32,000 nt of DNA, taken from contig NC_020304.1 of NCBI RefSeq assembly GCF_000341395.1, positions 690,001 through 722,000 on the forward strand, in the 5' to 3' direction. Positions 1-32,000 of this stretch are shown piece by piece (position 1 is the stretch's first letter; every line of letters starts with the position of its first letter). Origin of the DNA: Desulfocapsa sulfexigens DSM 10523 (GTDB lineage: Bacteria; Desulfobacterota; Desulfobulbia; Desulfobulbales; Desulfocapsaceae). The notes under the pieces are model-generated. The model had not been told where the DNA came from, did not search any database, and saw nothing but the letters and a program-made list of their open reading frames with translations. The translations under genes and the position numbers were made by a program.

Positions 1-704
1 CGCTGACTGAGCATACGTAGAAAATCAAAATAGAACCCTTTTTGTTCTATCTGGCTGGCTTGTTGGAAAAGCAGAGAATCAATCCGACTGCCCAGAAACA
101 GTCCCATTCCGGCAAAGAGGAAAACGAGCAAAAAGTGGTATAGTTTGAGGAAAAAAAAGGCATTACCTGATAACAGGAAACTGGTAACTGCTGATGGCCA
201 GTGCTCCAAATTAAGCTCCGGCCGCCTGACTAATTCAAGAAATCCTGGTCCCTGGGAAAAAAGATCCCTGGTGAAAACCTCTCGCTTAATATCATTAAGC
301 TTCTGATCCAGATCTGTTGCTCTGAGTGTCAACAAACGACACTGAGCAAGACGAACCTCAGCCTGATTTTTCTGGGTCTGCAGGCCAGCTCTCTCCCTGG
401 TGATCTCCCTAGACTCACCGGTCACCTTTTCACCAAGAGCAGCAAGAGTTGTATCTATTTGTTCCAGTTCCTGCCCAACTGCATGCACACAATTTTTTCC
501 CTGAGCTAAATATCCCTGCACCTGAAGTACCAGGACATCAACCTGGGCCAGTGACGTATCCTCCAGATTAATCTGAGAAATCTTCGTGATTTCCTGCTGA
601 GCTGCAGCAAACATATCGTCTTCCTGATCAGCGGAACGTAGGAAAGAGGGATGCATACAGAGGAAAACGAAGAGGAGAAAAGCCGCAATTAACGAATATT
701 TCAT
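1..704 (-). CDS. Partial (C-terminus off the window) secreted/membrane protein. Likely the N-terminal periplasmic coiled-coil part of an MscK/KefA-type mechanosensitive channel.
   Basis: ATG at 704..702 on the minus strand. My hand translation stays open to the window edge: MKYSLIAAFLLFVFLCMHPSFLRSADQEDD...LEQIDTTLAALGEK...RLAQCRLLTLRATDLDQKLNDIKRE...FFFLKLYHFLLVFLFAGMGLFLGS...FYFDFLRMLSQR. It has a signal peptide, a Q/L/E-rich coiled coil and then the first TM segments. This is the same architecture as the N-terminus of the 13438..15576 channel. It is absent from the ORF track because it is open-ended. Confidence 0.5.
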   Translation of the reverse strand, partial: MKYSLIAAFLLFVFLCMHPSFLRSADQEDDMFAAAQQEITKISQINLEDTSLAQVDVLVLQVQGYLAQGKNCVHAVGQELEQIDTTLAALGEKVTGESREITRERAGLQTQKNQAEVRLAQCRLLTLRATDLDQKLNDIKREVFTRDLFSQGPGFLELVRRPELNLEHWPSAVTSFLLSGNAFFFLKLYHFLLVFLFAGMGLFLGSRIDSLLFQQASQIEQKGFYFDFLRMLSQ

Positions 705-903
705 GAACGGTCACTGTGAAAATTAATAGAGAATGTTTCTGAAACAGTATAACTTAGGTACATGACAATAGCAAAAAATCATGTTAGCCATGCGCGTGAC
801 AGGATCGGGATGGCCACAACGATCTTTGTCGTCGAACAGAGGGTATTCCCAAAATATACATTTCACCTGAAACTCTGCCCCGTACCCCCGAACAGGAGAG
901 ACA

Positions 904-1500
904 ATGGCGTTTCCAACTTTCTCTGACCTCTTGTCCATTTCCGATCCTGAAGTCCTACTGACAGGCTTGGCTGTTTTCACTGCCCGTATCTTCGATGTTT
1001 CCATTGGTACCGTACGCACCATTGTAACTGTTCAGGGACGTACCATACTCTCTTTCTTTCTGGCGGTCTTTGAGGTGACCATCTGGATCACAGTTGTCAG
1101 TGCCGTAATCCTTAAGATGACCGAAATGCCCATACTTATTATTTTCTACTCCCTTGGGTACGCCATGGGAAATGTGGTGGGTATCCTGGTGGAAAGGAGG
1201 CTTGCTTTTGGTATGATCATTCTCAAGGTTTTCAGTTCCTACCATGGCCAGAGAATGGCACAGACATTTCGTGAAATGGGCCAGCCAGTAACAATTTTCC
1301 ATGGTGAGGGAATGAAAGGGCCGGTTGTAGAACTTTATCTGGCCTGCAGAAGGCGGGATCTCAGGTGGATGATTGCCAAAGTCTATGAGATAGACAGTGA
1401 TGCCTTCTATGTTGTTGAGCAGGCAAAAGATGTCAGCAAAGTGCTGAAACCGGTATACTCTCCATTGGGCGGGTGGCGGCAGCGCAACAATAGAAAATAG
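904..1500 (+). CDS. UPF0316 / DUF2179-type small membrane protein
   Basis: 198 aa. The N-terminal half has 3-4 TM helices, including the ...ARIFDVSIGTVRTI... motif typical of UPF0316. The soluble C-terminal domain (VTIFHGEGMKGPVVELY...DSDAFYVVEQAKDV) is typical of DUF2179. Confidence 0.75.
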   Translation: MAFPTFSDLLSISDPEVLLTGLAVFTARIFDVSIGTVRTIVTVQGRTILSFFLAVFEVTIWITVVSAVILKMTEMPILIIFYSLGYAMGNVVGILVERRLAFGMIILKVFSSYHGQRMAQTFREMGQPVTIFHGEGMKGPVVELYLACRRRDLRWMIAKVYEIDSDAFYVVEQAKDVSKVLKPVYSPLGGWRQRNNRK

Positions 1501-1716
1501 CAGACGGGGAATAGTCCTGATACAGGGAAGATATCTTTATTTTTGAAATAAAGACATAAAACGAGCGATGAAATGTAACGTCTAGGAAGGCACCCGATGG
1601 TTACGATTGGAAGATCAACTCTCCGATTACTTCGGGTTGCAATTCATCCCAATTGCAAACCAGATAAAAAATGAAAAGTGAGGGCAGGCATCGATTTTTG
1701 ACAGACTTAAACAATT

Positions 1717-4290
1717 TCATACATGATGTGGCAGCAATCCACGTTTTTCATCAAGCACTTGTCTGACAATTCTGGCCAATGTTGATCTATCAACGGGTTT
1801 CTTTGCATATTTTTTTATGCCAATTGCCAGGACACTCTCTTCTGTAGCGACAGTGCTGTAGCCAGTGCAGAGGATAATTGGCATGGTCGGCTTTATTTTC
1901 AAAACTTCCTGTGCCAATTCTATCCCGGACAGACCGGGCATGGTCTGATCTGTGATTAACAGGTCAAATTGCTCTGGTTGCAAGTAGATTTTTTCAAATG
2001 CCTTTTCACTGCTTGTTGCTGCTGTTACGCTATATCCAAGACCTTCCAGCACTAATTTTTGCAGGTTGATGATGCTGCTTTCATCATCAACTATAAAGAT
2101 ATGCTCACTCCCTGAAGGAAGAAGGGCTTCTTTCGTTTTTTCCTGAATTGAAACAACATGTTCCAAAACCGGGAAATGGACATGGAAAGTACTTCCTTTT
2201 CCTGGCTCGCTCTCTACCTGAATAAATCCTTTATAATCTTTTACGATTCCATGAATAACAGCTAATCCGAGACCTGTCCCCTTGCCGACCTTTTTAGTTG
2301 TAAAGTAGGGTTCAAAAATTCGTTCAATTGTTTTCTTGTCCATACCGTGACCGGTATCACTAACTGACAGAACAATAAAAGGGCCTGGAGAGACACCGTT
2401 TCCACTTATGTCTTCTGCTTGTATATCTTTACGGCATAAGCTGACAGACAAAGTCCCTTTTTCCTTTTCCATAGCATGGAAAGCATTGGTACAGAGGTTC
2501 ACCACTATTTGATGGAGAGTTGTCGGGTCTGCCAGAATTGATCCACAGTCAGTGGCAATTTTTTCATTGATGGAAAGAGTTGTCGGCAGTGATGCACGCA
2601 GCATTTTAAATGCTTCTTTGACAATCAAATGAGGCATCACAGGTTGCAGGGCGCGCTCCGTTGTCCGACTGAAGGAGAGAATTTGCTTTACAAGTTCTGT
2701 TGCCCGTTTCCCGGCCGTCAGAACTTCATCAATATCTTTTGCTGCATTGCTATCATTTGGTATATCGAGCCTTGCCAATTCTGCATAACCGATAATTGCA
2801 GAAAGAATATTGTTGAAATCATGGGCAACACCACCAGCCAAAGTACCAATTGCCTCCATTTTGTGGGCCTGAAAAAGTTCTTCCTCCAGTTTTTTCTGTT
2901 CAGTGATGTCTCTGGCAACGTGGACAACATATCGCACCCCATTATTTTTATTAAGAAGAGGGGCAGATGATACCTGAAAAATTTTCCCCAGCCCTTTATG
3001 TTCGATTATTTCCGAATGGTTATTAATATTTTCAATTACATTAATACCAGGACATCCCGGACAGGGCTGCACACTTCCTCGGAAAATTTCACAACATTTT
3101 TTGCCTTCAAGCTCTCCCGGCTTTGCCTCAAAAAAATCATATGCTGCCTTATTGGCCCGGACTATCCGCATATTTTTGTCCTGAATAGTAACAATATCAG
3201 CCATAGCATTAAATGTCTTTTCCCACTCTTCCTGAGCCTCGAGGGCACGATTTTCAGCCTTCTTGCGTTCGTTAACCTCTGTGCTTAACTCGCTCACGGT
3301 CACTTGTAACTTACTTTTGGCCTTTACAAGGCGCCCCACAAGATTATTGAAGCTGACATAAAGGATGGAGAGACACAGAACTGTCAGCAAAAGAACAAGC
3401 GCTGACATTTGAAAAATATAGCTGTCTTTTTGCTGAACCAGATCCGTGATATCTTGTAAAATTGTAATGCCACCAAGTACTTCATTATGATAATTTGTAA
3501 AAATGGGCTGAGAATGAAGAATATAAACTTTATTGCCCAACGTAATTTGATTGATGGGGATATTGAAATCAATTTTTGAAGGCAGGCTTTTGTATAAAGG
3601 ATCGCCATGGGTATTCAAAAGAAATGCGCCAAACTTTCTCATTTTAAAGTGCCCCGATTCATGATCAACCTTCTGCCACACTCTGTCGAAAAAATATGAA
3701 GCAGCCTTGCCAGAGAGATCAATTTCAGCAACCTCCAGTAACTGGTGAACTTTGATTCCAAACTCCATAACACCCACAAAGGCACCTTCAAAAAAGACAG
3801 GCTGGGCTATTCTGAAAAATGCGCCATGCCTGCCAATTTCATAACCGGAAAGCTGTTTATGAATCTTGTTAACACTATCAATAATTGGCCGAACAGTCTG
3901 CAGATTATCACCGAAAAAACCTGGATTATGCATGCGCAGAAATGTTGTGCCATCTGGTAGATGAAAATGCATCACACTGAAATGAATATTTTCTTTTGTA
4001 AGGGCGTCATATATTGGAAGAGTCGAGTTGTATAATTGTTCACGATTACGGTTAGCAAAAGCTGTAACCATTTGAGGATTAAGCTGTAATAGGTTTTCAA
4101 TCCGTAAAAGATAGGGCCCAAAAGAATATTTTTCTAAAATGCCGATACGAGTCTGAAAATTTACTTCTTCTTCCTCAATGACTCGCTTCAATGAAACATT
4201 ATGAAGGGCAATACCATGATACAAAGAAATACCGGCAAGAATAATGATTGAAAGCGCAACTGTGATAATAGCTTTGTTTTTATCACTCAT
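1717..4290 (-). CDS. Hybrid sensor histidine kinase / response regulator (TM, Cache-like sensor, TM, coiled coil, Cys-rich PAS, HisKA, HATPase_c, receiver)
   Basis: 857 aa. H-box GGVAHDFNNILSAI; G-boxes DTGHGM and GTGLGLAV. C-terminal receiver with IFIVDDE...LLITDQTMPG...KKP. Cache-like motif FLRMHNPGFFGDNL...GYEIGRHGAFFRIAQPV. The PAS domain contains CCEIFRGSVQPCPGCPG. Confidence 0.9.
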   Translation of the reverse strand: MSDKNKAIITVALSIIILAGISLYHGIALHNVSLKRVIEEEEVNFQTRIGILEKYSFGPYLLRIENLLQLNPQMVTAFANRNREQLYNSTLPIYDALTKENIHFSVMHFHLPDGTTFLRMHNPGFFGDNLQTVRPIIDSVNKIHKQLSGYEIGRHGAFFRIAQPVFFEGAFVGVMEFGIKVHQLLEVAEIDLSGKAASYFFDRVWQKVDHESGHFKMRKFGAFLLNTHGDPLYKSLPSKIDFNIPINQITLGNKVYILHSQPIFTNYHNEVLGGITILQDITDLVQQKDSYIFQMSALVLLLTVLCLSILYVSFNNLVGRLVKAKSKLQVTVSELSTEVNERKKAENRALEAQEEWEKTFNAMADIVTIQDKNMRIVRANKAAYDFFEAKPGELEGKKCCEIFRGSVQPCPGCPGINVIENINNHSEIIEHKGLGKIFQVSSAPLLNKNNGVRYVVHVARDITEQKKLEEELFQAHKMEAIGTLAGGVAHDFNNILSAIIGYAELARLDIPNDSNAAKDIDEVLTAGKRATELVKQILSFSRTTERALQPVMPHLIVKEAFKMLRASLPTTLSINEKIATDCGSILADPTTLHQIVVNLCTNAFHAMEKEKGTLSVSLCRKDIQAEDISGNGVSPGPFIVLSVSDTGHGMDKKTIERIFEPYFTTKKVGKGTGLGLAVIHGIVKDYKGFIQVESEPGKGSTFHVHFPVLEHVVSIQEKTKEALLPSGSEHIFIVDDESSIINLQKLVLEGLGYSVTAATSSEKAFEKIYLQPEQFDLLITDQTMPGLSGIELAQEVLKIKPTMPIILCTGYSTVATEESVLAIGIKKYAKKPVDRSTLARIVRQVLDEKRGLLPHHV

Positions 4291-4677
4291 CCCTATCTCG
4301 CTGTGTTGACGGTTTCAAACATCAGAAACTGCTTATGATATGGTTCGAAACTGAGGGTTGCTTTTTTACCTGTATGCAAAGGCATCTTTAACCCAATGCT
4401 CTTCCCTCATTTCTTATGTTTTCGCACAAATAAAAAAAAGAGTCAATGAACCCCAAGATTAGCACATCCGCCCTCATCAGGAACAAGGGGCGTAATTAAT
4501 CGGAAAGGGGTTGCGAGCAGTTAAGATGCTTGCTTATTTTTCCTGTCAAATATTTTCACCATATAGAGCACGACAATAGGGATCGAGAGAATAAGACAGA
4601 GAACAGCGGCTGTTACTGAGGCATAGGACAGGACAGCCTTAGCTAGAACGGGCAGCAATTGAAGCGAGTAAAAGAAA

Positions 4678-5940
4678 TCAAGCAGATGTGTCCTTATTTC
4701 CCAGACAGCGAAAATCATAGCCACTGGGGTTTTGGAAAATTCGCAAACCAAACTCGGGGATTGCGGCCAGCAGGTGATCAAAGATATCCGCCTGGATCGC
4801 TTCGTAGTTGGCCCAAGCTTGATCTTTTGAAAAGACGTAAATTTCGAGAGGGAGGCCGTGCTCAGTCGGAGCAAGCTGTCGGACCAGAAAAGTCATCTCT
4901 TGATGGAGTTTTGTATTATTTCTGAGGTATGCAATAACGTAGGCACGGAAAATTCCGACGTTGGTCTGGCGACGGCCACTGATAGTAAGGTTTTGATCAT
5001 AGTTATGGTGCAGGTTATATTCTTCAATTTCCTGTTGTTTATTCCTTATGTAATCGGCTATCAGAGAAAAATTGGAGAGTTTGTCAAGCATCTGCTCATC
5101 GCAGAAGCGGATCGAATGAATATCTATATTCAATGCCCGTTTTATTCGTCTGCCCCCCGATTCGGACATTCCTCGCCAATTTTTAAAAGAGTTGGAGACA
5201 AGGGCATAGGTGGGGATAGTTGAAATGGTTTTGTCCCAGTTCTGGACGCGAATAGAATGGATGGAGATATCAACAACATCACCGTCGGCACCATATTGCG
5301 GTATTTCTACCCAATCCCCGAGACGTACCATGTCTGTGGAATTAATCTGGATTGAAGCGACAAAACCGAGAATCGAGTCTTTGAAAACCAACATGGTTAC
5401 GGCAGTCAGACCGCCGAGAACGGAGAGAATACCCCAGGGAGATTTCCCTGTAAAAATGGAGATAAGAAAAATTGCCCCAAGGACGTAAGTGAGTATTTTG
5501 CCAGCATCGATGTAACTACGAAGGCTGGCCCCCTTATTCTTTCTAACTATTCGATGGATATCGTTAGCTGAAGAGAGTAAAGCGGTTAAGCTGAGGACTG
5601 AAACAATGACAAAGCTGGCGGTTATCAGTCGTTTTGCAGGAAGATAGCTTGTAGCCCCCTGATCAAGAAACATATCGATTGCCAGAGAAAAAACGGTCAC
5701 CGGAACGAACCAACTGATTTTGCTGAGCAATTTGTTTTTAGCCAAAGGATCATCCCATCTGTAGTTATTCGATTGAATCCAGTTGGTAAGGAACTTTAAC
5801 AGGGTTTTGCGGACAATCAGGGTCGTTATAATTGCTGTCAAGATTACAGCAAAAGCTATCAGCATGTAAGCCAGCAGTTCTACCGTTGTGGATGACAGCT
5901 TGAGATTTTGGAAAAGAGAGGTGAACCAATTATTTTTCAT
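4678..5940 (-). CDS. MscS-family mechanosensitive ion channel
   Basis: 420 aa with N-terminal TM helices. MscS pore helix and beta-domain signature: GGLTAVTMLVFKDSILGFVASIQINSTDMVRLGDWVEI...GDVVDISIHSIRVQNWDKTISTIPTYALVSNSFKNW. Confidence 0.85.
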   Translation of the reverse strand: MKNNWFTSLFQNLKLSSTTVELLAYMLIAFAVILTAIITTLIVRKTLLKFLTNWIQSNNYRWDDPLAKNKLLSKISWFVPVTVFSLAIDMFLDQGATSYLPAKRLITASFVIVSVLSLTALLSSANDIHRIVRKNKGASLRSYIDAGKILTYVLGAIFLISIFTGKSPWGILSVLGGLTAVTMLVFKDSILGFVASIQINSTDMVRLGDWVEIPQYGADGDVVDISIHSIRVQNWDKTISTIPTYALVSNSFKNWRGMSESGGRRIKRALNIDIHSIRFCDEQMLDKLSNFSLIADYIRNKQQEIEEYNLHHNYDQNLTISGRRQTNVGIFRAYVIAYLRNNTKLHQEMTFLVRQLAPTEHGLPLEIYVFSKDQAWANYEAIQADIFDHLLAAIPEFGLRIFQNPSGYDFRCLGNKDTSA

Positions 5941-6446
5941 AGAAAAACATCCTTCCTGTATGGATCAAAATTTTGATTCTGCTTGCGACTCTTGTGTTTT
6001 TTCCAAAATAACACATTGTATTTCAGACAGATACCAACAAAAACCCATCATCCTGGCCAGTTGGAATCGTAATGCGATCAAAAAAAGAGGACTGAACATA
6101 AATAAAGATTTTGCTCAATTATCTTTTAAGTTTCAAGATATTTATGGATTAAGATCATATTTCGATAATCTCCGGGATCGAGCAATGTCCTTCCTGGGTC
6201 ACTCATTTTTTTGATAACTGAGCTCTGCTAACAAATGCAACGCACCTTTTCATCTCTTCCCAGGAACCTTTTATTCACTTGCTCCACTAAGGCTTATGTT
6301 GTAAAATAATTTTTATTGATTTCACTTGAAATTCGAGCGGATTGCAACCTTTAAACTCCTACAGCCAAAACCATTTGGCGATGGAGAAAATCAAGGGGCA
6401 CCCGATTCTTAGTACCTCACCTACCTGCCCCCACACAAAAAAACGT

Positions 6447-8171
6447 ATGAACAACTCTCTGGATCTCTGGAAACTCCTGGCCGGCCTGGCCATTTTTCTC
6501 TATGGCATGTTCCTTATGGAAGACTCCATCAAGAACATGTCCGGCAAAGCCTTCCGCAGAATAATCAGGAAATACACCGATGGCCGTCTCCGCTCCGTAG
6601 CCAGCGGTGCCCTGATCACCGCCATCCTCCAGAGTAGTGCAGCGGTATCCCTCATGGTTCTGGCCTTTGTCGGAGCCGAAGTGATGACGATGGCCAACGG
6701 TATCGGGGTGATAATGGGGTCAAATATAGGCACCACCTTCACGGCCTGGCTTGTTGCCGTCTTCGGCTTCAAGCTCAAGATCGAGACCTTTGCCCTTCCT
6801 CTTATTGCCGTAGGGGGAATAATCCTCATCGGCTTCGGCCCCAGATCCCGAATATTCCAGGCCAGCCGTCTTCTCATGGGGTTTGGTTTTCTTTTTCTTG
6901 GTCTGGATTTCATGAAAACCAGCGTTGAAAACTTTGCTCAGCATCTTGATATCCAAAGTATTTCCGCCTACGGCCTGTGGCTTTACGCCATCGTCGGCAT
7001 ACTGATCACAGCTCTCATGCAGTCAAGCTCTGTCAGTATTGCCATTGTCCTTACTGCCCTGAACAGCAGCCTGATCACATTTCCAATGGCCGCAGCCATG
7101 GTTATCGGAGCTAATGTCGGTAGCACCGTCACGGTTTTACTCGGGGCCATCGGCGGAACCCAGTCAAAAAAAAGGGTAAGTGTCAGTCATCTCATATTCA
7201 ATCTCGTGACTGGTACCGTAGCCTTTACTGCCATCCAGCCCCTTTCCTGGATGGTCAGCCATTTTATCAATACTACCACCAACAGCGTCATGGCACTGGC
7301 CCTCTTTCACACGCTGTTCAATGTCATTGGTGTCCTGCTCTTTTTCCCCTTTATCGGCATACTCGCCCGCTATCTGGTCAAAATGTTCCCAGATCGCAAG
7401 GAAGTACTCACCGTTTTTCTGCGAAATACCTCCACTGAAATGCCGGATGCAGCTATTTCCTCTTTGCGCCAGGAGATTCTCCACCTTTTTGAGGAATGTC
7501 AGCTCTACAATCTCCGCTCCTTCCGGATTGACGAAAAGCTGGTTTTCGACCACTCCCTGCCCTTTGAGAAAAACGCCATAAAACGATTCAGCCTTGAAGA
7601 TCAGTACGACAACATCAAACTCCTCCACGGCGAAATTTTTGAGTTCTACGCCAAGCTCCTCAATGAAAAGCTCGAAGACTCCGAGGCCAAGGAGCTTGAA
7701 CTGATCATTTATGCCTCTCGTAATATCATGAACTCCATCAAAAACATCAAGGGCGTCCGAAATAATCTTGATGAGTTTGACGCCGCTGACAACGACCACC
7801 TCAACAGCCAGTACAAAGCGTTCAGACGTCGGCTTATGGAGCTGTATCATGACATCAGTCGCTTTCGACGACTCGAGAACAATCATGAATTATACAGAGG
7901 CCTGTTACGTTCCATTGTCCACCTGGAAAAGTCAGACACTCTTTTTATCAAGGAAACCTTAAAACTGACGACCTCCGGCGCCATCAAAGAAATCGATATA
8001 GCCTCCCTGCTCATGGTCAACCGTCTCTTCAACCAGGCCTGTCGCCTCCAGATATTTGCCCTAAAAGACCTGCTACTTGCGCAGAAACAGATCCAGGATT
8101 TTGACCACGCCCTGGAGATGAAGATTCTCCTGGATGAGGAAACAAGCAGGGAAGAAAAAGAAAACACATGA
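6447..8171 (+). CDS. Na+/phosphate cotransporter family protein (NptA-like) with a PhoU-like C-terminal region
   Basis: Typical N-terminus MNNSLDLWKLLAGLAIFLYGMFLMEDSIKNMSG. Duplicated Na_Pi_cotrans repeats (GSNIGTTFTAW and GANVGSTVTVLL). Helical soluble C-terminal half. I prefer the ATG at 6447 over the track start at 6342 because family members begin at this motif. Confidence 0.85.
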   Translation: MNNSLDLWKLLAGLAIFLYGMFLMEDSIKNMSGKAFRRIIRKYTDGRLRSVASGALITAILQSSAAVSLMVLAFVGAEVMTMANGIGVIMGSNIGTTFTAWLVAVFGFKLKIETFALPLIAVGGIILIGFGPRSRIFQASRLLMGFGFLFLGLDFMKTSVENFAQHLDIQSISAYGLWLYAIVGILITALMQSSSVSIAIVLTALNSSLITFPMAAAMVIGANVGSTVTVLLGAIGGTQSKKRVSVSHLIFNLVTGTVAFTAIQPLSWMVSHFINTTTNSVMALALFHTLFNVIGVLLFFPFIGILARYLVKMFPDRKEVLTVFLRNTSTEMPDAAISSLRQEILHLFEECQLYNLRSFRIDEKLVFDHSLPFEKNAIKRFSLEDQYDNIKLLHGEIFEFYAKLLNEKLEDSEAKELELIIYASRNIMNSIKNIKGVRNNLDEFDAADNDHLNSQYKAFRRRLMELYHDISRFRRLENNHELYRGLLRSIVHLEKSDTLFIKETLKLTTSGAIKEIDIASLLMVNRLFNQACRLQIFALKDLLLAQKQIQDFDHALEMKILLDEETSREEKENT

Positions 8172-8186
8172 CAAAACAATAAATTG

Positions 8187-8226
8187 CCATCTTTACTGGC
8201 TTCTGAACACCTCCCAGTAAAGATGG
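8187..8226 (+). terminator. Perfect 13-bp stem hairpin just downstream of the Na/Pi gene (no U-tract)
   Basis: CCATCTTTACTGG (8187-8199), a 14-nt loop, then CCAGTAAAGATGG (8214-8226), starting 16 nt after the stop codon. It is not followed by a T-run, so intrinsic-terminator function is uncertain. Confidence 0.35.
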
Positions 8227-8325
8227 TAGTCGAGTAATCTTTTAGTTCCTCTCTCAGCCCGCTCCTTCCGTAGCCATTTCATGATTCCCATTCCTGATTA
8301 CCATCGAAACTCAGTTCTGCAATCC

Positions 8326-8431
8326 GGAGTTGTTCCGTGTCGATTATATGGGACGCATAAACCCATCCCTGGGGGCTCTGCTGCGGCCGTCCAGGCCGCA
8401 GATGCCCATATAAGCAACACGAAACAACTCC
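8326..8431. repeat. About 106-nt long imperfect palindrome (nested hairpin) in a 560-nt intergenic region
   Basis: Left arm GGAGTTGTTCCGTGTCGATTATATGGG (8326-8352) pairs with right arm CCCATATAAGCAACACGAAACAACTCC (8405-8431), with a few mismatches. The inner part has a perfect hairpin: CTGCGGCC-gtcca-GGCCGCAG (8381-8401). Confidence 0.5.
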
Positions 8432-8459
8432 CCCTCAGACGGGTAGGCTGAGGATTAGT

Positions 8460-8473
8460 GGAAATCAGATTCC
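8460..8473. promoter_or_regulatory. Candidate activator-binding dyad GGAA-N6-TTCC (GGAAATCAGATTCC)
   Basis: Dyad about 185 bp upstream of the 8649 sigma-54 promoter. It resembles the GGAA-TTTCAGG-TTCC site at 10872, but the spacing is one nucleotide shorter. Confidence 0.25.
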
Positions 8474-8528
8474 CCCTTGATTGGCAACGACCATATCTTT
8501 ACCTGACGCAGCCCGGACTTGCTTAACC

Positions 8529-8543
8529 AGACCTCCAGGTTCC
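8529..8543. promoter_or_regulatory. Candidate activator-binding site AGAC-CTCCAGG-TTCC (degenerate GGAA-N7-TTCC)
   Basis: About 114 bp upstream of the -24 GG at 8650. It shares the CAGGTTCC core with the site at 10872..10886. Confidence 0.3.
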
Positions 8544-8648
8544 TATTCTGAACAAGAAACCACAGTATCTCTCCTCGAATATTTTCAGCCCGCCACAATG
8601 AGAACGCTATCTGTCCGAATTAACACGACAACAATCAACTAACGTCTC

Positions 8649-8664
8649 TGGCACGATAAGTGCT
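8649..8664 (+). promoter_or_regulatory. Sigma-54 (-24/-12) promoter for the first zinc-ribbon mini-protein pair
   Basis: TGGCACgataaGTGCT, with GG-N10-GC spacing as in the consensus TGGCAC-N5-TTGCW. It ends about 70 nt upstream of the ATG at 8734. Confidence 0.7.
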
Positions 8665-8733
8665 AATGATTTTTCCGGGTGTCCGTGAACTCAATGCTCC
8701 CCGGACAACATTAATCAATATGAGGAAGGACGC

Positions 8734-8952
8734 ATGCGTGAAAGGGAACCGGATGAAGTAATGGACTGGTGTGAGTGTAAAAACTGTGGTGCGCATGTTG
8801 AAGTAGCCTCTTATCTGAAGCGGGGGAACATGGTCTACTGCAAAGAATGTGAAGAGGCTTATATTATTTCCAGTCGCAATCCAACCACGATTCAAGTCCA
8901 GAAAGAGCGGCAACTTGGGACACCCTGGTTGGATGGATCTTACTTTATTTAA
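8734..8952 (+). CDS. LysW-like zinc-ribbon mini-protein, paralog 1 (72 aa)
   Basis: RBS GAGGAAGG 5 nt before the ATG. Sequence: C-KN-CGAHVEVASYLKRGNMVY-C-KE-CEEAYIISSRNPTTIQV. This is CxxC-x17-CxxC followed by Y-I-x-S-x-x-P, and it is shared with four paralogs in this window. Confidence 0.75.
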   Translation: MREREPDEVMDWCECKNCGAHVEVASYLKRGNMVYCKECEEAYIISSRNPTTIQVQKERQLGTPWLDGSYFI

Positions 8953-8993
8953 TACAAACACTGGCGGAATAACACCAATCGAAGGAGGAGAGG

Positions 8994-9311
8994 ATGGGAA
9001 AAAAAGGCAAGAAATATGAAAATGAAGAGATAGTAGATTGCAAAGCCTGCGATGGCGTTATTTCCCTTGGCTTTTACATGGGACGTGGTGATATCGTCTG
9101 CTGTGAAGAATGTGACGCTGAATATCTTATTAATTCGCGGAAGCCACTGCAACTGGAATTACTCAATGAAGATGATGACGACGATGTTTTCGACCCCATA
9201 AGTGATTATGACGACGACGACAATGTCGATGAGGATAGCGACGAAGACTACAACATAGGTGACTATGACTATGACGATGATGACGACTATAACGACGGTC
9301 GCTATGATTGA
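8994..9311 (+). CDS. LysW-like zinc-ribbon mini-protein, paralog 2, with a 46-residue poly-Asp/Tyr tail (105 aa)
   Basis: Strong RBS GGAGGAGAGG. Sequence: C-KA-CDGVISLGFYMGRGDIVC-C-EE-CDAEYLINSRKPLQLELL, then DDDDDVFDPISDYDDDDNVDEDSDEDYNIGDYDYDDDDDYNDGRYD. Confidence 0.8.
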   Translation: MGKKGKKYENEEIVDCKACDGVISLGFYMGRGDIVCCEECDAEYLINSRKPLQLELLNEDDDDDVFDPISDYDDDDNVDEDSDEDYNIGDYDYDDDDDYNDGRYD

Positions 9312-9420
9312 TTAACCAATGAACCACCGAGAGAAACAACGGGCAGTGCCCAGGGAGTGATGCAACCACCTGCGGCCGTTTATTTTGGGAAGAGTAAGGG
9401 ACAGATTTTGTTACAAGCCC

Positions 9421-10821
9421 TTACTTCTTAAACTCTTCCTTCTGCAGGCCGTACTTCTTCATCAGCTTGTGCAGCTGCCTGGTACTGACACCGGCAGCCT
9501 CAGCACTTGCGTTGATCTTTCCGCCACACTCGTCAAGTACCTCTTTCAGGTAACAGCGCTCTATCTCTTCAACTCCTCTTCTCCGCACCTCCGCCAGGGG
9601 AAGCATGGTGTCCATCTGCACCCTGCTTAGAGGATCTTCGGTAGTGAACAGTTCTGCCGGAAAGCTCTCCGGCACAAGGACCGCTGTCCTTTCCAGGATA
9701 TAGGCTCGTTCCATGATGTTCTCGAGTTCACGGATATTACCCGGCCAGGAGTAGTTGAGAAAGGCCTCTATCACCTGAGGGTGGATATCGAATATCTCCT
9801 TGGTATGAAAACGGTTCAACTGGCCGATAAACATCTCCACCAGCCCCGGAATATCTTCCTTTCTGTGCCTGAGTGGCGGGAGTTCTATGGGAAAAACATT
9901 GAGCCGGTAGTAGAGATCATTACGAAATTGCTTTTCCTCACAGAGCTGTTTAAGGTCTTCGTTGGTGGCTGCGATGATACGTACATCTACCTTGGTTTCT
10001 GCCTCCCCGCCAATACGCTGAAAAACGCCATCCTGAAGAACCTGCAGGAGCTTGATCTGAGCTGCGGGCGTAAGCGTTCCAATCTCATCAAGAAAAATTG
10101 TACCACCATTGGCAACCTCGAATTTACCAAGCTTTCGCTTCACTGCTCCGGTAAAGGCACCTTTTTCGTGGCCAAAGAGTTCACTCTCCAGAAGAGTGTC
10201 CGGGATTGCCCCACAGTGGACACTGATAAACTGTTCATCCCTGCGATTACTGTGTTTATGAATAATCCTGGCCAGCACTCCTTTTCCTGTTCCTGTTTCG
10301 CCGGTGAGAAGAACAGTGCTTTTGGTGGGCGCAACGGATCGCACATTGGAAAAGACCTCTCGCATCGCCGCGCACTTTATCTGAACCAGGGGAGCCGCAT
10401 CCTTGTCCCAGAATTGATCACGCAGATAATCCAGCTCAGACTGTACCTTCTGAGCCTCACTCATACTAGCGGAAACCAGCCTGATTTCATCTGCTATAAT
10501 GGGGTACATAATATAATCACAGGCCCCCAGTTTCACAGCAGCCACTGCTTCCCGCAACATTTCCTGGTTAGTCATGACCACAATCTTCAGGCTTGGATAA
10601 CGCAACCAGAACGGTTGCAGAACGGCTTTGTAGCCACTTGTAACCGCTGACGCACTAAGAATTTCCATGTCAATAAAGAGAAGATCACTGCGATACTGCT
10701 TAACGGTTTCAACAGCCTCCACCAGAGAAGATGCTGTCGAGAGAATGGCATCTTCTCCGCAACTTTCCCGGAAAGTGGTCATGACCTCACGATCTCGACT
10801 AATAACCATGATGTTTTCCAT
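9421..10821 (-). CDS. Sigma-54-dependent transcriptional activator (NtrC family: receiver-like domain, AAA+, Fis-type HTH)
   Basis: Walker [15 protein letters not shown] motif ([18 protein letters not shown]). Walker [12 protein letters not shown]-finger region [11 protein letters not shown]-terminal [27 protein letters not shown]. The N-terminal receiver-like domain has [14 protein letters not shown] and KLGACDY, but SRD replaces the usual acidic pair. I prefer the start at the M of [10 protein letters not shown] (10821) over the track start at 10953, whose extra 44 aa do not look domain-like. Confidence 0.9.
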
Positions 10822-10871
10822 AGCCCCTGACCCCAGTTTAAGAATTCTCAGTTCTGTTTTTTTCCCGTTTC

Positions 10872-10886
10872 GGAATTTCAGGTTCC
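10872..10886. promoter_or_regulatory. Candidate activator-binding dyad GGAA-TTTCAGG-TTCC in the divergent activator / paralog-3 intergenic region
   Basis: Perfect GGAA-N7-TTCC inverted repeat (extended CGGAA...TTCCG), about 159 bp upstream of the -24 GG at 11038 and about 50 bp upstream of the activator start codon on the other strand. Confidence 0.35.
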
Positions 10887-11036
10887 GAGAATTTGTTTTT
10901 CCTTCCCCTGACACTTTCAGCCTACAACCTATTCTGCCTTTACACTCTGACACACCTTTTCACAACGAAAAAGAACAACGGATGACCCTGAATGCCTCAG
11001 CGCAGCATATTCAATTGAAAAACTGACAGAGTCATA

Positions 11037-11052
11037 TGGCACACTGTTTGCT
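11037..11052 (+). promoter_or_regulatory. Sigma-54 (-24/-12) promoter, consensus match
   Basis: TGGCACactgtTTGCT matches TGGCAC-N5-TTGCW exactly. It lies 47 nt upstream of the ATG at 11099. Confidence 0.85.
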
Positions 11053-11098
11053 TAACAAAAAATCAAAAAAACAGTCAATATTACTTTTGGAGAACGTG

Positions 11099-11281
11099 AT
11101 GAAAACAAAAAGATGTACGGCCTGCGGTGGTGATATTCAGATTTATTATGACAACGAAGTGAGAGATGACGTTTACTGTAACGAATGCGAACGAGAATAC
11201 AGGATCATATCAATGCATCCAGTGAAGTTGCAGGCACTGGAAACAGACTATGACTACTGTTTTGAAGAAGACGAGTATTAA
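11099..11281 (+). CDS. LysW-like zinc-ribbon mini-protein, paralog 3 (60 aa)
   Basis: RBS GGAGA 5 nt upstream. Sequence: MKTKR-C-TA-CGGDIQIYYDNEVRDDVY-C-NE-CEREYRIISMHPVKLQALETDYDYCFEEDEY. The track start at 11036 overlaps the sigma-54 promoter, so I use the internal ATG. Confidence 0.8.
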   Translation: MKTKRCTACGGDIQIYYDNEVRDDVYCNECEREYRIISMHPVKLQALETDYDYCFEEDEY

Positions 11282-11673
11282 TCCTTGGAAATTCTTCTGA
11301 AGAAGAGGACTTCGTGAAGATTTTCACACTAAATGCTACTCAGCTAAGTACCAGTTACTTATCACTTCTTGGTATGCGTTGTGTTTGCTGAAACTGACGA
11401 CTCTTTCCTTCTGGCAAGCCCCACCATGCCTCGTTCCTTACTGTAACGACAGGAGAGATGACTCCTTTTTAAATATTCTATTCAGATAGTGCTCCAGTGA
11501 TCTGGCAATGAACCTGTGCTCACAGAACATTCTGATATTCTATGGATTTCTCCATTAATCAGCATCTCAAATGTTCCCGCCATGGAGACAGATGCCACAG
11601 ATTTGAGCATGCTTTGTTGCCAAAACAGACATGCTGCTGCTAGTTCGTGGCCAAACCAGGGAGACAAATAAAC

Positions 11674-11970
11674 ATGACACGACTTGAACAGAAAAAAGTA
11701 ACACTTGCAGGAATACTTGTCCCGGATCAGTGGGCAGAGGATGGCGAGATCACCGGGTTTGCCCTCTGTACTGATGATGAGCGAAAATATGTCCTGAACT
11801 GCAATAATAAAAAGAACAATCTCAGTTCGATGCTACACCAGAACATCAAGGTTAGCGGTACGATGACTGGCGAAGCAGAGAAAGAAAGTATAAAAGTTAC
11901 AACCTTACAACCTCTCTCTTCTCAAGAAATCGAAGAAAGAGATGCCAGGGGAAAGGCATTCTGTTGCTGA
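11674..11970 (+). CDS. Hypothetical protein (98 aa), family not recognised
   Basis: RBS GGGAGA 8 nt before the ATG at 11674. Sequence: MTRLEQKKVTLAGILVPDQWAEDGEITGFALCTDDERKYVLN...KAFCC. Its stop codon overlaps the next ORF's ATG. No homology recognised. Confidence 0.45.
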   Translation: MTRLEQKKVTLAGILVPDQWAEDGEITGFALCTDDERKYVLNCNNKKNNLSSMLHQNIKVSGTMTGEAEKESIKVTTLQPLSSQEIEERDARGKAFCC

Positions 11971-12248
11971 TGAATCCCCACGAAACTGCGCGAGGGAAGA
12001 CAAATGCCCACAACCCAGGTTCAAAAGTGCTTATGACTACAAAAAAAAGAATTTTAACCTGCTCTGTGGGTGATGTTATAGTAACCATCAACAGAAAAAT
12101 GCTGGTATCCGAAGTTATTTCCCAGGGAAAGGAGGCAACAAAAACCAAAGCTGGTGAAAGAGCCTGTGTTTCTGCCTGCCGCATAATGCCTAACGGTCAG
12201 GTACTCAGTCGATCACCACTGTTTATTGACGACTGGTCGCACATCTAA
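11970..12248 (+). CDS. Hypothetical protein (92 aa), family not recognised
   Basis: The ATG at 11970 shares its A with the upstream TGA (11968-11970), which suggests translational coupling. Sequence: MNPHETARGK...RILTCSVGDVIVTINRKMLVSEVISQGKEATKTKAGERACVSACRIMPNGQVL. An alternative internal start is at 12033. Confidence 0.4.
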   Translation: MNPHETARGKTNAHNPGSKVLMTTKKRILTCSVGDVIVTINRKMLVSEVISQGKEATKTKAGERACVSACRIMPNGQVLSRSPLFIDDWSHI

Positions 12249-12259
12249 CTCAACAAACA

Positions 12260-12290
12260 GGACTTTTCAGTTCCGCTTTCCCTGGAAAGC
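12260..12290. promoter_or_regulatory. Candidate activator-binding region: GGAC-TTTTCAG-TTCC followed by the perfect dyad GCTTTCC-ct-GGAAAGC
   Basis: 12260-12274 matches the GGAA-N7-TTCC pattern with one mismatch. 12275-12290 is a perfect 7-bp inverted repeat. Both lie 70-100 bp upstream of the 12360 sigma-54 promoter. Confidence 0.3.
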
Positions 12291-12321
12291 TAAAAACTCC
12301 CTTTCCTGCAACCCTCTCTCC

Positions 12322-12337
12322 CGGCACGTACAGTGCT
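12322..12337 (+). promoter_or_regulatory. Second, weaker sigma-54-like element in tandem
   Basis: cGGCACgtacaGTGCT has correct GG-N10-GC spacing and the same GTGCT -12 box as the 8649 promoter, but it lacks the 5' T of TGGCAC. Confidence 0.4.
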
Positions 12338-12359
12338 GCCCCTTACCTCCGACTCAATC

Positions 12360-12375
12360 TGGCACGTCGCTTGCT
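12360..12375 (+). promoter_or_regulatory. Sigma-54 (-24/-12) promoter, consensus match
   Basis: TGGCACgtcgcTTGCT matches TGGCAC-N5-TTGCW exactly. Confidence 0.85.
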
Positions 12376-12535
12376 ACTCATTTTAGTGCTTGTGATGAAT
12401 TGGTACCAGGGGGTCGTGATCTCCTTGTTTTCTCTCCTGGTATCTATTCATTACCTGCATTTATCATTTGCTGCTCAGGAGCTTTAAGGCCTGAAATTGA
12501 ACACAGAAAAAGCTGTACCACTGAGGACGAAAAAT

Positions 12536-12904
12536 ATGGCCAGAATACTGGGTGGTCGCGAGAAATACAAAAGAAAAGGAAACATTGGAGAGACTTCCCC
12601 TCGAAAACTCATCACCAGTCGAAAAGTAAAGAGTCTCTCTTCTCTTGAAGATCCCCTTCAGGATTCTGTCCTGAACCCATCGCAAAGAAAAGGGGCGCTG
12701 ACAAAGAGGAAAAGAAGAATGATTTCAAATAGTGCATGCCCAATCTGCACGTGGGAAATCAGAGTTCCCCGTAATGCCAGGCTCGGTGATGTGGTTTTGT
12801 GTAAAGGCTGTGGTGGCGAGTACGAAATGCATTCGCTTCATCCACTCCGCCTTCACCCCCTAAACTTTTATAATGGTTCAGATGAGTACCCCGGCCAAAT
12901 ATAG
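12536..12904 (+). CDS. LysW-like zinc-ribbon mini-protein, paralog 4 (122 aa with a K/R-rich N-extension; the core alone is 61 aa from the ATG at 12719)
   Basis: Core: MISNSA-C-PI-CTWEIRVPRNARLGDVVL-C-KG-CGGEYEMHSLHPLRLHPLNFYNGSDEYPGQI. This is the closest of the five to the LysW pattern CPxC...lG-hV-CxxCG-E. Both the ATG at 12536 (RBS GAGGA) and the ATG at 12719 (RBS AGAGGA) are plausible, so the start is unresolved. Confidence 0.7.
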   Translation: MARILGGREKYKRKGNIGETSPRKLITSRKVKSLSSLEDPLQDSVLNPSQRKGALTKRKRRMISNSACPICTWEIRVPRNARLGDVVLCKGCGGEYEMHSLHPLRLHPLNFYNGSDEYPGQI

Positions 12905-12934
12905 GTTTCCGTAAGATTCTCCCTATCTATTATT

Positions 12935-13171
12935 ATGTATAATCAGACAAATCGGCAAATGAAGACAAGAACAGGAAAAAGGTCCTTTACATATCAATAC
13001 CGTAGCTGCAGTTTCTGCTGCAGCGTTGACGGGCTTGTCGTTTCTGACTCTCAGCAGCAGGGCGATATTGTCTCCTGTCATGTCTGTGGTGGTCAGTATC
13101 TTATTCGCAGTATAGATCCGCTTAAGTTGCAGGCTCTGCCTTCACAGTCGAGCAACATGTCCTTTGGTTGA
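12935..13171 (+). CDS. LysW-like zinc-ribbon mini-protein, paralog 5 (78 aa)
   Basis: Sequence: C-SF-CCSVDGLVVSDSQQQGDIVS-C-HV-CGGQYLIRSIDPLKLQALPSQSSNMSFG. The N-terminus is basic. It starts 30 nt after paralog 4 with no promoter of its own, so it is probably co-transcribed. The RBS is weak, and an alternative ATG is at 12959. Confidence 0.7.
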   Translation: MYNQTNRQMKTRTGKRSFTYQYRSCSFCCSVDGLVVSDSQQQGDIVSCHVCGGQYLIRSIDPLKLQALPSQSSNMSFG

Positions 13172-13437
13172 CAGGATCATCCGTCTCCCTGGTCTTACGC
13201 TGGAGTAGAGAAAAAGCCGATGGAACATATAAAATGGCTGTGCTCATAGAGCCTCCTCCATCAAACCAACAAACGACGACGGCATTTCAACGACCTGCCT
13301 CATTCACACCTGGCACAATGTGTGAAATTCCCCCCATCAACTAACGATATACGGGTTAAAAAGTCAGCGTATGTGGTATCTTCACATTCAGTTCCAGCAA
13401 ATCCATCCACATCCTATCTTTCATATGGGGCCTGATA

Positions 13438-15576
13438 ATGAGAATCCACTATTTGTTAATTCTTTTATGGAGACGTATTTTCTGTTCTCTCGTTTTTCTT
13501 ATCCTGGCCTTTGATAGCTCCCCCACCCTGGCTGCAGAACCAGATACACTGCTTTTCTCGGATAAAAAGGAGGAAAGGCAGGCCTCCTATACAACTTTGC
13601 AGCAATCCATTACTGAAAAACTAAAAAGCACCAAAAACGAACAGGAAAAAGACAACCTGCTCATGCAACAGCAGATACTCTTCAGATTAGTGGAACTACC
13701 CGACACCCCTGAGCAATTCAGCACCACTAGGATTTTTTCCGAACTGGCAGCCAAAGGGAGTCTCACCTGGGATGAATTTGAACAATTTCTTGATCATCAT
13801 ATCAAAATCAGTCTTGATGAAAAAAAGAACAGCCTGGACCTGGAAAACAGTCAGCGGCAGCTCAAAATGCTCCATAGTCGTTTGACGGCCCTTGACAGCA
13901 ACAATCCTGAAATTGCTTTACTGCAACTGCAATACGCTTTCAAGTTGCGTAAACATGGACTGCAGCAGAAAATCGACAAACAGCTCAAAGATGCTCTGGA
14001 GGAGGCGAAAAAAATCTACCCTCTTGTGCTGAAAAAAACCAGCGTCGACGGACAGAGAATAGCCACTGAGGAGGGCCTCCTGGCAGAACAGAAAGTTCGT
14101 TTCCAGAAAAGCGTTGATGACAGTGCTCTTTCAGTCACTGAGAATAATATCAGGATTCAGGAACAGGATAACATTCTACAGGGCTACCTGGGCAAGGATC
14201 TCACTGCTGACGAAAAAAAAATACGCATATACGAAGAGGCAAAACTGAATGAATTGAAGGTTAACAGACTCCTTTCAGAAAGCAAACGACAGGAAAACAA
14301 CCTGAAACAACTGCAACAGGCACAAAAAGTTGCCTGGTACCGTTTACTCAATGAAAATCCCGATTTCTCTGAGCTGACAGACCTGTCAAATGACATCCTC
14401 AAGCAGCTAGTTTTACTAAAAAAAGAAATAACCGACTCACAAAACGCCCTCTTTTCTCTTGAAAAAGAACTGGCCCTCCTCAGCAACACTACTGATCCCA
14501 TCAGTCCCAAAACAAAAAAACTGCTCCAAAGCATCAATAGTAACATCCAGACAATTTTTGCAAGCCTCATACTCATTGATAAAGAGGCAGAAAGTCTTGA
14601 CCATAGAAGCTGGCTGCTTGGAATGGCCATAGACCTGAAGCAGACAGGCATCGGCGCTGTGGTCACCAGAACGCGGGAAGCCACAAGTACCGCTTTTGAA
14701 AGGGTCCTCTTTATCCTGAACTACCCCATTCTTTCCTATAGTGGTGCTACTCTGTCTCTATTGATTCTTCTCCAGGTTATCTTTATTATTGTCCTGGGTC
14801 TCCTGATTACTCGCTTCTATGGAAGATTCATCCATCGTCTGGGAGTAAAACATTCCTGGACCGAACAGACAATTCACCTGACCCATGTTGCCGGAAAATA
14901 CCCGCTGTTTCTTCTTCTTGCCATGGTTGCCCTCTCGTCACTTGGAATCAACACCAGTTCCTTCGCCATGATTGCCGGTGCCCTGTCAGTGGGTATCGGT
15001 TTTGGCCTGAAGACCATTGTCAACAATCTGGTTTCAGGGTTCATTCTCCTCTTTGACAAGTCCATCCGGCCCGGAGATTTTATCTCTCTCGGAGGTGCCG
15101 TTCAGGATGGCGGTCTCAGGGGAAGTGTGGTACAAATGAACATTCGAGCATCGGTACTGCGCACCAACGACAATATCAACGTCATTATTCCCAATGCCAC
15201 TCTCATGGAATCACAGGTGGTTAACTGGACGTATACCGATGAAAAAGTACGCTTTAAAATTCCTTTCTCCGTAGCCTACGGCACCGATTCCGACCATGTC
15301 AAAAAGGTTATCAAGGAAGCTATGCTGAAAACTCCAATTGTCCTGAAACACCCTGACCCGACAGTTCAGATGACTGCTCATGGAGATAACGCTGTAGCCT
15401 ATAATGCAAATGTATGGGTGGAAGGCCCCAATGCCAGGCGCCCAGCAAGAACGACGGACACAATCTTAAGCACTATTTACAAAGTATTGAACGAAAACGA
15501 TCTTGAAATCCCCTTTCCGCAATTGGATGTCCATCTTCGTAGTTCCGATGGGCAGAGTGCAGAGAAAGATCTATAA
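13438..15576 (+). CDS. MscK/KefA-like mechanosensitive channel with a long periplasmic coiled-coil N-domain
   Basis: 712 aa. It has a signal peptide, about 400 aa of Q/L/K/E-rich coiled coil, TM helices and then the MscS core: GALSVGIGFGLKTIVNNLVSGFILLFDKSIRPGDFISL...VLRTNDNINVIIPNATLMESQVVNWT. Confidence 0.85.
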   Translation: MRIHYLLILLWRRIFCSLVFLILAFDSSPTLAAEPDTLLFSDKKEERQASYTTLQQSITEKLKSTKNEQEKDNLLMQQQILFRLVELPDTPEQFSTTRIFSELAAKGSLTWDEFEQFLDHHIKISLDEKKNSLDLENSQRQLKMLHSRLTALDSNNPEIALLQLQYAFKLRKHGLQQKIDKQLKDALEEAKKIYPLVLKKTSVDGQRIATEEGLLAEQKVRFQKSVDDSALSVTENNIRIQEQDNILQGYLGKDLTADEKKIRIYEEAKLNELKVNRLLSESKRQENNLKQLQQAQKVAWYRLLNENPDFSELTDLSNDILKQLVLLKKEITDSQNALFSLEKELALLSNTTDPISPKTKKLLQSINSNIQTIFASLILIDKEAESLDHRSWLLGMAIDLKQTGIGAVVTRTREATSTAFERVLFILNYPILSYSGATLSLLILLQVIFIIVLGLLITRFYGRFIHRLGVKHSWTEQTIHLTHVAGKYPLFLLLAMVALSSLGINTSSFAMIAGALSVGIGFGLKTIVNNLVSGFILLFDKSIRPGDFISLGGAVQDGGLRGSVVQMNIRASVLRTNDNINVIIPNATLMESQVVNWTYTDEKVRFKIPFSVAYGTDSDHVKKVIKEAMLKTPIVLKHPDPTVQMTAHGDNAVAYNANVWVEGPNARRPARTTDTILSTIYKVLNENDLEIPFPQLDVHLRSSDGQSAEKDL

Positions 15577-15764
15577 ATTAGAACAAAGATTCCTCAAACA
15601 AGACCTTTTTGCACACTGCGTCAACATACTCTTCATCTTTGGCCGTTATAATACAACAAACAACCAATCCATTGCCCCTGACTCCGTGATGAGCAACACA
15701 ATGGAACACTTACCTGCGAGAGCAGTTATACGACGCTCAAAATATCACTCAAAAGGAAATAAGA

Positions 15765-16670
15765 ATGAAAATTTGTATTTTATCCAGAGATAAAAACCTC
15801 TACTCTACCTCAAAACTGGTCGAAAATGCGGAAAAACGTGGCCATGAAGTGCATGTGATTGACCCACTGCGCTGCTATATGAACATTACTTCTCATAAAC
15901 CGTCCATTCACTTCAAAGGTGAACCTCTGGAGGGCTTCTCTGCAGTTATTCCCCGTATAGGTGCCTCTATAACCTTTTACGGCACAGCCGTGGTAAGGCA
16001 GTTTGAAATGATGGGGGTCTATTCAGTGAACGAATCCGTAGCTATTTCCAGATCCCGGGACAAACTCCGATCCCTGCAACTCTTGTCCCGCAGAGGAATC
16101 GGTCTACCGGTGACCGGTTTTTCCCATTCGACCATGTATACCCAGGATCTTATCGATCTTGCAGGGGGTGCGCCGCTTGTTATCAAACTTCTGGAGGGTA
16201 CCCAGGGAATCGGCGTGGTTCTCGCTGAAACCAACAATGCAGCCGAAAGTGTTATTGAGGCCTTCCGGGGACTGAAACAGAATATCCTGGTACAGGAATT
16301 TATCAAAGAGGCTAATTCACAAGATATTCGGTGTTTCGTGGTTGGTGGCAAGGTGGTTGCTGCAATGATGCGTACTGGTAAGGTGGGTGATTTTCGATCG
16401 AATATCCACCGGGGTGGCAAAGCTGAAAAAATAAAAATCACCCCGGAAGAGCGTTCCACAGCCGTACGAGCTGCCAAAATAATGGGTCTCAATGTGGCCG
16501 GGGTGGATATCTTGCGTGCCAACCATGGCCCGGTTGTCATGGAGGTGAACTCATCACCCGGCCTTGAAGGCATCGAGGCGGCATCCGGAAAAAATGTGGC
16601 AGATATAATTATTGCCTTTATCGAAACCAATGCTCAGGAGGGAAAAACAAAAACCCGTGGCAATGGCTGA
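15765..16670 (+). CDS. rimK: RimK-type ATP-grasp alpha-L-glutamate ligase (ribosomal protein S6 modification protein family)
   Basis: 301 aa, colinear with E. coli RimK as I remember it: MKI.ILSRD..LYS...L...A..RGH.V...DPL.CYMNI; [21 protein letters not shown]; [16 protein letters not shown]; [31 protein letters not shown]; DFRSN.HRGG; [25 protein letters not shown]. Confidence 0.93.
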
Positions 16671-16734
16671 GATAACAGACAACTCATTTTATGTGGGGAT
16701 TTCTGATCAGAATATTAAAAGAAATCTCATTTAC

Positions 16735-18171
16735 TCATGCGCTGGTATCTAGAATCGACTGGTCATCTGGAAGAATTTTCTGTAACAGCGTTGTGCCTGG
16801 TGCTCCAGCACCGGCAGCAAAGCTGAGGGAAAGCAGGGGGGCCGAACTGATTGTTTCTTTCAACTCAGCTCCAAAGGTAGCAACGAAGTCAGCCTTTTCC
16901 CTGGTGTCCAGAAAAAAGGCAATCCTGACTGCTTCCGCAGTCTGAACACACCTGACCCGTATGTTTCCTAGCCCTTCGACCGTAAGATGCAGCGTACAGG
17001 AACAGTCGTTCTCCTTATTCTCCTCTTCATTACGTCCGCCTGCCTCCTGATCCACAAGCAGATAGCCCTTTTCGAGAAAAGAGAAGAGCAGCGGGAACAG
17101 AACACCATTCTCCTGCTGGAGACTTGCCTGAATAAACTGGCTGCTCTCCAGAGTGGCAAGAATACGGCCGGCAGCCGTACTGATCTCCTCCTGGCCTTTG
17201 AAAATCTGGGAAATCTCCGCCAGAACTGACTTGAGCTGAGCCACAGTGTCCTGCCCTTTGCCCTGATTCGCCAGTATTTCTGATCGAAGTCCCAGCTGCT
17301 CAAGACTGGTTTTAAGAAGTTCACCGGCCCCTGGTTCCTGAAGTTGAATCGGCTGCAGTCCCTCCATACTGTGCAGTAGTTGCTGCTGTGTTGGCTGCAG
17401 CAGTTCAAGACCAGAGAACAACGGCAATTGTAAAGCTCTAACCAGGGCTGGCAATGATTGCATCTGTCCCGTAAGCAGAAGAGGCTGCGTGTTACCCGGC
17501 ACTCCCCCTGCATTCAAAACTACAAAACCAGGTACAGGCTGCAATGACTGTAACTGCAGCACTTTACTCTCCCCCACCTCAGCACCTATGGCCCCCTGAA
17601 GTTGATAGGACTCGCCACCAATCCGAACCACTGCTCTGTTTTCTCCGAGAAGCTCGGTAACAGTGGCCTTCACCGTATAATTTCCCTGACGGATCAACTG
17701 TTCTACAGCTCCGGCATCCATTTTCTGCAAAACGGGCTGAGAATCCTGTCTGGCGATATCAGAAGAAACAGCAGAACCTGTTAAGACAGATCCTGAGGTG
17801 GAAAAAAAGCTCTTCTGAAGACTCTGTAAAAGGGGTTTCACGTTGATCACATCACCTGCCAGAGCAAGAGCCTGACGAGCCTGAGAGGGAAGGCCAGGAT
17901 CAACTATCTGTAGTTCCAGAACGGGTGCGGTACGCAGAACCTGAAACTGGATCTGTTCACCTTTTACCAAAGGAACATTGGATTGTACTTCAAAGCGCAA
18001 GCCTGCTGTCTCGAGCAGAAACATATTCTGTCCTCTGCTTTCAATCACCGTAGCAGATCCCGCCCTGCCGGGCTCCATCTGTGCCCCCCCGGACTGGGCT
18101 TTTTGACTCTGTAGTCCGGAACTGCCCTGTGGTCCGTAAAGGGCGGCAATTTGAGATGTACTGGTAATCAT
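16735..18171 (-). CDS. Q/L/G-rich protein with a FliK-like (flagellar hook-length control, Flg_hook) C-terminal domain
   Basis: 478 aa. The low-complexity Q-rich middle has repeated LQ motifs. The C-terminal segment CTLHLTVEGLGNIRVRCVQTAEAVRIAFFLDTREKADFVATFGAELKETI resembles the FliK pattern L.L.P..LG.v.v......v.v.f......r..l......L. No flagellar genes are adjacent. Confidence 0.5.
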   Translation of the reverse strand: MITSTSQIAALYGPQGSSGLQSQKAQSGGAQMEPGRAGSATVIESRGQNMFLLETAGLRFEVQSNVPLVKGEQIQFQVLRTAPVLELQIVDPGLPSQARQALALAGDVINVKPLLQSLQKSFFSTSGSVLTGSAVSSDIARQDSQPVLQKMDAGAVEQLIRQGNYTVKATVTELLGENRAVVRIGGESYQLQGAIGAEVGESKVLQLQSLQPVPGFVVLNAGGVPGNTQPLLLTGQMQSLPALVRALQLPLFSGLELLQPTQQQLLHSMEGLQPIQLQEPGAGELLKTSLEQLGLRSEILANQGKGQDTVAQLKSVLAEISQIFKGQEEISTAAGRILATLESSQFIQASLQQENGVLFPLLFSFLEKGYLLVDQEAGGRNEEENKENDCSCTLHLTVEGLGNIRVRCVQTAEAVRIAFFLDTREKADFVATFGAELKETISSAPLLSLSFAAGAGAPGTTLLQKILPDDQSILDTSA

Positions 18172-18295
18172 AGTTTCTTCTGGTGGCTAAACAATCACAC
18201 CATATCTCTTGGAAAAAACCTTGCTCTGCACCGTGGTTTATGGAATAAGAAGCTGTCCCTTCTTTTAAATCTACAGGAAAATTCTGCAAAACACC

Positions 18296-19069
18296 ATGAC
18301 ATTAAAAACTGGAATATACGTTGATGCCGAAAACATCAGACTCTGCGGTGGATATGGAATGCGCTATGATGTGCTGGTGGATCTTGCCAATCGTGGTGGC
18401 TCCAGTATGCTCCGCGCTAATTGCTACCTTGCCGAAAATGGTGAACGAACCAAGGAAGACCGCGATTATCGCCTGAAACTGTACCGCTATCACAACATTC
18501 TGCGTCAGTGCGGCTTTAAGGTTATCAAAAAGTACGTCAAACACTTTGTTGATGATGAGGGGATACTCACCACCAAGGCCAATGCGGACATGGATCTTGC
18601 AATCGACGCCCTGCTCCAGGCCAGAAAGCTCGACAAGATCATCCTTCTCACCGGTGATGGTGATTTTATCCGTCTGGTTCAGGCCCTCCAGAACATGGGA
18701 TGCCGGGTTGAAGTAATCGCCTTCAACAATGTGAGCAGCGATCTCAAGGAAGAGGCAGACAGTTTTCTCTCAGGTTTTCTTATCCCAGGCCTTCTGCCAA
18801 TTCAACAGGATGGGGGGCGCTGGTATCGAGGCATCCCAATAAATTACAACAGTGACCGGGGCTTTGGTTTTATGCGCTACTACTCCATGCAGGCACATGG
18901 ACTCCATGCGGAAAGTGTTTTTTTTCACTGTTCTAAATCAAGTGTCAGCTCCGATGGGCTTTTTCTGGACTCCGACAATATTTTTGAGTTCAAGATAGTG
19001 GCCAACCCTGAAAACAACAACAAAACCGAAGCCATGGACATTCGCTCCATTGACGAAATCCAGCCGTGA
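18296..19069 (+). CDS. NYN (LabA/DUF88-like PIN-fold) domain protein fused to a C-terminal cold-shock-like (CSD/OB) domain
   Basis: NYN motifs: GIYVDAENI...KANADMDLAIDAL...IILLTGDGDFIRLVQALQNMGCRVEVIAF. The C-terminal WYRGIPINYNSDRGFGFMRY...SVFFHCS...IFEFKIV has the RNP1-like (GFGF) and RNP2-like (VFFH) elements of CspA-type domains. Confidence 0.8.
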   Translation: MTLKTGIYVDAENIRLCGGYGMRYDVLVDLANRGGSSMLRANCYLAENGERTKEDRDYRLKLYRYHNILRQCGFKVIKKYVKHFVDDEGILTTKANADMDLAIDALLQARKLDKIILLTGDGDFIRLVQALQNMGCRVEVIAFNNVSSDLKEEADSFLSGFLIPGLLPIQQDGGRWYRGIPINYNSDRGFGFMRYYSMQAHGLHAESVFFHCSKSSVSSDGLFLDSDNIFEFKIVANPENNNKTEAMDIRSIDEIQP

Positions 19070-19698
19070 GAATAACCGCCTTCAGTGATACCCACATGCT
19101 CCACCAGCGGGTGGAAATCCCGGATGGTGATCTACTCATCTTCGCAGGAGACATGTCTGTATGCAGGACTCTGCAGGATGTTGCGGGATTCAACACTTTC
19201 CTGAAATCATTGCCACATCCATACAAAGTGGTAATCGGCGGCAACCATGACCACCTCCTGGCTTCATCACCGGATCTTGGCCGCGAATTGCTTCGGGATG
19301 CCACCTATCTTCAGGACGAAAGTGTAATCATTGAAGGAATCAAAATCCACGGCTCTCCCTGGCAGCCAATCTTTAACACCAATGCCTGCGATGCATTTGC
19401 TCTTCCCCGTGGCGGAGCTATACTCCAAAAATGGGATCTGATTCCAGAGGATACAGACATCCTTATCACCCACAGTCCACCCGCCGGCATTATGGATGAA
19501 GATGGTGGAGCCAGCCACGGGTGTAGTGACCTTCTCCATGCTGTACAACGCATAAAACCTACGTTTCATATTTTCGGCCATATTCACAATCATAATGGAA
19601 TACAGCGAATTGGCTGCACCACTTTCGTCAACTGTAACGTGAAAGACAAAAATAACAGGGTACGCCCGGCCCTTACATTTGATTATCCTTCCCGATAA
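19066..19698 (+). CDS. Calcineurin-like metallophosphoesterase
   Basis: All five MPE motifs are present: FSDTH, FAGDMS, GGNHD, ITHSPP, GHIH. The GTG start overlaps the upstream TGA (GTGA at 19066-19069), which suggests translational coupling with the NYN-CSD gene. Confidence 0.85.
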   Translation: MRITAFSDTHMLHQRVEIPDGDLLIFAGDMSVCRTLQDVAGFNTFLKSLPHPYKVVIGGNHDHLLASSPDLGRELLRDATYLQDESVIIEGIKIHGSPWQPIFNTNACDAFALPRGGAILQKWDLIPEDTDILITHSPPAGIMDEDGGASHGCSDLLHAVQRIKPTFHIFGHIHNHNGIQRIGCTTFVNCNVKDKNNRVRPALTFDYPSR

Positions 19699-19798
19699 GG
19701 TTATAATTACAAAACTGTTGGGTGGACTACTTCAGCTGCCCTCCTTCACTCTTCAGCCTATCTCTTAACCTTCAGCACCTCGAGTCAGGAGTTATACA

Positions 19799-21298
19799 AT
19801 GACAGAGCCACAACAGATTCTTATAGGTGGAAATAAAGCAGGTGAGCAAATCCTTCTCAATCCCGCCATGGCAAATCGCCATGGATTAATCACCGGAGCA
19901 ACGGGGACCGGTAAAACTGTGACTCTGCAGCTCCTGGCCGAAGCTTTTTCAAGGCTTGGAGTCCCTGTCTTTTCTGCAGATGTCAAAGGGGATCTTTCTG
20001 GCATCGCCAATCCCGGCAAGCCACATCCAAAAGTCAGCGAACGGCTGAACCACATGGGGGTCAGTGCCCACCCCTTTGAGGGCTGCCCGACCCTGTTCTG
20101 GGATATTGAAGGCAAAACTGGCCATCCTGTACGTACGACGATTTCGGAAATGGGTCCCGTCCTGCTGGCCAACATTCTTGAACTGAATGACACCCAGAGT
20201 GGCATCCTCCACGTTGCCTTTTCCGTTGCCGACGACCAGGGCTTACTCCTCCTTGATCTTAAGGATCTGAGCTCCATGCTCAACTGGATTTCAGAAAACC
20301 GTAACGAACTGGCTAAAGAATATGGCAATATCGCCTCTCAGAGTGTTTCTGCCATTCAACGTAAACTTCTGGTTCTGCGAGAATCCGGTGGGGAAGTCTT
20401 TTTTGGCCAACCGGCTCTGAACATTGACGATCTGATGCACGCCGACTTCTCTGGCCGTGGAGTGGTCAGCCTCCTCGATGCGTCATCACTCTATTCAAAC
20501 CCCAGAATCTATAGCACATTTCTATTATGGCTTCTGTCCGAACTTATGGAAGAACTGCCCGAACGCGGCGACGCCCCTCTGCCAAAACTGGTATTCTTTT
20601 TCGATGAAGCACATCTTCTGTTCAATAATTCGCCCAAGGCCCTGATTGATCGCATCACACAGGTTGTGCGGCTGATACGTTCCAAAGGGGTGGGGATATT
20701 CTTCGTCAGCCAGTATCCCAATGACATTCCGGATGAGGTTTTGGGACAATTGGGTTGTCGCATCCAGCATGGACTCCGAGCCTTCACCCCCAAAGATCAG
20801 AAGGCAGTAAAAGTAGCTGCCCAGACCTTCCGCCAGAATCCCGGAATTGACACCGAAAAAGCCATCACTGAACTTGGAGTTGGTGAAACACTGGTTTCCA
20901 CCCTGGATCCCAAAGGACGCCCCACAGTGGTGGACTGGTGCCTGATGGCTCCCCCCCATTCTCAAATCGGCCCCATCGCTGCGGAAGAAAAAAACAGACT
21001 TATGGATCGTTCACCAATTAAAGGGCGCTATGATACTGTGGTTGACCGGGAATCAGCATATGAACTGTTGATAGCAAGAGAAGAAGAAGTGGAGAAGAAA
21101 CGTCGGGAAGCAGCAGCCGAGCTTGAACGGGAACAGGCAGCTGCACACGAGGAAAGGCAGAGGAACAAACCCTCCGGCAGGCAAAGAGAATCCGTCCTGG
21201 AAAGCACACTCAAATCCATTGGCCGAAGTTTCGGTTCCCAGGTGGCCCGCTCTCTGGCTCGGGGTATTCTTGGTTCACTTATCGGCAAACGTCGCTGA
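19799..21298 (+). CDS. YjgR-like DUF853 / HerA-FtsK-fold P-loop ATPase
   Basis: 499 aa. N-terminal ...NRHGLITGATGTGKTVTLQLLAE (Walker A), Walker B FFFDEAHLLF, IFFVSQ.P.D.P..VL.QL. The C-terminal tail is charged and K/R/E-rich. The overall layout is as in E. coli YjgR. Confidence 0.85.
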   Translation: MTEPQQILIGGNKAGEQILLNPAMANRHGLITGATGTGKTVTLQLLAEAFSRLGVPVFSADVKGDLSGIANPGKPHPKVSERLNHMGVSAHPFEGCPTLFWDIEGKTGHPVRTTISEMGPVLLANILELNDTQSGILHVAFSVADDQGLLLLDLKDLSSMLNWISENRNELAKEYGNIASQSVSAIQRKLLVLRESGGEVFFGQPALNIDDLMHADFSGRGVVSLLDASSLYSNPRIYSTFLLWLLSELMEELPERGDAPLPKLVFFFDEAHLLFNNSPKALIDRITQVVRLIRSKGVGIFFVSQYPNDIPDEVLGQLGCRIQHGLRAFTPKDQKAVKVAAQTFRQNPGIDTEKAITELGVGETLVSTLDPKGRPTVVDWCLMAPPHSQIGPIAAEEKNRLMDRSPIKGRYDTVVDRESAYELLIAREEEVEKKRREAAAELEREQAAAHEERQRNKPSGRQRESVLESTLKSIGRSFGSQVARSLARGILGSLIGKRR

Positions 21299-21303
21299 AC
21301 AGG

Positions 21304-21325
21304 ACAGCTTTATCTTGCTGTTTTT
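21304..21325 (+). terminator. Weak intrinsic terminator candidate
   Basis: ACAGC-tttatctt-GCTGT followed by TTTT, starting 6 nt after the stop codon. The stem is only 5 bp. Confidence 0.3.
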
Positions 21326-21532
21326 ATACATCCTTAATCTCGTCGTGTTTGTGGGCTAGCCTATTAATAATAGAATGACAAGCCATTCCAATCTCGAACA
21401 TTAACCGAACGAAATCGGAGATAAAACTGATTCTGGGAGAAGTCACAAAAAAAATGTCCACTTTTACTTGACCATCTTTATGCTGCAACTATTCCGACAA
21501 ATCCTAACTTTTATATTCTTTGGGAGATATAT

Positions 21533-24283
21533 ATGGCTGGCCCGCGTAGCCTTGTCCTTGAAATTCATAACCTTACCGAACATCTCTATCGTGTCCTTCA
21601 GGAGCAGGTTGGAGTTGAACTCACCGAACTTGTGGAGCATGTTTTTGATCTCGCCAAAGCACGTCGGGCCGGGGACATAAAAGCAGCCCATGAGCTTGGA
21701 AAACTGGTGGCCGACCTTGATGAGCGCCAGGCTGAGGTTGTACTGACCGCAGCGAGCCTTCGTTTTGATCTGGTAAACATGGCCGAAGATCGCCAGCGGG
21801 TGCGGATGCTGCGTGACCGGGAAAGACGCAGTGGCCACCACCCTCGCCCGGAGTCCATTAGCGCAGCCATCGCCTACCTCGGTGAAGAAGGGTATGGTGC
21901 TGACCAGGTCCAGGGGTTTCTTGACAAACTTTCTATCGAACCGGTCTTCACTGCGCACCCCACAGAGGCCAAGAGGCGAACAGTACGTGCCAAGCTCAAG
22001 CGTATCCAGCAATGTTTGGCGGAACTCAACCAGCACGACCTCCTGCCGCGCGAGGAGCAGCGTCTGGAGGAGATCATTCACTGTGAAATTGTAGCACTCT
22101 GGCAAACCGAGCCCCATCGCCCTGAACGGCCCACGGTCATCGAGGAGGTCGAACGTGCCCTCTTCTTCATGCAGACCCTCTGGGATGTAGTGCCTCGCCT
22201 TTATCAAGAGCTGGAAGATGGCTTGGGGCGTTATTTCTACGGCAATATCTTTTCCAGAACCCGATTCTTACATTTCGGTTCCTGGATCGGTGGTGATCGT
22301 GACGGCAACCCCTTTGTCACCAGTGAGGTCACTGCCCAGACCCTTACCATTCTACGGCAGGCCGCCCTTGACGCCCACCTTCAGGAATGCCGGCAGATGT
22401 ACCAGAGGTTGAGCATGTCCATGCGCAAGATTGGCGTCAATCAAGAACTGGTCCGGCGGCTTGCCGAGATGATGGAGCAGTGGCCCCAGATGCAGGCCCG
22501 GATTGATGACGTACCGGAACAGGAGCTCTATCGCCGCTGGCTTCGAGCGGTTGAGTGGCGCCTGCACCAGAGCAGGATTGCCGTTCCTTTTGCTGAACTA
22601 CCGCCTGGAGCCTATCAACGGGCGGCCGAGCTGCTGGCCGATATCGAGCTGGTCCGCCAGAGTTTATGGGACCATGATGCCCGAGATGTAGCGGAAAACA
22701 CGGTGACAAACTGGCTCTGCCGTATCCGGGTCTTTGGTTTTCACATGGCCTGCCTGGATATCCGCCAGGAGTCTGGTGATTATGAGCAGGTGGTGGCCGA
22801 ATTACTTGCCTGCCAGCAACTCTGTAGCAATTATATGGATCTGGATGAACAAGACCGCCAGGATGTACTGTGCCGTACTATGGGATCTGCCCTGCCTCTG
22901 GAGGCTGACGCCCTCTCCGACCAGACCCGGGAAGCCCTGGCCCTCTTTCGCTTGCTGACCCGGACCGTCCATCTTTACGGACCTGAAGTCCTTGGTGGTC
23001 ATGTCATCAGTATGACCCACCAGCCAAGCCATGTCCTGCTGGTTCTCTGGCTATTGCGCTGGGCCGCAGTCGAGGCAGGCGATCCTGATTCACTCGGGGT
23101 GGGGCCGGCCGGTATCGTGCCGCTTTTTGAGACCATTGATGACCTCAAGCGTTCGGCCACCATCATGGAGTACCTCCTTGAAAACAAGCTCTACAAAGCC
23201 CATCTGACAAGCTATGGCAGGACCCAAACCATTATGGTGGGCTATTCTGACAGCACTAAGGATGGCGGCTATCTTGAGGCATGCTGGTCGCTCTATCGTG
23301 GTCAGTCGGAACTGTATGACGTGTGCAGAAGCCATGGGGTAAAACCAGTCTTTTTTCACGGGCGCGGTGGCTCCTTGGGCCGTGGCGGTGGCCCGGCGGC
23401 TCGCAGCATAATGTCTCTGCCGCCTCATACTGTGGCCGGGGCCATCAGGATGACCGAGCAGGGTGAGGTTTTGGCAGCCCGTTATGATGATCCGGAGATT
23501 GCCTTCCGCCACCTGGAACAGGTAACCGCTGCCACTATTCTGGTGGAGGCTGAAAAATGTGAGCCGCCCCGTCAGGAGTGGTTGGATTGCATGGAGTCCT
23601 TGGCGGCAAGGGCGTATGAGGTGTACCGGGACCTGGTAGAGCAGCCCGGTTTTGTTGACTATTTCCGTCAGACCACCCCCATTGACGAGATAGAGTCCCT
23701 GCCCATTGGTTCACGACCGTCGCGGCGCAAGCAGAATGTCCACAGCCTGGAAACCCTCAGGGCCATCCCCTGGGTCTTTGCCTGGACCCAGAGCCGGGTC
23801 ATGATTCCAGCCTGGTATGGCCTTGGCACAGCCATGGTCGAGTTTGCCGCAGCCGATGAAGAGGGCTGGCAGAAGTTAAACCGGATGTATCAGCAATGGG
23901 CCTTCTTCAAGGCAACTGTGGATAACGCTGAACAGGCCGTGGCCAAGGCCTCACCCAGCATTGCTCACATCTATTCCCAGCTCGCCGAAAACAAGAAGCA
24001 GCGCCGAGTCATCTGGGATCTTCTGGTCACTGAATACGACAAATCCTGCAAGGCGGTGCTCTATGTCAACGGCAGCGATGATTTACTTGAAGTTACCTCC
24101 TGGCTTGCCCGCTCCATTGAGGAACGTGATCCCTATGTGGATCCCCTCAACCTGATCCAGGTGGAGTTAATAAAGAGGGGACGGCAGCTGGCCGGCAAAG
24201 ACGGCCATGTGCCCGATACTATTCGTGTCCTCATCCGCCAAAGCATCCAGGGGATGTCGGCCAGCATGCGGACAACCGGGTAA
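21533..24283 (+). CDS. ppc: Phosphoenolpyruvate carboxylase
   Basis: 916 aa. PEPC signatures: VFTAHPTE, GSWIGGDRDGNP, VGYSDSTKDGG, FHGRGGSLGRGGGP. The C-terminus ends ...MRTTG, the canonical ...NTG-type end. Confidence 0.95.
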   Translation: MAGPRSLVLEIHNLTEHLYRVLQEQVGVELTELVEHVFDLAKARRAGDIKAAHELGKLVADLDERQAEVVLTAASLRFDLVNMAEDRQRVRMLRDRERRSGHHPRPESISAAIAYLGEEGYGADQVQGFLDKLSIEPVFTAHPTEAKRRTVRAKLKRIQQCLAELNQHDLLPREEQRLEEIIHCEIVALWQTEPHRPERPTVIEEVERALFFMQTLWDVVPRLYQELEDGLGRYFYGNIFSRTRFLHFGSWIGGDRDGNPFVTSEVTAQTLTILRQAALDAHLQECRQMYQRLSMSMRKIGVNQELVRRLAEMMEQWPQMQARIDDVPEQELYRRWLRAVEWRLHQSRIAVPFAELPPGAYQRAAELLADIELVRQSLWDHDARDVAENTVTNWLCRIRVFGFHMACLDIRQESGDYEQVVAELLACQQLCSNYMDLDEQDRQDVLCRTMGSALPLEADALSDQTREALALFRLLTRTVHLYGPEVLGGHVISMTHQPSHVLLVLWLLRWAAVEAGDPDSLGVGPAGIVPLFETIDDLKRSATIMEYLLENKLYKAHLTSYGRTQTIMVGYSDSTKDGGYLEACWSLYRGQSELYDVCRSHGVKPVFFHGRGGSLGRGGGPAARSIMSLPPHTVAGAIRMTEQGEVLAARYDDPEIAFRHLEQVTAATILVEAEKCEPPRQEWLDCMESLAARAYEVYRDLVEQPGFVDYFRQTTPIDEIESLPIGSRPSRRKQNVHSLETLRAIPWVFAWTQSRVMIPAWYGLGTAMVEFAAADEEGWQKLNRMYQQWAFFKATVDNAEQAVAKASPSIAHIYSQLAENKKQRRVIWDLLVTEYDKSCKAVLYVNGSDDLLEVTSWLARSIEERDPYVDPLNLIQVELIKRGRQLAGKDGHVPDTIRVLIRQSIQGMSASMRTTG

Positions 24284-24613
24284 CGCTGGTATCATTTAAG
24301 GGGGATGCAAAGGTCTATATCAAGCTCGACAAGAGCAAGTTTTGCGGCAAAGACCTGGCAGGAGGCGATAGACATCAAAGGCCTGGGCCCGTTTACGGCC
24401 CTGAAACAGGCCTGCCCCCCATGACAAGCGGAGGCTTCAAGGATTGGTTCTTCATATTGTATCTATTCGTTCATCCTTACAATTTCTCTTTGTTATTCCA
24501 GCTCTTCCGGTAATACATTACATACCTGCCTGAACTTATCACGACCAATGTCAATCCCTTCTTCCAGAAGAACTTACACCGAACGGACATCCAAGCAGCA
24601 CTGCCATACTATA

Positions 24614-25255
24614 CTACTTCGCCGGGATAACTTTCGAAAAGTACTCCCCAATGAGAACTCCAAAATCAGCTGGTAAACTCTGATCACTGGAGCCACCATT
24701 GTAGGAAGCAGCCCAGGCACTATTAGAAGTGGAAAGCAGTCTCTGATGCAGGATCTTCTTGCTGCCTGCATCTCGTATCTCCACCATTACATCCATAAAA
24801 GAACTCCCGACAAAAACTCCGCCCCACATACGGGCAGCGTTACTGGTGATCCTCATATCAACAATTTTCAAATCAACCACGGCGGTCTTTCCTGAAAACT
24901 TTTTAGTCCCATCATCCGTTACATTTTTGTAGCTTTTCTTGGATTTCAATTGATTCACTATCTGCTCTTCGCAGTCACTGGCCGCTTTTGGATAATCGGT
25001 CTGAACCTGAGTACTGCTCTCAAATTTACCTATGATGACATTATCATACTTTACTGCCAGAGGTGCTCCCGCCACCATATCCTCAACGGAAGCCAGTTCC
25101 AGTTTTTCAGTTCCAGACTTGCTTGTTGCACCACTCTCCGGTGCAGCCTTACTGGCACTTCCCTGACCGGACTGCCCACCGACACAGGCACAAACAAGAG
25201 GAAGGACAAAAAAGAGGGACAACATGGTACAGACAGACTTTCTCACAGTTTTCAT
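24614..25255 (-). CDS. Lipoprotein, function unknown
   Basis: 213 aa. Signal peptide with a lipobox-like LPLVCAC-VGG, then a Ser/Gly/Ala-rich linker, then a globular domain. Family not recognised with confidence. Confidence 0.7.
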   Translation of the reverse strand: MKTVRKSVCTMLSLFFVLPLVCACVGGQSGQGSASKAAPESGATSKSGTEKLELASVEDMVAGAPLAVKYDNVIIGKFESSTQVQTDYPKAASDCEEQIVNQLKSKKSYKNVTDDGTKKFSGKTAVVDLKIVDMRITSNAARMWGGVFVGSSFMDVMVEIRDAGSKKILHQRLLSTSNSAWAASYNGGSSDQSLPADFGVLIGEYFSKVIPAK

Positions 25256-25445
25256 TGGACGCTCCTAAGATGGTAAATGCATTGTTAAATACCCGACAAA
25301 TGTCATGTTATATGGTATAGCAAAGACATCATGCTTTGTGAATGGATTTCAGCAATACAATGAGTAACTTTCCCATTGCAGAGTCCTACAAAAGCAGATA
25401 TTACTACCATCCTGATAAAATCATAAATTTCACTCTCTTTTTTCA

Positions 25446-25820
25446 ATGAAACAGACACAACCACCTCCCTGCCCGGGCTGTAACGGAACCGGGCAAATGA
25501 CCTGGTTTGGCGGCGTCAGTAGATTCCAGTTCTCCTACACAGACTGTCCGGAATGTCATGGCGTTGGTTTTTTAGTAAACACCAACGACAACTGCCTGCA
25601 ACCACAGGATCTTACAGACAGAACAGCACTCTCAAGTATACAGGCCGATCGATTCCTCAAGGCACTGGCACAAGTTCTTTCACAGACCCTGATCGGTGGG
25701 GAAAAGGTGCAATTGAGAGGCTTTGGCAGCTTTTCAAAATATTCTTCTACCGTACCAGGCACTCAAAAAATTCATTTTTCTTCCGCAAAACGGCTCCTGC
25801 AAAAACTCAACAATGAATAA
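25446..25820 (+). CDS. DnaJ-type CxxCxGxG zinc-finger fused to a truncated HU/IHF-like domain
   Basis: N-terminal CPGCNGTG...CPECHGVG, two CxxCxGxG repeats as in the DnaJ cysteine-rich domain. The C-terminal ADRFLKALAQVLSQTLIGGEKVQLRGFGSFS matches the HU core (..f...i...L..Gd.V.L.GFGtF). The beta-arm is shortened and has no R-N-P..G segment. Confidence 0.6.
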   Translation: MKQTQPPPCPGCNGTGQMTWFGGVSRFQFSYTDCPECHGVGFLVNTNDNCLQPQDLTDRTALSSIQADRFLKALAQVLSQTLIGGEKVQLRGFGSFSKYSSTVPGTQKIHFSSAKRLLQKLNNE

Positions 25821-25957
25821 AACTTATTTTTAAAGAAGTCCTGGAAAACATGCCGGTTTATCATTCATGATCCTTCTTAGGAATTTTTCTTGATTTTATT
25901 CAATTCGGGCCATATACTTTCTTGGAAATGCTCACTAACCCCACCAGGAGGACCACC

Positions 25958-26143
25958 ATGTGGCACATCAGCATTGAAGAGGAAAAATGTACTGGTTGTA
26001 ACGAATGTGTCGAGGGATGCCCTGGAGAAGTGTACGAACTGATTTACGATAAGGCCACCGTTGTTAACGGTGAAGAGTGCCACGGATGTTTCACCTGCGT
26101 CGAACTCTGCGATGAAGATGCCATCACGGTTGAAGACAGATAA
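25958..26143 (+). CDS. Small 2x[4Fe-4S]-type ferredoxin (61 aa)
   Basis: CTGCNECVEGCP and CHGCFTCVELCD cluster motifs. Strong RBS AGGAGG 7 nt before the ATG at 25958, which I prefer over the track start at 25922. Confidence 0.85.
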   Translation: MWHISIEEEKCTGCNECVEGCPGEVYELIYDKATVVNGEECHGCFTCVELCDEDAITVEDR

Positions 26144-26229
26144 ATTTCATTCCCTGGCCTGCCAATGCGCACATCAGGTCAGACCTCCAACAGCTCATCT
26201 TTTAGCCGGAAAATCATTACCATCGGAGA

Positions 26230-27489
26230 ATGGTACGCATGAGGCACTCTTTTCTGCTTTCATTTGCCCTTGGGGCAGGCTGGCTACTCTCTCCTGAAGC
26301 TCTGGTTATTGGAGGAAACAGTGCTGGCAATATGGGGTGGCTGGCATTTCCCGCGTTAGCTGTTGCAGCCCTTCTTTTAAGTATTTCCGGCAATCTCCTG
26401 ACCCGTTCGCAGCGTGCTGCAGAGCATGACAACAACTACCTTCTTCTCCGGTATATGACGGGAACAATCCCGGCAATCGGCCTTACTCTGGCCTCATCCA
26501 TCCCCCTTGTGATTCTGGCTGCAACGGCACTGCTTGTCACTTCCGGCTATACATTCAATGAAGTCTTTCTCTACTGGTTTCCCAACTTCGGGTTTTCCTT
26601 TTTGCTCCTGGCTCTATTGACTCTTCTCCAATTTTTTCCCGAAAAAGTTATTTTCCGGGCTCAGATCTTTCTTGTTCTTCTTACAGTAGGAGCTTTGCTC
26701 TTCCTCGCCCTATCAGGGATAGTAGGAACCGAGCCCCCCGTGTACGGGGTTTTGGAGCAACCCGGCAGTTTTTCTTCCGCCTCATCAGTCCTCATGCTTC
26801 TTCTCTTTACGGGCAGCACCTCAGGCGTGAAGACAAAACACCCTTTTCTAGTCCCCATTGCCGGGTTGGTATTTTTTTTCCTGTGGATTTGTGTATCTCT
26901 CTGCTATGTGAATCCGGAGCGTTTAGCCTCTTCAACCATCCCTTACATGACTGTGGCACGCACAATCATGGGAGATCCTGGTCGCCAGATAATGGGGGTG
27001 GCTGTTATCAGTGGCACCTGTGGGGCCATAACCGGTCTGATGCTTATGTGCAGGGCTATGCTTGCTGATATTGTAACGTCTAACAACGGAGACAGACTCG
27101 TCACCATACAACGCCGGGTATTTCCACTGCTGGTTGCCCTTGCAACGGGTATACTAATGGCCGAAGGACTCGCAGGCGACGAATTGCTTGAAACACTCCT
27201 GCGTGGCTCACTTATTCTCTGGCTTATACATCATAGCCTGCTCTGCCTCTCCGCTATCCTTACAAATCACAGGGTCCACCAGACTGTTCCCCTTGCCGGA
27301 GCCATGGCCACAACTCTTCTTATAGCGGCAGTTTTCATTCTTATCGTTACCAATCCACAGAGAAATGAGATAACATTCTTTATCCTTTCCATGCTTGGAA
27401 CCGGTGGTCTGCTTGCAGCCATCTGGATCTTTATAAACAAGATTACAGGCACAAAAACCACACCTAAACAAACGGAGAAAACCCTATGA
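26230..27489 (+). CDS. Polytopic membrane protein (about 11-12 TM), APC-superfamily permease-like
   Basis: 419 aa, hydrophobic throughout. Its stop overlaps the next gene's start (ATGA at 27486-27489). An alternative start is at 26239. The family assignment is only an impression from TM topology and G/A-rich helices. Confidence 0.65.
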   Translation: MVRMRHSFLLSFALGAGWLLSPEALVIGGNSAGNMGWLAFPALAVAALLLSISGNLLTRSQRAAEHDNNYLLLRYMTGTIPAIGLTLASSIPLVILAATALLVTSGYTFNEVFLYWFPNFGFSFLLLALLTLLQFFPEKVIFRAQIFLVLLTVGALLFLALSGIVGTEPPVYGVLEQPGSFSSASSVLMLLLFTGSTSGVKTKHPFLVPIAGLVFFFLWICVSLCYVNPERLASSTIPYMTVARTIMGDPGRQIMGVAVISGTCGAITGLMLMCRAMLADIVTSNNGDRLVTIQRRVFPLLVALATGILMAEGLAGDELLETLLRGSLILWLIHHSLLCLSAILTNHRVHQTVPLAGAMATTLLIAAVFILIVTNPQRNEITFFILSMLGTGGLLAAIWIFINKITGTKTTPKQTEKTL

Positions 27490-27881
27490 AAAAACTCACC
27501 CTTTTGCTACTCTCATTCCTTCTCCTCTGCGCAGCGCTACCGGCAATAGCCGGAGAGGTCCCGCTCATAAGCAAAGATGAGCTTAAAGCTCAACTCGACT
27601 CCGGAAATGTGGTAATCCTTGACGTTCGTTCAGGAAGAGACTGGAGCTCCAGTGAGTTTAAAATAAAAGGGGCAGTTCAAGCCCCTGGAAGTGACATTGC
27701 CAAATGGTCAAAGGACTACACAAAAGATCAACCCCTTGTTCTTTACTGCGCCTGACCCAACGAAGCGACAAGTGCCGGTCTGGCACGACAGTTGATGGCT
27801 GATGGATACACAAACGTCTCTGCACTGAAAGGTGGCTGGAGAGAGTGGTTCAGAGCAAAATACCCCACGGAAGAAAAATAG
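27486..27881 (+). CDS. Secreted rhodanese-domain protein with in-frame TGA (27753-27755) read as selenocysteine (131 aa, U90)
   Basis: Signal peptide MKKLTLLLLSFLLLCAALPAIAG. Rhodanese N-part VVILDVRS...EF..G.I.GA. The ORF stops at TGA inside the active-site loop LVLYCA-TGA-PNEATSAGLARQLMADGYTNVSALKGGWREWFRAKYPTEEK-TAG. The in-frame continuation supplies the missing rhodanese C-part (..A..L...Gy.nV..L.GG...W). A SECIS-like hairpin follows the TGA. Confidence 0.7.
27758..27794 (+). other. Candidate bacterial SECIS element
   Basis: GUGCC-GGUCU-GGCAC hairpin (27772-27786) with the outer pairing CAAC (27758-61) / GUUG (27791-94). The apical loop GGUCU is the same as the loop of the E. coli fdhF SECIS (GCA-GGUCU-GCA) as I recall it. 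The loop G-U lies 25-26 nt after the U of UGA, compared with 22-23 nt in fdhF. Confidence 0.6.
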
Positions 27882-27882
27882 C

Positions 27883-28875
27883 ATGGCATACCTCCTGGCA
27901 GCAGATATAGGCGGGACCAAAAGTGAACTGGCAATCTTTGACCTTTCACAGACACCGGATGCCCCGCCTCTTTGTCGCAGGCGTTATCACAACACTCTTT
28001 TCCACAATTTTGATACAATCCTCGCAGAATTCCTAGATTCAGCGAATTCTCCAACACCATCATACGCCTGTTTTGGGGTCGCTGCCGTTGTCCATAACGG
28101 ACGTGCAAGGTTTACCAATCGGGAATGGGTACTGAATGAAAAAGAACTTGAAAGCAGTTTTGGCTTCACCGGGGTCACCCTGATTAATGATCTTACTGCT
28201 GTCTGCAGTGGCCTCCCTTTTCTTGCAAAAAAAGAACTCTTCCAGATTCAACGGGGAGAGGTTGAAGAGCAGGGTATTCAGGCAGTAATTGCCCCAGGGA
28301 CTGGTCTTGGAGAAGGGTATCTCATTCGTCGGGATACATGCTTTTCTCCTCAGGGCTCAGAGGGCGGCCACTGTGATTTTGCACCTCTAAATCAAGAGCA
28401 ATCACAACTTCTCGGGTATCTGCAGCAAAAGCACAGCTCCGTCAGCTATGAACTCCTCTGCTCCGGCATTGGACTTCCCAATATTTTCGATTTTCTTGCA
28501 GCTACGGATATCGCCAGAGACCCTGACCATTTCAAACGAATCACCACAACAGCGGACAGGGCACCCGCAATATCAGAGGGAGCATTCGGTGACCGCAGGT
28601 GTCCACTATGTATAAAAACCTTCTCACTTTTTCTGGAAATCCTTGGTGCAGAAGCAGGTAACCTGGCTCTGAAAACCTATTCTACCGGAGGTTTATTTAT
28701 AGGTGGGGGAATTCTCCCGCGAATTGTGGAGCATGTTTCCTTTGCCCCCTTCCTCAATGCCTTCAGAAAAAAGGAAAAGATGACATCTCTTATGGAATCT
28801 ATTCCCATCCATCTTATTTTGAAAAATGACGTGGCTCTTTTTGGTGCAGCCAGTTATGGCTATCAGTTTTTTTAA
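27883..28875 (+). CDS. glk: Glucokinase (Glk family)
   Basis: N-terminal LLAADIGGTKSELAIF (ATP-binding DIGGT). C-terminal GGLFIGGGILPRI, and ends ...LFGAASYG. I prefer the ATG at 27883 over the track start at 27832 because the upstream 17 codons overlap the rhodanese continuation. Confidence 0.88.
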   Translation: MAYLLAADIGGTKSELAIFDLSQTPDAPPLCRRRYHNTLFHNFDTILAEFLDSANSPTPSYACFGVAAVVHNGRARFTNREWVLNEKELESSFGFTGVTLINDLTAVCSGLPFLAKKELFQIQRGEVEEQGIQAVIAPGTGLGEGYLIRRDTCFSPQGSEGGHCDFAPLNQEQSQLLGYLQQKHSSVSYELLCSGIGLPNIFDFLAATDIARDPDHFKRITTTADRAPAISEGAFGDRRCPLCIKTFSLFLEILGAEAGNLALKTYSTGGLFIGGGILPRIVEHVSFAPFLNAFRKKEKMTSLMESIPIHLILKNDVALFGAASYGYQFF

Positions 28876-28995
28876 ACTGCACACACCAAAAAAAGTTGTT
28901 TTAGGATTTCACTTTTTCATTCTGTTTATGATACACTCTTTTCAATTGCAGACACAAAAGACCTGACAACCCTCTTCCCCCAACCCAGAGGTACA

Positions 28996-30993
28996 ATGAA
29001 TTCTTTGTCCTTAAAGTATAAAATTATGGGTATGACTGCCCTTCCGCTTTTCCTTCTTCTCCCGGTGTTCCTGTATATATACACTCAGGGAACCGGAGCC
29101 CTGAAACAGGAACGCAATCGTACCATGCATATTGGTGATACAATTGCTTTGAACGGGGCCATAGCCAACCAGCGTCCCACTCTTGAGAAAGCACTCACCA
29201 ATGTCCTCAACACAGATGAAACAATACGTTTTATAATGGATTCTCAGGACAGTGGCTCCAAAATGGTTCTTGATGGACTCTTTCTCTCTTTGCAGGAACA
29301 GCATATCACCAAATTTATCGTCTACAACGCTGATTTCGAAGTAATACTCCAGCAATCACAGAACGACTCCCCCCCCTATCCTGAGCAGCTGCCAGGTGCA
29401 ATCAAACCACTTTTCAAGAAAGCTGCAGAGGACTTTGAGTTTCACTATTTTTTCCGCGGACCTGACAAATCACAGCAGTTGTTACCTGTCTCCTACAGTG
29501 TTGCTACCGTGATAACCGATGACGATGATAATACCATTGGATACGTGGAACTGGCCCTTGACTCCGCCCTCTGGATCCAACAGGTAGGAGAACTTACAAC
29601 AAATGAAGTAATGCTTTATGATATTGACCGTGCTACAATCAGCCTTTCCACCAATGAGGAATTGGCCGGAAAGTTACTGACATCACTGCCCGAGAACGTG
29701 GCAGATGCGTCTTTTATCCAGACTAGGGCTCAAAATACTGATTTTCTTGCAGATGTTCTCCCCTTAAAGGGCCCTGACGACAAAACAATCGGTCTTCTTC
29801 TGGTCATCAGTGATGCGACAAAATTTATGCAGGCTGAACAGAAGCGCTGGATTTTTGGACTCCTTCTCACGCTTGCCATAGTCTTCCTTTCTCAGGTCAT
29901 AGCGTATCTTGCCGTGAGTCGTGGAATCATTGCTCCAATCAGACAGGTTATCGATTTTTCAACAATTCTTGCAACAGGTGACACCTCTTCATCCCTACAG
30001 ATACGGACAAGCAAAGAGCTCACTGAAATGGCAAATGCGCTCAACACCATGGTTGACCACATTCGGGAACGTGCCAGTCAAGCTGAGGCCATTGCCGGAG
30101 GAAACCTTGCAGTAGAGATCAAAGTACACTCCGACAACGATACCCTTGGAAAGTCGCTCACCGCCATCACTGATAATATCAGCGCCATTATCAGTGAAAT
30201 AAGTGACAACGCAGATAATCTTTTAAAAACATCCCAGGAAGTAACCGAGCTTTCAGACGACCTGGAGATCACTTCCACCATTATAGAACGTCGTGCCCAG
30301 GAAATGGGACACTCCTTTGAATCGGTCACCGACAACCTCCAGGTCGTAACAGATGGAACGGAGAGGATGTCTCTCTCCATCCGGGAGATCAACGAAAACA
30401 CAGCAGCCAGTAACCAGACCACCGAAGAGGCAAAACAAGCCGCCCTTGAATCCTCTGCCATCATTCAACAACTTAATGAAGTGGTAATCAGCATCGGTAA
30501 GGCGAATCAGGCAATCACAGAATTTGCTGACCAGACCAACCTTCTTGCCCTGAACGCCACCATCGAGGCTGCCCGCGCAGGAGATGCAGGTAAAGGATTT
30601 GCCGTGGTTGCCTCGGAGGTAAAAGATCTTGCAAGCCAGAGCATGAGAACGGCAAAAAATATTCATGGAAACGTCAACGATATCCAGAAATTCACAGTAC
30701 AGGCAGTAAATTCTGCCGAAAAGATATCAAATGTAATTGCACTCGTTAGAGAATCCTCACTGGTCATCACGAAAGCAGTCAACGAACAGGCCACAGTGGC
30801 TGACAATATCACCAACAGCACCAGCAGTGCTTACAAAACAACCACTGGATTTTCTAAAAATATAGAAGATATCAGCAATTCAGCAACGGTTACCAGCGAG
30901 ACGATGGTGGCTCTGAACAGTTCCGCACAACAACTGGAATCAGTCGCCACCACACTTCGTAACAGAGTGGAATCATTCACCTTAAAAGGATGA
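28996..30993 (+). CDS. Methyl-accepting chemotaxis protein (TM, periplasmic sensor, TM, HAMP, MA domain)
   Basis: 665 aa. Two TM segments flank an approximately 250-aa sensor domain. HAMP region ([18 protein letters not shown]...). Highly conserved signalling hairpin [37 protein letters not shown]. Confidence 0.9.
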
Positions 30994-31019
30994 TAAACAA
31001 TTAATTCAAGGAGATCTCT

Positions 31020-31592
31020 ATGACCAGGACACTATGTAGACCCGTATTCATCTTAGCTTTGACATTCTTCTGCTTCTCACTTGCCACACCTCTCATTGCT
31101 GCAGAAGTAGGCAAAGGGAAAATACCTGAAGATCAACTTGCAAAATCCTATAAGAAACTTGACTGGGGTGTTGCTATCTGGGACACCGACGAAGCTGTGG
31201 CCAATCTGCAAAAGGGAGAAAATACACTCTGGGTGGATACACGTCCGGAAAGCTTCTTTAAAAAAGGTACTGTAAATGATGCCGTTTTACTCATTTACAA
31301 CAAAAAAGGAATGGAAGAAAATACACTCACCCCGGAATCACTGGAAAAGGCTCTTGCCGATAAGGGGCTTGCCAAGGATCAGGCAACCATCGTGTTTTTC
31401 TGTCAGGGACCTAAATGTCACCGCAGCTATAACGCCAGTTTTGCTGCTGTTACCGAATGGGGTTATTCTCCCGAGCAGATTGTATGGAACCGCGAAGGCT
31501 ATCCCTTCCTCTTCAAAAAAGTACAGGAAGATGCCAAACTGAAGCGTAAAGCAAAACGCTATATCAGTGACGCCGGTGTGAAGCAACTGTAA
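31020..31592 (+). CDS. Periplasmic rhodanese-like domain protein (Cys form)
   Basis: Signal peptide ...ATPLIAAE. Rhodanese fold motifs LWVDTRPESFF..G.V..A and active-site loop VFFCQGPKCHRSYNA, then GY...IVW...GYP. Confidence 0.8.
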   Translation: MTRTLCRPVFILALTFFCFSLATPLIAAEVGKGKIPEDQLAKSYKKLDWGVAIWDTDEAVANLQKGENTLWVDTRPESFFKKGTVNDAVLLIYNKKGMEENTLTPESLEKALADKGLAKDQATIVFFCQGPKCHRSYNASFAAVTEWGYSPEQIVWNREGYPFLFKKVQEDAKLKRKAKRYISDAGVKQL

Positions 31593-31621
31593 AATTCAAT
31601 CCTCTCAAAAGAAAAAACCAA

Positions 31622-31658
31622 AACGGCGCTCTCATCTATCTGATGAGAACGCCGTTTT
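31622..31658 (+). terminator. Rho-independent terminator
   Basis: AACGGCGCTCTCATC-tatct-GATGAGAACGCCGTT, a 15-bp stem with one mismatch, followed by TTTT. It starts 30 nt after the stop codon at 31592. Confidence 0.8.
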
Positions 31659-31770
31659 ACTGTCCGGTTCAAAGAGCAAATTTTTCCAAAATCGAGTATC
31701 GTTTCGGAAAATTAAAACGTATCCGGCATGCCGGGTCACATACAGAAGTACTCTTTCTTCCGGACAGCCT

Positions 31771-32000
31771 GTGGCCGATATTCCTTACAAAAACAACTTT
31801 GATCTTTTGCGTCTGATACTGGCCTTTAGTGTTTGTCTGGCCCATATTGGAGCGGTAAGTGGCATCCAGGCTTTTTTCCCGCTGGGGGATTTTTTCAATT
31901 CTTCAATTGCGGTGGATTGTTTTTTTGTGGTCAGTGGTTTTCTTATCTTCAGAAGCTATAATCGTTCTTCACGCCTTCTTTCCTACTTCAACAAACGTCT
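31771..32000 (+). CDS. Partial (N-terminal) acyltransferase-3 family membrane protein (OafA-like)
   Basis: My hand translation from the GTG at 31771 stays open to the window edge: (M)ADIPYKNNFDLLRLILAFSVCLAHIGAVSGIQAFFPLGDFFNSSIAVDCFFVVSGFLIFRSYNRS. This matches the family N-terminus (N.fD.lR...A..V...H ... avd.FFv.SGFLi). The start codon is uncertain because the RBS is weak. Confidence 0.6.
   Translation, partial: MADIPYKNNFDLLRLILAFSVCLAHIGAVSGIQAFFPLGDFFNSSIAVDCFFVVSGFLIFRSYNRSSRLLSYFNKR

Follow-up and report, generated by a model that had tools for sequence, protein, structure and literature searches.

Rhodanese-related sulfurtransferases of the CxU form have been listed among the predicted selenoproteins of bacteria since 2005, and the corresponding NCBIfam model, NF041203 (rhodanese_LYCAU), is described as a 'rhodanese-related (seleno)protein'. 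A UxU variant of this LYCAU/CxU family has been reported from the delta-symbionts of Olavius algarvensis (PMC1976440), and other selenocysteine-containing rhodaneses include form 1 (UxxS), forms 2 and 4 (UxxG), and the rhodanese/DsbD fusion TsoB (UxxxxU, NF045694). The Desulfocapsaceae rank among the most selenoprotein-rich bacteria on record. As for the RNA signal that accompanies selenocysteine codons in bacteria, the bSECIS model specifies a stem of 4-16 bp, an apical loop of 3-9 nt with a G in the first two loop positions, and a distance of 16-37 nt from the UGA to the loop (PMC13188914), and elements departing from this model have been noted in reviews. Within the 32-kb stretch of Desulfocapsa sulfexigens DNA analyzed here (hereafter the window, to whose first letter all positions refer), a rhodanese gene interrupted by an in-frame TGA had been proposed, from the sequence alone, to be a probable selenocysteine rhodanese mis-split by ORF calling; the same proposal counted rhodanese-related sulfurtransferases among the predicted selenoprotein families, and on this point the literature agrees.

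When read conventionally, the ORF that extends from the ATG at 27486 to the TGA at 27753-27755 encodes 89 amino acids ending in ...DQPLVLYCA, and this product is all that the public record of the gene (AGF77192.1 / M1P671) contains. Beyond the TGA the frame continues for 41 further codons, PNEATSAGLARQLMADGYTNVSALKGGWREWFRAKYPTEEK, up to a TAG at 27879-27881. The original prediction held that the shorter ORF stops in the middle of a rhodanese domain and that the continuation supplies the missing C-terminal part, and comparison with the Pfam Rhodanese profile (PF00581) bears out both statements: the 89-aa product spans profile positions 2-69 of 102, and thus is without the C-terminal third of the fold, while the read-through product spans positions 2-101 of 102 (E 9e-17). 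Similarly, the read-through protein, with U written as C, matches NF041203 over profile positions 6-126 of 126 with a score of 177 bits (E 1e-52), above the curated cut-off of 115 bits, whereas the 89-aa fragment, at 92 bits, falls below it; that only the read-through protein passes this model supports the proposed mis-split. The coordinates of the gene, its elements, and its neighbors are collected in Table 1.

Table 1. Features of the rhodanese locus and flanking genes, in window coordinates.
Feature	Position	Strand	Remarks
APC-superfamily permease gene, sequence-divergent, 419 aa	26230..27489	+	TGA overlaps rhodanese ATG (ATGA)
Complete CDS of the predicted Sec rhodanese	27486..27881	+	131 codons plus TAG stop; NF041203 match
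Predicted Sec-type signal peptide, MKKLTLLLLSFLLLCAALPAIA/G	27486..27551	+	KK n-region, hydrophobic core, A-x-A site
Cys88 codon (TGC), first Cys of the C-A-U motif	27747..27749	+	Invariant in homolog alignment
In-frame TGA, putative selenocysteine codon 90	27753..27755	+	Conserved TGA; Cys forms have TGT/TGC
Predicted core bacterial SECIS hairpin	27772..27786	+	Stem 27772-27776 : 27782-27786; loop GGUCU 27777-27781
TAG, true stop of the predicted selenoprotein gene	27879..27881	+	Homologs stop at the equivalent position, ...PVEEK*
Glucokinase gene glk	27883..28875	+	TIGR00749, 242 bits against a cut-off of 225

The window gene is therefore, as judged by its full-length match to the profile, a member of the known and curated LYCAU/CxU selenoprotein family, and the family is not new. 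It shares with other members the identical L-Y-C-A-U motif (the window sequence reads ...LVLYCA-TGA-PNEATS), their size, an N-terminal signal peptide, and the presence of homologs that switch between selenocysteine and cysteine at the U position; no difference in sequence separates it from them, and only the public record of D. sulfexigens stops at the UGA. Family and loop are likewise shared with the UxU variant, the first position of the window gene being a cysteine (C-A-U), and a single metagenome locus, L061, was found to carry this UxU form as a double TGA (TAC TGA GCC TGA). The UxxS and UxxG forms and TsoB also combine a rhodanese fold with selenocysteine in or near the active-site loop, but differ from the window protein in selenocysteine context and in architecture, and the TsoB model scores only 29 bits against the window protein (cut-off 805).

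Conservation of the TGA extends far beyond D. sulfexigens. All 12 close genome loci among the matches listed have TGA at the same codon, as do all 80 metagenome loci, and Y87, C88 and position 90 are all invariant in the alignment of homologous proteins. The original prediction further expected cysteine homologs of the pattern Y-C-x-C-P-x-E-A-S; such homologs were found in four lineages, in which P0003, P0009/P0010, P0027 and P0030 read YCAC within the segment YCAC-PNEATS and the DNA of P0003, P0009, P0027 and P0030 has TGT or TGC aligned with the TGA. Roughly 100 homolog clusters in public protein collections end at the same ...LYCA. Homologs that terminate at the TGA with no conserved frame beyond it, named beforehand as counter-evidence, were not what the DNA revealed: pN/pS ranges from 0.00 to 0.46 across the 41 downstream codons versus 0.00 to 0.31 upstream, and purifying selection is equally strong on both sides of the TGA, even in comparisons with the closest relatives. 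Conservation over about 90 independent loci, of the TGA as well as of the downstream frame and of the hairpin described below, lifts the signal above chance.

These observations bear directly on the notion that the gene is a pseudogene or truly truncated, the TGA acting as a terminator, for instance owing to absence or loss of the selenocysteine machinery, so that only the 89-aa fragment is made. Although the public annotation of 89 aa and the absence of tRNA-Sec from the window would fit such a state, the 41 downstream codons are intact and reach the normal stop of the family, selection downstream equals that upstream, the hairpin is not only intact but has the commonest sequence in the family, and the fragment would be left with an incomplete fold; moreover, the organism belongs to a bacterial family unusually rich in recorded selenoproteins. 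Taken together, these data render truncation highly improbable. As to the machinery itself, annotation of the 19 window genes with Pfam and NCBIfam, together with a tRNA scan that returned no tRNA and hence no tRNA-Sec, placed none of selA, selB, selC or selD within the 32-kb window; the D. sulfexigens genome paper does not mention selenium, and a literature search returned nothing specific on the selenocysteine machinery of this strain. The same Pfam and NCBIfam annotation of the 19 genes identified no other selenoprotein family. Six candidates for further recoding, drawn from a list of all window frames with an internal TGA, were inspected and set aside, their continuations having a non-coding appearance.

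A different reading of the codon, namely as an ordinary amino acid (Trp by reassignment, or Cys or Trp by near-cognate suppression), might be suggested by database homologs P0002, P0004 and P0024, in which a Trp ('W') is printed at this position. The one checked, P0002 (locus L017), nevertheless has TGA in its DNA, and its 'W' is thus a gene-caller artefact. Reassignment of the code is likewise contradicted by the window, since TGA serves as an ordinary stop for nine of the 19 genes and all Trp codons are TGG. Furthermore, homologs without the TGA have Cys, and never Trp, at this position, and the codon is followed, at an appropriate distance, by a conserved SECIS-type hairpin. The probability left to decoding as an ordinary amino acid is negligible, and the TGA at 27753-27755 almost certainly encodes selenocysteine, as judged from the pattern of codons and homologs.

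The hairpin in question, GUGCC-GGUCU-GGCAC, has 16 nt between its stem and the TGA, and 21 nt separate the UGA from the loop. With a 5-bp stem and the 5-nt loop GGUCU, it fits the bSECIS geometry, and the proposal of a SECIS at this site is strengthened by covariation at synonymous sites. All five stem pairs form in 86 of 86 distinct TGA sequences; RNAalifold recovers the same 5-bp helix, with 100% of cells paired and two pairs showing compensatory double changes, the observed value being reached in 4 of 500 shuffles. In a larger set, six stem variants were present, every one fully paired. All 86 sequences have G at position 2 of the loop, followed by G or U. The bSECIS minimum free energy criterion is -7.5 kcal/mol or lower; the core hairpin has -6.8 kcal/mol, and the 50-nt region from the UGA has -11.4 kcal/mol, with outer pairs that are not conserved. 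When the single sequence of 27753-27812 was folded, the z-score of the minimum free energy was -0.19, which has no significance on its own, and no Rfam family was matched in the whole window at gathering thresholds or in 27700-27900 at E up to 10.

Given these properties, one may ask whether the gene encodes a selenoprotein while the hairpin simply results from conservation of the peptide T-S-A-G-L-A, with a recoding signal that is elsewhere or of a different kind. The short and weak core is compatible with this idea, as are the absence of a conserved lower stem around the 5-bp core in the RNAalifold alignment, the acknowledged existence of bacterial elements outside the model, and one cysteine form (L014) that retains the hairpin, so that hairpin and TGA do not go together in every case. 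Constraint at synonymous sites argues otherwise: all 80 Ala codons within the stem are GCC, while a nearby Ala codon outside the stem is mixed (GCC 25, GCA 11, GCG 7, GCT 4), and the Ser codon in the hairpin region is always AGY and never TCN. This Ser codon covaries perfectly with its partner: AGT is found only with GCA or GGA, and AGC only with GCG or GGG. Pairing also outlasts changes in the encoded amino acids, as in GUCUC/GGGAC and GCUCC/GGGGC, and the hairpin has been lost in three of the four cysteine-form lineages. A mere by-product of the peptide is accordingly quite improbable, and we favor the view that the hairpin would act as a bacterial SECIS, presumably through binding of SelB.

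A further point of comparison is the fdhF SECIS of E. coli, a bacterial selenocysteine insertion element established by experiment, in which the G-U of the loop is known to matter. Both elements are stem-loops located just 3' of the UGA within the coding region and both carry GGUCU at the tip; consistent with the one-codon shift claimed at the outset, this string starts 24 nt from the U of the UGA in the window and 21 nt from it in E. coli K-12. The E. coli element has a bulged U and a long stem, whereas the window hairpin has a conserved stem of 5 bp in which neither a bulged U nor a lower helix is seen. By this analogy the window hairpin would work like the fdhF element, but it is no copy of it and is not of the fdhF type.

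The position of the C-A-U motif was considered in structural terms using an AlphaFold2 model of the cysteine homolog P0003 as a stand-in for the window protein. The model has a rhodanese fold (pLDDT 85.6), and its top Foldseek matches among single-domain rhodaneses (E 4e-8 to 2e-5, TM about 0.67-0.69) include a Francisella protein (6mxv), the polysulfide-sulfur transferase Sud of Wolinella (1qxn), which is periplasmic, and E. coli GlpE (1gmx). While the fold is common to all, identity to these three is only 18-26%, and each of them has a six-residue loop with a single catalytic Cys, in contrast to the C-x-U pair and PNEATS segment of the window protein, which has two extra residues relative to GlpE-type loops. 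In the model, the motif appears as strand-C-A-C-helix, a stretch that is modeled with lower confidence. Profile alignment to 6mxv places Sec90 on the catalytic Cys, and alignment to 6pfz, together with one pairwise alignment to 6mxv, places Cys88 there; the invariant Cys88-Ala-Sec90 sits in the active-site region of the rhodanese, after the central beta-strand and ahead of the next helix. The signal peptide was called by reading the sequence, and the N-termini of homologs are equivalent to it; since it implies export to the periplasm, the mature rhodanese is probably periplasmic.

The selenoprotein reading rests on conservation of the UGA, selection on the frame beyond it, conservation and covariation of the hairpin, the cysteine homologs and membership in the family, and it is very probable that 27486-27881 constitutes one gene for a 131-residue exported rhodanese selenoprotein of the LYCAU/CxU family, its UGA being read as selenocysteine by way of the hairpin. 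According to this model, the small GC-rich hairpin would recruit SelB carrying Sec-tRNA(Sec), the ribosome would decode the UGA as selenocysteine, and translation would run 41 codons on to the TAG, completing the rhodanese fold. Following export, probably to the periplasm, the most likely chemistry is one in which Sec90 would take sulfane sulfur (or selenium) as an Se-S adduct, which Cys88 may then resolve through a selenenylsulfide. Such a pair suggests a role in sulfur transfer or as a redox relay rather than that of a plain thiosulfate:cyanide sulfurtransferase, and the rhodanese probably has as its partner the APC-type permease whose gene directly precedes its own.

The permease protein itself has no Pfam or NCBIfam match; a profile of its family matches AdiC (E 2e-5), and six of 20 more distant permease homologs match PF13520. 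Of the 65 loci with enough upstream DNA, 50 have the permease gene directly upstream and on the same strand. The pairing occurs across the Desulfobacterota, with identities that fall as low as about 30%, and a literature search found no mention of it. We tentatively suggest, as a possibility that is at present rather doubtful, that the permease and the exported CxU selenocysteine rhodanese form a dedicated two-gene system for a small sulfur or selenium compound; were this true, the system would serve sulfur-cycling anaerobes in capturing and converting such a compound and in moving it across their inner membrane. On the downstream side, the original prediction had drawn attention to the close packing of glk against the longer frame, and its ATG does lie at 27883, one base past the TAG. 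As a functional partner, glk was rejected, because only 13 close loci have it on the downstream side and its adjacency is thus limited to the Desulfocapsa-like lineage.

Nothing new is learned from this locus about the decoding of selenocysteine or about the LYCAU family as such, and the main value of the analysis lies in correction of the record: because the mid-gene TGA is, almost certainly, a selenocysteine codon, the 89-aa GenBank/UniProt entry is cut short, as are the roughly 100 homolog clusters that end with it. As a consequence of that truncation, one of the nine rhodanese-related sulfurtransferases discussed in connection with sulfur disproportionation by D. sulfexigens may be a periplasmic selenoenzyme and not a fragment. 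The conserved permease partner, in turn, offers a modest new lead to the function of the LYCAU family.

The 89-aa open reading frame that ends at the in-frame TGA (see table) encodes a product found by protein search to be 100% identical to AGF77192.1 / UniProt M1P671, named "Rhodanese-related sulfurtransferase", and this fragment covers positions 2-69 of the 102-position Pfam Rhodanese profile, while read-through extends the coverage to 2-101. The original prediction described the truncated frame, its continuation and the hairpin accurately. The ATG, preceded by GGAG 9 nt 5' of it, is overlapped by the TGA of the upstream gene (ATGA), and the glucokinase gene glk starts one base past the TAG. 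Scored with C in place of U, the read-through protein reaches 177 bits over positions 6-126 of 126 against the NCBIfam equivalog model NF041203, "rhodanese_LYCAU, rhodanese-related (seleno)protein" (cut-off 115 bits); the 89-aa fragment scores 92 bits, below the cut-off. Judged by this profile, the rhodanese belongs to a selenoprotein family that is already curated. Two reviews, both crediting 2005 bSECISearch work, list the LYCAU rhodaneses as predicted selenoproteins with a CxU motif, and rhodanese-related selenoproteins have been reported from the Sargasso Sea (PMC1088965) and from the Olavius symbiont metagenome, where eight such genes include a UxU variant (PMC1976440).

Features of the rhodanese region and other loci in the window
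Feature	Position	Strand	Remark
APC-superfamily permease, divergent, 419 aa	26230-27489	+	stop overlaps rhodanese start (ATGA)
Rhodanese ORF	27486-27755	+	ends ...DQPLVLYCA at TGA 27753-27755
In-frame extension	41 codons, to TAG 27879-27881	+	PNEATSAGLARQLMADGYTNVSALKGGWREWFRAKYPTEEK; from sequence
Hairpin GUGCC-GGUCU-GGCAC	27772-27786	+	from sequence
Second rhodanese-like protein, 190 aa	31020-31592	+	signal peptide; FFCQGPKCHRS
Zinc-ribbon ORFs, three paralogs	8994-9311, ~11080-11278, ~13000-13170	+	CxxC...CxxC
RimK-type ATP-grasp gene	15765-16670		

Comparative data argue that the TGA is recoded. Protein searches returned ~100 homolog clusters of 88 aa, every one of which, where read, ends in ...LVLYCA, as well as a few full-length homologs that carry YCAC-PNEATS (P0003, P0009, P0010) or YCAC (P0027, P0030). 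In three further homologs the database sequence shows W at the selenocysteine (Sec) position; in the one checked, P0002, a true tryptophan was rejected in favor of a gene-caller artefact because the codon in the DNA of its locus, L017, is TGA. Among the matches listed, TGA occupies this codon in all 12 close genome loci (Desulfocapsa, Desulfofustis, Desulfopila, Desulfobacula, Syntrophobacterales and other Desulfobacterota MAGs), with 41-42 conserved codons and then a stop behind it, and TGA is likewise present in 80/80 metagenome loci. In comparisons with twelve relatives, pN/pS is 0.00-0.46 over the 41 downstream codons and 0.00-0.31 over 63 upstream codons, which indicates that the downstream part is translated in the rhodanese frame. 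Reassignment of the genetic code is excluded, since TGA is the ordinary stop of 9/19 window genes and every Trp codon is TGG. A metagenome contig (L061, JAAUYD010303612.1) holds a double-TGA version of the family, LY-TGA-GCC-TGA-PNE, matching the UxU variant of the Olavius symbionts.

Taken as a single sequence, the candidate SECIS hairpin is unremarkable (z -0.19; core -6.8 kcal/mol). Across a 14-sequence alignment, RNAalifold predicts a helix that is exactly the 5-bp stem, with 70/70 stem cells paired and double changes at two pairs; 4/500 column shuffles reached the observed values, and slid controls paired 23-54% of cells. The stem is fully paired in 86/86 distinct TGA sequences, in six variants (GUGCC/GGCAC, GCGCC/GGCGC, GUGUC/GGCAC, GUCUC/GGGAC, GCUCC/GGGGC, GCGUC/GGCGC). 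Codon usage points to constraint on the hairpin at synonymous sites: the stem Ala codon is GCC in 80/80, the Ala codon three positions upstream being mixed (GCC 25, GCA 11, GCG 7, GCT 4); Ser is AGT in 81, AGC in 5 and never TCN, AGT occurring only with GCA or GGA and AGC only with GCG or GGG; and codon 9 ends in G in 86/86. G is invariant at loop position 2, with G or U as the next base, and the distance from the UGA to the start of the loop is 21 nt; the loop G and this spacing fit the bacterial SECIS model (stem 4-16 bp, loop 3-9 nt, G in the first two loop positions, spacing 16-37 nt; PMC13188914). Set side by side with E. coli K-12 fdhF, the hairpin does share the proposed GGUCU, which in fdhF lies one codon nearer the UGA. 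No Rfam family matches the hairpin region. Among four lineages with Cys forms the hairpin is lost in three (2-3 of 5 pairs left) and kept in the closest, L014 (Desulfatitalea sp. MAG, gene 169-573), whose TGT codon accompanies an intact GUGCC-GGUCU-GGCAC; the combination suggests that this locus switched recently from Sec to Cys (or from Cys to Sec) and that its SECIS is a 'fossil' or pre-adapted.

No sel genes or tRNA-Sec lie within the 32-kb window. Loss of the Sec machinery in D. sulfexigens appears unlikely, given the intact, selected downstream frame and the BSepDB placement of a Desulfocapsaceae genome, with 56 genes, among the ten most selenoprotein-rich bacteria (PMC13326102).

Like those of homologs, the N-terminus, MKKLTLLLLSFLLLCAALPAIA|G, resembles a Sec-type signal peptide, and the protein is probably exported to the periplasm. 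Invariant residues are Y87, C88, position 90 (U or C), T95 and S96. An AlphaFold2 model of the Cys homolog P0003 (pLDDT 85.6) has a rhodanese fold in which the C-A-C segment is flanked by the central strand and a long helix; among its best Foldseek matches are Francisella 6mxv, Wolinella Sud 1qxn and GlpE 1gmx. A gap-free family-profile alignment to 6mxv matches position 90 to the canonical catalytic Cys, and other alignments put Cys88 there with a two-residue insertion; both place the Sec in the predicted active-site region, split as they are over the catalytic residue. Considering the CxU motif and the redox character of most selenoproteins, Sec90 might form an adduct that Cys88 would resolve through a selenenylsulfide. 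No experimental evidence of selenium incorporation or enzyme activity for the LYCAU family turned up in the literature searched.

Elsewhere in the window, the second exported rhodanese-like protein, with its CxxxxC motif, may be a Cys counterpart of the rhodanese domain of TsoB (NF045694, a UxxxxU selenoprotein), whose rhodanese part it matches weakly (29.5 bits). The three small zinc-ribbon ORFs continue with Y-x-I-x-S-x-x-P-x-x-LQ-x-L, and in at least two the C-terminal tail is acidic, that of 8994-9311 very acidic; this ORF, the one scanned, had no Pfam match. With the RimK-type gene nearby, a LysW/RimK-like carrier-ligase relation is conceivable.

Taken together, the finding is real and its interpretation correct, as an instance of a selenoprotein family already described and curated. 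For sulfur disproportionation, the genome paper lists nine candidate rhodanese-related sulfurtransferases (PMC3739170), a set to which this gene may belong. The ~100 clusters in public protein collections (hits P0005-P0120) cut at the same ...LYCA, with the few printed with W, indicate systematic mis-annotation of the family, and the practical value of the finding is annotation correction. The only lead beyond existing knowledge is the conserved permease partner. The upstream membrane protein itself has no Pfam or NCBIfam match; the profile built from its family finds the APC transporter AdiC (E 2e-5), and 6/20 more distant homologs match PF13520. No mention of the pairing was found in searchable papers. 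Where 900 nt or more of sequence was available 5' of the Sec-rhodanese, which was the case for 65 loci, 50 have a permease homolog immediately upstream on the same strand. The glk gene adjoins the Sec-rhodanese only in 13 close relatives.
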